Shown in pieces: positions 1 to 64,000 of a stretch of DNA of 64,000 nucleotides. The notes below the pieces were generated by a model. It searched no databases. It had not been told where the DNA came from and saw nothing but the letters and a program-made list of their open reading frames with translations. This DNA comes from Patescibacteria group bacterium. Its GTDB lineage: Bacteria > Patescibacteriota > Patescibacteriia > Buchananbacterales > UBA6539. The first letter of the stretch is position 1. The number at the start of each line of letters is the position of its first letter. The position numbers were made by a program, and so were the translations under genes. Location of the stretch: assembly GCA_034003985.1 (NCBI GenBank), contig JAVEXP010000002.1, positions 11,206 through 75,205 of the forward strand. Direction: 5' to 3'.

Positions 1-100
1 CTTTGCCAAGCAGGGGAACATTCGTGTTGGCAATTTCAAGAGAGAAGCACCAGTTTTGTCTAGGCCGTTGAGCCTTAACCCGGATAAGGAGTGTTGACCC

Positions 101-565
101 ATGTCGGAATTGGAAAAAGATGGATTCATTCAAGCGATGAACCAGGCTGTGCTGACAGTTTTGGCAAACCTGCCCGATCGGAAAATCGAAGCCGATGTCG
201 TGATTGATCTGGCCTGCGGCGAAGTGTCGCCCAACCAATTTTCGGTTGAGCAGACTGAGTTGGCGCGCCGGACTGTCCGGTCGCTGGTTCGCAAGACCCC
301 GCGTTGCTACGGTGTTAATCGCCGAAGCGGCTGGTGGCGGATTATCTTGCAGTATTTGACCCCTAAACAGGCGGTTGAAGCATACCTGTGGCGCTTTCCC
401 GACAGCATGACTGTCGATCAGCGCCGCAGTATCATCGACTACCTGATTGTCAATTTGGCGTTTGACCGCGAGCTGGTTGAGCGTCAGGTATTTGAACGCC
501 GGTTTGTGATTGTTCCCAACCGGGGATGCCATCACCAACAGCGTAACAATAGCCGGGTTTGGTAA
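101..565 (+). CDS. hypothetical protein in GC-rich segment
   Basis: 154-aa ORF with AGGAG-like RBS upstream of the ATG. Codon usage is GC-rich (about 60%), unlike the rest of the window. No family recognised. Confidence 0.45.
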   Translation: MSELEKDGFIQAMNQAVLTVLANLPDRKIEADVVIDLACGEVSPNQFSVEQTELARRTVRSLVRKTPRCYGVNRRSGWWRIILQYLTPKQAVEAYLWRFPDSMTVDQRRSIIDYLIVNLAFDRELVERQVFERRFVIVPNRGCHHQQRNNSRVW

Positions 566-582
566 CCCAGAGGAGTGAAGTC

Positions 583-1737
583 ATGATTGTCCATATGAGT
601 CCTGGTCTTCCTCAAGACCATGAACATGTCAACGAGGTGGTGGCCAAGGCCAATCGCTATGGTCTTTGTCCCGAAGTACATGCCGAACACGGGGCGAAGT
701 ATACGGCCGTTGAGGTGTATCTGAAAGACGGCAAGACTAAGGCCAGTAGTTTGCCGGAATATCTTTTCGAGAACCTGCCGGGCGTTGAGCGCGTAGTCCG
801 AGTTTCGCCTTCGACGGTTTCGGCGGCGATGAATGGAGATCGGGAACGGTTAGTTATCCCGATTGGTCCTTCGGCTATTGGTCCGAATCACCCTTGCTTG
901 TTGGTTGCTGGTCCCTGCGCCATTGATAAGCATGCTGCCGCGACTTTGGAAATGCTGGCTCGTCATGGTGTCCAGCACATTCGCGGCGGTTGGCGCAAGC
1001 CCCGTTCAAGGGCCGAGGCTTTCCGCGGTTTCGGGGCCGATGTGCTGGAAAAATTCATGCGTATTGCTCAAAGCAACGGCATGAAATCAATCTGGACCGA
1101 GGTCATCGAGAGTCCCGATGTCGAAACTGTTCGTCGATTGCGCGATCGTACTCACTTTACCGGTGATGTTGTGTTGTGGGTCGGGGCGCGCAATTCCGGC
1201 AACTACCGACTGTTGGAAAAGCTTGGCGAACAGAATGACTTTATCGTCATGCTCAAGCACGGTCTGCGCATGACGCGGATTGACGAACTGATGGAGCTTG
1301 CGGGCTGGGTTCTGTATGGCCCGATGTACTGGGACGAGGATGGTCGCCTTGATGTTGAACGCAGCGCTCCTTCGGGAAATCAGAAACTGATCTTTTGCGT
1401 TCGCGGATTGGACAAGGTTGACCAGCACGACCCCCATCGGTTCACGCCTAACTTTTCCTGGATTGACGAACTCCATGATCGGGCCCGTCCGCCGGTTTGT
1501 CTGGATCCGTCTCACATGGCCGGTCGTGCCGATCTGGTCTTGAGAGATTTGGCCGAAGGGTTGACTCATAACCCCGATGTGGCGCTGGTTGAGTGTCACG
1601 CCAAGCCCGAGGAGGCCCTGTGCGACAAGGATCAGGCGATTGGTCCTGATCAAATCGAACAGTTGGTGGCGTTGGTGGACGAACATAATCGTCAGCGCGG
1701 CTACGGCCAGACTGAACCCAGAGCCGAGGTTGCCTGA
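583..1737 (+). CDS. DAHP synthase / KDO8P synthase family protein (class I-beta-like, with N-terminal regulatory extension)
   Basis: GAGGAG RBS then ATG at 583 (the ORF track begins at a TTG at 559). The catalytic core carries LLVAGPCAIDKH and VCLDPSHMAGR motifs typical of class I-beta DAHPS/KDO8PS. A roughly 100-aa N-terminal domain precedes the barrel. GC-rich. Confidence 0.6.
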   Translation: MIVHMSPGLPQDHEHVNEVVAKANRYGLCPEVHAEHGAKYTAVEVYLKDGKTKASSLPEYLFENLPGVERVVRVSPSTVSAAMNGDRERLVIPIGPSAIGPNHPCLLVAGPCAIDKHAAATLEMLARHGVQHIRGGWRKPRSRAEAFRGFGADVLEKFMRIAQSNGMKSIWTEVIESPDVETVRRLRDRTHFTGDVVLWVGARNSGNYRLLEKLGEQNDFIVMLKHGLRMTRIDELMELAGWVLYGPMYWDEDGRLDVERSAPSGNQKLIFCVRGLDKVDQHDPHRFTPNFSWIDELHDRARPPVCLDPSHMAGRADLVLRDLAEGLTHNPDVALVECHAKPEEALCDKDQAIGPDQIEQLVALVDEHNRQRGYGQTEPRAEVA

Positions 1738-2082
1738 AATCATAAGTATTGTCATATCCTGACTTTACCGGAGCCCAAAGCTTAATTGCCGCGGGCTTCT
1801 TTTTTTGCCCTTTTGACCGATCTGGCCTGTGACTGTTATAATGTAGATAACTTCACTTCCGAAAATTGGTTAAAGTTTTGGGACAAACTTTATCAGTAGG
1901 GATTCAAAATCGTCATTAGCCTTTGGCTGGTTGACTGCGATCCCCAACGCCAAATGCGACGCGCCAAGCGCCTAGAAAGTCTTAATTGATCTTCTTAGCG
2001 GGCGGCAACTCGACAGGGCAGGCTGAATACAGCCAAAAGCTTTGGCCAGTTTGGAGTGGAGTTTAGGTTTTCAAACTTGCTC

Positions 2083-2110
2083 TTGCGAGTTTGTTTTTTT
2101 GTGCTATGAT
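2083..2110 (+). promoter_or_regulatory. putative sigma70-type promoter (TTGCGA - 16 nt - TATGAT) upstream of suhB-like gene
   Basis: Read directly from the sequence, 20 nt upstream of the ATG at 2131. Confidence 0.3.
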
Positions 2111-2130
2111 AAACAAACCAAGTTAATTTT

Positions 2131-2913
2131 ATGGATAATCAATTTGCGCCAATTATTGATGCCGCCCGCCAGGGCGGGGAACAGCTCAAAAAATATTTTG
2201 GGCGGCATTTGGATATTATTAATGAAAAGCTTGGCCCCGCCGACCTGCAAACCACGGCTGATTTGGAAAGCGAGCGGGCCGTTTTGGCAATTTTAAATAA
2301 GCATTACCCCGATTATAATATTTTTTCCGAAGAAGTCGGGATGATTGACCGCGGTTCGGATTTTACTTTTTATATTGATCCGTTGGATGGTACTAATAAT
2401 TTTGTTTTGGGTATTCCTTATTTTTCCTGTTCAATTGCTTTGGTTCAGGGTCATAATGTCATCTTCGCTGCCGTCTATTCGCCAATCACCGACAATTTAT
2501 ATTATGCTCAGCGCGGCCAAGGGGCGTTCTTAAATAGTCAACCAATCAAAGTGAATGTTGAAACCGCAATTGACCGTTGCACGGTTGGGTATAACACTGG
2601 TTATGATGTTTCCGATGAAGAAAATTTAAAAATTACCAGACCAATTTTAGCGTTGGATATCAAAAGACTTTTAATCAATTGGTCGCCGGCGCTTGATTTA
2701 TGTTTGTTGGCCAGCGGCCGAATTGAAGCGATTGTTGTTAATCGGGGAGAGTGGCATGATTTTTTGGCCGGGCACCTGATCGCCCAGGAAGCCGGCGCTA
2801 TTATTACTGATTTTTTCGGTCAAGTTCGCGAGCATGATCAGGTTAAAAGTTTTGTGGTGGCAAACTCCTCGGCTGTTTCCCAAAAAATTGTTTCAATTGC
2901 CAAGGATTTTTAA
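2131..2913 (+). CDS. suhB: inositol monophosphatase family protein (SuhB/IMPase-like)
   Basis: IDPLDGTNNF metal-binding motif and overall IMPase architecture. 260 aa. Confidence 0.8.
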   Translation: MDNQFAPIIDAARQGGEQLKKYFGRHLDIINEKLGPADLQTTADLESERAVLAILNKHYPDYNIFSEEVGMIDRGSDFTFYIDPLDGTNNFVLGIPYFSCSIALVQGHNVIFAAVYSPITDNLYYAQRGQGAFLNSQPIKVNVETAIDRCTVGYNTGYDVSDEENLKITRPILALDIKRLLINWSPALDLCLLASGRIEAIVVNRGEWHDFLAGHLIAQEAGAIITDFFGQVREHDQVKSFVVANSSAVSQKIVSIAKDF

Positions 2914-2919
2914 TTTCTT

Positions 2920-2996
2920 CGGGCTGTAGCGCAGTTGGCTAGCGCGTACGCATGGGGTGCGTGAGGTCGCGGGTTCGAGTCCCGCCAGCCCGACCA
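2920..2996 (+). tRNA. tRNA-Pro (anticodon GGG)
   Basis: Manual cloverleaf: acceptor CGGGCTG/CAGCCCG, D-arm GCGC/GCGC, anticodon stem TACGC/GCGTG with loop ATGGGGT (GGG), T-arm CGGGG-TTCGAGT-CCCGC, 3' CCA encoded. Confidence 0.85.
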
Positions 2997-3000
2997 TTTG

Positions 3001-3080
3001 TCATTCTGAGCGAAGCGAAGAATCTGCGAAGCGAAGAATCTGCGAAGCGAAGAATCTGCGAAGCGAAGAATCTGAACAAT
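3001..3080. repeat. tandem repeat, 16-bp unit GCGAAGCGAAGAATCT x about 4.5, preceded by TGTCATTCTGA
   Basis: Read directly. The core TGTCATTCTG(A/G)GCG.AGCGAAGAATCT recurs at 35236-35316, also next to a tRNA. Confidence 0.8.
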
Positions 3081-3124
3081 GGAATGAGAAAGATGGGCGG
3101 GGATGACAATAAATATTAATTAGT

Positions 3125-3604
3125 ATGGATCAAGTCTTGAAGCTTCTGGATCAACTTAATATCCCGTATCAAAATTATGAACACCCCGCAGTTTTTACCG
3201 TTGCTCAATCAACTCAGTTGAAGACCGATATTCCCGGCGCCAGCACTAAAAATTTATTTCTACGCAATCAAAAGAAAACCAGTTATTACCTGGTTTTAAT
3301 TTTAGCCAACAAGACCGCTGATCTTAAAAAATTGGCCGCTGATTTGGGGGAAGACCGTTTAAGCTTTGCTTCATCCGACGATTTGAAAAAATTTTTAGGG
3401 CTGGTTCCCGGTTCGGTTTCGGTCTTTGGTCTGATTAATTGTCAATCCAAAAATCTTAAAGTTATTGTTGACAATGACTTTTGGCAATATGACCAAATTG
3501 GCTTTCACCCTAATGACAATCGTGCTACAACGGTTATTGCGACCAATGACTTGAAAAAATTTTTAGTTTCAAGACCTCAGGAAATTTTGTTTAAAAACCT
3601 TTAG
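3125..3604 (+). CDS. YbaK/ProX-type aminoacyl-tRNA (Cys/Ala-tRNA-Pro) deacylase
   Basis: 159 aa matching the YbaK/ProX trans-editing fold, including STKNLFLRN and GLVPGSVSVFG segments. Sits immediately downstream of tRNA-Pro. Confidence 0.7.
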   Translation: MDQVLKLLDQLNIPYQNYEHPAVFTVAQSTQLKTDIPGASTKNLFLRNQKKTSYYLVLILANKTADLKKLAADLGEDRLSFASSDDLKKFLGLVPGSVSVFGLINCQSKNLKVIVDNDFWQYDQIGFHPNDNRATTVIATNDLKKFLVSRPQEILFKNL

Positions 3605-3624
3605 TTTAATGCTATGGTTAAGCT

Positions 3625-4218
3625 ATGAACAAATATCCTTATAAGTTTACGCCAACGGAATACGACCTTGATGATTTAATAAAAAAACGCTGGAGTCCGG
3701 TGGCTTTTTCGGCGCAGCCAATTGAAATGGAAAAAATAAATTCATTGTTTGAAGCAATGCGTTGGGCACCGTCTTCGCGCAATGAACAGCCTTGGCGGAT
3801 AGTTTATGCTACCCGGGATAACGAGCAGGAATTTAATGTCCTGGCTGATTTATTGGATGAAGGTAATAGTTATGCCAAAGATGCTTTTTTGCTGTTGGTG
3901 ATTTGTGGCTTGCGCCATCATAACTACCATCACAAACCCAATCGGACTTATCAATATGATACGGGCGCTGGCGCACAAAATTTATTTTTACAAGCAGTTA
4001 GCCTAGATTTGGTGGCTCATGAAATGGGCGGGTTTGATATCAAACGATCTTATGAAGTTTTAGGCATTCCAAAGGAAGAAGTTGAAGTCATCGCTATGAT
4101 TGCCGTCGGTCATCCCGGTGATGAGTCCAAGCTTAGTCCGCAGTTCCAAGCCAAACAGTCTGAACCCAGAAATCGCCAGCCGATTTCGGATTTTGTCTTC
4201 AAAGGTAGGTGGCGATAA
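3625..4218 (+). CDS. nitroreductase family protein
   Basis: Nitroreductase fold signatures (RWSPVAF, SSRNEQPWR). 197 aa. Confidence 0.7.
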   Translation: MNKYPYKFTPTEYDLDDLIKKRWSPVAFSAQPIEMEKINSLFEAMRWAPSSRNEQPWRIVYATRDNEQEFNVLADLLDEGNSYAKDAFLLLVICGLRHHNYHHKPNRTYQYDTGAGAQNLFLQAVSLDLVAHEMGGFDIKRSYEVLGIPKEEVEVIAMIAVGHPGDESKLSPQFQAKQSEPRNRQPISDFVFKGRWR

Positions 4219-4236
4219 TTATGGTATAATGATTTT

Positions 4237-4566
4237 ATGGATATTTTATTAAAAAGTGTTATATCTGGTTTAGTTACCGCAGTAATTTTGTTTATTGCTA
4301 AATTTTCCGGACCAAAGTTGGCAGGTGCTATTGGCGGGATACCAATTGTTTTTGCTGTTTCCTATATTTTGTTGACCTTGAACGACAAAACTGTTGCCCG
4401 TAATTTTTTGATTGGGGGGGTATATGGAGCAATCGCGGCTATATTCTTTAGTGTTGCTTTAATTATTCTTAATTCTCAATTCAGGACGCATTGGCTAAAT
4501 TTTACTGTTGCTTATGTTTTGTGTTTCTTTTTTGCTTTGTTGATGGTTTATCTCACATCAAAATAA
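4237..4566 (+). CDS. small integral membrane protein (3 predicted TM), unknown function
   Basis: Hydrophobic 109-aa ORF. Confidence 0.45.
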   Translation: MDILLKSVISGLVTAVILFIAKFSGPKLAGAIGGIPIVFAVSYILLTLNDKTVARNFLIGGVYGAIAAIFFSVALIILNSQFRTHWLNFTVAYVLCFFFALLMVYLTSK

Positions 4567-4570
4567 TAAG

Positions 4571-4643
4571 TACAAAAAAACTAAGTAATTTTTACTCAAT
4601 TAAAAGTTTCAAGCTAAGGATTGAAAAATTACTTAGTTTTTTG
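4571..4643. terminator. 20-bp perfect inverted repeat (ACAAAAAAACTAAGTAATTTTT / AAAAATTACTTAGTTTTTTGT) between convergent genes; candidate bidirectional terminator
   Basis: Read directly. Flanked by A/T runs on both sides and overlaps the last codons of rpmB. Confidence 0.4.
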
Positions 4644-4826
4644 TTTGGTTGATTTAGTGGCGGCTTTAGCCAGGGTCTTTAAACAGCTGGTGCAGACCAA
4701 CATTTTTTTGCCGTCAATCTTTTTGCTTTGCAAATTGATCTTTTGGCGTCTGATGGTTTTGATGTTGGAATGGCTTTTCCAGTTGGCCTTCAATGGCTCG
4801 CGGCCGCAAATTTCACAATTAGCCAT
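4629..4826 (-). CDS. rpmB: 50S ribosomal protein L28
   Basis: MANCEICGREP...SHSNIKTIRRQKINLQ...CTSC matches the L28 consensus including the Zn-ribbon cysteines. Confidence 0.8.
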   Translation of the reverse strand: MANCEICGREPLKANWKSHSNIKTIRRQKINLQSKKIDGKKMLVCTSCLKTLAKAATKSTKQKTK

Positions 4827-4905
4827 ATAATCGTTGAATAGTTAATGATGCTAATATAGCAGAGCCGTTTAAAAAAATCAAGTCTTGTGTTATATTAAAG
4901 TAACT

Positions 4906-5556
4906 ATGTCAGGTATAATTTTTTTAATTTTTATCGTTGCCTTTATTCTGTCGGTGATTTTGCACGAAATCGCCCATGGTTATGTGGCTAACCATTTTGG
5001 CGATGATACCGCCAGGATTATGGGGCGTTTGTCGCTTAATCCGCTGGTTCATATTGACCCAGTCGGTTCAGTTTTGGTGCCGCTGATGTTGTATCTTTCC
5101 AGCGCCGGGTTCTTGTTTGGTTGGGCCAAGCCCGTGCCGGTCAATCCTTTCCGGCTCAAAGGGGGAGTGGTGGCTTATCGTTGGGTAACGGTTGCTGGTG
5201 TGGCAACTAATTTTGTCTTGGCTGTTGTTTCGGCCTTAATTTTGAAGATTACCTCTCAGTATCTGGGAATTTCTGGCAATAATCTTGGCATCATCTTCTT
5301 TAGCTCTTTAATGCAGGTTAATTTGGTTTTGGCGATTTTCAACGCCTTGCCGTTGCCGGGTTTTGATGGTTGGAATTTTTTAGGAACTTTTGGTCCGGTC
5401 AGTCGTCTGGTCAGCCGAACCCAATTGGCCAACCCTTTGTTTATGGCTCGCTACGGTTTGGTGGTTTCGCTGGTTTTGCTGTTTTTATTTATGCCGCTGA
5501 TAAGCTATATTTTTGCCTTAGTCTACACATTTTTTATTAAGTTTTTCGGTTTATAA
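4906..5556 (+). CDS. site-2 protease family (peptidase M50) membrane metalloprotease
   Basis: HEIAHG (HExxH) inside a TM segment plus a downstream LPLPGFDG (LDG-type) motif. Start taken at the ATG at 4906. Confidence 0.7.
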   Translation: MSGIIFLIFIVAFILSVILHEIAHGYVANHFGDDTARIMGRLSLNPLVHIDPVGSVLVPLMLYLSSAGFLFGWAKPVPVNPFRLKGGVVAYRWVTVAGVATNFVLAVVSALILKITSQYLGISGNNLGIIFFSSLMQVNLVLAIFNALPLPGFDGWNFLGTFGPVSRLVSRTQLANPLFMARYGLVVSLVLLFLFMPLISYIFALVYTFFIKFFGL

Positions 5557-5564
5557 CTTTAAGC

Positions 5565-5593
5565 TTGACTATTTTCTGATAATTAGCTAGTAT
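5565..5593 (+). promoter_or_regulatory. putative promoter of str operon (TTGACT - 17 nt - TAGTAT)
   Basis: Read directly, about 50 nt upstream of rpsL. Confidence 0.35.
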
Positions 5594-5641
5594 GTTTTTG
5601 TGTTATTAACTGCCATTTAAGGCAGGTTTTTAAGACTTCAA

Positions 5642-6070
5642 ATGCCAACAATCAATCAATTATTGAGAAAAAAACGCAAATCTAGCGCAAAAAAAGCCAA
5701 GACCCCGGCGATGCGGGTGGTTTCTAATACTTTGCGCCGCAAAAAACACGAGCTCCCTAAGGGTTCGGCTTTTAAGCGGGGGGTTTGTCTTAAAGTTACT
5801 ACCATGACTCCCAAGAAACCTAACTCAGCACTACGAAAGATTGCTAGAGTTCGGCTTTCCAATGGCATGGAAGTCACCGCTTATATTCCCGGCGAAGGCC
5901 ATAATCTGCAGGAACACTCCGTGGTTTTGTTGCGCGGCGGCCGGGTTAAGGATTTGCCGGGTGTTCGCTACCATATTGTTCGGGGCGTTTATGATACGGC
6001 CGGCGTCCAAGGACGCAAACAGGGCCGCAGTCTTTACGGCGCAAAACGCGAGACCAAGGCTGCCAGTTAA
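5642..6070 (+). CDS. rpsL: 30S ribosomal protein S12
   Basis: [13 protein letters not shown]... is the canonical S12 N-terminus. The C-terminus is slightly extended. Confidence 0.95.
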
Positions 6071-6099
6071 TTTACTAAATTTGGCCAATTTTATTAATT

Positions 6100-6564
6100 A
6101 TGCGAGGAAAAACTCCTAAACGAAAAATTACTCCCGATCCGCGATACCACAGTACTGTTATCGCCAAATTTATTAATCATTTGATGAGCCACGGCAAGCA
6201 CTCGGTTGCTCAAAAGGTAATGTATGACTGTCTGGATATCATCAAAGAAAAAACCAGCAAAGATCCTTTGGAAGTTTTTGATGTGGCCATTAGAAATGTT
6301 GCTCCGGAAGTGGAAGTTAAATCCCGACGAGTTGGCGGCGGTAACTATCAGATTCCGGTTTCGGTTGTTGGCGACCGCAAAAATACCTTGGCTTTCCGCT
6401 GGATTATCAAAGCCGCTCATGACCGTAAAGGTGCCGCTATGTGCCGGAAGCTGGCCGATGAATTGATCGCCGCTTACAACAAAGAAGGTGCGGCCATTAA
6501 GAAGCGCCAGGATACCTACAGAATGGCTGAAGCCAATCGGGCTTTTGCTCACTTTGTTAGATAA
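6100..6564 (+). CDS. rpsG: 30S ribosomal protein S7
   Basis: MRGKTPKRKITPDPRYHS... S7 consensus. Confidence 0.95.
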   Translation: MRGKTPKRKITPDPRYHSTVIAKFINHLMSHGKHSVAQKVMYDCLDIIKEKTSKDPLEVFDVAIRNVAPEVEVKSRRVGGGNYQIPVSVVGDRKNTLAFRWIIKAAHDRKGAAMCRKLADELIAAYNKEGAAIKKRQDTYRMAEANRAFAHFVR

Positions 6565-6637
6565 TCTAACTATTAATCATTAACATTAAGGCAATTAACA
6601 TTTATTAATTGGGTGTTGGTTGTTGAAAATTCATATT

Positions 6638-8734
6638 ATGCCCCGTGAATACCCTTTAGAGAAGACCAGGAATATCGGAATTATTGCTCATATTGACGCC
6701 GGTAAGACAACTGTCTCCGAGCGTATTTTGTTTTACACCGGAAAAAAACACAAAATTGGTGAAGTTCACGAAGGTGCGGCTGAAATGGATTGGATGGAGC
6801 AGGAACGGGAACGGGGAATTACCATTACTTCCGCCGCGACTACTTGTTTTTGGGCGCCGCGCGGTGAAGAGACTGAAAAGTGTCGGATCAATATCATCGA
6901 CACTCCTGGTCATATTGATTTTACCGCCGAAGTTCAGCGCTCGTTGCGTGTTTTGGACGGCGGTGTGGTCGTTTTTGATGGCGTTGCCGGTGTTGAACCG
7001 CAATCTGAAACCGTCTATCATCAGGCCGAAAAGTTTAAAGTCCCTTTGATGGGATTTGTTAATAAAATGGACCGCACTGGCGCTGATTTCTACGCCGATT
7101 TGCAAAGTATTCGTGATCGTTTGACGAAAGTTGCCTATCCAATTCAGTTGCCAATTGGCGCTGAATCGGGTTTTTTGGGTGTTGTTGATTTGTTAACCCA
7201 ACGAGCCCATATTTACAAAGATGATTTGGGTCGGGAAATTGAAGAAACCGAAGTCCCGGCCGATTTGAAGGAATTGGCCGATAAATACCGCAGCGAGCTT
7301 TTGGAAGCCATTGTTCAGTATGACGAAAATTTAATGAACAAGTATCTTAGTGGCGAAGAAATCGGTTTGGCTGAACTTAAAAAGGTTTTACGCCAGGCTA
7401 CCATTGCCAATGAGATTATGCCGATTTTGGTTGGCTCGGCTTTGAAAAACAAAGGTGTCCAGTTGTTACTTAATGCCATTTGTGATTATCTTCCCAGTCC
7501 GCTTGATGTTCCGCCGGTAACTGGATTCAATCCCAAAGATGAAAGCAAGGAAGAGATCCGCAAGGCCGATGATAATGAACCTTTTTCAGCCCTTGCTTTT
7601 AAGATTGCGGTCGACCCGTTTGTCGGCAAACTTTGTTTTTTCCGAATATATTCGGGATTTTTGGAGGCCGGATCATATATTTATAATTCAACCAGCGGCA
7701 AAAAAGAACGCATTGGCCGAATCGTGCGAATGCATGCCAACTCCCGCGAAGAAGTAAAGGAAGTTTACGCCGGTGACATCGCCGCCGCGGTTGGTTTAAA
7801 GGACACTTTTACCGGCAATACTTTATGTGATGAAAATCATCCGATTGTTTTGGAATCAATTGAATTCCCTGAACCGGTTATTAAGGTTGCAGTCGAACCA
7901 AAAACCAAAGCCGACCAGGAAAAGATGGGATTGGCTTTACAGAAATTGGCGGAAGAAGATCCAACCTTTCAAGTCAAAAGTGATGAAGAGACCATGCAGA
8001 CCATTATTGCCGGTATGGGCGAGCTGCATTTGGAAGTTATTATTGACCGGATGAAACGCGAATTCAAAGTTGAAGCGACCGTCGGCAAACCGCAAGTGGC
8101 TTATAAAGAAACTATCAAGGGTCAAGCCGAAGCCGAAGGCAAATATATTAGACAGTCCGGCGGGCGCGGTCAGTATGGCCATTGTTGGATTAAAGTTGAA
8201 CCCAAAAGCCGCGGCGAAGGTTTTGAATTCGTTGATGAAATTAAAGGCGGGGTTATTCCCCGGGAATATATTCCTCCAATTCAAAAAGGGGTTAAAGAAG
8301 CAATGGACAAAGGCGTGATCGCCGGTTATCCGATGATTGATATTAAAGCCACGGTTTACGATGGTAGTTTTCATGAAGTCGACTCTTCGGAAGCGGCTTT
8401 CAAAATCGCTGGTTCCATGGCTTTTCAAGATGCCACTAAGCGCGCCAACCCGATTCTGCTTGAGCCGATCATGCGGGTGGAAGTCATTACTCCCGAAGAC
8501 TTTATGGGTGATGTAATCGGTAACTTGAATTCCAAACGGGGCCAAATTGAAGAAATGAAAGACCGCGGTCAGTCTAAGGTGATTGATGCCAAGGTACCTT
8601 TGGCCGAAATGTTTGGTTACGCGACAGAACTTCGTTCCATGACCCAGGGCCGAGCTTCTTATTCAATGGAATTTCATGATTATTCTGAAGTTCCCGGCAA
8701 TGTGGCTGAGGTAATTAAGGCCGGCCGGTCATAA
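6638..8734 (+). CDS. fusA: elongation factor G
   Basis: [10 protein letters not shown]1 motif, DTPGHIDF, and full five-domain EF-G length. Start taken at the ATG at 6638 (the ORF track begins at 6620). Confidence 0.95.
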
Positions 8735-8748
8735 AGTTAGTAAATAAT

Positions 8749-9144
8749 TTGAATATTATGGCTAATAATTTCAAAAAATTGCTGGAATTAGCCAAAAAAA
8801 CCGGAGATAATTGTATCGTACTTGATGAGGAAGGTAATCCCAGCTATGTTTTAGTGGGTTTTGACGATTATCAAAAGATGGTGCTAAACCGTTCCCAATT
8901 GGCCGGTTTAAGTGAGTCAGAGCTTTTGGACAAGATTAATCAGGATATTGCGGTTTGGAAAGCCAGCACTCAAAATGAGTCTTTGGATAACTGGCAGATT
9001 ATTCAGAGTGCGGTAGGAGAGTTGAATAAGAATAATGAAGTTGCAGAAAACCACGAAAAATCGCTTAATCAAGCCAAAAATTTTGTGGACACAAACGATA
9101 GCGATTTGAGTAATGAAAAATACTATTTTGAACCGGTAGATTAG
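8749..9144 (+). CDS. hypothetical acidic protein inserted between fusA and tuf
   Basis: 131-aa ORF with no recognisable family. Its position inside the str operon is unusual. Confidence 0.5.
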   Translation: MNIMANNFKKLLELAKKTGDNCIVLDEEGNPSYVLVGFDDYQKMVLNRSQLAGLSESELLDKINQDIAVWKASTQNESLDNWQIIQSAVGELNKNNEVAENHEKSLNQAKNFVDTNDSDLSNEKYYFEPVD

Positions 9145-9291
9145 TGTTGACAGATTCCGTCAGTTTGTTATATACTCAAAAGTGCTTTTAAATTTATTAT
9201 TAAATAATAAAAAATAACACGATCCGTTCCGGATGATTCAAATTAGGTCCGGAGCTGGCTCACAAAGATCGTATAGAAGGAACAAAATACA

Positions 9292-10482
9292 ATGGCCGAT
9301 AAATTTGAACGAAGCAAACCTCATTTGAATGTCGGTACCATTGGTCATGTTGACCATGGTAAGACTACTTTGACGGCAGCTTTGTTAGCCTACCTCAACA
9401 AAAAGGGGATGAAAGCTTCAAACAAGTCCGTTGATCAAATTGATGGTGCTCCCGAAGAGCGTGAACGCGGTATTACCATTGCTACTGCCCATGTTGAGTA
9501 TGAAAGTGAAAACCGCCATTATGCCCATATTGACTGTCCGGGTCACGCCGACTATGTCAAAAATATGATCACTGGTGCAGCCCAGATGGATGGTGCGATT
9601 TTGGTTGTCGCTGCTACCGATGGTCCAATGCCTCAGACTCGTGAGCACATTCTTTTGGCTCATCAGGTTAATGTTCCGGCCATGGTTGTGTTTTTGAATA
9701 AAGTCGACCAGGTTAAAGATCCAGAACTAATTGACTTGGTTGAAGAAGAAGTTCGCGATTTGTTAAAGAAATATGAATTCCCGGGAGATGAAATCCCAGT
9801 CATTCGCGGTTCCGCTTTGAAAGCTTTGGAAAATCCGGAAGATCCGGAAGCTACCAAACCAATGGAAGAATTGGTCAAAGCTTTGGATGAATATATCCCT
9901 GAACCGGTTCGCGATACTGAAAAACCTTTCCTATTGCCGATTGAAGATATTTTCTCCATCGAAGGTCGCGGTACTGTTGCCACCGGCAGAATTGATCGTG
10001 GTATTATTAAGCTTAATGACGAAGTTGAAATCATTGGCTTGCGACCAACCCAAAAGACGGTTGTTACCGGTATTGAAATGTTTAACAAGTCTTTGGATGA
10101 GGGTCGGGCCGGTGATAATGCCGGTTTACTGTTGCGTGGCACCAAGAAGGATGATATTGAACGCGGTCAAATTTTGGCCAAGCCGGGCAGCATTACTCCT
10201 CATACTGAATTCGAAACCAAAACTTATATTTTGACCAAAGAAGAAGGTGGCCGACACAGTCCTTTCTTCAAGGGTTATAAGCCACAATTCTATATTGGCA
10301 CGGCTGATGTTACTGGTGATGTTGAATTGCCGGAAGGTACGGAAATGGTCATGCCTGGTGATACCGTTAACTTGAAGATCAAGTTAATCAAGCCAGTGGC
10401 TTTGGAACAGAATCAGCGATTTGCTATCCGCGAAGGTGGTCGAACTATCGGTGCTGGTGTAGTAACTAACATTACTAAGTAA
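9292..10482 (+). CDS. tuf: elongation factor Tu
   Basis: [25 protein letters not shown] motifs. 396 aa. Confidence 0.97.
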
Positions 10483-10490
10483 ATGATTTA

Positions 10491-10515
10491 ATGCCCCCCG
10501 AATTTTTTCGGGGGG
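10491..10515 (+). terminator. GC-rich stem-loop (CCCCCCGAA-TTT-TTCGGGGGG) after tuf; candidate terminator/attenuator
   Basis: Read directly. The downstream T-run is weak. Confidence 0.4.
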
Positions 10516-10545
10516 CTTATCAATAAATAAAGTTCTTTCACGACC

Positions 10546-10911
10546 ATGGCAGCCATTAAAAGAATTCCAGTATCTTCCCACAAATCTGAGGATGCTGAAG
10601 AAATCAAGCAAAAAATTAGAATCAAAATTCGGGCCTACGATCATAAGATTATTGATCAGTCGACCAAGACGATTATTGATACGGTTGAACGGACCGGTGC
10701 CAGGTATTTGGGCCCGATTCCTTTGCCGACCGAAAAGAAGAAATATACTGTTTTAAAATCTTCTTTCGTCCATAAGGATTCCCGTGATCAGTACGAAATG
10801 CGGATTCACAAGCGATTGCTCGATATTCTGGAACCAACTCCTAAAACTGTTGATTCATTGCAGAATCTGAATTTGCCGGCCGGAGTTGATGTCGAAATCA
10901 AAATGGCGTAA
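10546..10911 (+). CDS. rpsJ: 30S ribosomal protein S10 (with about 18-aa N-terminal extension)
   Basis: [16 protein letters not shown]... matches the S10 core. Confidence 0.9.
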
Positions 10912-11102
10912 AGTAAAATAATTTGTATATACCAAAAGTGGCGTTAAGGCAATAAAGAAAGCTTTCCCGACAAGTCGGGAAAAAACCTTTATCACCTCAG
11001 CCGTCCGCTTAAGGAGATTGAAAAAGCTAACTTAAATTAAGTCTACAATTTGCCAGCACTTTATCTGGCTATTTGAGGCAGATTTTTATTTTTAAATAAG
11101 GT

Positions 11103-11924
11103 ATGAAATTCATTTTGGCCGAAAAAAAAGAAATGACCCAGAAGTTCTCACCCGATGGAACCGTAATTCCGGTTACCCGCGTCGTGGCAGGACCTTGTTT
11201 TGTTACTCAAGCCAAGTCTGACAGCAAAGACGGTTATACTGCTGTGCAAATTGGTTTTGGCAACAAAAGAAAGTTGGCCAAACCCCTCAAAGGTCATGTT
11301 AAGAATCTTGGTAATTTTCGTTATCTTAAAGAATTTCGGATTGATGCCCAGGCTTTGGCGAACTTAAAAGTCGGTGATAAAATCACTGTTAATACTTTTG
11401 TCGCCGGCGATGTTGTCAAAGTTACCGGCACTAGCAAGGGCCGTGGTTTTCAGGGTGTTGTTAAGCGCCATGGTTTTCATGGCAGTCCCAAAACCCATGG
11501 TCATAAAGATCAATTGCGCATGTCTGGTTCTATCGGCGCTACCGGTCCGGCTCATGTTTTCAAAGGCACCAGAATGGGCGGTCAGATGGGCAACAGCCAA
11601 GTAACAGTCAAGAATTTGGAAATTGTTGAAGTTAATCCGGAAGCTAACGAAATTTTTATCAAAGGCGCTGTTCCCGGTTCCCGCAACAATCTTTTGCTAG
11701 TTTCGGGTGCGGGCGATATCATTATCGAACAAATTTCTGCTCCGGTAGCCAAGGAAGAACCAAAAGAAGAATCAGCGGCGGTTGAGACCGACAAGTCAGT
11801 TGAAAAAAATCCGGCCGAAGTCAAAGAAGCCATTGATACTGTTTCTGCCCAAGAAGTTGAAGGCTCGGTCAAAGAAGTTAAAAATGAAAATAATTCCACC
11901 GACCAGAAAGAAGAAACCAAATAA
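11103..11924 (+). CDS. rplC: 50S ribosomal protein L3 with about 65-aa acidic C-terminal extension
   Basis: L3 core (GFQGV, KGRGFQG) followed by a low-complexity E/K/S-rich tail. Confidence 0.9.
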   Translation: MKFILAEKKEMTQKFSPDGTVIPVTRVVAGPCFVTQAKSDSKDGYTAVQIGFGNKRKLAKPLKGHVKNLGNFRYLKEFRIDAQALANLKVGDKITVNTFVAGDVVKVTGTSKGRGFQGVVKRHGFHGSPKTHGHKDQLRMSGSIGATGPAHVFKGTRMGGQMGNSQVTVKNLEIVEVNPEANEIFIKGAVPGSRNNLLLVSGAGDIIIEQISAPVAKEEPKEESAAVETDKSVEKNPAEVKEAIDTVSAQEVEGSVKEVKNENNSTDQKEETK

Positions 11925-11926
11925 TT

Positions 11927-12628
11927 ATGTCGAAATTTCCCGTTTACAATTTTAAAGGTGAAAAAGTCAAAGAAGTGGATTTGAATCCGGCAATTTTTGG
12001 TTTAAAGATTAAGCCGGAATTAGTTCAACAGGCCGTCGTTATCCAACAGGCCAATAGCCGACAGGTTATTGCTCATGCTAAAGATCGCAGCGAAGTCTCC
12101 GGTGGCGGTCGCAAGCCTTGGCGTCAAAAGGGTACTGGTCGGGCCCGTCACGGTTCCAGTCGTTCACCAATTTGGCGCGGTGGTGGTATTACTTTTGGTC
12201 CAACCAAAGATCGTAATTTTTCGGTGAAGATGAATCAGAAAGCCAAGCAGAAAGCTTTGTTGATGACTTTATCCGACAAGGCTCATAACCAAAAGATTGT
12301 TTTAATTGATGAATTATCTTTGACTGAAGCCAAGACCAAGAAATTTTTAGAAATTTTACAGAATTTGAATTTACGACCTACTAAAAAATCAGTCAAAAAA
12401 GATAAAACCGAAACTGGAGAGAAAAAACAGCTAACCAAGAAGAATAATGCTGGTGTTTTGGTGGTTCTGCCGAAAAAAGATGAAGCGTTGGTTCGTTCAA
12501 TTCGTAATTTAGAAAAAGTCGATAGTATTATGGCTAACAGTCTTAATGTGATTGATGTTTTAAAGAAGCAGTATTTATTACTGCCTTTGGCCAGCATCAC
12601 CGAAATTGAAAAGACTTTTGTCAAATAA
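11927..12628 (+). CDS. rplD: 50S ribosomal protein L4 (lysine-rich internal/C-terminal insert)
   Basis: L4 core motifs (RKPWRQKGTGRAR). Confidence 0.9.
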   Translation: MSKFPVYNFKGEKVKEVDLNPAIFGLKIKPELVQQAVVIQQANSRQVIAHAKDRSEVSGGGRKPWRQKGTGRARHGSSRSPIWRGGGITFGPTKDRNFSVKMNQKAKQKALLMTLSDKAHNQKIVLIDELSLTEAKTKKFLEILQNLNLRPTKKSVKKDKTETGEKKQLTKKNNAGVLVVLPKKDEALVRSIRNLEKVDSIMANSLNVIDVLKKQYLLLPLASITEIEKTFVK

Positions 12629-12632
12629 ATCT

Positions 12633-13085
12633 ATGGGAATTTTAGATAAATTTAAATCCAAGAAACAAGAAGATCAGGAAAAGCAGCAGGTTCAAGCCAA
12701 AGCTTCCAAAATTCAGGAGCCAAAATCGGAAGTTAAGCCGGAAGTCAAAGTTCAACCTAAAAAGGCTGAAACCAAAGCCGGAGAAATCAAAGGCGCTTCC
12801 CGGCAGGCTTTTCGCGTTTTGGTTAAACCCTTGATTACCGAGAAAGCCACTGAGCTGGGGGTCGCCAATAAATATGTCTTTTCAGTTGATCCCAAGATGA
12901 ACAAGGTTGAAGTCAAAAAGGCAATTAGATCAATTTATAAAGTTGATCCAATCCAAGTTAATATTATGAATTTTTCCGGTAAGCGCGTTCGCTATGGCCG
13001 AGTTTACGGTTCAACCAAGGCCTGGAAGAAAGCGGTTGTTACTTTGAAACCGGGAGACAAAATTGAAGTTTACGAAGGAGTTTAA
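12633..13085 (+). CDS. rplW: 50S ribosomal protein L23 with lysine-rich N-terminal extension
   Basis: C-terminal L23 core (KPLITEKAT...VKYGR-like). Start taken at the ATG at 12633 (the ORF track begins at 12606). Confidence 0.85.
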
Positions 13086-13090
13086 TTATT

Positions 13091-13936
13091 ATGGCAATTA
13101 AAGTTTACAAACCAACTACTCCCGCTCGCCGCCAGACTTCGGTTGATACTTTTGCCGACATCAATAAAAAGAAGCCGGAAAAGAAATTGATTAAAATCAA
13201 AAAGAAAACCGGCGGTCGCAATAATGAGGGTAAAATTACCGTTCGCCATCGGGGCGGGGGAGCCAAACAATATTATCGGCTGATTGATTATCGTCGTGAT
13301 AAGTTTGATATGCCTGCCACCGTTGAAGCGATTGAGTACGATCCAAACCGTCAAGCGCGAATTGCTTTATTGAAATACGAAGACGGCCAGAGGTCATATA
13401 TGATTGCGCCAGTTGATTTAAAGGCCGGTGATCAGGTAGTTTCTTCTAAAACCCGAACCGAGATTAAACCTGGTAATCGGATGCCGTTGGAACATTTGCC
13501 TTTGGGTTCAATTATTTATAATATTGAAGTTGTTCCGGGCAAAGGCGCTCAGCTGGTTAGAACCGCTGGTTCAACTGCCAAATTGATGGCGGTGGAAGGC
13601 AAATACGCGACTGTCCGAATGCCGTCTGGCGAAGTTCGCTTGATTCCCAAAGAAGCTAGTGCAACCATCGGTCAGGTTTCTAATCCGGATTCAATGCATA
13701 TTAGAATCGGCAAAGCCGGTCGGATGCGCCATATGGGTATTCGTCCAACCGTTCGCGGTAAAGTTATGAACCCGGTAGATCATCCTCATGGTGGTGGTGA
13801 AGGTCATAACCCAATTGGTATGAAGGCGCCAAAAACTCCTTGGGGTAAAAAGGCCCTGGGTGTTAAAACCAGGAAGAATAATAAATATTCAGATAAATTC
13901 ATTGTTCGCAGTCGTCGCCAGAAGCGTCGCAAATAA
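13091..13936 (+). CDS. rplB: 50S ribosomal protein L2
   Basis: L2 signatures ([14 protein letters not shown]). Confidence 0.95.
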
Positions 13937-13947
13937 TTTTATAATTT

Positions 13948-14289
13948 ATGTCAAGAAGTCTAAAAAAAGGTCCATATATCAACGAACGGTTGCTCAAAAA
14001 GCTTAAGGATGTTAAAGTTGGCAGTGGCGTAATGGTTAAAACTTGGGATCGAGCTTGTATGATTACCCCCGAGATGGTTGGGCATACTATTGGTGTCCAT
14101 AACGGCCGGATTCATGTGCCGGTATTGGTGGTGGAAAATATGGTTGGCCACCGGTTGGGTGAATTTGCGCCAACCCGGAAATTTATCGTCCATGGCGGTA
14201 AGATTGCTAAGGAACAGCAGCGCGCTGCTGCTCAAAAAGCTTCGGATGATCGCAAAAAAGCCCAAGCTGATGCTACTCAAAAGAAATAA
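13948..14289 (+). CDS. rpsS: 30S ribosomal protein S19 with C-terminal basic extension
   Basis: [10 protein letters not shown]... S19 consensus. Confidence 0.9.
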
Positions 14290-14297
14290 TTATTATC

Positions 14298-14963
14298 ATG
14301 ACTGAACAAACCAAGAAAACTGAAAAGCCAAAGAAGCAGGTTGATGCTAAATCAGCTAAGGTTAATGTTGCTAAGACTGCCAGAGCCGCCAAGCCGAAAA
14401 TCGACAAGGTTGTTAAGCCAAAAAAAGTTGAAGCCAAAAATGTGATTACCGAAGTTAGGGCTAGTGCCAAATTTATCAGAATTGCTCCCCGAAAAGTCAG
14501 ATTGGTGGTCAAGCCTTTGAATGGTTATAATGTCGATGATGCTTTGGCTCAATTGAAGTTTATTGTTAAGGCCGCCTCTAGAGATGTGACAAAATTGATT
14601 AATTCCGCCATTGCTAATGCGGAAAACAATTTTAATTTGGATCGTAAGGATTTATATATTAAAAGCTTGGTAGTTAACGATGGTCCGACTTTAAAGCGTT
14701 ACCGCCCGCGGGCTCATGGTCGCTCAGCGGCTATTCGCAAACGAACCAGTCACATTGATTTGATTTTGGGTGTTGCTGCCGGTGCCAAGTTGGTAGCCAA
14801 GCCAGCCGCCAAGCCAGCCGCCAAGAAAGAAGAAATTAAGGTTGTTAATCCTGACGAAGTTGCCAAATCTGGTCCAAAGTCGGGCGGCCCTAAAGCACCA
14901 TCAGAACAGGGTCATGATTCGCAAGGGTTTTTAAAAGGTATTTTTCAACGTAAAACTGGTTAA
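14298..14963 (+). CDS. rplV: 50S ribosomal protein L22 with K-rich N- and C-terminal extensions
   Basis: L22 core ARFIRIAPRKVRLVV. 221 aa, where a typical L22 is about 110 aa. Confidence 0.85.
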   Translation: MTEQTKKTEKPKKQVDAKSAKVNVAKTARAAKPKIDKVVKPKKVEAKNVITEVRASAKFIRIAPRKVRLVVKPLNGYNVDDALAQLKFIVKAASRDVTKLINSAIANAENNFNLDRKDLYIKSLVVNDGPTLKRYRPRAHGRSAAIRKRTSHIDLILGVAAGAKLVAKPAAKPAAKKEEIKVVNPDEVAKSGPKSGGPKAPSEQGHDSQGFLKGIFQRKTG

Positions 14964-14968
14964 AAATT

Positions 14969-15652
14969 ATGGGACAAAAAGTACATCCAAAAGCATTCAG
15001 ACTCGGCGAACTGTATAGTTGGGATTCCAAATGGTTTTCCCGCCAAAACTATGCCAAGTTTTTGCAGGAAGATTTAACCATTAAGAAATTTTTAAAGCGG
15101 GAATTGAAAGAAGCGTCGGTGGCACGAGTTGAAATTGAACGGACGCCCGCGGCAACTACTATCATTATCCATTCTGCCAAGCCGGGAATTATCATTGGCC
15201 GCGGCGGTCAGGGTGTTGAAGATTTAAAGAAAAAAATTAAAGCCAAATCTTTGGCCCCCAAAGCCAGTCTTAATATTAATATCCAAGAAGTCGCCAATCC
15301 CAATATTTGTGCCGAGTTGGTGCTGCAGTCAATGATTGCTGATATTGAAAAGCGTATGCCTTTTCGGCGGGTAATGAAACAGGCTATTGCGCGAGTTAGC
15401 AAGACCGATGCCAAGGGAATCAAGGTAATAATTTCGGGCCGGTTGAACGGTGCGGAAATCGCCCGGTCTGAAACTTTGACAACCGGCAGTTTGCCGCTTC
15501 ACACTTTGCGGGCCGACATTGATTACGCGCGTGGCGTTGCTCGGACAACTTATGGGGCAATCGGTATTAAAGTTTGGATTTATAAAGGCGAAGTTTTTAA
15601 AAAAGATTTAGATAAGAATCAACAGACTAATAATCAATCAACCAAGAAATAA
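14969..15652 (+). CDS. rpsC: 30S ribosomal protein S3
   Basis: MGQKVHPKAFRLG... S3 consensus with KH domain. Confidence 0.95.
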   Translation: MGQKVHPKAFRLGELYSWDSKWFSRQNYAKFLQEDLTIKKFLKRELKEASVARVEIERTPAATTIIIHSAKPGIIIGRGGQGVEDLKKKIKAKSLAPKASLNINIQEVANPNICAELVLQSMIADIEKRMPFRRVMKQAIARVSKTDAKGIKVIISGRLNGAEIARSETLTTGSLPLHTLRADIDYARGVARTTYGAIGIKVWIYKGEVFKKDLDKNQQTNNQSTKK

Positions 15653-15660
15653 TTTAAGAT

Positions 15661-16065
15661 ATGTTGTCACCAAGGAAAATGAAACATCGCAAAAGCTTTA
15701 AAGGCAAACTGACCGGTAAGGCGACAGCCAAAACCGAAGTGAGTTTTGGTAAATTCGGACTTAAGGCTTTGGGTAATACTTGGTTAACTGCCCGGCAAAT
15801 TGAGTCGGCGCGGCGTGCTATGACCCGATTTATCAAACGCGGCGGCAAAATTTGGATTAGAGTTTTTCCCGATGTACCAGTTACTAAAAAGGGTGAGCAA
15901 TCCACTATGGGCTCGGGCAAGGGGGCGGTTGATCATTATATTGCGGTTATTAAACCAGGCATGATCTTGTTTGAAATGGATGGAGTTCCCGAAGACAAAG
16001 CCAGAGAAGCAATGCGTTTAGCTGCTCATAAATTGCCGGTCAAAACTAGTTTTATTATCAAGTAA
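15661..16065 (+). CDS. rplP: 50S ribosomal protein L16
   Basis: [11 protein letters not shown]... L16 consensus. Confidence 0.95.
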
Positions 16066-16068
16066 ATT

Positions 16069-16302
16069 ATGAAATTCAAAGAATTAAAAAATAAAGGTGA
16101 ACAGGAACTACGAAAGATTTTAAACGATCTTCAGCACAGCGTGCGGGAATTGCGTTTTAAGGTTGCCAATGATCAACTTAAAAATGTTCGCCAAGTTCGG
16201 GAAGCCAAAAAAACCATCGCTCGCATTCAGACTTTGTTGAATTCCAAATTGGCTGGCACCAAACTTGCCGACAATCAAACTGATAGTAATGAAGTCAAAT
16301 AA
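16069..16302 (+). CDS. rpmC: 50S ribosomal protein L29
   Basis: Size, coiled-coil character and position between L16 and S17. Confidence 0.85.
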   Translation: MKFKELKNKGEQELRKILNDLQHSVRELRFKVANDQLKNVRQVREAKKTIARIQTLLNSKLAGTKLADNQTDSNEVK

Positions 16303-16307
16303 TTAAT

Positions 16308-16568
16308 ATGTCTAATCAAGAAATTAAAAAGGTTAATCAGCGAAAATTACAGGGTGTTGTTTCTTCCGCCAAGGGTAATAAGACTATTGTGGTTGATGTG
16401 GTCAGAACCAAGCTTCATCCGAAATATTTAAAGCGTTTTACCGTGACCAAGAAATATCATGTTCATGATGAAAAGAACGAATTTCAGGTTGGCGATAAAG
16501 TTACATTTGTCGCTTGTCGACCTCTGAGTAAGACTAAAACCTGGCGCGCGGTATCTAAGAATTCTTAA
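16308..16568 (+). CDS. rpsQ: 30S ribosomal protein S17
   Basis: S17 OB-fold consensus ([13 protein letters not shown]). Confidence 0.9.
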
Positions 16569-16578
16569 TTTTCTAGCC

Positions 16579-16950
16579 ATGATTCAAGCTCGAACAATGT
16601 TAAAAGTTGCAGACAATACCGGTGCCAAGAAATTGCAGTGTATTAAGGTTTTGGGTGGCAATAAAAAACGCTACGCCAGAATTGGCGATGTTATTACCGT
16701 TTCGGTTAAAGAAGCCGTTCCTCACAGTTCGGTTAAAAAAGGCGAGGTTTTGCATGCGGTAATTGTCCGGACCCATAAAGAAATTGCCCGACCAGATGGT
16801 TCTTATGTCAGGTTTGATGATAACGCCGGGGTAATTATCGACAAAAAATCTAAAGAACCTAAAGGTACCCGGATTTTTGGTCCGGTGGCTCGGGAACTGC
16901 GAGGCAGAGGTTATAATAAAATAATTTCTTTAGCCCCGGAAGTATTGTAA
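16579..16950 (+). CDS. rplN: 50S ribosomal protein L14
   Basis: [18 protein letters not shown]... L14 consensus. Confidence 0.95.
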
Positions 16951-16959
16951 AGTAAAACT

Positions 16960-17271
16960 ATGAATATTAAGAAAGGCGACAAAGTAAAAGTTTTAACCGG
17001 TAAAGACAAAGGTAAAGTTGGAAAAGTCTTGCAGGTTTTTAATAAAAAAGATAAAGTTTCGGTTGAAGGCGCCAATTTGTTGTATAAGAATATGCGGCCC
17101 AAGAAGCAGGGTGAAAAAGGCCAGCGGATTCAGTTTCCCGCCGCGGTCAAAGTTTCCAATCTTGCTCTGGTTTGTCCCAAATGCGGTAAAACTACCAGAG
17201 TCGCTTATCAAATTTTGGATAATAATAAAAAGGTCAGAATTTGTAAAAAATGTAAGGAAATAATTAGCTAG
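16960..17271 (+). CDS. rplX: 50S ribosomal protein L24
   Basis: KKGDKVKVLTGKDKGKVGKV KOW motif. Confidence 0.9.
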   Translation: MNIKKGDKVKVLTGKDKGKVGKVLQVFNKKDKVSVEGANLLYKNMRPKKQGEKGQRIQFPAAVKVSNLALVCPKCGKTTRVAYQILDNNKKVRICKKCKEIIS

Positions 17272-17273
17272 TT

Positions 17274-17813
17274 ATGAATAGTTTAAAGGAAAAATATCAA
17301 AAAGAGATTTTGCCAGCCTTAAAAAAAGAATTTGGCTATGTTAACAATTTGGCTGTTCCTAAAATTGAAAAAGTAATTGTCAATATTGGTGCGGGTCAAG
17401 GTTTAAAGGATCCAAAGTTTAACGAAGTGGCCGAAGATACTCTGCGTCGGATTACTGGTCAAAAGCCGGTCAAGACGGTTGCTAAGAAATCAATTTCCAA
17501 TTTTAAAATCAGAGAAGGCTTGGTAGTCGGGATGATGGTTACTTTGCGCGGTGAGCGGATGTGGGATTTTATTGACAAGTTAATCAATGTTACTTTGCCT
17601 CGGATCCGCGACTTTCGTGGTTTGGATCCGAAATCAATTGATCCGCAAGGTAATTTGAGTTTAGGATTCAAAGAACATATTTCTTTTCCGGAAATCAAAT
17701 CCGATGAGGTCGAAAAGATTCATGGTTTACAAGTCACCGTTGTTACTACTGCCAAGGACCAAACATCGGGACTGGCTTTATTGAGCGCGTTAGGTTTTCC
17801 ATTTCGTAAATAA
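17274..17813 (+). CDS. rplE: 50S ribosomal protein L5
   Basis: L5 consensus. 179 aa. Confidence 0.95.
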   Translation: MNSLKEKYQKEILPALKKEFGYVNNLAVPKIEKVIVNIGAGQGLKDPKFNEVAEDTLRRITGQKPVKTVAKKSISNFKIREGLVVGMMVTLRGERMWDFIDKLINVTLPRIRDFRGLDPKSIDPQGNLSLGFKEHISFPEIKSDEVEKIHGLQVTVVTTAKDQTSGLALLSALGFPFRK

Positions 17814-17819
17814 TTTTTT

Positions 17820-18005
17820 ATGGCAACAGAAGCAAAAATTGTAAAATCTAAGAAAAAACCTAAGTATTCCACCAGGATTGTTCATCGTTGCTGGCGCTGC
17901 GGTCGAACCCGCGGCTATATGGGTGATTTTAATCTTTGCCGCATTTGTTTTAGGGAATTAGCCAGTAATGGTCAAATCCCAGGTGTGAAGAAATCTAGTT
18001 GGTAA
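17820..18005 (+). CDS. rpsN: 30S ribosomal protein S14 type Z (zinc-binding)
   Basis: 61 aa with CWRCGR...CRIC cysteine pairs. Confidence 0.9.
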   Translation: MATEAKIVKSKKKPKYSTRIVHRCWRCGRTRGYMGDFNLCRICFRELASNGQIPGVKKSSW

Positions 18006-18027
18006 TAAATAATTTTAGTTTGACACT

Positions 18028-18429
18028 ATGACCGATCCAATCGCCGACATGCTTACCAGAATCCGCAATGCCCAGGCCGCCGCTAAGCCTGAAGTGGTTT
18101 TACCTTTCTCCAAAATTAAATTTGCAATTGCTGAAATTCTTCAGCAGAATGGTTATATTAAAAAAGTCACTCGTCTGGAAGCCGGTAAACAGGATAGTAA
18201 ATTCGACCAGCTTAAATTAGAATTGAAATATTCGGGCAAAGAACCGGCGATCGCCAGCTTAAAGCGAATCAGCAAACCCGGACACCGGGTTTATGTCGCC
18301 AAGGAGGAACTGCCTTCGGTTTTAAATAATTTAGGCATTGCCATTATTTCCACTTCTAAGGGTCTAATGACGAACAAAGAAGCTAGAAAACAGAATCTTG
18401 GTGGTGAAATAATTTGTGAAATTTATTAA
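18028..18429 (+). CDS. rpsH: 30S ribosomal protein S8
   Basis: [15 protein letters not shown]... S8 consensus. Confidence 0.95.
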
Positions 18430-18431
18430 TT

Positions 18432-18980
18432 ATGAGCAGAATCGGCAAACAACATATTGAAGTTCCCCAAGGAGTCGAAGTTAAGTTGGACAATGGCTTT
18501 ATTGTGGTCAAGGGTCCGAAAGGTGAATTGCGCCAAGCCATTCATCCTAAAGTCAAGGTTATCAAAACGGATCAGGAAATTACGGTTTCAGTAAATAACC
18601 CCGAAGAAAAATTACAGCGATCTTTATGGGGGCTTTTCCAGCGCTTAATTGGCAATATGGTTACCGGCGTTACCAAAGGTTTTGAAAAGAAATTGGAAGT
18701 CAATGGTGTTGGCTATAAGGCCGCCGTCAAGGGCAAAGTTTTGGAATTGCAGTTGGGTTATTCTCATCCGATTGAGTATAAATTTCCCGAAGGTATTGAG
18801 ATTACCGTGGAAAAGAACGCCATTACTGTTTTTGGCGCCGACAAGCAGATTGTTGGTCAGACGGCAGCTGAAATCAGATCATTCAGAAAACCCGAACCTT
18901 ACAAAGGCAAGGGAATCAAATACGCTGATGAAGTAATTAGACGCAAGGCCGGCAAAGCTGCGGCCAAGGCGGGTAAATAA
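18432..18980 (+). CDS. rplF: 50S ribosomal protein L6
   Basis: MSRIGKQHIEVPQGVEV... L6 consensus. Confidence 0.95.
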   Translation: MSRIGKQHIEVPQGVEVKLDNGFIVVKGPKGELRQAIHPKVKVIKTDQEITVSVNNPEEKLQRSLWGLFQRLIGNMVTGVTKGFEKKLEVNGVGYKAAVKGKVLELQLGYSHPIEYKFPEGIEITVEKNAITVFGADKQIVGQTAAEIRSFRKPEPYKGKGIKYADEVIRRKAGKAAAKAGK

Positions 18981-18989
18981 TTTTAATTT

Positions 18990-19343
18990 ATGTCCGATTT
19001 AAAACATAAACAACAACGAAAGATTCGCCGCAAAAAAAGAGTGCGCGCCAAAATTAGCGGTACGGCCAGTAAACCACGGCTTAATGTTTTTCGCAGTTTA
19101 AAACATCTCTATGTTCAACTGATCGATGATCAAGCTGGCAAAACCTTGGTGGCCGTTAAAGATTCGGAAATCAAAGATCAGGGAACTAAGACTGAGTTGG
19201 CGGCCAAGGTTGGGGAGCTACTTGCCAAAAAAGCTCAAGCGGCCGGAATCATTGATGTTGTTTTTGATAAATCCAGTTCTAAATATCATGGTCGGGTCAA
19301 GGCCGTAGCCGACGGCGCCAGACAAGCAGGCCTAAAGTTTTAA
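18990..19343 (+). CDS. rplR: 50S ribosomal protein L18
   Basis: L18 consensus and position. Confidence 0.9.
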
Positions 19344-19347
19344 TATT

Positions 19348-19908
19348 ATGGCAGAAGTTACTATCAAAAAAGTGAAAACCGAACGATCAAGACGACAACC
19401 AGTCGAAAAAGATTTTGACCAGACGATTATTGATATTGCCAGAGTTACCCGGGTCATGGCCGGAGGCAAGCGGATGCGTTTTCGGGCTTGCGTGGTAATC
19501 GGTGATCGGAAAGGGAAAGTCGGTTCGGCGATTGCCAAGGGCGCCGATGTGACTTTGGCAGTCAATAAGGCCGTAACCAAGGCCAAAAAGAATCTGATTT
19601 ATGTTCCGATTATTAATGACACCATTCCTCATGAAATCTCGGTGAAATATAAAGCCGCTAAAATTTTGTTGAAACCGGCTCCCAAAGGTACTGGGATTAT
19701 CGCCGGCGGCGCGGTTCGGATGGTTTTGGATTTGTCCGGTGTCTCCAATATTGTTGCCAAAATTTTGGGAACCAACAATAAGATTAATAATGTTCAGGCT
19801 ACTTTGAAAGCTTTAAGCATGCTTAAACGGGTTGAGCCAAAAAAATCAGCCATCAAGAAGATGGACAAAGTTGAGCCAAAGAAAGTTAAATCCGAAGAGA
19901 AAAAATAA
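19348..19908 (+). CDS. rpsE: 30S ribosomal protein S5 with C-terminal extension; no rpmD (L30) follows
   Basis: S5 core (RVTRVMAGGKRMRFRA). The next gene is rplO, with only a 10-nt spacer. Confidence 0.9.
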   Translation: MAEVTIKKVKTERSRRQPVEKDFDQTIIDIARVTRVMAGGKRMRFRACVVIGDRKGKVGSAIAKGADVTLAVNKAVTKAKKNLIYVPIINDTIPHEISVKYKAAKILLKPAPKGTGIIAGGAVRMVLDLSGVSNIVAKILGTNNKINNVQATLKALSMLKRVEPKKSAIKKMDKVEPKKVKSEEKK

Positions 19909-19917
19909 GCAAATATT

Positions 19918-20391
19918 ATGGCCGAATTGAGTTTAAACAATTTAAAAGTAAGCGAAGGTTCAAATCGTAAATCCAAACGCCTCGGTCGCGGTAATGCTTC
20001 GGGCAAAGGGACTTACAGTGCGCGCGGTCTTAAGGGTCAGCGCGCTCGGTCCGGCGGTCGCGGCGGTTTAAAGCGGCGCGGTTTAAACCAGCTCTTGCGT
20101 AATAAACCAAAATTGGGGGGCTTTAAATCCTTGCAGCCAAAACCGGAAGTTGTTAATTTAGAAGATTTGCAGCAGCATTTTGCCGATGGCGAACTGGTCA
20201 ACCCTAAGAATTTGTTGGCTAAAAAATTAATTAAAACCGTTAAACCTGGAGTTAAAATTTTGGGCCAGGGCAAACTGACCAAAAAATTAAATGTTAAGGC
20301 TAATAGTTTTTCAGAATCGGCAAAAAAAGTTATAATGGAAGCAGGTGGCAGTGTTCAACTCATTACCAAGGTTAAAAAATCTTCCAAATAA
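19918..20391 (+). CDS. rplO: 50S ribosomal protein L15
   Basis: L15 consensus (GRGNASGKGTYSARGLKGQ). Confidence 0.9.
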   Translation: MAELSLNNLKVSEGSNRKSKRLGRGNASGKGTYSARGLKGQRARSGGRGGLKRRGLNQLLRNKPKLGGFKSLQPKPEVVNLEDLQQHFADGELVNPKNLLAKKLIKTVKPGVKILGQGKLTKKLNVKANSFSESAKKVIMEAGGSVQLITKVKKSSK

Positions 20392-20412
20392 ATCTCTGAA
20401 TTTTTTCGGAAT

Positions 20413-21690
20413 ATGTGGTTAAAAAAATTGATCCAAATTTGGAAAATCAAGGATTTGCGTAATAGTATTTTATTCGTCGCCGCGATGTTGGTGATATTTC
20501 GCGTGGCGGCTCATATTCCAATTCCTGGAATTGACACTCAGGCTCTGAGTGATTTTTTTGCGTCTAATCAGCTGTTGGGCATTATGAACATTTTGTCCGG
20601 CGGCGGGATGGAAAATTTTTCAATTGTCGCCATGGGTGTAGCACCTTACATTACGGCCTCCATTATTTTTCAGCTGTTGGTTATGATTATTCCCCAATTA
20701 GAGGAGCTTTCCAAAGAAGGGGAGGCTGGCCAGCGCAAAATCAATCAATGGACCAGATTATTAACCATCCCTTTGGCCGCGATGCAGGGTTATGGCTTGA
20801 TTGCTTTATTGAGTCGTTCATCTCAACAAATTTTCGGGACGCTTGATTCCTGGACATTATTTACCATCATTGTTACCTTGACTGGCGGCACGGTGTTTTT
20901 AATGTGGATTGGTGAGTTGATTTCGGAAAAGAATATCGGCAACGGTATTTCGTTGTTGATTTTTGCCGGTATTGTTTCCAGTATTCCCAGCACCGTTCAG
21001 CAAACTTTGTTGGTATTTGACAAATCTCAGTTGTTGAATATGGCAATTTTTATTGCGATTGCCATTATCACCATTGTTGGAGTAGTTGTTATCACCGAAG
21101 GTCAGCGCAATGTTCCGGTTTCTTATGCTCGTCGCGTAAGAGGTATGAAAATGTACGGCGGGGTTAACACTCACTTGCCTTTGCGGGTCAATATGGCCGG
21201 GGTTATTCCGATTATTTTTGCGATTTCAATTATTTTGTTGCCGACTATGGTTGCCCAATTTTTCTTGAGTGCTAAATCAGCTTTTTTGGTGACGGCCGCC
21301 GAACAAGTGATTGCTTTATTTCAAAATCAAATTTTTTACGGCGTGCTGTACTTTTTGTTGGTTTTTGGCTTTACCTATTTTTATACCGAGGTGGTTTTCA
21401 AACCAAATCAAATTGCCGAAAATTTACAGAAGCAGGGTGGATTCATTCCGGGCATTCGGCCTGGTAAGCATACGGAAGAATATCTGGCTCACACTACTCA
21501 TCGAATTATTTTAGCCGGTGCCATTTTTTTGGGCTTAATTGCCGTTTTGCCTTTGGTTGTCCGGAGCTTCACCGGGGTAGCCACTTTGGCTATCGGCGGT
21601 ACCAGTTTACTCATCGTCGTTTCAGTTGTTATTGAAACCTTCAAGCGCATTGAGTCGCAATTGACCATGCGTGATTACGAAGGTCTCTAA
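20413..21690 (+). CDS. secY: preprotein translocase subunit SecY
   Basis: 10-TM protein with SecY signature regions. 425 aa. Confidence 0.95.
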   Translation: MWLKKLIQIWKIKDLRNSILFVAAMLVIFRVAAHIPIPGIDTQALSDFFASNQLLGIMNILSGGGMENFSIVAMGVAPYITASIIFQLLVMIIPQLEELSKEGEAGQRKINQWTRLLTIPLAAMQGYGLIALLSRSSQQIFGTLDSWTLFTIIVTLTGGTVFLMWIGELISEKNIGNGISLLIFAGIVSSIPSTVQQTLLVFDKSQLLNMAIFIAIAIITIVGVVVITEGQRNVPVSYARRVRGMKMYGGVNTHLPLRVNMAGVIPIIFAISIILLPTMVAQFFLSAKSAFLVTAAEQVIALFQNQIFYGVLYFLLVFGFTYFYTEVVFKPNQIAENLQKQGGFIPGIRPGKHTEEYLAHTTHRIILAGAIFLGLIAVLPLVVRSFTGVATLAIGGTSLLIVVSVVIETFKRIESQLTMRDYEGL

Positions 21691-21742
21691 AGGCTTACGG
21701 CCAAATAGTTTTATTTAATTCACTGTTTGTCTTAAGCTTGGT

Positions 21743-21982
21743 ATGCCATTATTCTCTTCCAATAAAATTTTTAAAACCAGTCAACAGATTAAAGATGCTT
21801 TGTACCAGATCAAGAGTCTGGATTATCGCCAACGCCCCAATGTCTTTGAGGCGCTGGTTAAAGAGCTTGATGACGGGGGTGTTACTAAAGAAGAAATCAT
21901 TAGAGTTGTCGGCGAACTTCGGGCCAAAGGTGAAATTTCCGAAATCGACAAACGGCATCTATTGGGCTTGATCAATAAATAA
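21743..21982 (+). CDS. small hypothetical protein between secY and adk
   Basis: 79-aa ORF on the plus strand. An overlapping minus-strand ORF looks less protein-like. No family recognised. Confidence 0.4.
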   Translation: MPLFSSNKIFKTSQQIKDALYQIKSLDYRQRPNVFEALVKELDDGGVTKEEIIRVVGELRAKGEISEIDKRHLLGLINK

Positions 21983-22098
21983 GTCGTGTTGATGTTGGCT
22001 TTTGGTTAAACCTTGTATCCGTCAACAAGGTTTTGGCAATTATGAGTTTGGCGGAAGTCAAATTCCTGACTACAGAATTACTAATAATCTTTAACGAA

Positions 22099-22731
22099 AT
22101 GAATATCGTTATTTTCGGTCCCCAGGGATCAGGCAAGGGAACGCAGGCCGAATTTATTGCCCGGCGTCATGAATTGCCTTATATTTCAACCGGCGATATT
22201 TTTCGTTATCACCAAAAAAATCAGACTGAACTTGGCCAGCGCGTTGTTGAATATTTAACCAAAGGTTTGCTAGTTCCGGATGAATTGACGAATGAAATTA
22301 TCAAAGATCGGATTAATCAGCCGGATTGTACGGTGGGTTTTGTTTTGGACGGTTATCCGCGCAACCGCCAGCAGCTTGATTTCTTAAACAGTATTGCCAA
22401 AATCAATTTTGCGATCGTGATTGAAATTGACGACAATACGGCCGTTGAAAGATTGGGCGGGCGGTTGGCTTGTAAATGCGGTTTGAGTTATCATCTTCAA
22501 TATAATCCGCCTAAACAGGAAGGTGTCTGCAACAAATGTGGTCAGGGGCTATTTAAACGAGATGATGACCAGCCCGAAGCCATTAAACAGCGGTTGGCAA
22601 TTTATCATGAGCAAACCGAACCGCTGTTGGAAATTTACGAACAGTCGGGCAAACTGCATCGGGTAGACGGTTCAAAAGATATTGAAGGGGTCTATGCCCA
22701 AATTGATCAAATTATCTCCCAGCATAAATAA
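22099..22731 (+). CDS. adk: adenylate kinase (long form with Zn-binding LID)
   Basis: MNIVIFGPQGSGKGTQ P-loop, CKCG...CNKCG zinc knuckle in the LID. Start taken at the ATG at 22099. Confidence 0.9.
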   Translation: MNIVIFGPQGSGKGTQAEFIARRHELPYISTGDIFRYHQKNQTELGQRVVEYLTKGLLVPDELTNEIIKDRINQPDCTVGFVLDGYPRNRQQLDFLNSIAKINFAIVIEIDDNTAVERLGGRLACKCGLSYHLQYNPPKQEGVCNKCGQGLFKRDDDQPEAIKQRLAIYHEQTEPLLEIYEQSGKLHRVDGSKDIEGVYAQIDQIISQHK

Positions 22732-22742
22732 AGTTAAATTTT

Positions 22743-23519
22743 ATGATTACCATCAAAAAGCCCGAAGAAGTTGCGGTTATTCGTCAGGGCGGTCAAATTT
22801 TGGCTCAAATTCTTCGTGAGCTGCTCAATCAATCCAAAGTCGGTGTTACCACTCGGGAGATTGATGAGCTGGCTGAAAAAATGATTATTGAAGCCGGCGG
22901 TTTGCCGGCATTTAAAAACTATCCCTCAGACGGTTCCAGTCCGCCATTTCCTTCGACCGTTTGCGCTTCTGTCAATCAGCAGTTGGTGCATACTCCTCCC
23001 AGCGATTATCGGCTTCAAGATGGTGATATTTTTACCATTGATATCGGTATGGAGTATCCGGCCAAGGGTAGAGGATTTTTTACCGATATGGCGTTTACTG
23101 TTGCCGTTGGTAAAGTGCCAAAGTTGACAAAGAAACTGTTGACGGTCACTCAGGAATCGTTGATGCGGGGAATTCAGCAGGTTAGGCCCGGCAATCATAT
23201 TTCCGACATTTCTAAAGCGGTTCAGCACTATGTCGAACAACACGGTTTTTCCGTAGTTCGCCAATTAGTCGGACACGGAGTTGGTTATGAAGTTCACGAA
23301 GAACCGCGAATTCCTAATTTTTACGATCCGCGGCAAACCGATTTTGAATTACAGCCTGGAATGGTTTTAGCCATTGAACCAATGGTCAATATCGGTGAAG
23401 CAGCAGTTGATTTTTTGTCCGATGGCTGGACGGTGGTGACAGCCGACAACAGCCTTTGTGCTCATTTTGAGCATACCGTTGCCGTTACTGAACGCGGCGT
23501 GGAAATTTTAACTCGCTAA
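22743..23519 (+). CDS. map: methionine aminopeptidase type I
   Basis: MetAP-I fold signatures. 258 aa. Confidence 0.95.
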   Translation: MITIKKPEEVAVIRQGGQILAQILRELLNQSKVGVTTREIDELAEKMIIEAGGLPAFKNYPSDGSSPPFPSTVCASVNQQLVHTPPSDYRLQDGDIFTIDIGMEYPAKGRGFFTDMAFTVAVGKVPKLTKKLLTVTQESLMRGIQQVRPGNHISDISKAVQHYVEQHGFSVVRQLVGHGVGYEVHEEPRIPNFYDPRQTDFELQPGMVLAIEPMVNIGEAAVDFLSDGWTVVTADNSLCAHFEHTVAVTERGVEILTR

Positions 23520-23522
23520 TTT

Positions 23523-23954
23523 ATGGCCATTTTAGGAATTGATTATGGCGCCAAAAAAATCGGTTTGGCTAAATCAGATCAGCTTAAAAGTTTTGCTTTG
23601 CCTTTGAAAGTTTTAGCTAACACCGGCCGGGAAAAAGTTTTGTTAGAACTCAAAAAAATTTGCCAAGAAAACGAAATTGAAGCGATTGTTGTCGGCGTGC
23701 CAGTCAGCTTTCAAAACGGCGATAAAAAAACTTTCTGGCGCCAGAAGGATTTGCAGAACCAGCAGATGAAAGAAGTTTTGGCTTTCATCACTTGGCTTAA
23801 AGATAATATTGATTTACCGGTGGAAGTTGAAGATGAACGCCTAAGCACCAAGCTGGCTAACGGCTTACGCCGTGACCTGGTCAAAAAAGGTCCGGATGAC
23901 GCGGTCGCGGCGATGTTGATCTTGCAAACTTATTTGGACCAACTGCCAAAATAA
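23523..23954 (+). CDS. ruvX: Holliday junction resolvase-like protein YqgF/RuvX
   Basis: ILGIDYGAKKIGLA N-terminal motif. 143 aa. Confidence 0.8.
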   Translation: MAILGIDYGAKKIGLAKSDQLKSFALPLKVLANTGREKVLLELKKICQENEIEAIVVGVPVSFQNGDKKTFWRQKDLQNQQMKEVLAFITWLKDNIDLPVEVEDERLSTKLANGLRRDLVKKGPDDAVAAMLILQTYLDQLPK

Positions 23955-23956
23955 TC

Positions 23957-24514
23957 ATGGCTTCATATCAAGCTCAGGGAATTGTTTTAAAACAAACTGA
24001 TCATCAGGAAAATGATCAGCTTTTTACTATTTATACCCAGCAGCTTGGCAAAGTGATTGCTTTGGGGCGAGGGACTAAAAAAATTAACAGTAAACTTAAT
24101 TCCCATCTTCAACCTTGGTCGGTTGTTAATTTGCTGATTGCCAAAGGCAAAAACTACGATCATGTCGCCGGCGCGGTGATGATTAAAAATTTTTCAAATT
24201 TACGAACTGACCTTAAAAAAATTGTTTTAGCCAGCTTTGCTTTGGAAGTCATTGACAAATTGACCAAGACCGAAGAGGCTGATGACAAAATTTTTAATTT
24301 ACTTTTAAAATATTTGTTTGTCTTGGATACTAATGATTTTTCCCAAGTCGACTGGCAGTTGATTAAAAAAGCTTTCACTGTTAAGTTGCTGACACTCTTG
24401 GGATTTGGCCCAAGTCAAAATATCATTAATGATGATTTTAAATTGGATGATTTTTTAACCAATCAGCTTGAGTCTGAGCTTAAAACTAAGCGTTTTTTTT
24501 CTTATTTAAGCTAA
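23957..24514 (+). CDS. recO: RecO-like DNA repair protein (short form)
   Basis: N-terminal OB-fold region resembles RecO (QGIVLK...GRGTKK...LQP). Low similarity overall. Confidence 0.5.
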   Translation: MASYQAQGIVLKQTDHQENDQLFTIYTQQLGKVIALGRGTKKINSKLNSHLQPWSVVNLLIAKGKNYDHVAGAVMIKNFSNLRTDLKKIVLASFALEVIDKLTKTEEADDKIFNLLLKYLFVLDTNDFSQVDWQLIKKAFTVKLLTLLGFGPSQNIINDDFKLDDFLTNQLESELKTKRFFSYLS

Positions 24515-24524
24515 GTTTCAAGTC

Positions 24525-24553
24525 TTGACTTATATTTAGGTTTGTAGTAAAAT
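24525..24553 (+). promoter_or_regulatory. near-consensus sigma70 promoter (TTGACT - 17 nt - TAAAAT) for the GC-rich island gene
   Basis: Read directly. Followed by AGGAGG at 24561-24566. Confidence 0.45.
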
Positions 24554-24575
24554 AGACCGAAGGAGGTTGTGAACA

Positions 24576-25892
24576 TTGACAACCTTGGAATTAACGGCAC
24601 GAGCCGTTATTTTTTTGTGTCATTTTGGCAGGAAACTGGCAGGAAACCTAAACGGAGGATCAGCAGGTATGCCGAATTCAAAGAAAAAAGCAGCAGTAAC
24701 AGTCAAAGCGGAAGACCTTGGAAAGTGGTATCCGCTTGACCCCTACGCCCAAGGGTTCATGGACATGGCGATGGAGAATGGAGGCTTCATCAACTTCCAT
24801 AGCCATCTTGATCGGGCTTACACCTTGGCTCCGGAGTACCTGGAGCACATCGGGACAACGCCCCTGGAAATGGCTGGCGCTCCGCTGACCGTCAAGCAGC
24901 AGGCGGTGGGTAATATCCATCGCGGCAAGGCCTATACCGAAAGCGACTTGCGCGACCGGGTATCCTTGGTCTTGCGCCACTTGATCGCTTACGGTACCAC
25001 GGAGTGTTGGACCTGCGTCGATACCTGTCCGGGCATCGCCGAAGAAGGTCTCTTGGCCTGGCGGGTGATGCGGGAGCTTCGGGAGGAATTCCACGACCGG
25101 ATTGTTCTCAAAGTGGGACCGAGTCCGATTTTCGGTCTCAAACAGGGCAGCGGTCGTTGGGAAACCTATCAGGCCGCCGCGCAGTCGGCCGATTTCTTGA
25201 CGGGGTTGCCGGAAAAGGACGATTTTGATGTCAATAATGGCCGTCTTCATCGCGACGGCAAGGTTGGTTTCGAGCAGCATGTTCGGCGTTTGGTGCAATT
25301 GGCTTGTGACAGCAATAAGGAGCTGCATCTCCATTTGGACCAGACCGGTGAACCGACCGAACACGGCACCTTCCGCACCATTGATGTGATCGATACGATG
25401 GAGCAGGAGGTGATCGACTGGGTGATTGGTGATGGCATTCATCCCAAGATCTGGGCGGTTCACATGTTGTCGCCGTCCTCGTATTCCGAGGAGAAGTTCC
25501 GGCGCTTGCTTGATGCCCTGCTGCGCCTGAATATCGGGCTGATCGTCTGCCCGACGGCGGCGGTGTCGATGCGCCAGCAGCGTCCGGTGATGGTGCCGAT
25601 GCACAGTAGCATCGCACGGATGCTGGAGTGTCTGAAAGTTGGTGTCAAAGTCCGGTTCGGATCGGACAACATCAACGACATGATGGTTCCCGCGGGTGAC
25701 GGTAACATGTGCACCGAGATTTTGCGGGTAGGAACCCATGTACTGCGCTGCTATCTGTCGCAGGTGTTGTCCAAGTTGGCCGCCGGCGTTGCCCTCAACG
25801 AAGTTGACCGCGCCCGGATCGGCAACGCTCTGTACCAGGACCGGCAAGCCTGGGCCAGACTCAACCCCGGATTCCAAGCGGCGGTCGAATAA
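24576..25892 (+). CDS. amidohydrolase superfamily protein, cytosine-deaminase (CodA)-like
   Basis: INFHSHLD (HxH), LHLHLDQTGE, VHMLS, and FGSDNINDMMVPAGDGNM aligning with the CodA FGHDDVFDPWYPLGTANM region. About 60% GC. TTG start with AGGAGG RBS; an alternative ATG start lies at 24669. Confidence 0.7.
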   Translation: MTTLELTARAVIFLCHFGRKLAGNLNGGSAGMPNSKKKAAVTVKAEDLGKWYPLDPYAQGFMDMAMENGGFINFHSHLDRAYTLAPEYLEHIGTTPLEMAGAPLTVKQQAVGNIHRGKAYTESDLRDRVSLVLRHLIAYGTTECWTCVDTCPGIAEEGLLAWRVMRELREEFHDRIVLKVGPSPIFGLKQGSGRWETYQAAAQSADFLTGLPEKDDFDVNNGRLHRDGKVGFEQHVRRLVQLACDSNKELHLHLDQTGEPTEHGTFRTIDVIDTMEQEVIDWVIGDGIHPKIWAVHMLSPSSYSEEKFRRLLDALLRLNIGLIVCPTAAVSMRQQRPVMVPMHSSIARMLECLKVGVKVRFGSDNINDMMVPAGDGNMCTEILRVGTHVLRCYLSQVLSKLAAGVALNEVDRARIGNALYQDRQAWARLNPGFQAAVE

Positions 25893-25914
25893 GACCGTGT
25901 TCCTTGCCTACCAG

Positions 25915-25962
25915 CTCCGTTTCGTTCAACCTACGGGTTAGACGAAACGGAGTATTTTTTTA
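25915..25962 (+). terminator. rho-independent terminator (CTCCGTTTCGT...ACGAAACGGAG + TATTTTTTT)
   Basis: Read directly, 23 nt after the amidohydrolase stop. Confidence 0.6.
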
Positions 25963-26004
25963 TAAAAAATTTGACCTAGCCGAAGTTATAGCGACGGCTA
26001 GGTC
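25961..26004 (-). terminator. stem-loop GACCTAGCC...GGCTAGGTC, followed on the minus strand by a T-rich run; terminator for the convergent minus-strand ORF
   Basis: Read directly. Confidence 0.4.
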
Positions 26005-26030
26005 GTATGAGGGGGGGGGTGAGGGTTGGC

Positions 26031-26309
26031 TTAGCTTGCGCTCCCGAACAGGGGGGAGTTGCCGATATGGACGAAAACGAGTCGTCTGTCGTCGCTCCCG
26101 GGTTCGGGAATGGTGACTTCGTTTCGCACATGGGCGTTCTCCTTCTTGCTGGTTGCATGGGCGTTGGGCCTCCCTTTGATGGCCAGGAGCTCTTCTTGCG
26201 ACACACTGAGTGTCTTGTCGTCTTGCCCCATGGCCTGTCGAATGAGCTGGCAACACCTGCTTGTGCAGGCGTTGACTCCGCGAGAACTGGCGTGGGTTTG
26301 GGTAACCAT
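26031..26309 (-). CDS. small hypothetical protein (92 aa) in GC-rich island
   Basis: GGAAAGGAGAA RBS 6 nt before the ATG. Third-codon-position GC is high, matching the island. Terminator hairpin downstream. An alternative plus-strand ORF (26067..26345, with a GGGGGGAG RBS) cannot be excluded. Confidence 0.35.
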   Translation of the reverse strand: MVTQTHASSRGVNACTSRCCQLIRQAMGQDDKTLSVSQEELLAIKGRPNAHATSKKENAHVRNEVTIPEPGSDDRRLVFVHIGNSPLFGSAS

Positions 26310-26477
26310 GCTGGTTCTCCTTTCCTCAGTAATTGGGCTTTTTAGTAAAGCCCGGCTGCGGTTATTCTGAGAAGTTCATCATAGCTCATAATGATTTTTT
26401 TGTCAAGGTTCATGGCTTGCCAAAGAGCCCATATTTAGGTAGAATAAAGTTATTAATTAGCTAATTTTTTTATTTTT

Positions 26478-27932
26478 ATGTCCAGAATCGCCATTGCGGA
26501 GGTGGTCGAAAAAGCCGGTCAAAAAGTAACGGTTTCAGGCTGGGTTCATGCCCGCCGTGATCATGGCAAGATTATTTTTATTGATTTGCGCGATCGTTCG
26601 GGGCTACTTCAGATTGTATTTGAGCCAAAATTTGAGCAGGCCCATACCTTAGCCAATAATCTTCGTTCGGAATTTGTGGTGGAAATTCAGGGTAAGATCA
26701 ACAAGCGTCCGGATAATATGATTAACGATAAAATCCTTACCGGCACAGTGGAAATGACTGGCGAAGACTTAAAAATTTTAAACGAAGCCAAAACTTCGCC
26801 TTTTGAAATTGATAAAGATACCAGCGATGTTGGCGAGGAAATCAGGCTCAAATATCGTTACTTGGATCTGCGGTCAGAGCGGATGAAGAATAACATGGTA
26901 ATGCGTTATCGGGTAACTAAGTTTATTCGCGATTATTTGGACAATCAGGGATTCTTGGAAATTGAAACCCCGATTTTAACCAAAGGCACGCCTGAAGGCG
27001 CCAGAGAATTTTTGGTTCCTTCCAGAATTTGGCCGGGACAGTTTTATGTTTTGCCCCAATCGCCCCAGCAGTTCAAGCAGCTTTTAATGGTGGCTGGCGC
27101 AGAAAAATATTTTCAGATTGCCAGATGTTTCCGCGATGAAGACACCAGGGGAGATAGGCAGGCCGAATTTACCCAGCTTGATCTGGAGATGAGTTTTGTT
27201 GAACAAGAAGATATTTTTCAGCTGATTGAACCAATGATGATCGAATTGGTTGAGACACTGTATCCTCAGAAAAAAATTACGGCCAAGCCCTTTCCTCGGC
27301 TGACTTATGCGGAGTGTATGGAAAAATACGGGACCGACAAGCCTGACTTAAGAAAAAATAAGGAAGATGGCAATGAGCTGGCTTTTATGTGGCTGATTGA
27401 CCCGCCGATGTTTAAATATTCTGAAACCGAAAAAAAACTGGTGGCCAGTCATCATCCTTTTACTATGCCTAATTTGGAAGACATGGAAAAGAATCCAGAC
27501 CAGCCTAGAGAGTGGCGAGCTTATGGTTATGACTTGGTTTTAAATGGTTTTGAAATTGCCGGCGGCTCAATCAGAATCCACCGTCGTGATATTCAGCAAA
27601 AAATCTTTGAGCTTTTGGGAGTTGGCCAAAAAGAAATTGAATCCAGGTTCGGCCACATGCTTGAAGCTTTCAGCTTCGGTGCGCCGCCTCATGGCGGGAT
27701 TGCCCCGGGTATTGATCGGATTATGGCGATTTTGCAGAATGAGCCCAACATTCGAGAGGTGATTGTATTTCCTAAAACCGGGGACAGCCGTGATTTGATG
27801 ATGGGCGCGCCAAGTCCAGTTAGTTCCAAAGCTTTGAAAGAGGCTAATGTCAGGATATCCGATGAAGCCATTGCTCAAGCCAAGGAAAAAGGAGAAAATC
27901 TCGAAGGTTTTGATACGGCCATGGCCGATTAA
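26478..27932 (+). CDS. aspS: aspartyl-tRNA synthetase, bacterial-type catalytic core but short (484 aa, apparently lacking the GAD insertion domain)
   Basis: N-terminal OB domain, motif 2 FRDEDTRGDRQAEFTQLDLEMSF, motif 3 GGIAPGIDRI. Confidence 0.9.
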   Translation: MSRIAIAEVVEKAGQKVTVSGWVHARRDHGKIIFIDLRDRSGLLQIVFEPKFEQAHTLANNLRSEFVVEIQGKINKRPDNMINDKILTGTVEMTGEDLKILNEAKTSPFEIDKDTSDVGEEIRLKYRYLDLRSERMKNNMVMRYRVTKFIRDYLDNQGFLEIETPILTKGTPEGAREFLVPSRIWPGQFYVLPQSPQQFKQLLMVAGAEKYFQIARCFRDEDTRGDRQAEFTQLDLEMSFVEQEDIFQLIEPMMIELVETLYPQKKITAKPFPRLTYAECMEKYGTDKPDLRKNKEDGNELAFMWLIDPPMFKYSETEKKLVASHHPFTMPNLEDMEKNPDQPREWRAYGYDLVLNGFEIAGGSIRIHRRDIQQKIFELLGVGQKEIESRFGHMLEAFSFGAPPHGGIAPGIDRIMAILQNEPNIREVIVFPKTGDSRDLMMGAPSPVSSKALKEANVRISDEAIAQAKEKGENLEGFDTAMAD

Positions 27933-27991
27933 TGTAGCGCCGAAGTTCATTCACTCTAATACATTATTAATTAGGTCTTACCGCTAACGGG

Positions 27992-28309
27992 ATGAAACTT
28001 TCCGCTTTACAAAAATATATTTTGAAGCAGGCCTACCAGACAAAAGACAAAACCATTTCCAAATTAGGCTTGGAAAAGTTTTACAGTAACGCCAAAACCA
28101 AGCCTAAACCCAAAGATCTGGCTAATATCATCACCAAGAGTGTTGAGCGCTTGATTAAGAAAGAGCTAGTTATCGGTTATGGCTGGCGGACTGCTTGTAA
28201 ATGGTTTATTGATAAAGCCAGGCTCACCCCTCAAGGCAATAAAGTGGCCAGAGAGTTGTTTGGTATTCAACCGCCGCTACCGTTTAAAAAGCTAAAGAAA
28301 ATAAAATAA
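27992..28309 (+). CDS. small basic hypothetical protein
   Basis: 105-aa ORF, K-rich. No family recognised. Confidence 0.4.
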   Translation: MKLSALQKYILKQAYQTKDKTISKLGLEKFYSNAKTKPKPKDLANIITKSVERLIKKELVIGYGWRTACKWFIDKARLTPQGNKVARELFGIQPPLPFKKLKKIK

Positions 28310-28351
28310 AATTAAAAACTCAAAATTAGAAATTAAAATTAATTTAAATTT

Positions 28352-29293
28352 ATGTACGATCAAACTCCATCCGAACAATTTAAAGGCAAAGGTGCGCTGG
28401 ATGCCTTTTTTAATTTGTTTAGCCTAATCACTTTAAGCTGGACATCAATTGCCGTTGGTATTATTTTATTTCAGCTTATTGATAAGTTTCTTAGTCCGGG
28501 CACGGTCAGCGGTTTAAGCCGGTTTTCCCAGTCCGGGCTAAAGTTTGGCGTGGCTTCAGCCTTGATTGTTACGCCAATTTTTTTGTTGATTATTAATTTA
28601 CTACATAAAAACTATCGCCAGGGAAATTTAAATCCCCAAAGTGGAGTTTACCGTTGGTTGACTTATTTAATTTTATTAGTTGCCGCGTTAAATATTATCG
28701 GCCGGTTGATTCAGTTGGTTTTTCAGTTGCTTAATGGCGATTATACAATGTCGAGCATTTTGAAGATCGTGGTGGTTTTGTTGATTGCCGGAGCGATTTT
28801 TGGCTATTATCTTTATGATTTGCGCCGTAAAGACTATTCTAAGCGCAGCAATGTTTCGTTGGCATTTTTTGTGCTTACAATTGTTGTCGCTTTGGCGTCG
28901 ATCATTGGCAGTTTCTTTATTATCGATACGCCGTATCAGGCTCGGTTGAAAAATTTTGACCGTCAGCGCGCGGACGATTTAAGCAACTTAAACAGCAATA
29001 TTAGGTCTTATTTTTACGAAAAGCAAGTTTTGCCGTCAGATTTAAACTCCGGCCAGTTTGCTGTTTTTAAAGATCCGGCCACTTTGCAGTCCTATGAGTA
29101 TAATATTTTGAGCGAAGATGAATACGAACTTTGCGCTACTTTCAGTCTTAAAATAACCACCGAAGACGACGACTATCGTTATTACGCCGCCGAAGAATGG
29201 CATTTTCACGACGCCGGTTACCAGTGCTTCAAACAGTTGATTAACGAAGACATGAAACAGGGTTCAGCTCTTCGCCCGGTGATTGTTCAATAA
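28352..29293 (+). CDS. hypothetical polytopic membrane protein
   Basis: 313 aa with about 5 TM segments and a soluble C-terminal domain. Confidence 0.5.
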   Translation: MYDQTPSEQFKGKGALDAFFNLFSLITLSWTSIAVGIILFQLIDKFLSPGTVSGLSRFSQSGLKFGVASALIVTPIFLLIINLLHKNYRQGNLNPQSGVYRWLTYLILLVAALNIIGRLIQLVFQLLNGDYTMSSILKIVVVLLIAGAIFGYYLYDLRRKDYSKRSNVSLAFFVLTIVVALASIIGSFFIIDTPYQARLKNFDRQRADDLSNLNSNIRSYFYEKQVLPSDLNSGQFAVFKDPATLQSYEYNILSEDEYELCATFSLKITTEDDDYRYYAAEEWHFHDAGYQCFKQLINEDMKQGSALRPVIVQ

Positions 29294-29312
29294 TTATTAA
29301 CATAAAATTATT

Positions 29313-29972
29313 ATGGCTATTCCCAAAAGTACCAAAAATTATTTGGACAAAAAAATGGCCAAATATGATGAGTTGACCCACAAGACTGTTTATACCGCTT
29401 ATGATGCCGCCCAGACTTTAAGGCGGGAGCTGAGAGAGATTGCCAAAAGCTTGCTGGTGGCAACCGACAAAGCTTATGTGATTGCGGTGCTGCCGGCTCA
29501 TATGAGAATTGATATGGTTAAACTAAAAAAGTCGTTGCGGGCCAGGAAAGTCAGTATCCCCAACGAGAAGGTGATGGTCAAAGTTTTCAAGGTTAAGCCC
29601 GGTTCAATGACGGCCTTCGGCGGGCTTCATAAAATTGAAGTGGTGGTTGATAAAAGCTTGCTTAAGGTTAAGGATGTTATTTTGTCAGCCGGGAGCTTTA
29701 CCGATTCGGTGCGGATGAAGACTAAAGATTTTATTGATTTGGAACAAGCCAAGTTGGTGAATTTCGCCAAAGCCGGTGGCTATAAGTTGACAGCCAAATC
29801 AAAGGCTAAACCAAAAAAGAAAAAAGCATTAGCTAAAAATAAACCGCTGATTAAAAAAAATGTTAAGAAACCGGTTCGTAAAGTTGTCAAAAAAACCGCC
29901 AAGTCAAAGGCGGCCAAAAAGACTGTAAAGATGAAGAAGAGTAATACTAAGAAATTAAAACAGAAAAAATAG
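29313..29972 (+). CDS. YbaK/ProX-like deacylase domain fused to lysine/alanine-rich histone-H1-like C-terminal tail
   Basis: Residues about 40-150 fit the YbaK pattern (KSLLV...AVLPA...KLKKSL...KPGSMTAFGG...VVVDKSL...SAGS). The last 60 aa are a KAKPKKKK-type repeat tail. Confidence 0.55.
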   Translation: MAIPKSTKNYLDKKMAKYDELTHKTVYTAYDAAQTLRRELREIAKSLLVATDKAYVIAVLPAHMRIDMVKLKKSLRARKVSIPNEKVMVKVFKVKPGSMTAFGGLHKIEVVVDKSLLKVKDVILSAGSFTDSVRMKTKDFIDLEQAKLVNFAKAGGYKLTAKSKAKPKKKKALAKNKPLIKKNVKKPVRKVVKKTAKSKAAKKTVKMKKSNTKKLKQKK

Positions 29973-30025
29973 AGGGACCGCCAAGTCAAAGTATGCTCGT
30001 TGGTCCCGTTGGGGCGTCTGAAATT

Positions 30026-30268
30026 TTACCCGATGATTTGGTTGCTTACTTCCTGCCCGCAATGCAGGCAGAAGTAGCGCATGTCGCCACCATAGATTGA
30101 TTTCAGGGCAACGATTCTTACCCCTGGCTCAAGGCAGTGATGGCAGCTTTTATTGCCGCGCGGTAAGAGGCCGGCAACTTGGCGCTGCGTTTCCCGGATT
30201 ACCCGGGACACTGCGTCTGGTATGACCAGATCTGGGGGTGGCACTTCTAGTGCGGGTGGCATTTTCAT
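30026..30268 (-). CDS. small zinc-ribbon protein (CxxC...CxxC), unknown function
   Basis: GGAGGAG RBS before MKMPPALE... Two Cys pairs (CHHC, CLHC). Local GC is elevated. Confidence 0.4.
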   Translation of the reverse strand: MKMPPALEVPPPDLVIPDAVSRVIRETQRQVAGLLPRGNKSCHHCLEPGVRIVALKSIYGGDMRYFCLHCGQEVSNQIIG

Positions 30269-30329
30269 CTCCTCCTGGGGTATTGGACAGCGGTAAAATA
30301 ACATAAATTTATTAATTTGTAAAGACTTA

Positions 30330-31034
30330 ATGCATCCGATAAAAATTGAAGAATTTGAAGGACCGTTGGATTTACTGCTTCAGCTAATTGAACAGCAGAA
30401 GCTGGAAATTACTAAGATCTCGCTGGCTCAGGTTACCGAACAATATATTGAAGTCCTTAATCAGTCCGCTTCACAGCATATCAGCGCTTCGGAGTTGGCT
30501 GATTTTTTAGTGGTGGCTGCCCGATTGTTGTTGATTAAGTCTAAGGCGTTGTTGCCGTTTTTACAGTGGGATGAAGAAGATGAAGGTGAAGAGCTTACCG
30601 GCCAGTTGAAAATCTACAAAGAGTATTTGGATGCTTCAAAAGTTGTTCAGAGCCTGATTGCTAAGAAGCGTTTCAGTTTTTCCCGGTCCAAACTGCTGGT
30701 GGCCGAAGAAATTGGTTTTGCCCCGCCGCCGAAGTTGACCAAAGATAGGCTGCATGATGTCTTTGAGGATGTCATTAAAAACCTTGACCCGTGGTTGAAC
30801 TTGCCAACTGAAGTAGTCAAAAAAAGCATTAATATCCAGGAAAAAATCGCCCAAATCCGTCAGCGGATATTTCGCGAAGCCACGACTAAGTTTTCCGACA
30901 TTCTTAAGGAAGCCAAGGACAAGACGGAAGTCATTGTCAGTTTTTTGGCGATTTTGGAATTAATTAAACAGCGAACGGTGATAGTCAGGCAGTCCAAGAA
31001 TTTTGATGATTTTGAAATCAACCGCCTTGATTAA
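30330..31034 (+). CDS. scpA: segregation and condensation protein A
   Basis: Kleisin N-terminal motif EEFEGPLDLLLQLIE. Confidence 0.85.
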   Translation: MHPIKIEEFEGPLDLLLQLIEQQKLEITKISLAQVTEQYIEVLNQSASQHISASELADFLVVAARLLLIKSKALLPFLQWDEEDEGEELTGQLKIYKEYLDASKVVQSLIAKKRFSFSRSKLLVAEEIGFAPPPKLTKDRLHDVFEDVIKNLDPWLNLPTEVVKKSINIQEKIAQIRQRIFREATTKFSDILKEAKDKTEVIVSFLAILELIKQRTVIVRQSKNFDDFEINRLD

Positions 31035-31079
31035 TCGGTTTGAGTTCAAAATTAATTTTTATTATAATTGACTTAGTAT

Positions 31080-31637
31080 ATGAAAAATCTGAAATCAAAA
31101 ATTGAAAGCTTGTTATTTATTTCCAACCAGCCTTTGGCTTTGAAAAAATTAGCCGATTTGACCAAGACTGAAACCAAAGAGGTCAGCGAAGCAATCAAAG
31201 AATTGTCGGTCGAGTATGATCAGCGCCAGGGTGGGGTAATTTTTCAGCGGATTGGCGACAAGGTTCAGTTGGCCAGTTCGCCGGATAACGCCAAATTGGT
31301 TAAAGATTATATCAAAGAAGAAACTACCGGCGAACTCAGTCGAGCGTCATTGGAAACTTTGACCATTATTGCTTATCGCGGACCGATTACCAAAGCGGAA
31401 CTGGAACAAATTAGGGGGGTGAACTGTTCGGTAATTTTGCGCAATCTGTTAATTCGGGGTTTGGTGGAAAGCAAGGCTTCCAGCGCCAAAATGCAGAATA
31501 CTTACAACATCACTTTTGATTTTTTGAAATTCCTTGGTTTGAGCCACCAATCCGATTTGCCTGACTACGAAAAGTTAAATTCCCATGAAAGTATTCAGAA
31601 AGTTTTGGGGTCTACTGGCGGTCAGAATCAGGAGTAG
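31080..31637 (+). CDS. scpB: segregation and condensation protein B
   Basis: ScpB winged-helix tandem. LLFISNQPLALKKLADL. Confidence 0.85.
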   Translation: MKNLKSKIESLLFISNQPLALKKLADLTKTETKEVSEAIKELSVEYDQRQGGVIFQRIGDKVQLASSPDNAKLVKDYIKEETTGELSRASLETLTIIAYRGPITKAELEQIRGVNCSVILRNLLIRGLVESKASSAKMQNTYNITFDFLKFLGLSHQSDLPDYEKLNSHESIQKVLGSTGGQNQE

Positions 31638-31646
31638 AATTTAATT

Positions 31647-32567
31647 ATGCTTAATCTGATTTCCAGCTTGATTATTGCCAGTCTGTTAATCGGTCCTGGC
31701 TTTAATTTTTTTGGCGCTGCTGGCGGCAATTCGATTTTTGTAAATCAATTTGATTCTAACAGCCCGCAGCTCATCTCTGACAACAGTCTTGGAATTAAAA
31801 CTACGGCCCAGGAGATTTTATTGGTTGATGATAATTCTGGCGTTTCATTGTATGCCAAGAATCTTGAAGCCACTAGATCAATTGCCAGTATCACTAAATT
31901 GATGACCGCTTTGGTTTTTTTATCGCATAATCCCGGTTGGGATCAAGTCGTTGAGATTAAAGCCAGCGACCGGCGCGAGGGCGGTCAGATTTACCTTTTG
32001 ACCGGTGAAACAGTAACTGTCAAAGATCTTTTTAATTTGATGCTGGTGGCTTCCAGTAACGAAGCGGCAATTGCTTTAGCTCGTAGCGCCACCAGTCAGG
32101 ATTTTGTGGCCGAGATGAACCGTCAGGCTGCTGAACTGGGAATGCTAAACAGTTATTTTGCCGACCCCAGTGGTTTGGCTCCGGGCAATGTTTCGCGCGG
32201 TGCTGATTTGATTAAATTGGCCAATGCCGCTTTTGCCAATCAGGACATCCAATCCGCTTTGCAGTCGGTGGCATATCAATTTACCACCAGCAATACCCGT
32301 CGGGCGGTGAAAGTTGAAAATACCGATCGGTTGTTGCTCAGTTTCTTGAATGACGAAGCTTTCGAAATTCTTGGCGCAAAAACCGGTTATTTGGATGAGG
32401 CTGGTTATTGCCTGTTGATCAAAGTCAAAACGCCCCTGGATCAAAGTTTGACTTTGGTGCTATTGGGCGCGGCGACAATCGAAGATCGTTGGCAGGAGAC
32501 CAAGGGCTTGATTGACTGGGTTTTGCGCCATTATCGTTGGCCTGTGCCCCAACCAATTGAAAGTTAG
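31647..32567 (+). CDS. D-alanyl-D-alanine carboxypeptidase (PBP5/6-like, peptidase S11)
   Basis: SITK (SxxK), SNE (SxN) and KTGY (KTG) motifs. Signal/TM at the N-terminus. Confidence 0.8.
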   Translation: MLNLISSLIIASLLIGPGFNFFGAAGGNSIFVNQFDSNSPQLISDNSLGIKTTAQEILLVDDNSGVSLYAKNLEATRSIASITKLMTALVFLSHNPGWDQVVEIKASDRREGGQIYLLTGETVTVKDLFNLMLVASSNEAAIALARSATSQDFVAEMNRQAAELGMLNSYFADPSGLAPGNVSRGADLIKLANAAFANQDIQSALQSVAYQFTTSNTRRAVKVENTDRLLLSFLNDEAFEILGAKTGYLDEAGYCLLIKVKTPLDQSLTLVLLGAATIEDRWQETKGLIDWVLRHYRWPVPQPIES

Positions 32568-32597
32568 CCAAATTGTTGTATAATAATAAAGCTTGAA

Positions 32598-33089
32598 TTG
32601 TTTATGATCTTTATTGATTATTTGAACTATTTACCCCCGCAAATTGCCACCATGATCATGGCAATGTTGCCGATTGTTGAATTACGCGGGTCAATTCCTG
32701 TTGCCCTGACTGTTTATCATCTTGATTATTTGCAGTCTTATTTATTTTCCGTTGTCGGTAATATTATTCCGGTGGTTTTTCTGCTGTGGCTGTTGGGGCC
32801 GATGTCAGGCTACCTGATGCAGCGTTATCGCTTCGCTAATCGGTTTTTTACTTGGCTGTTTGACCGCACTCGCCATAAATTTGTTGGTAAGTATGAACGC
32901 TGGGGAGAATTGGCGCTGGCTTTGTTTGTCGCCGTGCCCTTGCCGGTCACCGGTGCTTGGACCGGCGCGGTGGCGGCTTTTATCTTCGGCATCCCTAAAC
33001 AAAAGTCACTAGTGTTTATCACTCTTGGTGCGATGTTGGCCGGAGTGATTGTGACATTAACCACCTTGGGAATAACCACCATATTTTAA
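32598..33089 (+). CDS. small multidrug-export-like membrane protein (COG2426 family)
   Basis: 163 aa, 4 TM. Resembles the putative small multidrug export family. Confidence 0.5.
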   Translation: MFMIFIDYLNYLPPQIATMIMAMLPIVELRGSIPVALTVYHLDYLQSYLFSVVGNIIPVVFLLWLLGPMSGYLMQRYRFANRFFTWLFDRTRHKFVGKYERWGELALALFVAVPLPVTGAWTGAVAAFIFGIPKQKSLVFITLGAMLAGVIVTLTTLGITTIF

Positions 33090-33090
33090 T

Positions 33091-33849
33091 ATGACTAAAG
33101 AAACAAAAATTGTTATTGCCAATTGGAAGATGAAACTTGGTTTACCCGAAAGCTTGGATTTGGCCAAAGATTTGCGTGCCCAAAAATTGCGCGGTGATGT
33201 TGAAGTGACGGTCTGTCCGTCGTTTGTCGGATTAAGCGAAATTGGCGCTTTATTGAATAAAACCAAAATTAAGCTGGGCGCTCAGGATTGTTTTTGGGAA
33301 CGCCAAGGCGCTTTTACCGGTGAAGTCTCGGCCACTTATTTGCGCGAAGTCGGTTGCAGCTATGTTATTGTCGGCCATTCCGAGCGTCGGCAGTATCTCA
33401 ACGAGACTGATGAAATGGTTCACAAAAAAATTAAAATGGCTTTAGCCGCTGGTTTGACCCCGATTGTCTGCGTGGGTGAAACTTTTCAGCAGCGCCAAGA
33501 GGGGAGCCAGGATTACATTTTAATCAACCAAACCACCAAAGCGCTGGAAGGCATTGATGTTGGTTTGGATCAGCAGGTTATTATTGCTTACGAACCGCGC
33601 TGGGTAATTGGCAGCGGCCGGGCGATTGATCCCTCGCAGGCTGAACTGGCGCATCAAATTATCCGCCAAAGCTTGTTTGATATTTTCCCTTCATCGTTAA
33701 TTAATAATAATTTTTCGATTATCTACGGTGGTAGCGTTGACGGCAATAATGTCAGCCACTTTACTTCGTTAGATAACACCGCCGGCGTTTTGGTTGGCAA
33801 TGCCAGTCTAGATGCCAAGGAGTTTGTCAAAATTATCCAAAATGTTTAA
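33091..33849 (+). CDS. tpiA: triosephosphate isomerase
   Basis: IANWKM, VGHSERR, and an IAYEPRWVIGSG-type loop. Confidence 0.9.
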   Translation: MTKETKIVIANWKMKLGLPESLDLAKDLRAQKLRGDVEVTVCPSFVGLSEIGALLNKTKIKLGAQDCFWERQGAFTGEVSATYLREVGCSYVIVGHSERRQYLNETDEMVHKKIKMALAAGLTPIVCVGETFQQRQEGSQDYILINQTTKALEGIDVGLDQQVIIAYEPRWVIGSGRAIDPSQAELAHQIIRQSLFDIFPSSLINNNFSIIYGGSVDGNNVSHFTSLDNTAGVLVGNASLDAKEFVKIIQNV

Positions 33850-33857
33850 TTAATTTT

Positions 33858-34679
33858 ATGTCACTTTATTTAATTCCACTAACCGTCATTATCATTAGTC
33901 TGGGTGGAATCATCTATATTATTGTTAAAAATTTTTCCGCGTTGGCCGTCATTAAGGTTGAAACCATCTCTAAAGAGCGGGAAAATGTTGTACGCAATCG
34001 GATTATGATTGATCGGCTTTATCGCAAGTTCGTTTCTTTTTCTCGGTTTATCAGGGAAGTCTCGCGGCCGTTTGCCCAGAAAATTAATGATGCTTGGACC
34101 GATTTTTATAACCGGGCGATGGAATTGGAAAAAGAAACCATCAAGAATGCCACGCCGTTAAAAAAGATTGATTTGCAACAGCAGATTGTCCAGAAGCTTG
34201 AAGACATTGATAAGCTGATTGCCGAAGAGGAACTGGATGAAGCCGAAGAGGAGAGCATTAATATTATTGAATTGGATCCCGGTAATCTTGATGCCTATGA
34301 TTTGCTGGGGCGGATTTACACTTTAAAAAAAGATTATCGCAAAGCCCGTGAAACTTTGCGCTATTTGCTGAAATTATTGACTAATCTAAGCCGAAAGTCT
34401 GATGCCGGCGAAGATAAACATCGTCTGGCCAATTGTTATTCGGATTTGGGCTGGGTTTACCAATTGGAAAATAAGCCCAAACAGGCTTTGACCAGTTTTG
34501 AGAAATCAGTTGAGTTGGAACCCAATAATCCGCGATTCCTTGACTTATTATTGAAAATCAGTATAATATTAAAGAATAAAAAATCGGCTGAAGAAGCCTT
34601 CGAAAAGCTCAGGCAAGCCGATCCTGATAATCAGAAATTGGAGGCTTTGGCAGAGGAAATCAGTAAAATTGAAGGTTGA
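33858..34679 (+). CDS. TPR-repeat protein with N-terminal membrane anchor
   Basis: N-terminal TM segment followed by tetratricopeptide-like repeats. Confidence 0.55.
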   Translation: MSLYLIPLTVIIISLGGIIYIIVKNFSALAVIKVETISKERENVVRNRIMIDRLYRKFVSFSRFIREVSRPFAQKINDAWTDFYNRAMELEKETIKNATPLKKIDLQQQIVQKLEDIDKLIAEEELDEAEEESINIIELDPGNLDAYDLLGRIYTLKKDYRKARETLRYLLKLLTNLSRKSDAGEDKHRLANCYSDLGWVYQLENKPKQALTSFEKSVELEPNNPRFLDLLLKISIILKNKKSAEEAFEKLRQADPDNQKLEALAEEISKIEG

Positions 34680-34792
34680 CGATTAACAGTTGACCGCCCT
34701 GGCCGATTGTTGGTTGTCAATTATTATTTTTGTTCAGATGTCCGGCTGGTTTGTAGGCGTGTCGGATGGAGTTGAACGGAATCAAAAAATAT

Positions 34793-34868
34793 GCCGAGAT
34801 AGCTCAGCTGGTAGAGCGCATCCATGGTAAGGATGAGGTCCCGGGTTCGATCCCCGGTCTCGGCTCCA
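34793..34868 (+). tRNA. tRNA-Thr (anticodon GGT)
   Basis: Manual fold: GCCGAGA acceptor, anticodon loop ATGGTAA, T-arm CCGGG-TTCGATC-CCCGG, CCA encoded. Confidence 0.85.
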
Positions 34869-34881
34869 GTAAAAAAATATT

Positions 34882-34967
34882 GGGTCGGTACCGAAGCGGT
34901 CAAACGGGGCTGACTGTAAATCAGCTGGCTTATGCCTTCGGCGGTTCGAATCCGTCCCGGCCCACCA
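34882..34967 (+). tRNA. tRNA-Tyr (anticodon GTA, long variable arm)
   Basis: Manual fold: anticodon loop CTGTAAA, 14-nt variable arm, CCA encoded. Confidence 0.85.
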
Positions 34968-34972
34968 GGTTT

Positions 34973-35047
34973 GCCGGGGTAGCTCAACGGTAGAGCAGCA
35001 GTTTTGTAAACTGTTGGTTGGGGGTTCGATTCCTCTCCCCGGCTCCA
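34973..35047 (+). tRNA. tRNA-Thr (anticodon TGT)
   Basis: Manual fold: GCCGGGG acceptor, anticodon loop TTTGTAA, GGGGG-TTCGATT-CCTCT T-arm, CCA encoded. Confidence 0.8.
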
Positions 35048-35077
35048 GTAGGGTATTAATTCTAAAGCATTTGTCGT

Positions 35078-35233
35078 ATGTCACAAGACAACATGATTAA
35101 AATGGAGTGCACGGAATGCAAAAGAGTCAATTATTTTTCACGCAAGAATAAGAAAACTCTTAAAGACAGACTTGAGTTGAAAAAGTATTGTAAGCATTGC
35201 AAAAAGCACACCGCTCACAAAGAAACTAAATAG
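35078..35233 (+). CDS. rpmG: 50S ribosomal protein L33
   Basis: 51-aa [54 protein letters not shown], matching the L33 Zn-ribbon consensus. Below the ORF-track length cutoff. Confidence 0.8.
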
Positions 35234-35235
35234 AC

Positions 35236-35316
35236 CATGCAAATTGTCATTCTGGGCGCAGCGAAGAATCTCTTTGATTCTTCGGTCACTTCGTTCCCTC
35301 AGAATGACAATTTGGT
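35236..35316. repeat. palindromic element: 16-bp perfect inverted repeat CCAAATTGTCATTCTG / CAGAATGACAATTTGG enclosing GCGCAGCGAAGAATC; related to the 3001-3080 repeat
   Basis: Read directly. Lies between rpmG and tRNA-Trp. Confidence 0.7.
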
Positions 35317-35318
35317 AT

Positions 35319-35392
35319 GGGGGCGTAGTTCAACAGTAGAACGGCGGTCTCCAAAACCGCAGACGAGGGTGCAACACCTTCCGCCCCTGCCA
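35319..35392 (+). tRNA. tRNA-Trp (anticodon CCA)
   Basis: Manual fold: GGGGGCG/CGCCCCT acceptor, anticodon loop CTCCAAA, CCA encoded. The T-loop is atypical (TGCAACA). Confidence 0.7.
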
Positions 35393-35394
35393 AG

Positions 35395-35422
35395 TAAAAC
35401 CGCCTAAGGCGGTTTTGTGCTA
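35395..35422 (+). terminator. rho-independent terminator AAAACCGCC-TAA-GGCGGTTTTGT
   Basis: Read directly. Confidence 0.55.
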
Positions 35423-35500
35423 TAATTAGGTAATAAATATCTAGCTGATAGGTTTTTGGTATAATAAGAATATAAAGATAGTAATTAAAGTTAAAACAAT

Positions 35501-36424
35501 ATGTCAAGCACAGCTCCAAGTCAACGAGAAAAAGAAAATAACCAAGGATCAACGCCGCAAGGCTTAACCCGGCTTTTAGAAGAATTGCATGAATACGATG
35601 ATTATTATAATGTAGGCGCAATTATGGGGCGAATTATAAAAAAAAGTATACCGGAGAGGTTCAATGAATCTGATGAAAGTAAAGGCGAAGAATTGTCAGT
35701 TGAAAATTTGCGACGACGAAACATAGAAATTTTGGATGATGCCGGACTGGAGTTGCAGCCTGTAGCAACGGGAGCGTTGACTACTGCAGATCAAGAGGGT
35801 ATTCCAGAAAAGAAAAGAGGGTCTACAATGCGTCTTAATTTGCAGGATGGAAAAAAATTTGTTTCATATTTAGGCAGGCTAAATCCTGATATGATGAATG
35901 ATAATGACCGGGGAACCTTAGAAGAGATGGCTAATATTTTAACAGTACAATTAAAGGGTCAGTATAATTTGGAAAGCGCTGATGACCGGTTGTTAGAGTT
36001 AATGGGAAACCTAGATGAAATTATCCAAGAGTACAAAAGGCTTGGTGCGGGTGATTGTGTGGTTGATCTTGAGAAAATTTTAGAGAAAGCCCGCGAAGGA
36101 GCATTACGAGAATATATGATGGCTGAAAAATTAAATTTACACAAACCTTTTAGAAAAGAAGGTTTTATTTTAAATTGGCAGCAGGATATCACACCTGGTG
36201 GATTGGAAGAAAAATGGAATAATGTTCTTGATACGCTTCATCAAATAAACCAAAATCCGAAAGCAAAGGATATTTACGCCCAAGCGGTTTCGACGGCCAA
36301 GGAGGCAGTTAGTAACGCGATTGCAGAAGTTTTGGCTTGGAAAAAAGATTATTATTTAAGCACTAGTAACGAGGTTTACCTTGGTATTTTAAGGGCCGTT
36401 GAAAATAAATTATCAGAGTTTTAA
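35501..36424 (+). CDS. hypothetical soluble protein (307 aa)
   Basis: Long ORF with protein-like composition. No family recognised. Followed by a 290-bp AT-rich gap. Confidence 0.5.
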   Translation: MSSTAPSQREKENNQGSTPQGLTRLLEELHEYDDYYNVGAIMGRIIKKSIPERFNESDESKGEELSVENLRRRNIEILDDAGLELQPVATGALTTADQEGIPEKKRGSTMRLNLQDGKKFVSYLGRLNPDMMNDNDRGTLEEMANILTVQLKGQYNLESADDRLLELMGNLDEIIQEYKRLGAGDCVVDLEKILEKAREGALREYMMAEKLNLHKPFRKEGFILNWQQDITPGGLEEKWNNVLDTLHQINQNPKAKDIYAQAVSTAKEAVSNAIAEVLAWKKDYYLSTSNEVYLGILRAVENKLSEF

Positions 36425-36715
36425 TTAAGTTAATATAATAATTAGACTTAATATTTAATTCGGGCAATACGATGTCAATTTCTAGGTTTTTTTATTTTTT
36501 AACGAATTTGAAATATCGAGTTTTTTGTTTTTGAATTTGAGTTTTGATTCAGCAGATTTATATTTTAATATATTTGTCGAATAGTTAATTATTAGTTAAT
36601 CTGAATTAACTAGCTCGGTTTTGTTTGTCATATTTTGTGTTATAACTAAACCATGAAAAAGATTTATATAATTTCTGCTATCACTAATCACTACCAGAAG
36701 TAGATAAGTGTATTT

Positions 36716-37360
36716 ATGAAAAAGATTTTAATTTTGTCTATTGGCTTTATTCTTGTCGTCATTATTTTTATAGTATTAGTCAATATTAATATTAACAAAT
36801 TTGGGAGAAATATTTGCAATCAGGATAATCTGAATAAACAAGCCGCTTTAGTCTTAGGTGCCAAGGTCTATGATAGCGGCCAGATGAGCGATATTTTTAG
36901 AGACAGGGTTCAAACAGCTGTTGGGTTGTATAAAGAAGGTAAGGTGGAAAAGATTTTAGTCAGTGGCGACCATGGCCGAAAAGATTATGATGAAGTAAAT
37001 TCAGCCAAAGAATATTTATTGGAAAATGGAGTTAACCAAAATGATATATTTTTAGATCATGCCGGTTTTGATACTTATGACAGTTTGTATAGGGCTAAAT
37101 ATATATTCCAGGTGCAGTCGTTAGTCATAGTAACTCAAGCCTTTCATTTATCCAGGGCTTTGTATATTGCTGATAAATTGGGGATTGAATCGTGTGGAGT
37201 GAGTGCTAATCTTCATAGATATTATGGAGAGGAGGCTATGAATAGAAGGGAAACTTTAGCAAAGGTTAAGGCCTTGTTTGATGTTATTTTTAATTCAAAA
37301 CCAAAATATCTAGGTGGTGCTATACCTTTATCAGGAAGCGGATTAAATAGTTGGGATTAA
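36716..37360 (+). CDS. SanA/YdcF (DUF218) family membrane-anchored protein
   Basis: N-terminal TM segment and an ILVSGDHGRKDYDEV-type DUF218 core. Confidence 0.65.
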   Translation: MKKILILSIGFILVVIIFIVLVNININKFGRNICNQDNLNKQAALVLGAKVYDSGQMSDIFRDRVQTAVGLYKEGKVEKILVSGDHGRKDYDEVNSAKEYLLENGVNQNDIFLDHAGFDTYDSLYRAKYIFQVQSLVIVTQAFHLSRALYIADKLGIESCGVSANLHRYYGEEAMNRRETLAKVKALFDVIFNSKPKYLGGAIPLSGSGLNSWD

Positions 37361-37374
37361 TTATCCAAAGAATA

Positions 37375-37692
37375 ATGATTATGAAGAAAAAATCTTTTTT
37401 ACCAATAGTTGCAGGTTTAATAGTTGCATCTCTTGATTTAGCTTTTTGGATTTGGTTTGTAGCTTACGGTTTATTACATTCTCGCCCTGGTATATTTGAA
37501 GAAGGACTTTTAGGGATGGTGATTTTTCATATGCCGGCATCCATTCTCTTACCTACTTTAGGGTTATCAAGTGATTCTATTATCCCGCAAACTGTTTTTC
37601 TTTTTGTGGTTGGCCTTGGACAATATTTTATATTCGGTTATATATTAGGGCGTATAATTTTATTTTTTAAGAAAAAGTTTAAAAAAATATGA
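37375..37692 (+). CDS. small hypothetical membrane protein
   Basis: 3 TM segments. Overlaps the neighbouring genes by a few nt, suggesting an operon. Confidence 0.4.
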   Translation: MIMKKKSFLPIVAGLIVASLDLAFWIWFVAYGLLHSRPGIFEEGLLGMVIFHMPASILLPTLGLSSDSIIPQTVFLFVVGLGQYFIFGYILGRIILFFKKKFKKI

Positions 37693-39131
37693 AGAAATTT
37701 AAACCGGTAATTTTTACTTCCCTGATTTGCGCCGTCTTGTTTTCGTTGGTAACGATTTTGATTTCACATCTGGACTGGCCTTTTATTCCTTATTTGATTA
37801 TGGCGGGTTTGTTTATGGTCTGGGTGCAACCTGAAAAGGTCAGCTATAAATTTTTGGATAAACTGTTGGCTGGTTCTTTAATTTTTGGTTTTTTAATGAC
37901 TGCTTTAATTTTTCTGCGGATGTATTTGATGTCTCGTTTGGTTTATGCCTCGCCGCTTCCTTTTAATTTATTATGGGACAGCGATACTGTTGTTTTAGCT
38001 TTAGTCTATGCTTTCCTCAGTTTTTTGGGTGGGCTATTGGGTATATTTTTCAAAGGGCTTTACTTATTATATCAGACCAAGCTTGACTGGGTGATTGTTA
38101 TCCTTGGCTCGTTATTGACAACCCTGTCATCTTTGGCGGTTTTTAAAGTCAAGATTGGCGGGACGATCATGAGCGGTTATTATGGTCTGCCTTATTCTTA
38201 TTTTACCTATCAAATTAAAGATGTCCTTGATGGTTTTGCCATTGATAAGTTGATTTTTTCGCCGGGCAGTTTGTACCATTACATCGTCTTTGATTATTTA
38301 TTGTATCTGGCATTGTTTCTGGTGGTTTATTTTGGCGCTGTCCAAGTTAACAAAAGATTAACCAGTTGGAAAATAAACGCCACTTATTTGTTGTTTGGTC
38401 TATCTCTGTTTTTGATAACGGTTTTTATTTCTTTCCTGCCAATAAAACAATCATTTATTTCTTATCGGATTGCCATGGCCAGTTCTTGTCAGGTTGATCC
38501 TGATTGTGTGATTATTGCTAACCGTTTGCCATTCAGCTGCGCGATTGTGGTTAACCGGGACAATGCCGAAAGAATTTTAAAACTGGTTAATTCTTTTCCG
38601 TCAACCGGTGAATTGCAATGTTTGGGAAACGAAAAAGCTGTTTGCTTGGACCGCCGTTGTCAAGTGGCACTTGATTATAATTCCAATCAGGTAGGGGAGA
38701 ACAACGATTTATGGCGAATTTTTGTTGATGAGGTTCAAAAAATTAGTTTTAGCTACCCCAAAAAATTAACCGCTCAATATATTAGTACCGTTGATTGGCC
38801 ACCAGTTGTTACCCTTTCCGATAGTGTCCATCAATTAATTTGTGACGAAACTTCACCGGAAAGTAGTTTGCCACAAAGGGTTATGCGCCGGCAAGTTGAT
38901 GACCGAATTTATTGTGTTGAAGCTTTAAGCGAAGGTGCGGCCGGGTCGGTTTACACCCAGTATTCTTATTCAACCATTTGGGATGAAAAGCTTGCTACCA
39001 TTAGTTTTACGCTACAATTTCCGCAGTGCTATAATTATGATGAGCCAGCCCAAACCAATTGTAAAAAAGAACGCGAATCCTTTGATTTGGATGGAATAGT
39101 TGACCGAATTATCGCTAGCCTGAAAAATTGA
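37689..39131 (+). CDS. hypothetical membrane protein with N-terminal polytopic domain and C-terminal Cys-rich extracytoplasmic domain
   Basis: About 8 TM segments, then about 200 aa with about 12 cysteines. Confidence 0.5.
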   Translation: MKKFKPVIFTSLICAVLFSLVTILISHLDWPFIPYLIMAGLFMVWVQPEKVSYKFLDKLLAGSLIFGFLMTALIFLRMYLMSRLVYASPLPFNLLWDSDTVVLALVYAFLSFLGGLLGIFFKGLYLLYQTKLDWVIVILGSLLTTLSSLAVFKVKIGGTIMSGYYGLPYSYFTYQIKDVLDGFAIDKLIFSPGSLYHYIVFDYLLYLALFLVVYFGAVQVNKRLTSWKINATYLLFGLSLFLITVFISFLPIKQSFISYRIAMASSCQVDPDCVIIANRLPFSCAIVVNRDNAERILKLVNSFPSTGELQCLGNEKAVCLDRRCQVALDYNSNQVGENNDLWRIFVDEVQKISFSYPKKLTAQYISTVDWPPVVTLSDSVHQLICDETSPESSLPQRVMRRQVDDRIYCVEALSEGAAGSVYTQYSYSTIWDEKLATISFTLQFPQCYNYDEPAQTNCKKERESFDLDGIVDRIIASLKN

Positions 39132-39175
39132 TTTACCCTGGCTAATTTTACAATTTGTGATAAAATGGGTTTTAG

Positions 39176-39538
39176 ATGGCTAGCTGTCACTACCAAGATT
39201 ATCAAAAGCCGCATCCGGTTGTCCATAAATTCACGACCATTTCGGCCCTTTTATTTTTGGTAATTTTAGGAATGATTGCTTATTATTTTTTGGAAGATTG
39301 GCGCTGGGTTTAATTATTTTATTTTACAGTTTGTACTGTTGGCTATGGTGATCTTTGTCCGATTACTGATGGCGCGAGGATTTTTACCGCGGTTTTTATT
39401 TTGAGCGGTGTCAGTATTGCCCTGGCCGCTTTGGGAATTATTGGCTCAAGCTATACTGATAAGCGTGCCCGAAAAATTGTTCAGGATAATCCTTCGATTG
39501 TTAAAAAATCTACCGGCCGTAATTTAAAGATTGGTTAA
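39176..39538 (+). pseudogene. two-TM potassium channel (KcsA-like; TVGYGD filter) interrupted by an in-frame TAA at 39311-39313
   Basis: Hand translation gives TM1 MASCHYQ...FLEDWRWV, then a stop, then LFYFTVCTVGYGDLCPITDGARIFTAVFILSG... (pore helix, selectivity filter, TM2) in the same frame. Each piece is below the ORF-track cutoff. Confidence 0.55.
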
Positions 39539-39566
39539 TAATATTAAATATTAATTTTAATTAAAA

Positions 39567-40190
39567 ATGAAAAAGGCATTAACCGTTTTAGTTTTGACTA
39601 GTCTATTGGCTTTGACCGGTTGTACTCCCAACATTGCTTCAACTAGCAATTCCAATCCCAGTCAACCGCCTCAGGAAGAAGGGCAGCCCGATATGGCCAC
39701 CATTTGTAGTGGCTTATGTGGCCGAACCATTCAAGATTTGTGCCATGACGAAATTGAAGATATGAAAGCGGCCGGTCAAAGCTTGGATGACAGTATTATG
39801 GATGAAGTTACTTGTCAGCTAATGTGTGAAGCCGAATGGACCGATGACACCATTGAATGCGTCTCGGCCGCTGATGATTGTGGCCAGTTGTTGAATGCTT
39901 CGCCTTATTGTATGGAAACTGAGGTTAAAGATGGCGATCAAGAAGCTGCCAATCAGCCGTTGCCGGGCAGTTGTGATCGCGCTTGCCGCAATTATGCTAA
40001 ATGTGTCGGATATGGTGATGATATTACGCCTGCCGATCAAGAGGACGCTTATAATAGTTGTCTACAAGTTTGCGCGACTTGGACTGCTGCTCAGCGTAAT
40101 TGTGTGACCAATACCGTCATTAACGCTCCGGTTGATTGCGCTGCTCAAACCGCCTGTGTTTTGCCGGCTGTTGATGCCATGATGAGATAG
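39567..40190 (+). CDS. acidic cysteine-rich lipoprotein (about 20 Cys)
   Basis: Lipobox LALTGC, then a D/E-rich mature domain with many Cys pairs. Confidence 0.55.
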   Translation: MKKALTVLVLTSLLALTGCTPNIASTSNSNPSQPPQEEGQPDMATICSGLCGRTIQDLCHDEIEDMKAAGQSLDDSIMDEVTCQLMCEAEWTDDTIECVSAADDCGQLLNASPYCMETEVKDGDQEAANQPLPGSCDRACRNYAKCVGYGDDITPADQEDAYNSCLQVCATWTAAQRNCVTNTVINAPVDCAAQTACVLPAVDAMMR

Positions 40191-40198
40191 CTAAGTGT

Positions 40199-41062
40199 AT
40201 GAGCAAAGAACCAACAATTCTAGAATCAGACAGACAGAAATCCAAGGTGCTAGTTGAGTTACATAATCAACCGCGACCATTGGTTGCTTTATCACTTGGT
40301 GGGGGAGGGGCTAAGACTTTTGCCCACCTGGGAGTAATTGATGCCTTGGAACAGCATAATATACCAATTGATTTTTTGGTGACTTGTTCGGCCGCCTCGG
40401 TAGTTGGTATTTTGCATAACATCGGAGTGTCTAGCGAAGAGATAATGAAGGAATTCAAAAGAAAGCGCAAGTGGTTTCGAATTTTTAGAGGGTCACTTTT
40501 TAAAGAGATTCTGAAAAAATATCTCAAACAAAATGATATCTCCGACATCAAGCAGGCTAAACGGCCCATGTCGATTGTTACGGTTGATCTGAAAACCGGC
40601 CGGGAAGTGATTTTTGAGCAAGGTGATCCGCTAATTGTTCCTTTGGCTTCCAGCGCTTTTCCTGGAATTTGGCGGCCGTTTAAATTTCAGGATTATGAAT
40701 TAATTGACGGTGGTGTTTTAAATCCCGATCCGGCTGATATCGCCCGGACTAAAGTCGGAGCGAAGGGTATTGTTATCAGTGTCAGTCTAAAGATGGAATT
40801 TGTTCAAGAGAGTAATCGCAATCGTTTTAATACTATTTTGAAATCGCTTTATTTGTCTTCTTTAAAATTGCGAAGTAAAATCATTGAAGACAATTCCGAC
40901 ATTGTTATTTCTCCGGCCAATGATTTAAAGATCAATTTCCGTGATTGGCGTGAAACATTTTTTGGCTATTTTAGTAATGCCAAAATTGATTATTACTACC
41001 GCAAGGGTTATGACGAAGCAAATAGTAAAATTCCTAGAATAAAAGAATTATTTAACGGTTAA
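40199..41062 (+). CDS. patatin-like phospholipase
   Basis: GGGGAKTF oxyanion motif, DGG catalytic Asp motif (IDGGVLNPDP), and a TCSAAS segment in the nucleophile-elbow position. Confidence 0.7.
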   Translation: MSKEPTILESDRQKSKVLVELHNQPRPLVALSLGGGGAKTFAHLGVIDALEQHNIPIDFLVTCSAASVVGILHNIGVSSEEIMKEFKRKRKWFRIFRGSLFKEILKKYLKQNDISDIKQAKRPMSIVTVDLKTGREVIFEQGDPLIVPLASSAFPGIWRPFKFQDYELIDGGVLNPDPADIARTKVGAKGIVISVSLKMEFVQESNRNRFNTILKSLYLSSLKLRSKIIEDNSDIVISPANDLKINFRDWRETFFGYFSNAKIDYYYRKGYDEANSKIPRIKELFNG

Positions 41063-41265
41063 ATTATTAAAATTTGATGCGGTGCAATGTAGTGGTTGGA
41101 GGGGCTTTACTTTGCTTGATTCTTAAAATTATTTTATAATTATATATGGTAGTTTCTTTTCTAGATTTTTTGAGAATATAGAAAAGAAATAAAAAATCAA
41201 TTTTTTTAGTATTAACCAATGATGGGCATAAAAAATAGCCCTAATTTGGATATTTATCAAAAAAT

Positions 41266-44220
41266 ATGGCAAAAAAAATCATCTCTTTCATCTTAGTTGG
41301 GGCTTTTGTCCTATCTGCCTGTTTATTGACGACTGGTGGAGTAACGGCCGCCGCTAGTTATAACGGTAAGATCGTCAAAACCAGCGGTGTTTCCGGACTT
41401 TATTATGTTGCCTCTAACGGCAAACGCTATGTTTTTCCCAGTGAGCAGACTTTCAAGACTTGGTTTCCCGATTTTAATGATGTAGTCAGTATCAGTATGT
41501 CCGACCTGGGCCAGATTCCGTTAGTTGGTAATGTGCTTTACCGCCCTGGGGTGTTGCTTATTAAAATTCAGACTGATCCCAAGATTTATGCCGTTTCTAA
41601 TAATGGCGTTTTGCATTGGGTAACTACCGAGGCGATTGCTAAGGCGCTTTATGGCGATAATTGGAATTTATTGGTCGATGATGTGGCTGATTCATTCTTT
41701 GTCAATTATACGGTTGGTGATCCGATTGACAGCGTCGCTGATTATAATCCTGATACCGAAGTTCAAAATACCGGTAGCATTGATGCCAACCATGGCTTAT
41801 CAATTGCCAGTGCTCTTAAGGCCAGAACCGGCAAGTGTGTTATTTCCAACAAGAGCCGGGTTTGCCAGGTTGGTAACACCAATACCAATACCAACACTAA
41901 CACTACGGTTGGTGGTGATCCGTATATCACAGCGATGGCAGTAGCCAATGGTGGCCAGACGGGTTATATTGATGTTGGCGATACCATCATTGTTAATTTT
42001 AACGAATCAGTTGATCCAACTTCAATCAATAGCGGCCTAACCAAAGGCGGTTCAGTTAGTAATGTCACCGCTTCCCAGACCGGCGGTATTAAACTGGCTT
42101 CATCGGGCAAGGTGACGGTGACTAATATCGCCGAGTTTGATATGGGTTCGGTTGATTATTCGGAAACTTTCACTGTTAAATTGACGCTTGATTCCACCGG
42201 TAAGATTTTGACGATTACTTTGACTGGTGGTAGCGATGTGGAAATTACCGAAGAAGATTTTAGTGGCGCTCGCCAGATCGGCGGTACGGTTGAAGATGTC
42301 GATGGCAATGCCATGGACGACGATTCAAGCATTACCGATCCGACTGGCACCTTTGGCGGTTCCGAAAGCACCAATCCTTATATTGCTTCAATCGCGGTGG
42401 CTAATGGCGGGGAAGAAGGTTACATTGATGTTGGTGATACTATCACCGTTAATTTTAGCGAGGCGATTAATCCGACTTCAATTAACAACAATTTAGACGA
42501 AGGTGATTATGTTTCTAATGTTTCTTATCTTAATACCGGAGGTATTAGAGTTTCTTCGTCCGGCAAGGTTACAATTACCAATATCGCTTCTTTTGATATG
42601 GGTTCGGTTGATAATTCCGAAACTTTCACCGTCAAGTTGGATTTAAGTTCCAATGCCAAGACCTTAAAGATTGTTTTGACCAGCGGTAGTGATGTGGAAG
42701 TTGTTGAAGAAGATTTCAGTAATGCCAGCCAGACCGGTGGCACCATCAAAGACAAAGATGGTGAAACAATGATTAGTGATTCCAGTATCAGCGATCCAAC
42801 CGGCAGTTTTGGCGGCACTTACTACAATACTAACGGCAGTCCTTATATCACGGAAATTGAAGTCGCTGACGGCGGAGACGAAGGTTTTATTGATGTCGGT
42901 GACAGTATTGCTATTAGTTTTAATGAGGCAATTGATCCGGAATCAGTCAACGATGATTTGGAAAAGGGCGGTTATGTCACCAATGTTCTGTCTTCGGAAA
43001 CAGGGGGAGTTAGAGTTTCTTCTTCCGGGGAAGTAATTGTTAGTGACATTGCGGTTTTTGAAGCCGGCACTGTTGGCTATTCGGGAACTTTTGTTTCTAA
43101 ACTAGCCCTTGATTCCACCGGCAAAATTTTGACTATTACCTTGACTAGCGGCGGTGACATTGAAATTATTGAAGAAGATTTGGATAATGCCAGTCAGACC
43201 GGCGGAACGATTGAGGATGTTGATGGTAATAAAATGGCAAGCGATGCCAGTATTACCGATCCGACCGGCACTTTTGGCGGTGATTATGATGACGGCAGCG
43301 ATGGCAGCAGTAACCCGTATATTACGGCCATTGTCGTGGCCAATGGCGGTGACAGCGGTTATATTGATACGGGCGACAGTATTGCCATTACTTTCAACGA
43401 AGCAATTGAACCAGAGTCGATTAACGATGATTTGGAAGCGGGTAGTTATGTCACAGGTGTTTCTTATTCGGAAGTTGGTGGTATCAGAGTTTCTTCATCC
43501 GGCAAGGTTTCAATTAACGAGATTGCTTCTTTTGACATGGGCTCGGTTGACAATTCCGAAACTTTCACCGTCAAATTGGCCTTAAGTTCCAATGCCAAGG
43601 TTTTAACCATTACCTTGACCAGCGGTACGGATGTTGAAATTACCGATGAATACTTTAGTGATGCCGCTCAGACTGGCGGTACCGTCCGCGATACTGATGA
43701 TAATGAGATGGCCAGTGATTCCAGTATTGATATTCCAGCCGGTACCTTTGGTGGGGATAATGACAGTGGGGATAATGACAGCTATCCTTATATTACCAAA
43801 GTGGCGGTTGCCAATGGCGGTGATAGCGGTTACATTGATGCCGGTGATACTATTGCCATTACTTTCAGTGAAAAAATTGATCCCGAGTCAATTAATGCCA
43901 ATTTAGATCAGGGCAGTTATATTAACGGAGTAGCCTATACTTTGGCTGGTGGAGTTAGTATTTTTGCCGCCGGCGCGGTGGTAATTGAAAAAATCGCGGT
44001 GTTTGATGCCGGGACCGTAGCCAGCGCCGGAACATTTACCGTCAAATTGGCTTTAGATTCAACCGGTAAGATTTTGACAGTCACTTTGACTAATGGTAGT
44101 GATATTCGGGTTACTGATCAAAGTTTTGGCACTACTACCCAAACTGGCGGAACGGTTAAGGACGGCGCCGGTAATGCCATGAGGAATTCCAGCCTCAGTC
44201 GTCCTTCCGGAAGCTTCTAG
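41266..44220 (+). CDS. large secreted/surface protein with N-terminal signal-anchor, NTNTNTNT linker and 5-6 tandem repeats of about 155 aa
   Basis: 984 aa. The repeat consensus is PYIT...VANGG..GYIDVGD.I...F.E.IDP.SIN..L..G.YV..V......GG.RVSSSGKV.......FDMGSVDNSETFTVKL.L.S...L.ITLT.G.D.E...E.F..A.QTGGT..D.DGN.M..D.SI.DPTG.FGG. Confidence 0.7.
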   Translation: MAKKIISFILVGAFVLSACLLTTGGVTAAASYNGKIVKTSGVSGLYYVASNGKRYVFPSEQTFKTWFPDFNDVVSISMSDLGQIPLVGNVLYRPGVLLIKIQTDPKIYAVSNNGVLHWVTTEAIAKALYGDNWNLLVDDVADSFFVNYTVGDPIDSVADYNPDTEVQNTGSIDANHGLSIASALKARTGKCVISNKSRVCQVGNTNTNTNTNTTVGGDPYITAMAVANGGQTGYIDVGDTIIVNFNESVDPTSINSGLTKGGSVSNVTASQTGGIKLASSGKVTVTNIAEFDMGSVDYSETFTVKLTLDSTGKILTITLTGGSDVEITEEDFSGARQIGGTVEDVDGNAMDDDSSITDPTGTFGGSESTNPYIASIAVANGGEEGYIDVGDTITVNFSEAINPTSINNNLDEGDYVSNVSYLNTGGIRVSSSGKVTITNIASFDMGSVDNSETFTVKLDLSSNAKTLKIVLTSGSDVEVVEEDFSNASQTGGTIKDKDGETMISDSSISDPTGSFGGTYYNTNGSPYITEIEVADGGDEGFIDVGDSIAISFNEAIDPESVNDDLEKGGYVTNVLSSETGGVRVSSSGEVIVSDIAVFEAGTVGYSGTFVSKLALDSTGKILTITLTSGGDIEIIEEDLDNASQTGGTIEDVDGNKMASDASITDPTGTFGGDYDDGSDGSSNPYITAIVVANGGDSGYIDTGDSIAITFNEAIEPESINDDLEAGSYVTGVSYSEVGGIRVSSSGKVSINEIASFDMGSVDNSETFTVKLALSSNAKVLTITLTSGTDVEITDEYFSDAAQTGGTVRDTDDNEMASDSSIDIPAGTFGGDNDSGDNDSYPYITKVAVANGGDSGYIDAGDTIAITFSEKIDPESINANLDQGSYINGVAYTLAGGVSIFAAGAVVIEKIAVFDAGTVASAGTFTVKLALDSTGKILTVTLTNGSDIRVTDQSFGTTTQTGGTVKDGAGNAMRNSSLSRPSGSF
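41915..44220. repeat. diverged tandem DNA repeats (period about 450-475 bp, 5 copies) inside the 984-aa surface protein gene
   Basis: Repeat starts found at about 41921, 42373, 42838, 43313 and 43785 by aligning the PYIT...GYIDVGD segments. Confidence 0.7.
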
Positions 44221-44389
44221 CTCAAAAAAGAATTCTATAAGCCAAAAACCGCTTTAAAGCGGTTTTTGGCTTATAGAAAATTTTTATCAATTTGGAATAG
44301 TTTGTTATAATATATTTATTGGTTGTTACTTTTGGATTTTTTCATCGTTTTATATTTTTGAGTTAAAAATTTATTATTTTTTAAAATAT

Positions 44390-45445
44390 ATGAAATTACC
44401 AAAGGATTTTCACTTGGAACCGATGAATGTCTTAAAAATCACCGGCTTGGTATTGGCCGCCATAATTTTAGTGGTCGTAGCTTTTCGGTTGATTGGTTCA
44501 TCGTTTAATGTTTTGTTGTCTAATTCCGGTTTGCGGAATTTAGTCAGTCAAAAATCAGCTGGCGTGGGACTGATGGAAGAATCTTATTATGACACCAGTA
44601 GTATGGCTTACGATAAGTCCGCGGGGGGTACCGCCGGCTTGTCTCTCCGTAATGTCGCTTCACCGTCCGTGCCGTCGGCTGGCGATATTGTGGCTGGCAA
44701 CGATGCCGAAGAGTTTGAAGTTACCGAATATGGCGCTACCGTGGAAACTCGCCGTTTAGCTGACACTTGTCAAAAAATAGTTGATCTTAAATCTCGTTCC
44801 GATGTCATTTTCGAGAATGCTAACGAATACGAAAAAAGTTGTAACTATACTTTTAAAGTCAAGCGCGACAGCGTCTCGGAAATTATTGGAGTCATTGAAT
44901 CGCTTAATCCCAAGGAATTGAATCAAAATACTTATACGATAAAAAATTTAGTCGAGGATTATACCGGTGAAGTGGAGATTCTGGAAAAGAAAATGGCTTC
45001 AATTGAAGAAACTTTGGCCAATGCCGTCGCTGCTTACGACGATATTACGATATTGGCGACTCGTACCCAGGATGTTGAAAGTTTAGCCAAAATCATTGAT
45101 AGCAAGATTAATATCATTGAGCGACTAACCCAGGAACGGATTAATGTTAACGCTCAGCTGGAAAGGTTGCAGCGGGCCAAATCCGAGCAGCTGGATCGGC
45201 TTGATTACACTTATTTTAATGTTTATATTTTTGAGAACAAATTTGTTGATCCTCAAGATCTGAAAGATTCTTGGAAAAACGAGATTAAATCGTTTGTCCG
45301 TGATGTCAATAAAGTTGCTCAGGATATTACCATTAATTTGGCAGTGGTGTTACTTTGGGCTTTGCAGTATGTTCTTTATTTCTTTATCGCGTTGGTTATT
45401 GTTAAATACGGTTGGCAGCTGGCCAAATATATCTGGAAGAGATAG
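44390..45445 (+). CDS. membrane protein with N- and C-terminal TM helices and central coiled-coil (DUF4349-like)
   Basis: Hydrophobic segments at both ends, with a heptad-like ERLTQERINVNAQLERLQRAKSEQLDRL region between them. Confidence 0.45.
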   Translation: MKLPKDFHLEPMNVLKITGLVLAAIILVVVAFRLIGSSFNVLLSNSGLRNLVSQKSAGVGLMEESYYDTSSMAYDKSAGGTAGLSLRNVASPSVPSAGDIVAGNDAEEFEVTEYGATVETRRLADTCQKIVDLKSRSDVIFENANEYEKSCNYTFKVKRDSVSEIIGVIESLNPKELNQNTYTIKNLVEDYTGEVEILEKKMASIEETLANAVAAYDDITILATRTQDVESLAKIIDSKINIIERLTQERINVNAQLERLQRAKSEQLDRLDYTYFNVYIFENKFVDPQDLKDSWKNEIKSFVRDVNKVAQDITINLAVVLLWALQYVLYFFIALVIVKYGWQLAKYIWKR

Positions 45446-45462
45446 GTTTCGTAATTATTAAT

Positions 45463-45496
45463 CTAAAACGCCTTATTTTCAAATAAGGCGTTTTAG
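45463..45496. terminator. perfect palindrome CTAAAACGCCTTATTTTCAAATAAGGCGTTTTAG; terminator hairpin
   Basis: Read directly, 18 nt after the stop of the upstream gene. Confidence 0.5.
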
Positions 45497-45616
45497 ATTG
45501 GCCCGGCTTAGCTTGCTGGTTGGGTTCTCATAGTGTAAGATAAAATCAATAAGCCTGACTGTCAGACAATTTTATTTTTTATCAATTTATAACTAGTCAA
45601 AAGGGGGAAAAGATAG

Positions 45617-48169
45617 ATGGATATCAAGGGCTTAACCAATATTGAAGCAAGGGCAAGGTTGAAGAAGTATGGCTTCAACGAAATTAAGCGGATAAAAAAA
45701 ATCAATCCGTTTAAGATTTTTTTAGATCAATTTACTTCGCCGTTCATTTTGGTTTTGATCGGCGCGGCCATTGTCTCGGGTTTAATCGGTTTCATTCCGG
45801 GGCAGACTCCTGATTTAATTGATACGATCCTGATTTTAATCATCGTTTTTATCTCCGGCGCGGCTGGGTTTATCCAGGAGTATCGCTCTGAAGAAACCGT
45901 TGAAGCTCTGGTTAAAATGGCGGCTCCCTTGGCCAAAGTTTTGCGCGACGGAGCGGCAACCAAAATTAAGGCCGGAGAAATTGTCAAAGGTGATGTTATT
46001 TTAATCGAATCAGGCGACATCGTTCCGGCCGACGCCGAGTTAGTTGAAGTATTCAATTTACAAGTCAATGAGGCCAGCCTGACCGGTGAATCGCTTCCGG
46101 TAAATCGGCGGATTGGCGAGACCATCTTTATGAATACCTTCGTTAACACCGGTTTTGCCAAAGCACGGGTTGTTCGTACTGGCATGGAAACCGCCATGGG
46201 CAAAGTCGCTCAGAAACTTCAGACAATGCCCGATGACCAAAGTGCGTTTCGTCAGGAGATGTCGGTTTTTAGCCGCAATATTTCTCTAATTATTGGTAGC
46301 CTGGTTTTGGCCATGGCAATTGTCAATCTTTTGAAATATAGTCCCGGCGTCGCTATTCTGCTGGCGATATCTTTGGCGGTGGCCGCCATCCCCGAGGGGT
46401 TGCCAGCGGTTTTAACCTTGACTCTGTCGCTTAATGCCAAAATTATGGCCCAGAATAAAGCGCTGGTCCGTAAACTTTCGGCAATTGAATCAATCGGATC
46501 GGTTGATATTATTTGTACCGACAAAACCGGCACTTTAACCAGAAATGAAATGGAAGTCAAATATATCCATTTGCGCGACCGTTCTTTAGATATGAATCTT
46601 GTTAATCCGGCCAGTTTGGATGCTGAACTGAAGTTATTTTTTGTCGCCGGGGCACTTTGTAATAATTCTTTGATTGGTGGTACCGCTCAAAATCCCAAAT
46701 ATCTTGGTGATGAAACGGAAATTGCCTTGCGCAAAGCTTCGGCTCAGGCGGGAATTTTCAAAGAAAAATTGGAACCCGGGTATCAAAAAGTTGGTGAGAT
46801 TTCGTTTACCTCAAAACGCAAGATGATGACCGTGATTTATCATCAGTCTAAAAAGGCTCAGTTGGAAATTTTCAGCAAGGGGGCGCCGGAAGTTTTGATT
46901 GAGCATTGTAGCTCAGTCTACAATAACGGCAAGCTTATTAAGCTTAAGCCTGAAGACAAGGAAAAAATTTTAAAACAGAATAAAGAATTTGCCAAAAACG
47001 GTTTGCGGGTGTTGGGTTTGGCTGTCAGAAAAACCAAAGCCGTGGCCGAGAAAGATTTCAACAGTTTGGAGAATAATTTAGTTTGGCTTGGTTTGGAAGC
47101 AATGCATGACCCTCCTCGTCAGGAAGTGACTGAATCATTGGCTCAAGCCAGAAGCGCCGGCATCAGGGTGATAATGATTACCGGCGATAATATTTTAACC
47201 GCTCAGGCCATCGCTCGGGAGGTCGGCCTGCGGAGCGCCGGCGCTTTAGCGGGACATGAGCTGGAGCAGCTGTCAGACTCGGAACTGGAAATGAAGTTGG
47301 CCGCGGATATTAATATTTTTGCCCGCACTACTCCAGAACACAAATTACGCCTTTTGGAAGTTTTGAAAAAACACTATCGAGTGGCGATGACAGGGGACGG
47401 CGTTAATGATTCGTTGGCTCTGAAAAAAGCCGATGTCGGCGTGGCCATGGGAATTAAAGGCACGGAGGTGGCCAAAGAGGCCAGTGATATTATTCTATTG
47501 GATGATAATTTTGCCACCATCACCAACGCTATTAAGGAAGGCCGTAAGACATTTGATAACATCAGGAAGTTTGTCAATTATTTATTAACCTGCAACTTGG
47601 CTGAAATTTTTGTTATTTTTATCGCAACAATTTTTGTTGACATTTCCGGCCCGGTGCTGTTTCCCGCTCAAATTCTATGGATTAATCTTTTGACCGATGG
47701 TTTGCCAGCTTTGGCCTTGGGGGTTGATCCCGCCCGCCCAGATGTAATGAAAGAAGCTCCTCGCGGTAAAAATAAATTGATATTGAGTCGTCGTTTGCGT
47801 TGGCTGATTGGTAGTATTGGTTTAAAAAAAGCCGCCATTTTGCTGGCAATATTCGTAGGGACATTACCGCTGGGTTTGGATGTGGCCCGGTCAACCCTGC
47901 TGACCGGCTTTGTTTTTTATGAATTTGTCAGAGTTGGTAGTATTCGTTCTCAGGAAAAATTAGGTTGGTTTTCCAATAAATGGTTGATTGTTGCCCTGCT
48001 TGCTTCTTCTGCCGCTCAGCTGTTTATTCTTTACACACCACTTAATGCTTTTTTTGGCTTGGTCCCATTGGGCTGGCAGTCGTGGTTGATTATGGGGACG
48101 GGTATTGCCCTGGGTTATCTGATTGCAATTTGGATTACCAAGTTGGTATTCAAATTGATCCCGGAATAA
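45617..48169 (+). CDS. P-type cation-transporting ATPase, type II (Ca2+/Mg2+-type)
   Basis: TGES, DKTGTLT, TGDGVNDSLAL and PEGLPA motifs. 850 aa, 10 TM. Confidence 0.9.
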   Translation: MDIKGLTNIEARARLKKYGFNEIKRIKKINPFKIFLDQFTSPFILVLIGAAIVSGLIGFIPGQTPDLIDTILILIIVFISGAAGFIQEYRSEETVEALVKMAAPLAKVLRDGAATKIKAGEIVKGDVILIESGDIVPADAELVEVFNLQVNEASLTGESLPVNRRIGETIFMNTFVNTGFAKARVVRTGMETAMGKVAQKLQTMPDDQSAFRQEMSVFSRNISLIIGSLVLAMAIVNLLKYSPGVAILLAISLAVAAIPEGLPAVLTLTLSLNAKIMAQNKALVRKLSAIESIGSVDIICTDKTGTLTRNEMEVKYIHLRDRSLDMNLVNPASLDAELKLFFVAGALCNNSLIGGTAQNPKYLGDETEIALRKASAQAGIFKEKLEPGYQKVGEISFTSKRKMMTVIYHQSKKAQLEIFSKGAPEVLIEHCSSVYNNGKLIKLKPEDKEKILKQNKEFAKNGLRVLGLAVRKTKAVAEKDFNSLENNLVWLGLEAMHDPPRQEVTESLAQARSAGIRVIMITGDNILTAQAIAREVGLRSAGALAGHELEQLSDSELEMKLAADINIFARTTPEHKLRLLEVLKKHYRVAMTGDGVNDSLALKKADVGVAMGIKGTEVAKEASDIILLDDNFATITNAIKEGRKTFDNIRKFVNYLLTCNLAEIFVIFIATIFVDISGPVLFPAQILWINLLTDGLPALALGVDPARPDVMKEAPRGKNKLILSRRLRWLIGSIGLKKAAILLAIFVGTLPLGLDVARSTLLTGFVFYEFVRVGSIRSQEKLGWFSNKWLIVALLASSAAQLFILYTPLNAFFGLVPLGWQSWLIMGTGIALGYLIAIWITKLVFKLIPE

Positions 48170-48213
48170 TTTTATGTTATCCGAAAATAAAAATTTTGAT
48201 GCCAGATTAAAAA

Positions 48214-49596
48214 TTGAAAAATAAATTATTTATGGAGATATCTTTTTATGGCGCCTGCCGGCAAGTTACCGGTTCATGCCATTATATCAATACCGGCAAA
48301 AGTCGTTTTTTGATTGATTGCGGAGTATTTCAGGGAACCGCTCAGGCTGAAAAGCAAAATTATGCGCCATTTGGTTTTGATCCGGCCAGGCTTGATTTTG
48401 TGATCGCTACCCATGCTCATGCTGATCATATTGGCCGTTTGCCAAAGTTGTGCCGCGACGGTTTTGCTGGAAAAATTTACAGCACGCCGCCAACTAAAGA
48501 TTTGATAAAAATCATGTTGGCTGATGCCGTCGAAATCCTTGAATATGAAGCTAAAAAATATCACCATCAACCATTGTATAGCAAGCGGGATGTTCAAGAT
48601 ACCATCCAGCGGTTTATTGGCATTGATTATCGCCATAAAACCAGATTAGCGCCTGATGTCGAATTGGAATTTTATGACGCCGGACATATTTTAGGTTCGG
48701 CTTTTGTAGTTTTGACTTTAGGGCAGGGGAAGACAAAAAAACGGGTGGTTTTTTCTGGTGACCTCGGTAACCCGCCGGTGCCTTTGTTGCGCGATACGGA
48801 ATTTGTTCGCGGGGCGGATGTGGTTATTATGGAAACAACTTACGGCGGGCGGATTCATGAGCCTGCTAGTATGCGCTTGGAGATGCTTAAATCGGCCTTT
48901 GGCCAGACTGCCAAAAATGCCGGTGTATTATTAATTCCGGTTTTTGCCTTGGAGCGAACGCAGGAAATTTTGTATGAATTGAATCATCTGGTGGAAAGTG
49001 GTAAAGTGCCCGCCATCCCGGTTTATGTTGACAGTCCTTTGGCTATTGAAGCCCTGCAAGTCTATCGTCATTACCAAAATTTATTTGACCAAGCTTCGCA
49101 GAAATTACTGGCCAAGGGTGACAATTTGTTTGATTTTCCGGGTCTTAAATATACTAAAACCGCCAGTGAGTCAAAAAAAATTAATACTTCAGTTTCGCCC
49201 AAAGTGATAATTGCCGGTAGTGGTATGGCTAATGGTGGTCGGATTTTGCATCACTTGCCTCGCTATTTGCCTGGCAGTAAGAATCAATTGCTGATTGTCG
49301 GCTATCAGGCCCAAGGAACTCTTGGTCGGGAGCTTTACGAAGGTAAAAGAGTGGTCAAAATTGATGGCCAGTTGGTGCCGGTAAAAGCCAGGGTTACTGC
49401 CATTGGTGCTTATTCGGCTCACGCTGATCAGCCCAAACTTCTTCATTGGGTCAAAAAAATGTCTTGGAAAAGACCCAGCAAAGTTTTTCTGATTCATGGC
49501 GAGACCAAAGCTTCACAGATGGTGGCCGATGGTTTAAAACAAAAATTAAAAATAAATTCAATTATTCCTGAACCCGAAAAGGTTTACGAACTTTAG
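48214..49596 (+). CDS. metallo-beta-lactamase / beta-CASP family ribonuclease (RNase J / CPSF73-like)
   Basis: HAHADHIG (HxHxDH) motif and beta-CASP region. 460 aa. Confidence 0.7.
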   Translation: MKNKLFMEISFYGACRQVTGSCHYINTGKSRFLIDCGVFQGTAQAEKQNYAPFGFDPARLDFVIATHAHADHIGRLPKLCRDGFAGKIYSTPPTKDLIKIMLADAVEILEYEAKKYHHQPLYSKRDVQDTIQRFIGIDYRHKTRLAPDVELEFYDAGHILGSAFVVLTLGQGKTKKRVVFSGDLGNPPVPLLRDTEFVRGADVVIMETTYGGRIHEPASMRLEMLKSAFGQTAKNAGVLLIPVFALERTQEILYELNHLVESGKVPAIPVYVDSPLAIEALQVYRHYQNLFDQASQKLLAKGDNLFDFPGLKYTKTASESKKINTSVSPKVIIAGSGMANGGRILHHLPRYLPGSKNQLLIVGYQAQGTLGRELYEGKRVVKIDGQLVPVKARVTAIGAYSAHADQPKLLHWVKKMSWKRPSKVFLIHGETKASQMVADGLKQKLKINSIIPEPEKVYEL

Positions 49597-49615
49597 TGCC
49601 TTGGGGATAAAAGGC

Positions 49616-49668
49616 TTGACATTAATGTTAGAATAATATAACATTGAATTGTTAATTAATTCTAACAT
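49616..49668 (+). promoter_or_regulatory. TTGACA -35 box followed by 10-bp perfect inverted repeat ATGTTAGAAT...ATTCTAACAT; candidate promoter plus operator (XRE autoregulation)
   Basis: Read directly, immediately upstream of the membrane-protein/XRE gene pair. Confidence 0.35.
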
Positions 49669-49675
49669 TAAATTT

Positions 49676-50221
49676 ATGACCCCCAAACAGTATCAAATCG
49701 TTAAATTAATATTTGTTTTTATTCTAGCTGTAATTTTTAGTCAGGGGATTGTTTTTAGTAATTATCTTATTCCGATTGCCTCATTGGTGCTGAGCTCGTT
49801 GATTTTGCTTTATTTGCGCCGCAAAGTATCTGGGATTATGGCTGACGAACGCGATTATTCAGCCGCTGGTAAGTCCGCACTTTGGGCAATCCAAATATAT
49901 TCTTGGTTGGCCGTTGTCAGCATGCTTTTGCTTTATGCCGCCCGCGATTTCAATCCGGCCTATGAACCAATTGCCATGACTTTGGCTTTTTCAACCTGTA
50001 TTTTAATGCTGTTATACGCTTTGATTTTTCGTTACCAATGCCGAATAAAATTTACCGATAAAAAATTAATTTATACTATTTTGGTCCTGATATTTTTTGT
50101 CATTATGGCAATTGCGGCTCTCAGGTTATTTTCCGGCGAGGATAATTGGCTTTGTGTCAACGGCCAGTGGGTTAAACATGGTCAGCCGGATTTTCCCGCG
50201 CCAAGCATTGAGTGTAAATAA
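49676..50221 (+). CDS. hypothetical 4-TM membrane protein (partner of XRE regulator)
   Basis: Start taken at the ATG at 49676 (the ORF track uses a TTG at 49649). C-terminal Cys-containing soluble tail. Confidence 0.45.
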
Positions 50222-50229
50222 TATTCTTT

Positions 50230-50424
50230 ATGCATAATTTGATCAAAGATCGGCGAATAAAATTGAATATCACTCAAGAGGATTTGGCGCGCCAGGCCAG
50301 AGTCAGGCGGGAGACTATCGTTTTTTTAGAGCAGGGGAAATATAACCCGTCGCTCAAGTTGGCTCACGATGTCGCCAAAGCTTTAAAAACCACCATTGAC
50401 AAACTTTTTATTTTTGATGATTAA
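50230..50424 (+). CDS. XRE-family helix-turn-helix transcriptional regulator
   Basis: 64 aa. The [41 protein letters not shown] segment is a Cro/C1-type HTH. Confidence 0.75.
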
Positions 50425-50448
50425 TTTGGATTAACCTAATATTTTTTG

Positions 50449-50487
50449 TATAATAGAGATGTCGCTAACGCTACATCTCTATTATTA
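50449..50487 (+). promoter_or_regulatory. 13-bp inverted repeat TAATAGAGATGT-(9)-ACATCTCTATTA; terminator of XRE gene and/or operator upstream of cbiM-like gene
   Basis: Read directly. A TGTATAAT -10-like box overlaps the first arm. Confidence 0.35.
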
Positions 50488-50499
50488 AATTATTGGTTT

Positions 50500-51201
50500 A
50501 TGCACATTCCTGATGGTTTTCTTAATAACTCGACGGCCGGGTTGCTTTTGGGGGTCACCGTCTTGGCTGAGATCTGTGCCGGCGCCAAGGTTCGTAAAGA
50601 TTTTTTTGAAAAAATTAAAGTACCCGTTCTGAAAACAGTTGAGGGATTTGAATTTGGTTCTCCATCTGTCAGGCAACTGACTAAATCGGGAAAAGATAAA
50701 ATTTTTAAAATGGCCACGGTTGGGGCGTTTATCTTCGCCGCCCAGATGGTCAATTTTCCGGTGGCTTCCGGCACCAGCGGCCATTTGCTTGGCGGTGTAT
50801 TAGCCGGTATCCTGCTTGGTCCGCTGGAAGGACTTTTAGTGATTTCTTCAGTTTTAACAGTCCAGTCGTTATTTTTCGCCGATGGTGGTTTGCTCGCCTT
50901 AGGGGCCAATATTTTTAATATGGGTATTATCGGGGCAATCGGCGGCTACTATCTTTATTTATTATTTAGTAGCTTCCAAAAAAATTTTTTTATTTCGGCG
51001 GCTTTGGCTGCTTGGTCTAGCGTGATTTTGGCTTCGATAGTCTGTTCCTTGGAATTGGCAATTTCTGGCACCATTCCTTTGGTTTCAGTTTTGCCATCAA
51101 TGGTCGGAATTCATGCCTTAATTGGTATTGGCGAAGCACTAATCACCGTTTTCGTGTTGTGGTTTATGAAATATCAGCCGGAGGGGCACAGTCATGACTA
51201 A
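50500..51201 (+). CDS. ECF-type Co/Ni transporter substrate component CbiM/NikM family
   Basis: N-terminus MHIPDGFL is the CbiM/NikM hallmark, followed by about 6 TM. Start taken at the ATG at 50500. Confidence 0.65.
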   Translation: MHIPDGFLNNSTAGLLLGVTVLAEICAGAKVRKDFFEKIKVPVLKTVEGFEFGSPSVRQLTKSGKDKIFKMATVGAFIFAAQMVNFPVASGTSGHLLGGVLAGILLGPLEGLLVISSVLTVQSLFFADGGLLALGANIFNMGIIGAIGGYYLYLLFSSFQKNFFISAALAAWSSVILASIVCSLELAISGTIPLVSVLPSMVGIHALIGIGEALITVFVLWFMKYQPEGHSHD

Positions 51202-51499
51202 GCGCTATTTTGGGCTGTTGGTCCTAGCTTTGTTAGTCAGCGCTTTACTTTCCTTGTCGGCTTCTGCTAGTCCAGATGGCTTGGAGAAGGTTGCCATTGG
51301 CAAAGGATTCATCCAGACTGCCCTTGATTATCCTTTTGCGGTTTTAATACCTGATTACAGCCTTGGTCAAATTAATAATGAATTGCTTGCCGGGTCGTTA
51401 GCCGGACTTATTGGAACGGCCATTGTTTTTGTGGTAATTTATTTAATCATCAAATTTTTATTTTTTAGCCGCCCGCAGGCGAATAACCAAAAAATATGA
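51194..51499 (+). CDS. PDGLE-domain protein (CbiN/NikL-like accessory component)
   Basis: Signal peptide, literal SPDGLEKVA motif, C-terminal TM. Overlaps the cbiM-like stop by 8 nt. Confidence 0.6.
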   Translation: MTKRYFGLLVLALLVSALLSLSASASPDGLEKVAIGKGFIQTALDYPFAVLIPDYSLGQINNELLAGSLAGLIGTAIVFVVIYLIIKFLFFSRPQANNQKI

Positions 51500-53985
51500 T
51501 CAATCAAAAAGATTTTAATTCGTTGGAGCCTCAGGCTTCCGGCAAGAAGTCGCTTAATAAATTTATTTGGCTTGGTTTGGCGTTGGTTATTGTTTCGATC
51601 CTGGCATTGGGTTTTCTTGCTGCTTATTTTTTCTTTGGAAGCCAGCCCGGTAATCCACCTCAAACTACTGCCGAAGAACAGGGACTATTAGATTCTTGGA
51701 AATTTGTTTTAGTTCAGCCGGTCTTTGCCCAAAATGAAGAGGAATTTAATAATGTTGTTCCTGCTATTCCCTTGGCCAAACCCGAATTTGGTGAATTGAC
51801 CAATTTGGAAAGTTTTAAACAAGACAGCGGCATTGAATTTTCCGCTGCCCAGCAATCCGCTCTCAGTAGCGATGGTTTTTTCTTGGCGTCGAATAATATT
51901 ATTGGTAAAGAACCCAGTCTAAATGATTTTGTCGATTCTTACAACTATTTTAGCGGTAGTCGCAATGAATATTTTCGCCAAGCCGATGACGCGGTTTTTA
52001 TTACCAGCGATTTGGGGTTGCACCTTTATCATATTTTAATTGATCGTAGTTTTCAAAGTATTGAAGAAAAAAAATTCCAGCCAATGCTTCGAGCGATGAC
52101 CAAAGCGTTGTTTCTTGATTCTCTGGAAAAATACAATTTGGTTACCAACCTCGAGCTTAAGGATTCTTACAAGCGTTTGAGTGCTTATTATTTAGTTCCC
52201 TTGGTGGTTCTGGATGCCGGCAACAAAGCATCCGGTGTTGAGCTTGAGCCTTCGGATTTTGAAACTTATGCCCAATATCTTCAAGCAATGGACGAGCAGA
52301 CCGTTAAAAATAGTGCGGCGGAATTAGTTTTTGGTTTGGTTGATAAAACTTATGACGGTCAGATTTTACCCGATGAAATTTATGACCTCGCCCGGCAGGA
52401 ATTGTTATTAATTGCTTCAGCCGAGGAGATTGCCGATTCGCCGTTATTCACCCCTTGGCGTCCAGAGTTTCAAAATGATTATACTCAATTCAAGCCACGA
52501 TCACATTATACCAAAAATGATATTCTTAAAAGCTATTTTATCGCGATGATGTGGTATGGTCGAATGGGTTTTCCGTTGACCAGTCCGGAACTGACTCGTG
52601 ATGCTTTGCTAATAACTGCTCAAGTTAACAACTTGAAAGTTAGCGATCAGGATTTGTCCAAGTTGTGGTCTGATTTTGCGGCGGTTATCAATTTTTTTGT
52701 CGGCGAAGTTGATGATTTAACGCCTTACCAATATACTGATGTAATCAAAAAAGTTTATGGTTCAACCACCAGCCCGGCTGATTTCGCCGATAGCCAAAAA
52801 CTTAATGACTTTATCGCTCAGGCCAAAGCCGATTTGCCAGCTCCAAAAATTATTTCTGAAGCTCTGTGGGTATTTGATGACGGGGGACAGCGTGATGAAT
52901 TATTGAATGATTTAAAGCAATTCCGATTTATGGGGCAGCGGTTTACGCCTGATGCCTATATTATCAATAATTTGACTCAGGGTGCTGGCGCTCCCGAGCC
53001 GGAAACCGGTCAAATGTTGCCAAGTATGCCAACGGCTTTGATGCCAATCCATATTTTACAGCCCCAGAATCGTCTAGTTGAAAAATATCTGGATGACTGG
53101 GTTAATGATCCTGAGCGAATTGTTCAACAAGACCGCCAGTCCGACAAAATTATTGCCAAAGTGCTTAATCGTTTGCAAGCTGAGTTTGCCACTTATGACA
53201 ATAATACTTGGCTGAAGAATATTTATTGGCGCTGGCTTAACTTATTTCGGCCGTTGTTGGGAGTTTATGGTGAAGGTTATCCTTATTTTATGCAGACCCA
53301 GGCTTGGCAGCAGAAAAATCTCGGTACTGTCCTGGGGTCTTTTACTGAACTTAAGCATGATACCTTACTTTATGCCAAGCAGTCGTATGCCGAGCTTGGT
53401 GCCGGAATGCCCGAAGATCTTGAATTACCTCCGGTAGTCAAAGGTTATGTCGAACCAGATTTGGTATTTTGGAATCGTTTAATCAGTTTGGCTCAAACCA
53501 CCAAGACCGGTTTGGATTTACGCGACGCCATGCCAGAAGATTACAAAGATAAGTATGACACTTTTATTGACGCCATTGAATTTTTGCGAGATATCGCCAA
53601 GCAGGAACTCTTGGATCAAAAAATCAGTGATGAAGATTTCGAAAAGCTGCGGACCATTAGTTTTGTTCTAAGGCAAGTTGCCGAACCTCTTCCCGGACAG
53701 GAATTAACTACCAGAGAAAAGCGCGCTGGAATTATTGCCGATATTCATACCGATGCGCTCAAGGGGCAGATTCTTTACGAGGCTACTGGCAAACCATATA
53801 TTATCTATGTTGCCGTTAAAGATATTAATGGAACCCGTTTGACGCGCGGTGTGGTTTTTAACCATTATGAATTTGCCGACAAACTTGGTGAACGGTTGGC
53901 TGATGAAGATTGGCAGGCGAAAGTTTATGAGGGTGCAAGCTCATTGCCGCCTGCTGACATCTGGTCGGCCGAACTGATTAAATAG
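51496..53985 (+). CDS. large N-terminally anchored extracytoplasmic protein, unknown function (829 aa)
   Basis: A single TM near the N-terminus, then a long soluble domain. Start overlaps the previous stop (ATGA), so translationally coupled. Confidence 0.5.
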   Translation: MINQKDFNSLEPQASGKKSLNKFIWLGLALVIVSILALGFLAAYFFFGSQPGNPPQTTAEEQGLLDSWKFVLVQPVFAQNEEEFNNVVPAIPLAKPEFGELTNLESFKQDSGIEFSAAQQSALSSDGFFLASNNIIGKEPSLNDFVDSYNYFSGSRNEYFRQADDAVFITSDLGLHLYHILIDRSFQSIEEKKFQPMLRAMTKALFLDSLEKYNLVTNLELKDSYKRLSAYYLVPLVVLDAGNKASGVELEPSDFETYAQYLQAMDEQTVKNSAAELVFGLVDKTYDGQILPDEIYDLARQELLLIASAEEIADSPLFTPWRPEFQNDYTQFKPRSHYTKNDILKSYFIAMMWYGRMGFPLTSPELTRDALLITAQVNNLKVSDQDLSKLWSDFAAVINFFVGEVDDLTPYQYTDVIKKVYGSTTSPADFADSQKLNDFIAQAKADLPAPKIISEALWVFDDGGQRDELLNDLKQFRFMGQRFTPDAYIINNLTQGAGAPEPETGQMLPSMPTALMPIHILQPQNRLVEKYLDDWVNDPERIVQQDRQSDKIIAKVLNRLQAEFATYDNNTWLKNIYWRWLNLFRPLLGVYGEGYPYFMQTQAWQQKNLGTVLGSFTELKHDTLLYAKQSYAELGAGMPEDLELPPVVKGYVEPDLVFWNRLISLAQTTKTGLDLRDAMPEDYKDKYDTFIDAIEFLRDIAKQELLDQKISDEDFEKLRTISFVLRQVAEPLPGQELTTREKRAGIIADIHTDALKGQILYEATGKPYIIYVAVKDINGTRLTRGVVFNHYEFADKLGERLADEDWQAKVYEGASSLPPADIWSAELIK

Positions 53986-53986
53986 C

Positions 53987-55765
53987 ATGGATCGAGAAGA
54001 AAAATTACTTCTATTAGTCATTGTCGCAAGCCTATCTTTGATAGGCTTGCTGGCGCTTGGGGTTTGTTTGTTTAATGTCAGTCATCGGCCAGCACCAATT
54101 GTCGATTACTTTGAACTGCCAGCGAGGGATTTCCATTATGCCAACCCGGCCGATTTGAAATTTTATCAGCAACTTTATAATTTTCCCGGACAAGATTTTG
54201 ATTTGGCCGGCAGTCAGGTTTTTGGCGGGGTAATCCCGCATCATTTGTTGGCCGGGGATTTAATCGCTGATTTTTTTCGTCAGCTTGAAGGTCAGGATTT
54301 TGATTTAATTGTTTTATTGGGCCCCAATCATTTTTCGGCCGGGCAATCCGACTTGATTGCCTCGGCTTATGATTGGCAAACTCCTTATGGTATTTTATCA
54401 CCTGACCAAGCGGCATTAAATCAACTGAAAGACGAGCTAAACTTAGCTGTTGAAGAAAAGCCTTTTGCCGCCGAACATTCCATTAATGTCGAAGTGGCTT
54501 TTATCAAGAAGACTTTTCGTCATGCCAAGTTTTTGCCAATTATCATCAAGCCGGGAGTTGATCAAACTACCGCTGGTGAATTAGCCGAGGCCTTATTCAA
54601 GATTTCTCAATCAAAAAAAATGTTGTTGCTGGTTAGTGCTGATTTTTCTCATTATCAAACAAGTGATCAGGCACAGCTGGACGACCAAGCCTCAATTAAA
54701 GCCCTGACTAATTTTGATTTGGAAAAAATTTATAGCCTGGCCGTTGATTCGCCGCCGGCGGTTTATGCTTTATTGAAGTACGGTCAGCTTTATCACGCCA
54801 GTTTTCAACTATTGAATAATTCAAATTCTGCAATTTTATCTAACCAGCCGGATTTACCAAGTACCACCAGCTACATCACCGGTTTTTTGACTAACCAAGT
54901 GCCACCGGTTTCCCTAAAAATGTTATTTTTTGGCGATTTGATGTTGGATCGCCATGTTAAAGAGTTGATTAATTCTAAGGGATTTGATTATATTTTTTCC
55001 GATTTAAACCGGAATAATTTTTTTATGGGGTATGATTTAGTCGGTGCCAATTTAGAGGGAGTGGTAACTGATGGCGGTCAGCATTATGATCCCGTCAAAG
55101 AGTTTGATTTTGCTTTTGACCCAAAAGATGTCGCCGCACTTAAAAAATATCATTTTACTTTTTTTAATCTGGCCAACAATCATATTTTTGATCAAGGCCA
55201 GCGGGGGATCGATGAGACTAATTCCAATCTGACCGCTTTGGGATTTGATTACGCCGGTTGCCCCGACGGCCAAGTGGCTGATTGCAGCTGGCGGATTTTG
55301 ACATTAGACAACCAGCAAATCGCTTTGGTCGGTTTTAGCGGCGTTGGCGCAAAACTTAATCCCAATCTGGTAGCTAAAATGATTATCGATCTTCGTTTCC
55401 AAGTCGATTGGATTATTATTAACATTCATTGGGGTCAGGAGTATCAACTTCAGCCCAATGAAATGCAGCGTCACTTAGCCCATCAACTGATTGAATCCGG
55501 CGCTGATGTTGTCATCGGTCATCACCCCCATGTTGTTCAAGGTTTAGAAGTTTATCAAGGCAAACCAATTTTTTATTCTTTGGGAAATTTTGTTTTTGAT
55601 CAATACTTTTCCCAAGACACTCAAACCGGTTTGGCTTTGAGTCTGAATTTTTTAAATACGGAAGTGAATTATGAGCTTTGGCCTTTGGTGGCCACCAAAG
55701 GCCAGTTGAAGCTTTTAATTGGTAATGAGCGTCAAGACTTTTTGGCCAAGCTCGAGATTGATTAG
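53987..55765 (+). CDS. fusion protein: Memo-like (AmmeMemoRadiSam system protein B family) domain + CapA/PGA_cap metallophosphatase-like domain, N-terminal TM anchor
   Basis: The Memo-like half has GGVIPHHLLAG, LLGPNHF and LLLVSADFSHYQ, which parallel the MEMO1 motifs IAPHAGYxYCG, ILGPSHH and VVSSDFCHWG. The CapA-like half has MLFFGDLMLDRH and NLANNHIFDQGQRG. Confidence 0.6.
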   Translation: MDREEKLLLLVIVASLSLIGLLALGVCLFNVSHRPAPIVDYFELPARDFHYANPADLKFYQQLYNFPGQDFDLAGSQVFGGVIPHHLLAGDLIADFFRQLEGQDFDLIVLLGPNHFSAGQSDLIASAYDWQTPYGILSPDQAALNQLKDELNLAVEEKPFAAEHSINVEVAFIKKTFRHAKFLPIIIKPGVDQTTAGELAEALFKISQSKKMLLLVSADFSHYQTSDQAQLDDQASIKALTNFDLEKIYSLAVDSPPAVYALLKYGQLYHASFQLLNNSNSAILSNQPDLPSTTSYITGFLTNQVPPVSLKMLFFGDLMLDRHVKELINSKGFDYIFSDLNRNNFFMGYDLVGANLEGVVTDGGQHYDPVKEFDFAFDPKDVAALKKYHFTFFNLANNHIFDQGQRGIDETNSNLTALGFDYAGCPDGQVADCSWRILTLDNQQIALVGFSGVGAKLNPNLVAKMIIDLRFQVDWIIINIHWGQEYQLQPNEMQRHLAHQLIESGADVVIGHHPHVVQGLEVYQGKPIFYSLGNFVFDQYFSQDTQTGLALSLNFLNTEVNYELWPLVATKGQLKLLIGNERQDFLAKLEID

Positions 55766-55820
55766 ATTTAATTGGCCCTAATTGCTATAATATAATTGTT
55801 GGAACATAATATTGTAGCCG

Positions 55821-56204
55821 ATGAAAAAAATATTGTTAGCCATTTTGGCGGTCATGCTAGTCATTTTGCTTTTGTTAGTCGGGTTGATTTTTTACCTTTA
55901 TTTTGTTTTCCAGCCATTAATGAATGGTTTTCAGGTTGACACCAATTTTGATTCCGCCGAGTCAACGGATAGTCAAGCGACAGATTCTAACCCGGTTGAT
56001 AAGCATCCTTTATTGACTGACAGTCAGGAGCAAATGCTCGAAAAAATTGGTATTGATCCGGCCAAGCTTCCCCAAACCATTACGCCGGAACTGGAACAGT
56101 GTTTTATTGCCAAACTGGGTCAGGAACGGGTTGATCAGATTAAAAGTGGCCAGTCGCCAACTGCCGTTGATTTATTTAAAGCTAAATCATGTATTACCAA
56201 TTAA
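55821..56204 (+). CDS. small membrane-anchored hypothetical protein
   Basis: N-terminal TM segment, then an acidic soluble region. 127 aa. Confidence 0.4.
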   Translation: MKKILLAILAVMLVILLLLVGLIFYLYFVFQPLMNGFQVDTNFDSAESTDSQATDSNPVDKHPLLTDSQEQMLEKIGIDPAKLPQTITPELEQCFIAKLGQERVDQIKSGQSPTAVDLFKAKSCITN

Positions 56205-56207
56205 ATT

Positions 56208-56948
56208 ATGGCTAAAAAAATAAAACGCCCTGTTGATCCAGTCACTAAAAAGACGATTTTGAATTTGCCGTCGGTTGATTTGCCGATTAAGCCGCTGACG
56301 ACCGAAGAAATTAACCGCGACATTAAAAAGAGAATTTCTCATATTGCCAAAGAATTTACCCTGGGTTTTGATTTTATCAAGACTCATCAGAAGTCGGTTA
56401 CTTTTTTTGGTTCGGCCCGACTAGGCGCCGAGAATCCTTACTACCAGAAGGCAGTTAGGCTTTCCAAAGCTTTGGCTCAGAATGGCTATGCAGTTTTGAC
56501 CGGCGGCGGCCCGGGAATTATGGAAGCCGCCAATCTGGGAGCGCTGAAAGGCAAAGGTGATTCTCTGGGTTTGACAATCAGTTTACCCAAGGAACAAGTA
56601 ACCAACCCTTATGTTTCGGATTTTCGGGAGTTCCATTATTTTTTTACCCGAAAAGTTTGTTTGACTTTTTCCGCCGAAGCTTATATTTATTTTCCCGGTG
56701 GGTTTGGTACCCTTGATGAATTTTTCGAAATTTTGACTTTGATTCAGACCAATAAAATTTTGCCAGTTCCGATTATTTTGGTCGGAAAAGATTTTTGGCA
56801 ACCGCTTGAACAATTTTTATGTAAAACGGTTTATCGTGATTTCAAGGCCATTAGCAAGGAAGATTTTAAATTGTATCATTTGACCGAGGACGAAAAAGAA
56901 ATTATTGAAATCATTAAAAAATCGCCCATTCGCCAGCTTGATAATTAG
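56208..56948 (+). CDS. LOG family protein (TIGR00730-type Rossmann fold; cytokinin riboside 5'-monophosphate phosphoribohydrolase-like)
   Basis: GGGPGIMEAAN and PGGFGTLDEFFE motifs. Confidence 0.75.
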   Translation: MAKKIKRPVDPVTKKTILNLPSVDLPIKPLTTEEINRDIKKRISHIAKEFTLGFDFIKTHQKSVTFFGSARLGAENPYYQKAVRLSKALAQNGYAVLTGGGPGIMEAANLGALKGKGDSLGLTISLPKEQVTNPYVSDFREFHYFFTRKVCLTFSAEAYIYFPGGFGTLDEFFEILTLIQTNKILPVPIILVGKDFWQPLEQFLCKTVYRDFKAISKEDFKLYHLTEDEKEIIEIIKKSPIRQLDN

Positions 56949-56951
56949 TTT

Positions 56952-57527
56952 TTACCAAGGCATGGTCAGGTTGATGGAGTGGCTTTCAATTTTTTCCCAG
57001 CTGCTGGTATTAAGCGGTATCTGGGAGATGTCGTTGATTAATTTATATTTAAGAAAACCGTTGGTTCGGGCGAAATCATAAAGCTCTTTGGTGATTTTTA
57101 CATCTTGCTCGCAATATTGTTTGATTTTTTCGATTTCACCTTGCTTCCACCAAATTACCGCATCTATCCCTTTGCCGCTTTTATTACTTCCCAGTGTTCC
57201 ACTCGCCACGGCGCTCAGGGGAATTTTCCGGCCCAAGACTTTTTTTATTTCAGCCAGCAAGTCAACGCTTTTGATTTTAGTCAGATCGCCGGGGTAGTAT
57301 TTATCAAGCAGGGGAATATCAAAATAGTCAGAATTATAGCCGATGATCAAGTCAGTGTGCTCCAGGATTTTAAACAGTTTAAAAAAATCGGCCTCCAAAA
57401 AACTCTGATAACTGTCGGAATCGGAGTCGTAAATTGAAACTACTGAAATATTAAGCAGCCTCGGATCAAAGCCGCCGGCTTCTTGAAAAGTATTTTTAGT
57501 TTCAATATCAATAACTATTTTTCTCAT
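56952..57527 (-). CDS. DEDD-type 3'-5' exonuclease (DnaQ-like/RNase H-like fold)
   Basis: Exo I motif VIDIETKN, Exo II GYNSDYFDIPLL, Exo III YCEQDVKITKELY. Confidence 0.55.
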   Translation of the reverse strand: MRKIVIDIETKNTFQEAGGFDPRLLNISVVSIYDSDSDSYQSFLEADFFKLFKILEHTDLIIGYNSDYFDIPLLDKYYPGDLTKIKSVDLLAEIKKVLGRKIPLSAVASGTLGSNKSGKGIDAVIWWKQGEIEKIKQYCEQDVKITKELYDFARTNGFLKYKLINDISQIPLNTSSWEKIESHSINLTMPW

Positions 57528-57636
57528 CGCTATTATTATAGATGTTGTATGTTTTTTCGTCTAGCTACGGATTAAATTTGAATAATCAGGCTAATTTTGT
57601 TAGAATTATAGCGTTTATTATTAACCGCCAAAGCCT

Positions 57637-58251
57637 ATGACTAGGATTTTTACTACCTTGGCAGTCGTTTCACTGATACTGGTCGGTTGTACTCAGCCAG
57701 TTGCCAATGACAATCCTTCAGGTGTTCAAGACAGTCAACCTGCTACTGCACTTGATGTCACGGCTGATGATAGTATTAGTCAGCCAGAAATTACACCTGG
57801 ACAGGATAATCCCGAAGTCCAATATTCGGAATATCAAAACAAGGCACTGGGTTATCGTCTTAAATATCCAAGTAGCTGGTATTGGCGTCATTATATCAAA
57901 AACCAGCTTGGTAATTCCTTGCCAGACATTCAGGACTTATTTATTGCTAATCCGACCCCACTAGCTGATTTGAATGCCGAAATTTTGGGCCGGTTAGTTG
58001 TGGCGGTATCTGACAAAAATTTGGAAGAACTGACTATTGGGCTGTCAGATCTAGCCAAGACCGAAACCCAAGCGGCCGGCCAACCCGCCCGGCGCTATGA
58101 GGGGTTAAAACCAGGGAATTTGAAAACCATTGAATATTACTTTAACAATGGTGACAAATTCTATAGAATAGTATATAATAAGGTTGATAGTAGTGCTGTG
58201 GATGAACAGGTTATGACCGAGCTGATTAAAGATTTTGGCTTTGTTAATTAA
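57637..58251 (+). CDS. hypothetical lipoprotein
   Basis: Lipobox LVGC, then a Q/D-rich linker and a folded domain. Confidence 0.5.
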   Translation: MTRIFTTLAVVSLILVGCTQPVANDNPSGVQDSQPATALDVTADDSISQPEITPGQDNPEVQYSEYQNKALGYRLKYPSSWYWRHYIKNQLGNSLPDIQDLFIANPTPLADLNAEILGRLVVAVSDKNLEELTIGLSDLAKTETQAAGQPARRYEGLKPGNLKTIEYYFNNGDKFYRIVYNKVDSSAVDEQVMTELIKDFGFVN

Positions 58252-58279
58252 TAATTTTAATTAATAATAATTTAAAGTT

Positions 58280-58561
58280 ATGGCTAAAATGACCAAAACT
58301 CAAATCATGGCCACTTTGGCAGAAAAATCTGGTTTGAGCAAAAAAGACGCTACCGGTTTGGTAGATGCCATGGTTGAATTGGCTTACAAAGAAGTCAAGT
58401 CTAATGGTGAATTCACCATTCCAGGTATTGGCAAATTGGTCAAAGTCAACCGCAAGGCTCGCATGGGTCGCAACCCAGCCACTGGTGAAGAGATCAAAAT
58501 CCCCGCCAAGACGGTTGTTAAGTTCCGGGTTGCCAAAGCTGCCAAAGACGCTGTTTTGTAA
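58280..58561 (+). CDS. hup: DNA-binding protein HU
   Basis: MTKTQIMATLAEKSGLSKKDA...GKLVKVNRKARMGRNPATGEEIKIPAK HU consensus. Confidence 0.85.
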   Translation: MAKMTKTQIMATLAEKSGLSKKDATGLVDAMVELAYKEVKSNGEFTIPGIGKLVKVNRKARMGRNPATGEEIKIPAKTVVKFRVAKAAKDAVL

Positions 58562-58584
58562 TCTGAATTCAAACCGTTAAAATA

Positions 58585-58615
58585 AAAGACCCCATTTTCG
58601 GGGTTCTTTTATTTT
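58585..58615 (+). terminator. rho-independent terminator AAAAGACCCCATTTTCGGGGTTCTTTTATTTT
   Basis: Read directly after the hup stop. Confidence 0.6.
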
Positions 58616-58679
58616 AAAGTCTGATTAGTCAAAATCATCATTTTTTGTTAAAATAAATAAGGAAATAATCTCAAATTAT

Positions 58680-59018
58680 ATGATTTTAATAGTCAACTGG
58701 TTAATTCTCACTTTGGCAATTTTGATTACTTCTTATTTATTGCCTGGCGTGATGATTGAGACTTTAACGGCGGCCATTATAGCGGCATTGGTTTTGGGCA
58801 TTATCAATGTTTCACTCAAACCGGTGCTTATTATTTTGACCCTGCCAATTAACATTTTGACGCTGGGTCTCTTTACTCTGGTGATCAATGCTTTGCTGGT
58901 ATTATTGGTTGCCTGGCTGGTCAATGGTTTTGAAGTTGCCAATTTTTGGTGGGCATTGCTATTCGCCGTTGTCTTGTCGATTATTAATGCCTTTTTAGGC
59001 CAGCTTAAAGATATTTAG
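58680..59018 (+). CDS. small 4-TM membrane protein, phage-holin-4_2/YvlD-like
   Basis: 112 aa, composition and topology typical of the YvlD/holin_4_2 family. Confidence 0.45.
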   Translation: MILIVNWLILTLAILITSYLLPGVMIETLTAAIIAALVLGIINVSLKPVLIILTLPINILTLGLFTLVINALLVLLVAWLVNGFEVANFWWALLFAVVLSIINAFLGQLKDI

Positions 59019-59022
59019 AATT

Positions 59023-59508
59023 ATGAAAATATATCTGGGCGCCGATCATGCCGGCTTTGAACTCAAAGAAAAAATTAAAAAATTTTTAACTGACCAAAAA
59101 TACGATTTGGAAGATTTGGGTAATACGGTATTTGACAAGGATGATGATTATCCAGATTTTTCTGCCAAAGTCGCCAATGAAGTTGTACTAACTCCTAATT
59201 CATTGGGAATTCTATTTTGCGGCTCGGCCCAAGGAGCGTGTATTGCCGCTAACAAGATTAAAGGTATTAGGGCTGCCTCGGTTCGCAGTGAAGCCGAAGC
59301 AAAATTGGCGCGCCAGCATGATGATGTCAATATTCTTTGTTTGGCTGGCGGTCAGCAGGTTCAACAACAATATAAAAATATCGGTCTGAGTCCAGCCTTG
59401 GCTAAGAGAATTGTTTTGGCCTGGCTGAAATCATCTTTTTCTCAAGCCGCCAGACATCAGCGCCGGATCAATAAAATTAAAAGAATTGAACAAAAGAATT
59501 TTTGGTAA
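59023..59508 (+). CDS. rpiB: ribose-5-phosphate isomerase B
   Basis: MKIYLGADHAGFELKE N-terminus, RpiB/LacAB family. Confidence 0.85.
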   Translation: MKIYLGADHAGFELKEKIKKFLTDQKYDLEDLGNTVFDKDDDYPDFSAKVANEVVLTPNSLGILFCGSAQGACIAANKIKGIRAASVRSEAEAKLARQHDDVNILCLAGGQQVQQQYKNIGLSPALAKRIVLAWLKSSFSQAARHQRRINKIKRIEQKNFW

Positions 59509-59509
59509 T

Positions 59510-60148
59510 ATGACTTCCGAAATCATTGCGGCAATTTTAACCTCCAGCCCGGCCGAATTAAATAGCCGTTTGGCCGCTGTCTCCGGTTTGGTCCGCTGGG
59601 CCCAGTTGGATGTTATGGATGGTCAATTCGTAAACAATGTCTCTGCTGATTTGAATATTTTGGAGCCATTCAATTATCAGCTAAAAATTTCGGCTCATTT
59701 AATGGTTGATAATCCTGTTGATTATTTTTCAATTTGTCGGCGTCTTGGCTGTCAGCGTTTGATTTTTCATTATGAAGCCGTTCAAAACCATCATCAAATC
59801 TTGGCCGCCATCAAGGCCATGGGTTTGGAAGCCGGTTTGGCTTTAGAACCACAAACCGATATCAAGGTAGTTTCTAAATTTTTGCCGGAGTTGTCAGAAA
59901 TTTTGTTGCTGGCAGTTGATCCGGGATTAGGCGGCCAGCTATTTATGGCGTCAACTTTGGACCGAATTAAGGCCCTTCGGCAGTTGGCGCCAGACCAATT
60001 TATCAGCGTTGATGGGGGAATCAATTCGGCCAACATCAAAACCGTTGCCGATTGTGGTGCCAATGGCTTGGTTGTCGGCAGCGCCATTTTTATGCAGCCT
60101 GACATCAAACAGGCAATTAAAGATTTAGAGCAGAAATTACATGGTTAA
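59510..60148 (+). CDS. rpe: ribulose-phosphate 3-epimerase
   Basis: DVMDGQFVNN and downstream barrel motifs. Start taken at the ATG at 59510. Confidence 0.8.
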   Translation: MTSEIIAAILTSSPAELNSRLAAVSGLVRWAQLDVMDGQFVNNVSADLNILEPFNYQLKISAHLMVDNPVDYFSICRRLGCQRLIFHYEAVQNHHQILAAIKAMGLEAGLALEPQTDIKVVSKFLPELSEILLLAVDPGLGGQLFMASTLDRIKALRQLAPDQFISVDGGINSANIKTVADCGANGLVVGSAIFMQPDIKQAIKDLEQKLHG

Positions 60149-61979
60149 TTTTAAAAAATTAGAAGATCTGGCCAGGCTGATTCGTTATTATGTTTTGGTT
60201 TCCACTACCACCGCCGGTTCCGGCCACCCCAGTTCTTGTCTGTCGGCCGTTGATCTATTGACCACTTTATATTTCGGCGGTTTTTTGCGTTATGATTTAA
60301 ATCATCCAAAATATCACAACAATGACCGAGTGATTTTTTCCAAAGGCCATAGTGCGCCGCTGCTTTATTCGTTGTACGCCGCCGCCGGCAAAATTACCGA
60401 ATCGGAATTAAAAACTTTGCGTCAGTTCAGCAGTCCGCTTGAAGGCCATCCAACCGCCCTGTTTCCTTATACCGAGGCGGCGACCGGATCGCTTGGCCAT
60501 GGCCTCTCAATTGGCGTTGGCATGGCGCTAAACGCCAAAATTGATCAATTGTCTTATCGGACTTATGTCTTGCTGGGGGATAGTGAAATGGCCGAAGGCT
60601 CAGTCTGGGAAGCTTTGCAATTGGCGGCTCATTATAAATTGGATAATCTAGTTGGCATTATTGATGTCAATCGCCTTGGTCAGCGCGGCCAGACAATGTA
60701 TGGCCATGATATCAAGGCTTATCAGCAACGGATTAAGGCTTTTGGCTGGCACCCCATTGTGATTGATGGGCATGACTTAAGGCAGATTGCCAATGCTTTT
60801 GGTCAGCTTGGCAAAATTAAGAATAAACCCACCATGATTATTGCCAAAACCTTGAAAGGCAAAGGCCTTAGTCTGATGGAAAATAAAAATGGTTGGCACG
60901 GTAGAACTTTGTCTTCCGCACAGTTCAATTTGGCTTTGGCCGAACTTGGTGTGGTTAACAAGAAACTTCAAGGAAGGATTAATTTACCGGCGCGTTTGAC
61001 CGTTAAAAGATATACTCCTGAGTCCAAAACCGTTGCCAAAAATACCAACTTAGCCTTGGCCAGTCGCAAAGCTTATGGTCAGGCTTTGGTTAAACTTCAT
61101 TCGCGCTATCCTAATTTGGTGGTGTTGGATGCCGAAGTTAGCAATTCGACTTACGCCGAAACTTTTAAAAATGCTTATCCCGAAAGATTTTTTGAGATGT
61201 ATATTGCCGAACAAAATATGGTCGGCGTGGCAGTGGGATTGGCCACGAGGGGTAAAATTCCTTTTATCTCGACATTCGCGGCTTTTTTTACTAGAGCTTT
61301 TGACCAAATCAGGATGGCTCAGTATTCGGGCGACGGTTCGCATATTAATTTCGTCGGTTCACATGCCGGTACCTCCATTGGCCAGGATGGTTCTTCGCAA
61401 ATGGGTCTGGAAGATATTGCGATGTTCCGCGCGGTTTTGGACAGCATTGTATTATATCCGGCTGACTATGTTTCTGACGAAAAATTGGTTGCTGCCGCAA
61501 TCAATCACCCCGGCATTTGTTATTTGCGAACCACCCGGGCCGATACACCTCAGCTTTATAAACGAAGTGAAAAATTTCCAATTGGTGGGAGCAAAGTTTT
61601 AAAGCAATCAACCAATGATCAGGTGGCGGTTGTTGCCGCCGGTATCACTTTGCACGAGGCACTGGCCGCTTATCAGGAATTACTCAGAGAGAAAATCAAT
61701 ATCCGGGTGATTGATTTATATAGCATTAAGCCGATTGATAAAGTGGCTTTAAGACAAGCGGCCAGACAAACCAAAGCGATTATTGTGGTCGAGGATCATT
61801 TTGAAGAAGGCGGAATTGGTGAAGCTGTCCGAACAGCGTTACAGGATGTTGAGGTGGCCATTTATTCTTTGGCCGTTCGTAAGATTCCCAAAAGCGGCTC
61901 ACCCGATCAGCTATTGCGCTACGAACAAATCGACCGTCGGGCAATCGTCAAACAGGTCAAGAAAATAGTTAAATATTAG
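60141..61979 (+). CDS. tkt: transketolase (compact, 612 aa)
   Basis: TPP-binding GSGHPSS and GDSEMAEG motifs, plus the pyrimidine-binding and C-terminal domains. Confidence 0.9.
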   Translation: MVNFKKLEDLARLIRYYVLVSTTTAGSGHPSSCLSAVDLLTTLYFGGFLRYDLNHPKYHNNDRVIFSKGHSAPLLYSLYAAAGKITESELKTLRQFSSPLEGHPTALFPYTEAATGSLGHGLSIGVGMALNAKIDQLSYRTYVLLGDSEMAEGSVWEALQLAAHYKLDNLVGIIDVNRLGQRGQTMYGHDIKAYQQRIKAFGWHPIVIDGHDLRQIANAFGQLGKIKNKPTMIIAKTLKGKGLSLMENKNGWHGRTLSSAQFNLALAELGVVNKKLQGRINLPARLTVKRYTPESKTVAKNTNLALASRKAYGQALVKLHSRYPNLVVLDAEVSNSTYAETFKNAYPERFFEMYIAEQNMVGVAVGLATRGKIPFISTFAAFFTRAFDQIRMAQYSGDGSHINFVGSHAGTSIGQDGSSQMGLEDIAMFRAVLDSIVLYPADYVSDEKLVAAAINHPGICYLRTTRADTPQLYKRSEKFPIGGSKVLKQSTNDQVAVVAAGITLHEALAAYQELLREKINIRVIDLYSIKPIDKVALRQAARQTKAIIVVEDHFEEGGIGEAVRTALQDVEVAIYSLAVRKIPKSGSPDQLLRYEQIDRRAIVKQVKKIVKY

Positions 61980-62020
61980 AGTTTATTATTTAGACAGGGG
62001 CAGCCCGAGTCGGCCAGGCA

Positions 62021-63127
62021 ATGATAAATATGCGATTTAAGTTTATTTTATTTTTCGCCATTTTTATTTCGGTTTTTTTAGCCAGTCATCCGGTCTGGGC
62101 GGAGGAAACCAAAGTCATTTTTGATTTTCCGTCGTTCGTTTCTGGTCAGGCCGGTGAAACCTGGCAGATTTTTAATAACTCCGACGAAGGTCTCTATCCG
62201 CAAGACGAAGGTCTGCTTTTGCATAACGACGGTGATGCTTATTTGATTTACAATCAGCCTTTTGGTTATGATCAATTTAATAACTTAATGATTGAACTTA
62301 AAGTTAATCGGCCATTGGTTATTACTTTGACTGCCGATATTCAAACTTTAGCTCAAACCAGTTTTGAATTTCAGCGCGCGCTTGATCCCAGTGATGATTA
62401 TCAGGTAATCAATTTTTCTTTGCGCCATCGTTTTTTTAAGAATGTTAAGGAATTTGGTATCAATCTTCATTCCGCTGGCGCCAGTGATGTTGTTGTTAAA
62501 CAAATTAAGCTTGAAGCTGTCGGCGCGGGTATTGTTAAACAGGCGGTTTCTGACTATTGGCGGATGGCTCCTTATTCGCCCTATACTGTCAATTTATTCC
62601 CAGCCCCTTTGATTTTTGGCCACCCGGGGTTTATTGTTTTTATCCCCGTCTTAACGGTTTTGATCTTGTTGGTCATCTATTTCCAACGCTGGCGAAAATG
62701 GGCTTTGATTTTATTGGTGGCCCTTTGGTTGATCACTGACTTGCGGATGGCTTATGAATTTTTAAATTATCATTTGGTCGATTATCGTTCTTATCTTTCG
62801 CCAAGTACACAAGTCAAAAGTTTTCGTAATTATGGTGATTTTTATCAGTTTGCGGACTGGGTTGAGAGCCACTGCCAAGGTTTTTCCAATTTTAATTTTT
62901 ATAGTTTTGGCAGCAGCCACTTGCCTAGGATTTTAACTTATTTGGTTTATCCTTTAGATGTTTTACCTTCCGGCAATCAGACCAAAGCTACCGTGGTCTA
63001 CAATCGTCAAGATATAAAATATAACGATCAGGATTCAAGGCTTTATAATCAGCAAGGGCCAATTACCGACCCGGGAGAAATTATTGCCGTCTATAACGAT
63101 GATTCTTTTATTTTTATTGAACAATGA
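62021..63127 (+). CDS. hypothetical secreted/membrane protein (signal peptide, C-terminal TM pair)
   Basis: 368-aa ORF. No family recognised. Confidence 0.45.
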   Translation: MINMRFKFILFFAIFISVFLASHPVWAEETKVIFDFPSFVSGQAGETWQIFNNSDEGLYPQDEGLLLHNDGDAYLIYNQPFGYDQFNNLMIELKVNRPLVITLTADIQTLAQTSFEFQRALDPSDDYQVINFSLRHRFFKNVKEFGINLHSAGASDVVVKQIKLEAVGAGIVKQAVSDYWRMAPYSPYTVNLFPAPLIFGHPGFIVFIPVLTVLILLVIYFQRWRKWALILLVALWLITDLRMAYEFLNYHLVDYRSYLSPSTQVKSFRNYGDFYQFADWVESHCQGFSNFNFYSFGSSHLPRILTYLVYPLDVLPSGNQTKATVVYNRQDIKYNDQDSRLYNQQGPITDPGEIIAVYNDDSFIFIEQ

Positions 63128-64000
63128 TTTTTTCTTACTTAAAAATTATTTTGGCAATTCTAATACTGTGGCCGCGGGGGTATCTACTGGCTTACCTGAT
63201 TGATCGCAGCAAGTCTTTTGGTTTTGGTTTCAAGTTTTTTGTCGGTTGGCTGCTGGGAATTGCCGGGTTTACTCTTGATGTCTTCGCGGCCAATGTTTTT
63301 GGCCATCAACCTTTGACTTGGTGGGTCTTTTTAGGTTCTTCCGTCACCCAAATTTTTGGTTTTGGTTTTATGATTTTTATTGCTGAAAAAAAGCTGCCCT
63401 GGCCCAATTCTAAACATTTTATCCCTTGGCTGAAAGTTCAACGGCAAAATTTTAAATCTTGGGATCTTCTTACTAAATCAGCTTTCGGATTTTTGGTGTT
63501 GACTTTAATTATTAGGGTTGGCGCTAGCTTATGGCAGATTACCTATATTCCCACTTATGATTTTGACGCCTGGAACAATTGGAATTTGCGGGCTAAAGTG
63601 ATTTATACTCAAGCTGCTGTGCCGCTAGATTCAAATCAGAATTTTTATCTGGGAGGTGGTATTAAGAGTTATCCGTTAAATGATTCTATTTTCAAAGTTT
63701 GGTTGGCCTTCGCGGCCGGCGACTTTGTGGATCGTTTTGTCAATTTGGCTAGTCTGATTTATTATCTTTTGCTATTGGCTATCTTTTATTTCTCCGTGCC
63801 CAAAAATGTTAATCGGTTATTTAAAATAATTGCTACTTATGCTTTAAGCAGTTTGCCACTGCTTTATTTTCATTCTCATGTGCCTTATGCCGATTTGCTA
63901 TTTTCGATATTTTTGTTTTTGACGGTTATTTCGATTTTTTATTTTTTGGCCGGACTGGGAAATTCATATTTTTACCTTTCCGGCATTGCCTTGGCTTTCA
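63124..64000 (+). CDS. polytopic membrane protein, 3' end truncated by window edge
   Basis: ATG overlaps the previous stop (ATGA). At least 7 TM segments. Could be a membrane glycosyltransferase, but no specific call is made. Confidence 0.4.
   Translation, partial: MIFSYLKIILAILILWPRGYLLAYLIDRSKSFGFGFKFFVGWLLGIAGFTLDVFAANVFGHQPLTWWVFLGSSVTQIFGFGFMIFIAEKKLPWPNSKHFIPWLKVQRQNFKSWDLLTKSAFGFLVLTLIIRVGASLWQITYIPTYDFDAWNNWNLRAKVIYTQAAVPLDSNQNFYLGGGIKSYPLNDSIFKVWLAFAAGDFVDRFVNLASLIYYLLLLAIFYFSVPKNVNRLFKIIATYALSSLPLLYFHSHVPYADLLFSIFLFLTVISIFYFLAGLGNSYFYLSGIALAF

Follow-up and report, generated by a model that had tools for sequence, protein, structure and literature searches.

The two genes treated here are related to editing enzymes of the INS superfamily, among them ProXp-ala (a deacylase of Ala-tRNAPro) and YbaK (a deacylase of Cys-tRNAPro). 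According to PMC6344894, ProRS mischarges both Ala and Cys. In ProXp-ala from Caulobacter, K45 contacts and positions A76, while K50 and R80 contact the first base pair of the acceptor stem (PMC10164551). The determinants that the enzyme requires in tRNA-Pro are C1:G72 and A73 (PMC3973320). A review from 2024 describes the INS-superfamily factors as single-domain proteins and trans-editing domains as generally free of RNA-binding appendages, with the C-terminal domain of plant ProXp-ala as the exception (PMC11295145). This plant domain raises tRNA affinity (PMC9425024), and lysine-rich extensions of aminoacyl-tRNA synthetases are likewise tRNA-binding appendages (PMC8319005).

Here we analyse two members of this superfamily, ORF1 and ORF2, in a 64,000-nt stretch of Patescibacteria DNA, called the window below. 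Its gene layout is CPR-like, with nearly all genes on one strand, a GC content of about 42 % and tight gene spacing (Table 1). We consider it probable that ORF1 is a ProXp-ala placed behind tRNA-Pro(GGG) by shared transcription and that ORF2 is a 3OP6-like deacylase whose tail provides tRNA affinity.

Table 1. Features of the window discussed in the text (positions count from the first nucleotide of the window)
Feature	Position	Strand	Basis
Inositol-monophosphatase family gene (imp)	2131..2913	+	PF00459, E 1.1e-46
tRNA-Pro, anticodon GGG	2920..2996	+	ARAGORN; Rfam RF00005, 61.3 bits
Perfect tandem repeat, 4.1 x 16 nt, unit GCGAAGCGAAGAATCT	3010..3074	+	TRF
ORF1, ProXp-ala-type trans-editing deacylase (predicted Ala-tRNAPro hydrolase), 159 aa, single domain	3125..3604	+	PF04073
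Nitroreductase-family gene, 20 nt downstream of ORF1	3625..4218	+	PF00881
Aspartyl-tRNA synthetase (aspS), kept upstream of ORF2 in relatives too	26478..27932	+	NF001750, 675 bits
ORF2, 219 aa	29313..29972	+	PF04073, E 6e-25, residues 23-143
ORF2, INS-superfamily editing domain, 3OP6/lpg1207-like branch	29313..29777	+	PF04073; profile vs PDB; AF2; Foldseek
ORF2, C-terminal polybasic tail, 64 aa, 47% Lys/Arg	29778..29969	+	composition; homologue statistics; AF2

A ProXp-ala-type gene behind tRNA-Pro(GGG)

Judged by its sequence, ORF1 is an ordinary ProXp-ala-type deacylase. It covers the PF04073 (tRNA_edit) model completely (positions 1-123 of 123, E 3.4e-30, 105 bits at a cut-off of 25.5 bits) and contains no other domain. 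Among PDB entries, it matches Agrobacterium Atu3699 (1vki, 2.8e-28) and Caulobacter ProXp-ala (5vxb, 1.3e-27), both over the whole length, and human PRORSD1 (8huz) with 2.4e-14. The YbaK structures follow with 3.3e-4 (H. influenzae, 1dbu) and 0.21 (E. coli), and the ProRS model aligns to ORF1 through its INS region only, with 25 bits. Many homologues of ORF1 bear the JGI name Ala-tRNA(Pro) deacylase.

Residues K42, R47 and R78 of ORF1 align with K45, K50 (Lys replaced by Arg) and R80 of the Caulobacter crescentus enzyme, for which G63, K71 and G84 as named in PMC10164551 served to confirm the numbering; K42 is invariant in 32 homologues. In the tRNA-Pro of the window, C1:G72 and A73 are present and CCA is encoded; C1:G72 with A73 is found in the tRNAs of three relatives as well. 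ORF1 thus resembles the known ProXp-ala proteins (C. crescentus CC_0111, 5VXB/1VJF; Atu3699, 1VKI; PRORSD1, 8HUZ) in being a single domain of about 160 aa that aligns end to end, in the conserved Lys, in the predicted acceptor-stem contacts and in having a tRNA-Pro with C1:G72/A73 as neighbour. It differs from them by the loop PGSVSVFG in place of the usual PGSVSPFG and by the position of the gene, which in this clade lies directly behind a tRNA-Pro gene.

We also considered ORF1 as YbaK and rejected this reading: YbaK is only marginally similar, and the scores stay far below the cut-offs of the curated equivalog models (TIGR00011, 41.7 bits at a cut-off of 153; PRK10670, 12.9 bits at a cut-off of 243). 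Compared with YbaK itself (HI1434, 1DBU; E. coli, 2DXA), the fold and the conserved Lys are common to ORF1 and ORF2, and neither of them is a YbaK equivalog. The original prediction had named two YbaK/ProX-type editing genes. As such the pair is confirmed, because both ORFs exceed the PF04073 cut-off well (E 3.4e-30 for ORF1 and 6e-25 for ORF2), and the HMM search placed the ORF at 3125 in this deacylase family, not in a non-deacylase one. The double label given to ORF1 has to be narrowed to the ProXp-ala type, which acts on Ala-tRNAPro; the YbaK half, with Cys-tRNAPro as substrate, falls away with the TIGR00011 score.

The tRNA-Pro(GGG) gene, called by both ARAGORN and Rfam as predicted, begins 6 nt past the imp stop codon. 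At so short a distance, it lies within the string of genes and not behind a promoter of its own; a weak promoter-like site is located at 2083-2110, upstream of imp. The deacylase had been described as following the tRNA directly. It is indeed the next gene, but a spacer of 128 nt separates the two. Within the spacer, the tandem repeat at 3010-3074 corresponds to one arm, in expanded form, of a palindromic motif; a DNA search found this motif again at 35244-35310, after rpmG. Neither spacer nor repeat has a significant fold (z = -0.73), and the repeat contains no T-run. No match to a sigma-70-like promoter or to a terminator was found in the spacer; the sigma-70 consensus used may not fit the promoters of these organisms.

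We suggest that ORF1 would bind tRNA-Pro at its acceptor end, by way of C1:G72 and A73, and hydrolyse alanine misattached by ProRS. In most bacterial ProRS, this task is carried out in cis by the INS domain, for which ORF1 would stand in as a trans factor. ORF1 would share a transcription unit of tightly packed genes with tRNA-Pro(GGG), located upstream of the rpsL-rpsG-fusA-tuf cluster, and its place behind the tRNA would result from this common unit. ProXp-ala is then probably read from the transcript of the tRNA, though the 128-nt spacer may contain an internal promoter. A well known unit in which tRNAs and an mRNA are co-transcribed is thrU-tyrU-glyT-thrT-tufB of E. coli. There, too, a protein gene rides on a tRNA-led transcript and is freed by tRNA processing, which in our case is predicted. 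Unlike in the E. coli unit, the tRNA would here be the substrate of the encoded enzyme, and the spacer is as short as 6 nt in some relatives.

Two side observations concern the tRNA itself. A structured, unannotated ncRNA is located upstream of tRNA-Pro(GGG), and it has no Rfam match at either gathering or permissive thresholds. Further, relatives carry interrupted, nested tRNA-Pro genes, of which the interrupted outer one is not called by ARAGORN in intron mode.

Conservation and loss of the adjacency

The tRNA-Pro/ProXp-ala adjacency is kept in four genomes: that of the window, GCA_041662625.1 (locus L082), GCA_041643025.1 (L084) and the P0008 genome (L085/L086). These are relatives at the family level, with EF-G 81-85% and ProXp-ala 56-76% identical. 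Their common gene order is ncRNA-like element, tRNA-Pro(GGG), ProXp-ala, a variable gene, M50 peptidase, rpsL, rpsG, fusA and tuf. According to the neighbour tables, what occupies the variable slot behind ProXp-ala differs between the relatives: a HAD hydrolase, GreA or no gene at all. In L084 and L086, the ATG of ProXp-ala comes 6 nt after the tRNA 3´ end "...CCCGACCA". Such a spacer leaves no room for a promoter, so co-transcription is implied, and processing of the tRNA 3´ end would leave an almost leaderless mRNA.

Beyond this group the arrangement disappears. Of 592 confirmed species-representative loci with a ProXp-ala relative, we surveyed the best 80, and none of these has a tRNA-Pro upstream of the gene; in one of them, a tRNA-Pro lies 2.2 kb downstream. 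Three of the 80 have another tRNA just upstream, namely Arg-GCG (12 nt), Gln-CTG (9 nt) and Ser-GCT (68 nt). The Arg and Gln cases, where ProXp-ala begins 9-12 nt after the tRNA, are two other Patescibacteria. As tRNA-Pro makes up roughly 5-7% of the tRNA genes in a typical complement, a single Pro in four independent placements next to a tRNA has a probability of about 0.2.

When metagenomes were scanned with a motif of the upstream ncRNA, 12 further loci from this clade turned up. In each of the 8 loci with sufficient sequence, tRNA-Pro(GGG) comes after the ncRNA. ProXp-ala comes after the tRNA in only two, which are duplicates of L082 and L086; downstream of the ncRNA-tRNA-Pro unit it was not found in L095, L096, L097, L098, L100 and L103. 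Among these, L098 is closely related to L082 (ncRNA 96%, flanks 87-93% identical). The 484 nt of L082 that include the body of ProXp-ala correspond to 38 nt in L098, and homology restarts within the final 20 nt of ProXp-ala. Because it restarts inside the gene end, L098 has undergone a deletion and does not merely lack an insertion. Since the ncRNA and the tRNA stay together while the enzyme is lost, the stable partner of tRNA-Pro(GGG) is the ncRNA, not ProXp-ala.

The adjacency is thus real but narrow, and statistically it is compatible with chance plus shared transcription. It is best read as inherited local gene order, that is, as an operon layout. The original prediction had seen in it a striking pairing of substrate and enzyme and had asked for its conservation in related genomes. 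It is conserved in the four family-level relatives, but broken within the same clade and absent from the survey of 80. A family-level synteny that is repeatedly broken does not amount to a conserved coupling of substrate and enzyme, and with six clade loci showing no ProXp-ala downstream of the tRNA and the deletion in L098 the claim of a striking pairing cannot be upheld. The locus shows how a single genome can be a misleading basis for arguments from gene neighbourhood.

Two other readings of the adjacency have to be weighed at this point. The pair might be a selected module, in which the dosage of the enzyme is coupled to the supply of tRNA-Pro(GGG) via one transcript. The persistence of the pair, while its neighbours change, in four genomes with EF-G 81-85% identical and ProXp-ala proteins sharing as little as 56-64% identity could indicate selection, and the 6-nt distance in two genomes would suit such a coupling. 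The survey speaks against it, as the single Pro case has about a one-in-five probability of arising by chance, and so do the clade loci that keep ncRNA and tRNA-Pro with no ProXp-ala seen downstream, in particular L098, which is otherwise close to L082. Moreover, ProXp-ala reads the acceptor stem. As this stem is presumably the same in every tRNA-Pro isoacceptor, there is no evident reason for a link to the one with GGG. We regard a selected module as unlikely.

The tRNA-Pro gene is a classical hotspot of integration. ProXp-ala might accordingly be cargo of DNA integrated at tRNA-Pro, and the adjacency an integration scar. Partial or nested copies of tRNA-Pro and long inverted repeats around the tRNA in relatives would fit this, as would the differing genes in the slot downstream of ProXp-ala. 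However, no integrase or recombinase is found nearby; the absence of the gene from L098 is a deletion; and the variable genes always lie downstream of ProXp-ala, never between the tRNA end and the gene. We therefore rejected ProXp-ala as island cargo on the missing integrase or recombinase and the deletion in L098, and consider an integration scar quite improbable. Placement by shared transcription remains the reading that we prefer.

ProRS in Patescibacteria

No ProRS was found in the 64-kb window, either with Pfam on ORFs of at least 425 aa or with tblastn using the E. coli, T. thermophilus and Patescibacterial enzymes, nor was one found at the fetched loci of close relatives. The T. thermophilus query was run by tblastn against all fetched loci and gave a single match, L004 from a Levyibacteriota MAG; its 63% identity there validates the query. 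In L004, an INS-less ProRS begins 32 nt after the ProXp-ala homologue, and this ProRS is a more informative neighbour of ProXp-ala than tRNA-Pro is.

All full-length ProRS among the 120 best matches to the L004 fragment are 445-471 aa long and consist of PF00587, PF03129 and PF09180, with PF04073 in none. They come from Gottesmanbacteria, Microgenomates, Parcubacteria, Paceibacterota, Saccharimonadales and CPR3, and the same match list includes a few phyla outside CPR (Calditrichota, Gemmatimonadales, Marinimicrobia, Longimicrobiales). The short INS-less type is thus widespread in Patescibacteria; since the L004 query is itself INS-less, an INS-type ProRS may still exist somewhere in the group. 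Extrapolating from the other Patescibacteria, the lineage of the window most likely has a short ProRS of the Thermus/archaeal type without INS. A literature search on ProRS in CPR/Patescibacteria returned nothing relevant.

The guess made beforehand that ProRS lacks INS here is probably right, because the short type is so widespread. The fidelity problem that had been read from the two editing factors is not borne out: a trans-editing factor beside an INS-less ProRS is the textbook arrangement and no anomaly. With its ORF1, the locus would represent a further case of the known rule that INS-less ProRS goes together with ProXp-ala, extended to Patescibacteria.

A second editing domain with a polybasic tail

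By profile comparison, ORF2 belongs to an uncharacterised 3OP6-like branch of the INS superfamily. The conserved Lys of the superfamily is K45 in ORF2. It is kept in at least 90% of 64 diverse members, and K45 and other motifs are nearly invariant in the family. The AF2 model, built from these 64 sequences, has pLDDT of at least 95 over residues 1-155, and Foldseek compares the domain with YbaK, ProX and ProXp-ala structures at TM 0.77-0.90, a ranking that does not separate the INS subfamilies. The predicted second YbaK-fold gene at 29313 is therefore borne out by Pfam, AF2 and Foldseek alike.

When the family profile is run against PDB, 3op6 stands out with 171 bits (2.1e-49). It is followed by E. 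coli YbaK (71 bits, 9e-19), while ProXp-x reaches 56-59 bits, INS 59 and ProXp-ala 44-49. The protein in 3OP6, lpg1207 of Legionella pneumophila, is itself uncharacterised. ORF2 is clearly a member of its family, with about 27% identity over the whole length, but lpg1207 has 152 aa and no tail. E. coli YeaK/ProXp-ST1 is about as distant from the ORF2 family as YbaK (hhalign E 1e-19, 23% identity), and the similarity of ORF2 to YbaK, ProXp-x, ProXp-ST1 and INS is about equal.

ORF2 might nevertheless be the functional YbaK of this lineage, a Cys-tRNAPro deacylase that completes a "triple sieve" with ProXp-ala and ProRS. TIGR00011 (YbaK_EbsC) is the best NCBIfam match for all 64 family members, homologues are annotated YbaK/EbsC in their sources, among the solved relatives E. 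coli YbaK ranks second, and ProRS mischarges Ala as well as Cys (PMC6344894). On the other hand, the best of the TIGR00011 matches has an E value of only 4.3e-22. ORF2 scores 53.9 bits with this model (cut-off 153) and 30.9 bits with PRK10670 (cut-off 243), 3op6 exceeds YbaK by 171 to 71 bits, and YeaK/ProXp-ST1 is about equally close. We regard a YbaK function of ORF2 as conceivable, though doubtful.

The other distinctive part of ORF2 is its tail, the most basic 30-aa stretch of the window, with ribosomal proteins next. In the AF2 model it has no secondary structure and a pLDDT of about 65. About 115 of the 120 closest homologues carry a tail, 17-65 aa long and with approximately 50% Lys/Arg. 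These tails open with GYKLQxKPKKK and otherwise vary freely. The basic tail that had been noticed on the second paralog is thus no peculiarity of one sequence, its composition (47% Lys/Arg here) being conserved across hundreds of relatives.

We suggest that ORF2 is a second INS-superfamily deacylase, in which the disordered Lys/Arg tail most likely gives unspecific affinity to tRNA (or rRNA). Such affinity is lacking in free-standing editing domains. By analogy with the plant ProXp-ala C-terminal domain and the Lys-rich extensions of eukaryotic aminoacyl-tRNA synthetases, it is probably a tRNA-binding appendage, that is, an affinity segment added to an editing or charging enzyme. The plant domain is a folded dimerisation domain, whereas the tail of ORF2 is a low-complexity, disordered Lys/Arg segment of variable length, bacterial and attached to another subfamily.

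The tail composition also resembles H1 and bacterial histone-like tails, and ORF2 might be a nucleoid or DNA-binding, histone-H1-like protein with a vestigial editing fold. Old structural-genomics titles of relatives ("oligo-nucleotide/DNA-binding protein") point the same way, but these depositor titles are older than the functional work on the fold. Against such a role, the 120 closest homologues share 64-86% identity over the domain, which is thereby much better conserved than ProXp-ala of the same genomes, and K45 and the motifs are nearly invariant. This conservation speaks for a constrained enzyme, not a vestigial fold, and makes a histone-like protein highly improbable. A deacylase with an appended tail is still our choice.

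Although its tail is only a mildly new feature, ORF2 is the more interesting of the two genes, as it is strongly conserved and found widely in Patescibacteria. The tail contradicts the current summary of these factors as single-domain proteins without RNA-binding appendages. In view of this summary and of the known Lys-rich extensions, it is a modest architectural novelty with an obvious candidate function, and ORF2 is a reasonable subject for biochemistry on translational accuracy in reduced genomes. More tentatively, the tailed 3OP6-like deacylases might form a trans-editing family spread throughout Patescibacteria. As a separate reading, the ProXp-ala mRNA of this clade might be made nearly leaderless by 3´ processing of the substrate tRNA. 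We put both forward as speculations more doubtful than not. If the first is true, then the disordered tail would tether the deacylases to tRNA or ribosome and supply the missing RNA affinity, and such enzymes could offset several cis-editing domains lost from streamlined synthetases.

The context of ORF2 (aspS, small ORFs, ORF2, scpA, scpB) is kept in relatives such as L090 and L092, and because these genomes are close, it says little on function. The distribution of the tail was followed further among representatives at 50% identity, where 1,666 proteins match and tail statistics were taken on 136. A basic tail of up to 104 aa is present in 56 of the 71 representatives scoring at least 90 bits and in 17 of 65 more distant ones, most of the others in the latter group being tail-less and about 154-160 aa long. 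Overall, tail length ranges from 12 to 104 aa; of the two named examples, the tailed one is Patescibacterial and the tail-less one belongs to Bryobacterales.

Candidate ncRNA and interrupted tRNA-Pro genes

The tRNA-Pro(GGG) gene of the window is preceded by a conserved ncRNA candidate, framed by a promoter-like site and by a terminator consisting of a hairpin and a T-run (see table). The promoter-like site has an extended -10 element and agrees at 11 of 12 positions with the sigma-70 consensus, which served as the scoring basis and may not be these organisms' own. Homologues of the candidate occur in 14 further loci, and tRNA-Pro(GGG) follows it in all eight metagenome loci with enough sequence. 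Compensatory changes affect 26 of the 59 predicted pairs (A5 alignment of 11 sequences). The Rfam search returned no matching family, either at the gathering threshold or with E up to 10.

In three related loci, L082 (GCA_041662625.1), L086 (P0008 genome) and L098, the "outer" tRNA-Pro(GGG) gene has an interruption behind anticodon position 35; L098 shows a further break behind position 43. The insertions are flanked by inverted repeats (CCCCGC...GCGGGG), and the first of them harbors an "inner" tRNA-Pro(GGG), which is complete and has its acceptor stem prolonged by a helix of 12-17 bp. The tRNA-Pro of the window is of the outer type without interruption and has the same T arm. ARAGORN in intron mode made no call for the outer interrupted gene. 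The insertions may represent introns, IVS-like elements or mobile insertions.

Features of the window and of related loci (L004, Levyibacteriota MAG; L084, GCA_041643025.1; L096, clade locus with ncRNA and tRNA-Pro)
Feature	Locus	Position	Strand	Remark
Promoter-like site	window	1813-1842	+	5' of ncRNA candidate
ncRNA candidate	window	1849-2066	+	~215 nt
Terminator	window	2072-2100	+	3' of ncRNA candidate
Outer tRNA-Pro(GGG)	L082	9553-9976		interrupted
Outer tRNA-Pro(GGG)	L086	5165-5440		interrupted
Outer tRNA-Pro(GGG)	L098	3060-2750	-	interrupted
"tRNA-Stop(tta)"	L084	3614-3700		odd tRNA-like gene, 87 nt
tRNA-like gene	L086	3489-3569		odd; 81 nt, 4-base anticodon call "cttt"
CAGTTAAC-type arrays	L084	3540-3612, 4990-5075
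CAGTTAAC-type array	L086	5075-5160
CAGTTAAC-type array	L096	9795-9875
GTCATTCTG(A/G)GCG(A/C)AGCGAAGAATC motif	window	3000-3090, 35244-35310
ProXp-ala	L004	4002-4481
ProRS	L004	4513-5318		Thermus-type, INS-less
DAHP synthase	window	559-1737		within GC-rich patch 1-2000
Amidohydrolase-like ORF	window	24576-25892		within GC-rich patch 24001-26000

Repeats, odd tRNA-like genes and GC-rich patches

Of the two odd tRNA-like genes, that of L084 has a tRNA-Pro-like acceptor end (C1:G72/A73), and its anticodon loop is replaced by an 18-nt hairpin. The CAGTTAAC-type arrays of the relatives abut tRNA genes on the upstream side and may be promoter or regulatory arrays; none lies upstream of the window tRNA. 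The motif GTCATTCTG(A/G)GCG(A/C)AGCGAAGAATC looks like a REP-like element. One copy is situated 3' of tRNA-Pro, with one arm in fourfold tandem expansion, and the other forms a long imperfect palindrome 3' of rpmG. Further, GC content reaches 0.53 and 0.495 in the first and second GC-rich patch, respectively, compared with about 0.42 elsewhere, and both patches may be acquired DNA.

ProXp-ala, synthetases and editing-domain relatives

A comparison of L098 (2745-2708) with the corresponding stretch of its near relative L082 (9977-10460) shows that L098 has lost the body of the ProXp-ala gene, the deletion sparing the tRNA and the gene's final 20 nt. In L098, the enzyme is either dispensable or encoded by a second copy. 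In L004, 32 nt separate ProXp-ala from the downstream ProRS, which is incomplete owing to interruption by the contig end.

The bacterial-type AspRS of the window (26478-27932) counts 484 aa against a model of 590 positions, and its match is split into two stretches. Both features fit a loss of the insertion domain, which, if true, would be a further example of synthetase streamlining. Three distant relatives of ORF2, the second editing-domain protein of the window, carry two or three editing domains in tandem (P0434, P0443 and P0459; 303-491 aa).

Follow-up and report, generated by a model that had tools for sequence, protein, structure and literature searches.

What has become of the potassium channel gene at positions 39176-39538 of the plus strand, in which a TAA codon stands inside an otherwise readable frame? 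The preliminary description of this DNA recognised a KcsA-like gene interrupted by a nonsense codon rather than by a frameshift, and offered three possible causes: a fresh pseudogene, a sequencing or assembly error, or readthrough of the stop codon. Analysis of the locus, of its intact relatives and of the window (the whole 64-kb stretch of DNA that was analysed) indicates that the locus is very probably a lineage-specific unitary pseudogene, derived from a family of small K+ channels whose distribution is patchy.

The interrupted reading frame and its protein family

Translation of the locus in one frame gives MASCHYQDYQKPHPVVHKFTTISALLFLVILGMIAYYFLEDWRWV, the internal stop, LFYFTVCTVGYGDLCPITDGARIFTAVFILSGVSIALAALGIIGSSYTDKRARKIVQDNPSIVKKSTGRNLKIG and the terminal stop, so that TM1, the pore helix, the filter sequence TVGYGD and TM2 are all encoded in a single frame (Table 1). 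On the 5' side of the internal TAA lies a 45-residue N-terminal part with the hydrophobic TM1; on the 3' side the frame runs on for 74 more codons, through LFYFTVCTVGYGD and another hydrophobic helix to a basic tail. Hydropathy analysis places TM1 at approximately residues 19-40 and TM2 at approximately residues 67-93. When the conceptual translation was searched against Pfam with X placed at the stop, one match to Ion_trans_2 (PF07885) was obtained; it scores 47.8 bits (cut-off 22.5; E 1.3e-12) and covers residues 25-93, on both sides of the stop, and thus both halves belong to one domain. With the intact orthologue as query, tblastn aligned residues 1-122 to the window in one frame at 75% identity (E 1e-57). 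A one-frame channel gene with an internal TAA is present, far beyond chance, and its frame is otherwise open: the preliminary description was correct both on the gene and on the preference for a nonsense codon over a frameshift. The window copy has the family's order of TM1, pore helix, filter and TM2 with the signature T-V-G-Y-G-D; it lacks an uninterrupted open reading frame for the whole Ion_trans_2 domain, and it lacks the conserved length of the pore helix and the conserved spacing to the filter.

Table 1. Features of the potassium channel locus, in window coordinates
Feature	Position	Strand	Basis
Whole probable pseudogene, remnant of a two-TM K+ channel gene of 120-123 aa	39176..39538	+	one-frame translation; Pfam match across the stop; 75% identity to P0001, residues 1-122
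Start ATG of the channel pseudogene	39176-39178	+	
TM1 coding segment, residues ~14-40, with Thr33Met	39215..39295	+	hydropathy; helix 14-40 in the AlphaFold model of the orthologue; column counts
In-frame TAA, first turn of the pore helix; C-to-T change of CAA	39311..39313	+	codon alignments; pore helix 44-57 in the P0001 model
TTA (Leu) in place of Ser/Ala; orthologue TCA	39314..39316	+	codon alignments; column counts
Junction of the 9-nt in-frame deletion, between 39334 and 39335	39332..39337	+	DNA alignments; three-way codon table; spacing counts
Selectivity-filter signature T-V-G-Y-G-D, sequence still intact	39335..39352	+	translation; alignment
Post-filter loop with Tyr/His61Cys and Thr63Ile	39356..39364	+	codon table; column counts
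TM2 coding segment, almost unchanged	39374..39454	+	hydropathy; segment comparison; codon table
Original terminal TAA of the channel pseudogene	39536-39538	+	

Separate translation of the 3' part was considered and rejected: the first in-frame start past the stop is a TTG at 39401, which lies inside TM2, and the nearest GAGGA is about 20 nt upstream of that TTG, too far away to serve as its ribosome-binding site.

Judged by architecture, profile match and modelled fold, the ancestral gene is a predicted member of the 2-TM K+ channel pore family. KcsA is the textbook 2-TM K+ channel, and as a description of the architecture the term KcsA-like is correct; among solved structures, the pores of MthK and NaK and the pore domains of K2P and TOK channels stand nearest. 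The pores of MthK and NaK (PDB 3rbz/1lnq and 3e83/3t1c) and KcsA have the same order of TM1, pore helix, TVGYGD and TM2 as the locus. Residues 25-105 of MthK align with P0001, the intact orthologue described below, over stretches of equal length (81 residues each; E 2.7e-12), and the AlphaFold model of P0001 matches the NaK and MthK pores with a Foldseek probability of 1.00 and a TM-score, normalised to the target, of approximately 0.75. What differs is that the mini-channel family has no RCK or other cytoplasmic gating domain, possessing only a short basic tail; unlike MthK, NaK and KcsA, the window copy is broken by TAA and lacks three residues of the pore helix, and is probably not a working member of the group.

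Among solved structures, the best sequence matches to P0001 are pore domains of the K2P/TOK1 type (for example TASK-1, TASK-3 and TREK-1; PDB 9muh, 8k1j and 6cq6), with E values from 1e-14 to 2e-17. These matches explain the 'two pore domain' label applied by the annotation pipeline, as in the small Ion_trans_2 channel P0010, named by NCBI 'two pore domain potassium channel family protein [Parcubacteria group bacterium]'. K2P and TOK1 proteins contain two or more pore domains per chain, whereas the mini-channel family contains one. The viral Kcv channels of chloroviruses are of comparable minimal size (~80-125 aa) and likewise consist of a bare TM1-pore-TM2 unit without regulatory domains. Unlike them, the window copy resides in a cellular genome with a ribosomal protein operon.

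Lesions absent from the syntenic orthologue

A homologue search over 5.8 billion proteins returned 18 small homologues (92-130 aa) with 43-76% identity to the conceptual translation of the window copy. The closest, P0001, is an intact protein of 123 aa (75% identity) encoded on a contig of 1247 nt (L001), which aligns with window positions 38776-40000 at 80% nucleotide identity over 1244 nt and has matching neighbours on both sides of the channel gene; this shared gene order makes P0001 the syntenic orthologue. The region upstream of the channel is 84% identical between the two. A second contig, from another sample (L020), bears a downstream gene that is 100% identical in nucleotide sequence to that of L001 and thus represents the same species as L001; the pore region of its channel gene is open, with CAA TCA and the 9 nt that the window copy has lost.

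Two other differences were observed in the L020 channel gene (L020:1-390, compared with L001:430-815): a change of GTT to GGG that replaces Val by Gly in TM2, and a 1-nt deletion (CCAGAAAG to CCA-AAAG) that shifts the frame and leaves a shorter C-terminal tail. The tail may be dispensable, this copy may be decaying too, or the differences may be errors in a contig of low coverage.

In the 5' flank, the sequence TGTGATAAAAT at 39156-39166, 10 nt upstream of the channel ATG, resembles an extended -10 element and is kept as TATGATAAAAT in L001; a clear Shine-Dalgarno sequence was not visible upstream of the ATG. The pseudogene may still be transcribed.

The preliminary description had proposed comparing orthologues at the position of the stop, and the comparison returns a sense codon: where the window reads TAA TTA, codon alignments give CAA TCA (Gln-Ser) in L001, L020 and L002, so that two adjacent C-to-T transitions separate the two states. 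All 45 relatives have Gln, Ser, Glu, Val, Thr or Lys at the site of the stop and never a stop, and at position 47, where the window encodes Leu, 39 of the 45 have Ser and the other 6 have Ala. The second lesion is an in-frame deletion of 9 nt. The relatives read TGT ACC TTG AGC ACC GTT and the window TGT ACT GTT, such that ACCTTGAGC, present in L001, is missing; the deleted segment is flanked by two ACC repeats, and the deleted residues are Thr54-Leu55-Ser56, directly before the filter. In the AlphaFold model of P0001 (pLDDT 90.5; helices 14-40, 44-57 and 68-122), Gln46 and residues 54-56 all sit within the pore helix (44-57), which places the stop in the first turn of that helix and the deletion in its last.

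The length that the window copy has lost is tightly conserved elsewhere. The interval from E40 to the filter aspartate (D62) is 23 residues in 44 of 45 small relatives and 24 in the remaining one, against 20 in the window, and the interval from the conserved Trp to the filter Thr is 14 residues in each of the CPR/DPANN loci L003-L011, against 11 in the window. The pattern W.W[IV]QSFYF..xTLxTVGYGD is kept in all 18 first-round homologues and also in L003-L011, the loci with a clear relationship to the family. A survey of the 150 best-matching representative proteins, out of 1.84 billion, covered 328 pore domains: this stretch is free of indels in 319 of them and one residue shorter in three, and a deletion of three residues occurs in none. 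A degenerate DNA search of 241 million metagenome records for the short-pore pattern FYFxVxTVGYGD produced one match, L019, which was rejected as a short-pore relative: it is an unrelated, GC-rich contig and carries a large open reading frame that does not belong to the channel family.

Accordingly, two phrases of the preliminary description need amendment. The TAA is indeed the only internal stop, but to speak of a single in-frame TAA understates the damage, which also comprises the 9-nt deletion and substitutions at nearly invariant sites. The TVGYGD filter is intact, but a pore helix three residues shorter than in all relatives examined is not canonical.

Constraint, mutation pattern and rival explanations

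Changes were polarised with P0002 and P0003 as outgroups. The alignment contains 17 window-specific differences (13 substitutions, the stop and the three deleted residues) and two that are specific to P0001; in terms of amino-acid events, 14 fall on the window branch and two on that of the orthologue (binomial p 0.004). Four of the substitutions, T33M, S47L, T63I and I94T, affect columns conserved at 88-100%: Thr33 is Thr in 44 of 45 relatives; Thr63, in the post-filter loop that reads TGT CCG ATT in the window and TAT CCA ACC in the orthologue (39356-39364), is Thr in 42 of 45; and at position 94, where the window has Thr, every one of the 45 has Leu, Ile or Val. Among polarised changes in the DNA, nonsynonymous and synonymous ones number 15 and 9 on the window branch and 5 and 7 on the L001 branch, a contrast in the expected direction that is not significant (Fisher p 0.30); the difference in overall rate, 24 changes against 12, is marginal (p 0.065). 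Pairwise dN/dS is 0.21 for the channel, compared with 0.13 and 0.10 for the flanking genes. Because 0.21 is far from 1, most of the divergence arose under selection, before inactivation.

Decay is not spread evenly over the gene. Almost all of the lesions are within its 5' 190 nt, and the start codon and TVGYGD signature are intact. The TM2 block (39365-39490) differs from L001 at 12 nucleotides, of which about 11 are synonymous and one is nonsynonymous (Ile94Thr). This distribution is less even than simple neutral decay predicts, suggesting either very recent inactivation or some unexplained heterogeneity. The absence of any frameshift and the almost untouched TM2 indicate that the gene was inactivated fairly recently in comparison with its separation from the L001 lineage. 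The suggestion of a fresh pseudogene was thus well founded as to the pseudogene, and the two features just named fit its freshness, but about a dozen lineage-specific amino-acid changes sit less easily with that adjective.

The alternative that survives best, though it is unlikely, is that the TAA was introduced by an error in sequencing or assembly, or reflects a minor allele of the population, and that the real gene is open and encodes a working, divergent channel with a pore helix one turn shorter. One C/T difference suffices to create the stop, the frame is otherwise open, and TVGYGD, TM2, the start codon and the upstream region are conserved. Nor did look-ups yield an independent assembly of the window's species: exact look-ups matched neither the downstream protein nor the 45-aa N-terminal open reading frame, a scan of GTDB species representatives with P0001 found 16 loci, none of them from the window's species, and a scan of JGI metagenomes with the window's protein found no relative. 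However, a single-base error leaves unexplained the in-frame deletion, the substitutions at positions 33, 47 and 63, where, respectively, 44 of the 45 relatives have Thr, all 45 have Ser or Ala and 42 have Thr, and the excess of 14 amino-acid changes over two. A deletion of this kind occurs in none of the 328 pore domains from the best 150 representative proteins, and the shortened motif was met in the metagenome records only in the one unrelated GC-rich contig. The remainder of the 64-kb window is without broken genes, which speaks for a clean assembly.

The composition of the changes was considered as well. Over the 5' half of the gene (39176-39364), sites with T in the window and C in L001 number 14 and sites with the opposite arrangement one, whereas the same counts in the flanking genes are 32 and 26 (binomial p 0.002). 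It is improbable, and more so than an erroneous stop, that a one-step burst of strand-specific cytosine deamination, leaving the coding strand hypermutated by clustered C-to-T changes, inactivated the gene in place of gradual decay. The T/C imbalance fits such an event, as do the two adjacent C-to-T changes from CAA TCA to TAA TTA, but the window branch also contains A-to-G, A-to-C and G-to-A changes and a deletion, and no shared sequence context was visible around the C-to-T sites. The window lineage is AT-richer throughout (GC 41%, compared with 44% in L001) and GC skew is positive along the whole window; the C-to-T excess is therefore most simply ordinary leading-strand mutation bias, unmasked where selection lapsed. 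A deamination burst is in any case a variant of the pseudogene explanation and not an alternative to it, possible but not needed.

A bypass of the TAA by a suppressor tRNA, by low-level readthrough or by a dominant CAA allele would make the locus a working and structurally unprecedented K+ channel, its pore helix one turn shorter beside an intact TVGYGD filter and a conserved TM2. The one hint of continuing constraint is that the TM2 block has hardly changed, and we consider such a channel very improbable.

Termination in the window follows the standard code. Its 69 open reading frames end in TAA (47), TAG (16) or TGA (6), in agreement with the earlier judgement that a recoded genetic code is unlikely; an alternative code was tried and rejected on stop usage and on open reading frame statistics, since reading any stop as sense rescues no long genes meaningfully. 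The channel locus does not count as evidence for recoding. The internal stop stands in the context TAAT, the tetranucleotide that ends more of these frames (28 of the 69) than any other; U at position +4 lowers readthrough and strengthens termination in bacteria (PMC5289835). The window contains five tRNAs (Pro, Thr, Tyr, Thr and Trp), none of which is a suppressor tRNA or has the anticodon UUA, and none of the remaining 16 of its 17 intergenic gaps holds another readable frame interrupted by a stop.

The preliminary proposal of stop-codon readthrough is accordingly extremely improbable: programmed readthrough or suppression of the TAA, for example by a suppressor tRNA inserting the ancestral Gln, would suit a stop that stands exactly at the position of a Gln codon with 74 in-frame codons and a conserved TM2 beyond it, and such a tRNA could be encoded elsewhere in the genome, of which one window was covered, but the stop is not conserved (CAA in all three orthologous contigs), a change from CAA to TAA is a trivial one-step nonsense mutation, the codon and its context are those of the main terminator, no other gene in the window is interrupted, and the product would still be one turn of pore helix short.

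The pseudogene reading accounts for these observations as follows. The ancestor would have been a minimal (~120 aa) two-transmembrane K+ channel subunit consisting of TM1, pore helix, TVGYGD filter and TM2, and family membership leads one to expect that such subunits assembled as tetramers, like the pores of MthK, NaK and KcsA. The nonsense change of CAA to TAA in the first turn of the pore helix would end translation after 45 residues, leaving only TM1; the 9-nt deletion between two ACC triplets would have stripped the last turn of the helix; and Thr33Met, Ser47Leu, Thr63Ile and Ile94Thr would have altered nearly invariant residues. We infer that the product is non-functional and that the changes accumulated under relaxed selection with an AT-ward, C-to-T-rich mutation bias.

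Genomic setting, distribution of the family and significance

The window is densely coding, nearly all on the plus strand and in the standard code. It carries EF-Tu and a long run of small back-to-back open reading frames, consistent with a ribosomal-protein operon, and the best named relatives of its proteins are from Parcubacteria or Patescibacteria MAGs, which makes a CPR bacterium the probable source. The channel locus lies between an unannotated membrane protein of 480 aa upstream and, downstream, a Cys-rich lipoprotein-like gene of 207 aa that is followed by a patatin-like phospholipase.

Three side observations concern the surroundings. The 207-aa downstream protein (39567-40190) is rich in conserved cysteines and has a signal sequence of lipoprotein-like character. 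It matched nothing in Pfam or NCBIfam, and its database relatives number only seven (P0019-P0025), none named more precisely than Patescibacteria group bacterium; from its sequence it is probably a lineage-restricted secreted protein. The 357-nt gap at 29973-30329 lies between plus-strand genes, has no long open reading frame and appears comparatively GC-rich; it gave no Rfam match even at E 0.1, and its predicted RNA folding is slightly better than that of shuffled sequences (z -1.75). It may contain an unrecognised non-coding RNA or leader. Rfam scans, run on the window and also on two non-coding gaps, gave the five tRNAs and nothing else. Directly 3' of tRNA-Pro, at 2997-3124, the translated frames contain repeated peptide-like strings (SEESAKRRICEAKNLRSEES and similar), a pattern that points to short direct DNA repeats in a probably non-coding stretch.

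The channel gene does not accompany its neighbour through the wider group. Ranked by the downstream gene, the best relative is L020 at 83%, followed by L021 at 79%, a contig that begins inside this gene; the more distant homologues of the downstream gene on L022, L023 and L024 have no adjoining channel gene. P0002 occurs in another context, with an integrase on one side and an MFS transporter on the other. The channel gene is thus accessory and patchy in its distribution, and on account of this patchiness we infer that it was dispensable.

Relatives of similar length are Ion_trans_2 channels of 100-157 aa from Patescibacteria (CPR) and DPANN archaea. They resemble the window copy in length and in the motifs WxW(I/V)QSFYF..TLxTVGYGD..ALGIIG; unlike it, they are uninterrupted and have a pore helix of full length, the window copy being the sole degraded one found. 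The loci L003-L012 carry single-pore K+ channels of this family, from CPR/Patescibacteria and from DPANN (MAGs of Nanoarchaeota, Woesearchaeota and Micrarchaeota), with 42-60% identity to the bacterial orthologue. The sharing of mini-channels by CPR and DPANN suggests either exchange between two groups of small-celled symbionts or cross-contamination during binning.

Annotation of the locus should name one pseudogene, derived from a small Ion_trans_2 K+ channel, and not two short open reading frames; beyond that its importance is small, this being in all likelihood an ordinary decaying gene. It would represent a clean case of ongoing gene loss in a reduced Patescibacteria-like genome, in a lineage in which the mini-channel is probably dispensable. 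The intact relatives are of more interest: the compact K+ channels of approximately 100-160 aa in CPR bacteria and DPANN archaea could be minimal model channels.

Follow-up and report, generated by a model that had tools for sequence, protein, structure and literature searches.

A CbiM–PDGLE pair next to a DUF3160–Memo::CapA pair in a Patescibacteria genome

Layout and transcription of the four genes

The DNA analysed here is a 64-kb stretch (64,000 nucleotides, hereafter the window) from a bacterium of the Patescibacteria, or CPR. Four open reading frames on its forward strand, between positions 50500 and 55765, encode in order a CbiM protein, a PDGLE protein, a DUF3160 protein and a Memo::PGA_cap fusion. 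The operon-like packing noted in a preliminary description of the locus is evident at all three junctions, as read from the sequence. The CbiM and PDGLE genes overlap by 8 nt (cATGacTAA) downstream of a GGAGGGG Shine-Dalgarno sequence, the PDGLE and DUF3160 genes overlap by 4 nt (ATGA), and a 1-nt gap separates the DUF3160 gene from the fusion gene (TAGcATG). A promoter-like site, TTGGAT and TATAAT with a 17-nt spacer, can be read on the forward strand at 50426..50454. On the forward strand of 50500-55765, promoter-like sites consist only of weak 9/12 matches that do not rise above shuffled sequences, and this interval holds no TGNTATAAT element; nor does a TGCTATAAT promoter lie inside the four-gene unit. 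The single upstream promoter and the overlapping or nearly touching junctions thus make it probable that the four genes are co-transcribed. In this genome the four genes are translationally coupled, and their co-expression could have been selected.

A perfect palindrome with 12-bp arms at 50451..50484 overlaps the -10 box of this promoter. It is the only such palindrome in the window, where the chance expectation is 0, and its RNA is predicted to fold with -18.7 kcal/mol (z -5.0); it is a candidate operator or 5´ hairpin. A 64-aa XRE protein is encoded close by, at 50230-50424. A riboswitch upstream of CbiM was considered and rejected, as Rfam returned no match there, the palindrome included. 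Downstream of the fusion gene, a small anchored protein of 127 aa is encoded at 55821..56204 on the forward strand; a TGCTATAAT promoter of its own lies at 55783-55791. A homologue lies directly upstream of DUF3160 in two related loci, L108 and L113 (38% identity, E 1e-22). Since no homologue was found at the other DUF3160 loci, the tie of this possible accessory protein to the DUF3160 pair is weak.

The CbiM and PDGLE proteins

The first gene (50500..51201, forward strand) encodes a CbiM/NikM-type S component of 233 aa (Pfam CbiM, E 1.9e-52). The protein starts with MHIPDGFL, and its homologues of 231-234 aa likewise begin with MH. Ligand-type residues are present at Met1-His2, at His95 of GTSGH, at Gln122 of VQS and at the His and Glu of GIHALIGIGE, and they correspond to the NikM2 ligand set (PMC3945884). 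The Pfam match resumes only at residue 56, opposite profile position 26. Approximately 25-30 residues thus seem to be inserted after the first transmembrane segment. The second gene (51194..51499, forward strand) encodes an N-type accessory protein of 101 aa with two hydrophobic segments, which matches Pfam PDGLE (E 2.7e-14) and, weakly, CbiN in NCBIfam.

CbiQ and CbiO had been noted as missing from the vicinity, and we find no ABC ATPase signature in any open reading frame of at least 100 aa in the window, which leaves no CbiO nearby. Eight related CbiM loci (L086-L093) also contain neither CbiQ nor CbiO. In these loci, which represent five distinct contexts, PDGLE always follows CbiM with an overlap; the neighbours, where visible, are Zip, ZnuABC, Fur or VIT1, and neither DUF3160 nor a Memo::CapA fusion is found near the pair. 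A Memo gene close to CbiM in one of them (L090) was rejected as part of the same module, because it is of the cytoplasmic LigB/Memo type and stands behind an unrelated protein. M together with N is the smallest unit that gives uptake at a basal rate, and nikM2N2 is a known example of an orphan pair (PMC3945884). We interpret the CbiM–PDGLE pair as an orphan S-plus-N unit of ECF-type Ni/Co uptake, the standard form in Patescibacteria. It is predicted to bind the metal through its Met1-His2 N-terminus and to import it either at the basal rate of M and N or with the help of an energising module encoded elsewhere. This part of the locus is ordinary, and it adds evidence for orphan M-plus-N Ni/Co units in Patescibacteria.

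The DUF3160 protein and the Memo::CapA fusion

The third gene (51496..53985, forward strand) encodes the 829-aa protein that the preliminary description listed as unknown. It belongs to a named Pfam family, DUF3160 (PF11369, E 4e-150), and the label holds only in that the family is uncharacterised. The match is full-length, covering residues 117-815 and profile positions 2-625 of 632. An AF2 model of the protein is confident (pLDDT 83.7, pTM 0.82), and neither its sequence nor its modelled fold has a relative in the PDB. This large protein is mostly helical, and its conservation is enzyme-like. Clustering at 50% identity divides the family into about 3,900 groups, and near-invariant polar residues, among them His, Asp, Glu, Arg and Tyr, occur throughout it. 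In the literature, 'DUF3160' was found in one paper only, where a table lists it as 'secreted enzyme'. Genes encoding 271-275 aa upstream of DUF3160 in two loci (L001 and L094) were rejected as conserved partners, given that they have no more than a leader region in common.

As the preliminary description proposed, both large proteins are N-terminally anchored: a single hydrophobic segment spans aa 23-41 of the DUF3160 protein and aa 8-26 of the 592-aa fusion (gene 53987-55765). The Memo-like domain of the fusion (54134..54886, forward strand) matches Pfam Memo over aa 87-253 (E 4e-28), and the fusion also matches the AmmeMemoSam_B model TIGR04336 (E 2.8e-33; 115 bits, where the cut-off is 26). 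The motifs said to parallel MEMO1 are indeed present as PHH (84-86), GPNH (112-115) and SADFSH (217-222), and all three are invariant across 15 fusion homologues. A profile built from Memo halves matches MEMO1 (E 5e-9) and places H85, H115, D219 and H222 opposite MEMO1 H49, H81, D189 and H192; Foldseek agrees with E 4e-14 and a TM score of 0.73. In a pairwise alignment with a MEMO1 sequence checked against the PDB alignment over residues 33-203, the counterpart of MEMO1 C244 is V253, which adjoins an invariant D254-S255, and no Cys is conserved there. The fusion carries a Memo/LigB-type His-His-Asp-His site, apparently an intact metal-dependent one.

The CapA/PGA_cap domain (54911..55765, forward strand) is calcineurin-like and matches Pfam PGA_cap over aa 312-539 (E 6e-60); with it, all four domain assignments of the preliminary description stand. 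Its sole sequence match in the PDB is MslH (8GQ9; phmmer E 1.4e-17), which is also the top Foldseek match (E 1.2e-18). MslH is a lasso-peptide C-terminal Trp epimerase with one Ca ion, in which H88/D91 and H295/D11 form His/Asp dyads and E44, N87, H259 and H261 are the Ca ligands (PMC10406935). Seven residues of the fusion, D317, E357, N398, H399, D402, H481 and H515, are invariant across the 15 homologues. Both dyads are kept among them (H399/D402 for H88/D91; H515/D317 for H295/D11), as are three of the Ca ligands (E357, N398 and H481 for E44, N87 and H259), and Gly483 takes the place of H261. The site retains both acid-base dyads of this peptide epimerase and appears to be intact. The fusion is unusual and uncharacterised, as the preliminary description held. 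A query of the contig index for its exact sequence returned no entry. No paper that combines PGA_cap and Memo was found, and a literature search for AmmeMemoRadiSam yielded nothing functional.

Conserved neighbourhoods and interpretation of the locus

Approximately 25 distinct related DUF3160 loci were compared. Wherever downstream DNA is available, the very next gene encodes an anchored Memo protein, in most cases as a fusion with CapA, and none of these loci has CbiM or PDGLE nearby. Five of the six relatives inspected carry their own TGCTATAAT promoter approximately 25-35 nt upstream of DUF3160. One lineage has the pair inside the str operon, between rpsG and fusA (L125). The pair also occurs in Caldisericum (L027), Atribacteria (L029) and Saccharibacteria (L058), and DUF3160 is paired with a CapA-only protein in Paludibacter of the Bacteroidota (L063) and in Bacillota (L081); the loci outside the CPR were retrieved through CapA and form a biased set. 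At the one unbiased distant DUF3160 locus (L117), no Memo or CapA lies within 4-6 kb on either side. Twelve other fusions are paired with a family that we call A4 in place of DUF3160. Searches of Pfam, NCBIfam and the PDB gave no match for A4, and the idea that it is a divergent DUF3160 was rejected (hhalign probability 2%).

Among the genomes examined, the two gene pairs are therefore neighbours in this one only, and the conserved unit is DUF3160 followed by an anchored Memo protein that may or may not carry CapA. CbiM loci that lack DUF3160, DUF3160 loci that lack CbiM, the separate promoter in relatives and the setting between rpsG and fusA show that the two modules are independent. We favour, with moderate confidence, the view that two independent two-gene modules have been placed side by side in this lineage and share one promoter. 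DUF3160 and Memo::CapA form a widely conserved, membrane-anchored and outward-facing pair. As our best guess, the two proteins may act jointly, and their substrate may be a cell-envelope component of peptide type or else peptides that the cell scavenges. The CapA domain may perform metal-assisted C-alpha chemistry, such as epimerisation, or possibly hydrolysis, as proposed from homology to MslH at approximately 18% identity over the fold. Adjacency to CbiM and PDGLE would confer co-expression only, not metal delivery. Against this reading weigh the translational coupling of the four genes, the Gly at the position of MslH H261, the lack of a Cys244 equivalent in the Memo half, the resemblance of the CapA fold to phosphoesterases and 5´-nucleotidases, and the L117 locus.

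A broader reading, which we regard as doubtful, takes DUF3160 or A4 and an anchored Memo protein, fused to CapA or not, as an enzyme system outside the cytoplasm that is widespread in Patescibacteria and in several anaerobic phyla but has so far gone unrecognised. The target of its chemical modification could be an envelope component of peptide type or the partner protein itself, for example by introducing D-amino acids after export through an MslH-like epimerase. If true, it would supply the first functional context for prokaryotic Memo, non-PGA CapA and DUF3160. All three families are widespread and essentially lack a known prokaryotic function, and they are now seen as a conserved outward-facing gene pair across the CPR and other phyla, whose ectodomains provide a concrete experimental target.

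CapA could instead be a true metallophosphoesterase, such as a surface nucleotidase or phosphodiesterase with which an episymbiont scavenges nucleotides or lipid head groups, with DUF3160 and Memo as accessories. The calcineurin-like fold is compatible with this view, and Foldseek also matches the domain to YmdB-like phosphodiesterases and to 5´-nucleotidases/CD73 (E 1e-9 to 1e-7). CPR bacteria, moreover, depend on scavenging. However, MslH is by far the best match in both sequence and fold, and this sole characterised PGA_cap member is an epimerase that binds a single Ca ion, not two metals. PGA_cap proteins also lack the canonical first DxH motif, where the fusion has GDLMLDR. We consider a phosphoesterase unlikely.

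Less likely still, the large neighbour, DUF3160 or A4, is the substrate that Memo::CapA modifies after export, for example at its C-terminus. The place beside the fusion is taken by either of two unrelated partner families, W-x3-[LIV]-x-[KR] ends many members of both, and MslH works on a Trp-containing C-terminal tail. Yet the spacing and end residue of this motif vary, and its P..W element forms part of the DUF3160 domain, also in remote relatives of the family; an MslH-like recognition motif was rejected for this variability. The enzyme-like invariant residues found across the DUF3160 family and the L117 locus, where Memo and CapA are missing, also speak against a substrate role.

The preliminary description had joined all four genes into one system, in which a dedicated Ni/Co importer feeds an extracytoplasmic enzyme complex. 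The tight junctions and single promoter would suit this proposal, as would the metal-dependent families of both fusion domains. It is largely refuted and very improbable, however, since the quartet recurs in none of the related CbiM and DUF3160 loci, an outcome that the description itself had named as refuting it, and the DUF3160 pair has its own promoter in relatives. The proposed supply route is also weak: CbiM and its N partner import inward into the cytoplasm, whereas the enzymes are anchored outside and carry no twin-arginine motif, so their metal loading would occur outside. The metals known from relatives, Ca for MslH and Fe/Cu for MEMO1, are not Ni/Co.

Least probable is a role in a PgsBCA/CapBCA-type poly-gamma-glutamate capsule synthase, one sense of the capsule or polymer processing that had been suggested, or in an AmmeMemoRadiSam system: matches to PGA_cap and TIGR04336 and the source names 'poly-gamma-glutamate synthesis protein' and 'AmmeMemoRadiSam system protein B' point there, but tblastn with PgsB and PgsC queries from L082 found these genes only beside Bacillaceae PgsA (L062, L074, L082) and in no CPR or fusion locus or the window, and the fusion is anchored outside the cell, away from cytoplasmic radical-SAM partners. 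The proposed search for AMMECR1 and radical-SAM partners covered the annotated neighbours at L001, L003, L094, L124 and L125 and 12 flanking genes in the window; it found AMMECR1 at none of them, and Radical_SAM genes only in L094, several kb away. Both public names are thus misleading and are corrected here.

Compared with known systems, each half of the locus exhibits shared features and discrepancies. The window CbiM shares Met1-His2 and the Thr/His, Gln, His and Glu positions that are conserved in the S component of CbiMNQO/NikMNQO, and in both cases a small N-type partner with two transmembrane segments follows behind an overlapping junction. Unlike that of canonical ECF Ni/Co transporters, the N component is of the PDGLE type rather than a canonical CbiN, and the precedent for an orphan M-plus-N pair is T. 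tengcongensis nikM2N2. The Memo half shares its fold and the equivalents of H49, H81, D189 and H192 with MEMO1 and AmmeMemoRadiSam protein B of the LigB superfamily; it differs from MEMO1 in being extracytoplasmic, anchored and usually fused to CapA, and in having no equivalent of the Cys244 ligand. The CapA half differs from MslH in its membrane-anchored, extracytoplasmic location, its fusion to Memo and its setting outside any RiPP context. Like PgsA/CapA of PgsBCA, for which a role as PGA epimerase has been proposed (PMC8179263), the fusion presents an N-terminally anchored PGA_cap domain, and the same query also brought up the PgsA loci of Bacillaceae (32-33% identity). In place of PgsB and PgsC, its partners are Memo and DUF3160.

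The four-gene locus and its transcription

The four open reading frames of the preliminary description are present as described on the + strand of the window, part of a Patescibacteria MAG, and Pfam searches of the four proteins matched each proposed domain. The first gene (50500-51201) encodes the claimed CbiM/NikM component (CbiM, E 1.9e-52) and the second (51194-51499) the claimed PDGLE protein (PDGLE, E 2.7e-14). The third (51496-53985), presented as an 829-aa unknown, is a real ORF, but its family has a name, DUF3160 (PF11369, E 4e-150, nearly the whole model). The 592-aa product of the fourth (53987-55765) is the proposed Memo::CapA fusion, with a Memo domain at aa 87-253 (E 4e-28) and a PGA_cap domain at aa 312-539 (E 6e-60); in NCBIfam it also matches TIGR04336 (AmmeMemoSam_B) and, partially, the lasso-peptide epimerase MslH. 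The starts and stops overlap or touch at CbiM/PDGLE (cATGacTAA, 8-nt overlap), PDGLE/DUF3160 (ATGA, 4-nt overlap) and DUF3160/fusion (TAGcATG, 1-nt gap), as had been claimed. One N-terminal hydrophobic segment in each of the two large proteins agrees with their suggested anchoring. In the window CbiM, the Pfam match resumes only at residue 56, which corresponds to profile position 26 (region ~30-70); this suggests that, compared with the Pfam model, this protein and its ~231-aa homologues from Patescibacteria (CPR) have ~25-30 extra residues inserted behind TM1.

CbiM is preceded by genes for a DUF2178 membrane protein (49649-50221) and a 64-aa XRE-type HTH/HTH_3 protein (50230-50424). A promoter-like site (TTGGAT-17-TATAAT) follows the XRE-type gene, and a perfect palindrome with 12-bp arms (50451-50484) overlaps its -10 box. 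The palindrome has no second copy in the window, an RNA fold z of -5 and no match in an Rfam search, and is a candidate operator for the regulator encoded directly upstream. Copies of the extended -10 motif TGNTATAAT outnumber expectation in the window (12 vs 3.1), and those on the + strand are often located just 5´ of genes, such as at 55783, 44303 and 35418. Because no + strand copy occurs between 50500 and 55765, the next being that at 55783 before the following gene, and a promoter-like site lies upstream, the quartet is most likely one transcript. Five tRNA genes are located elsewhere in the window (2920-2993 and a cluster of four at 34793-35389).

Two independent modules

A tblastn survey with the five window domains, covering 85 genome loci plus another 38 loci, detected neither CbiM nor PDGLE in the vicinity of a fusion or DUF3160 gene, and the CbiM loci (L086-L093) contain neither DUF3160 nor the fusion. 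The suggested fusion-CbiM linkage is absent from the relatives surveyed and a four-gene metal-supplied system is unsupported; the quartet as such is not conserved, and its two halves, CbiM-PDGLE (module 1) and DUF3160-fusion (module 2), are independent of each other.

The nearest CbiM homologues are Patescibacteria proteins. In all eight CbiM loci (five contexts), the PDGLE gene overlaps and trails CbiM, and the neighbours, where visible, serve metal homeostasis (Zip, ZnuABC, Fur and VIT1); CbiQ/CbiO were not found there. CbiO was likewise correctly reported as not visible in the window, where no ORF of the 64 kb carries an ABC ATPase signature. As an ECF transporter locus, the quartet is incomplete. 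Module 1 would import Ni/Co into the cytoplasm, and could not sensibly load the module 2 enzymes, since these would fold outside the cell and neither has a twin-arginine motif.

The DUF3160-Memo::CapA cassette

DUF3160 is represented by 3,943 clusters at E <= 1e-3 (phmmer, 1.84 billion representatives), and the fusion by >100 clusters of homologues, almost all of CPR origin. At every close DUF3160 locus having downstream DNA, a Memo-containing gene lies directly 3´. An own TGCTATAAT element is located ~25-35 nt 5´ of DUF3160 in five of the six relatives inspected. In one Patescibacteria genome (L125, 5001-9294), the pair is inserted between rpsG and fusA of the str operon (rpoB-rpoC-rpsL-rpsG-fusA-tuf), a position that suggests constitutive, high expression. 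The absence of the quartet in relatives, the own TGCTATAAT element and the str-operon placement together identify module 2 as a portable two-gene cassette, which we infer came to sit behind CbiM-PDGLE in the lineage of the window. The ATGA overlap, together with the extension of the PDGLE protein at its C-terminus, favours a genuine evolutionary junction at PDGLE/DUF3160 over a misassembly.

When the neighbours at 30 fusion loci were clustered, two partners recurred: DUF3160 (14 loci) and a family termed A4 (12 loci). A4 proteins are N-anchored, ~480-690 aa long and conserved in their C-terminal region (CGKPVIYLYPE...YPYLFWEG...EWGG), and replace DUF3160 as the immediate fusion neighbour (L007 8030-9853, L020 7563-9347, L028 8259-9995 and nine more). 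Pfam, NCBIfam and PDB searches gave no match for A4, and a divergent DUF3160 is ruled out (hhalign probability 2%). The CapA domain is facultative: at L105, L108/L113, L111, L112 and L124, the gene after DUF3160 encodes an anchored protein of ~300 aa with Memo alone. DUF3160 adjoins Memo::CapA in Saccharibacteria (L058) and, outside CPR, in Caldisericum (L027) and Atribacteria (L029). Also outside CPR, Paludibacter (L063) and a Bacillota MAG (L081, both proteins lipoprotein-like) have it next to a protein with CapA alone. At one unbiased distant DUF3160 locus (L117), no Memo or CapA lies within 4-6 kb on each side.

An archaeal DUF3160 gene (L126, 5236-8130), immediately behind which the contig stops, neighbours a divergently transcribed gene for a 226-aa Metallophos (not PGA_cap) protein. 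A 127-aa anchored protein 3´ of the fusion (55821-56204), whose conserved C-terminal region contains two Cys and whose gene has a TGCTATAAT promoter to itself, has a homologue (E 1e-22) directly 5´ of DUF3160 in L108/L113 (L108 5226-5642), none at other loci, and no Pfam or NCBIfam family. Many DUF3160 and A4 proteins (alignments A2 and A4; window 53960-53982) end in W-x3-[LIV]-x-[KR] with variable spacing, which could be chance or a common docking/substrate tail. A 984-aa secreted protein with ~five tandem Big_5-like repeats, each roughly 150 aa, is encoded at 41266-44220, and L001 has a comparable 996-aa Big_5 protein close to its DUF3160 pair.

Active sites and comparison with known systems

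The predicted fusion structure (pLDDT 89.8, pTM 0.63) is consistent with two well-defined domains of uncertain relative orientation. The Memo half parallels MEMO1, as proposed (profile E 5e-9; Foldseek TM 0.73), with H49, H81, D189 and H192 conserved; in contrast, MEMO1 Cys244 is not. The CapA half is best matched by MslH in sequence and fold. Invariant fusion residues align with both His/Asp dyads of MslH and with three of its four Ca ligands; the fourth, H261, corresponds to Gly483. In DUF3160, a 40-member alignment shows near-invariant D172, H179, E190, R335, H337, Y338, R477, Q481, R482, D486, H621, D622, Y626, K628, D749, E792, R800 and D803, the polar pattern expected of an enzyme; the only literature mention found is a table entry, 'secreted enzyme'. 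These alignments show the putative active-site residues of module 2 to be intact, and module 2 would be a surface enzyme pair.

The fusion is not a PGA synthase, and capsule processing in that sense is not supported: among the loci searched, PgsB and PgsC accompany Bacillaceae PgsA alone (L062, L074, L082). The AmmeMemoRadiSam system, whose AMMECR1 and radical-SAM partners had been proposed for a search, is rejected: AMMECR1 is in no annotated neighbourhood, radical-SAM genes appear only in L094, several kb away, and the fusion is outside the cell. What retains interest is the conserved, uncharacterised cassette of DUF3160 (or A4) with Memo(::CapA). As for module 1, M+N pairs are reported to have basal uptake in the absence of Q and O, and T. 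tengcongensis provides an orphan nikM2N2 pair (PMC3945884). For the CapA domain, a phosphoesterase is a serious rival. Most plausibly, the domain would instead work on the C-alpha of a peptide by metal-assisted acid/base chemistry, as MslH does (PMC10406935) and in line with a proposal for CapA (PMC8179263).
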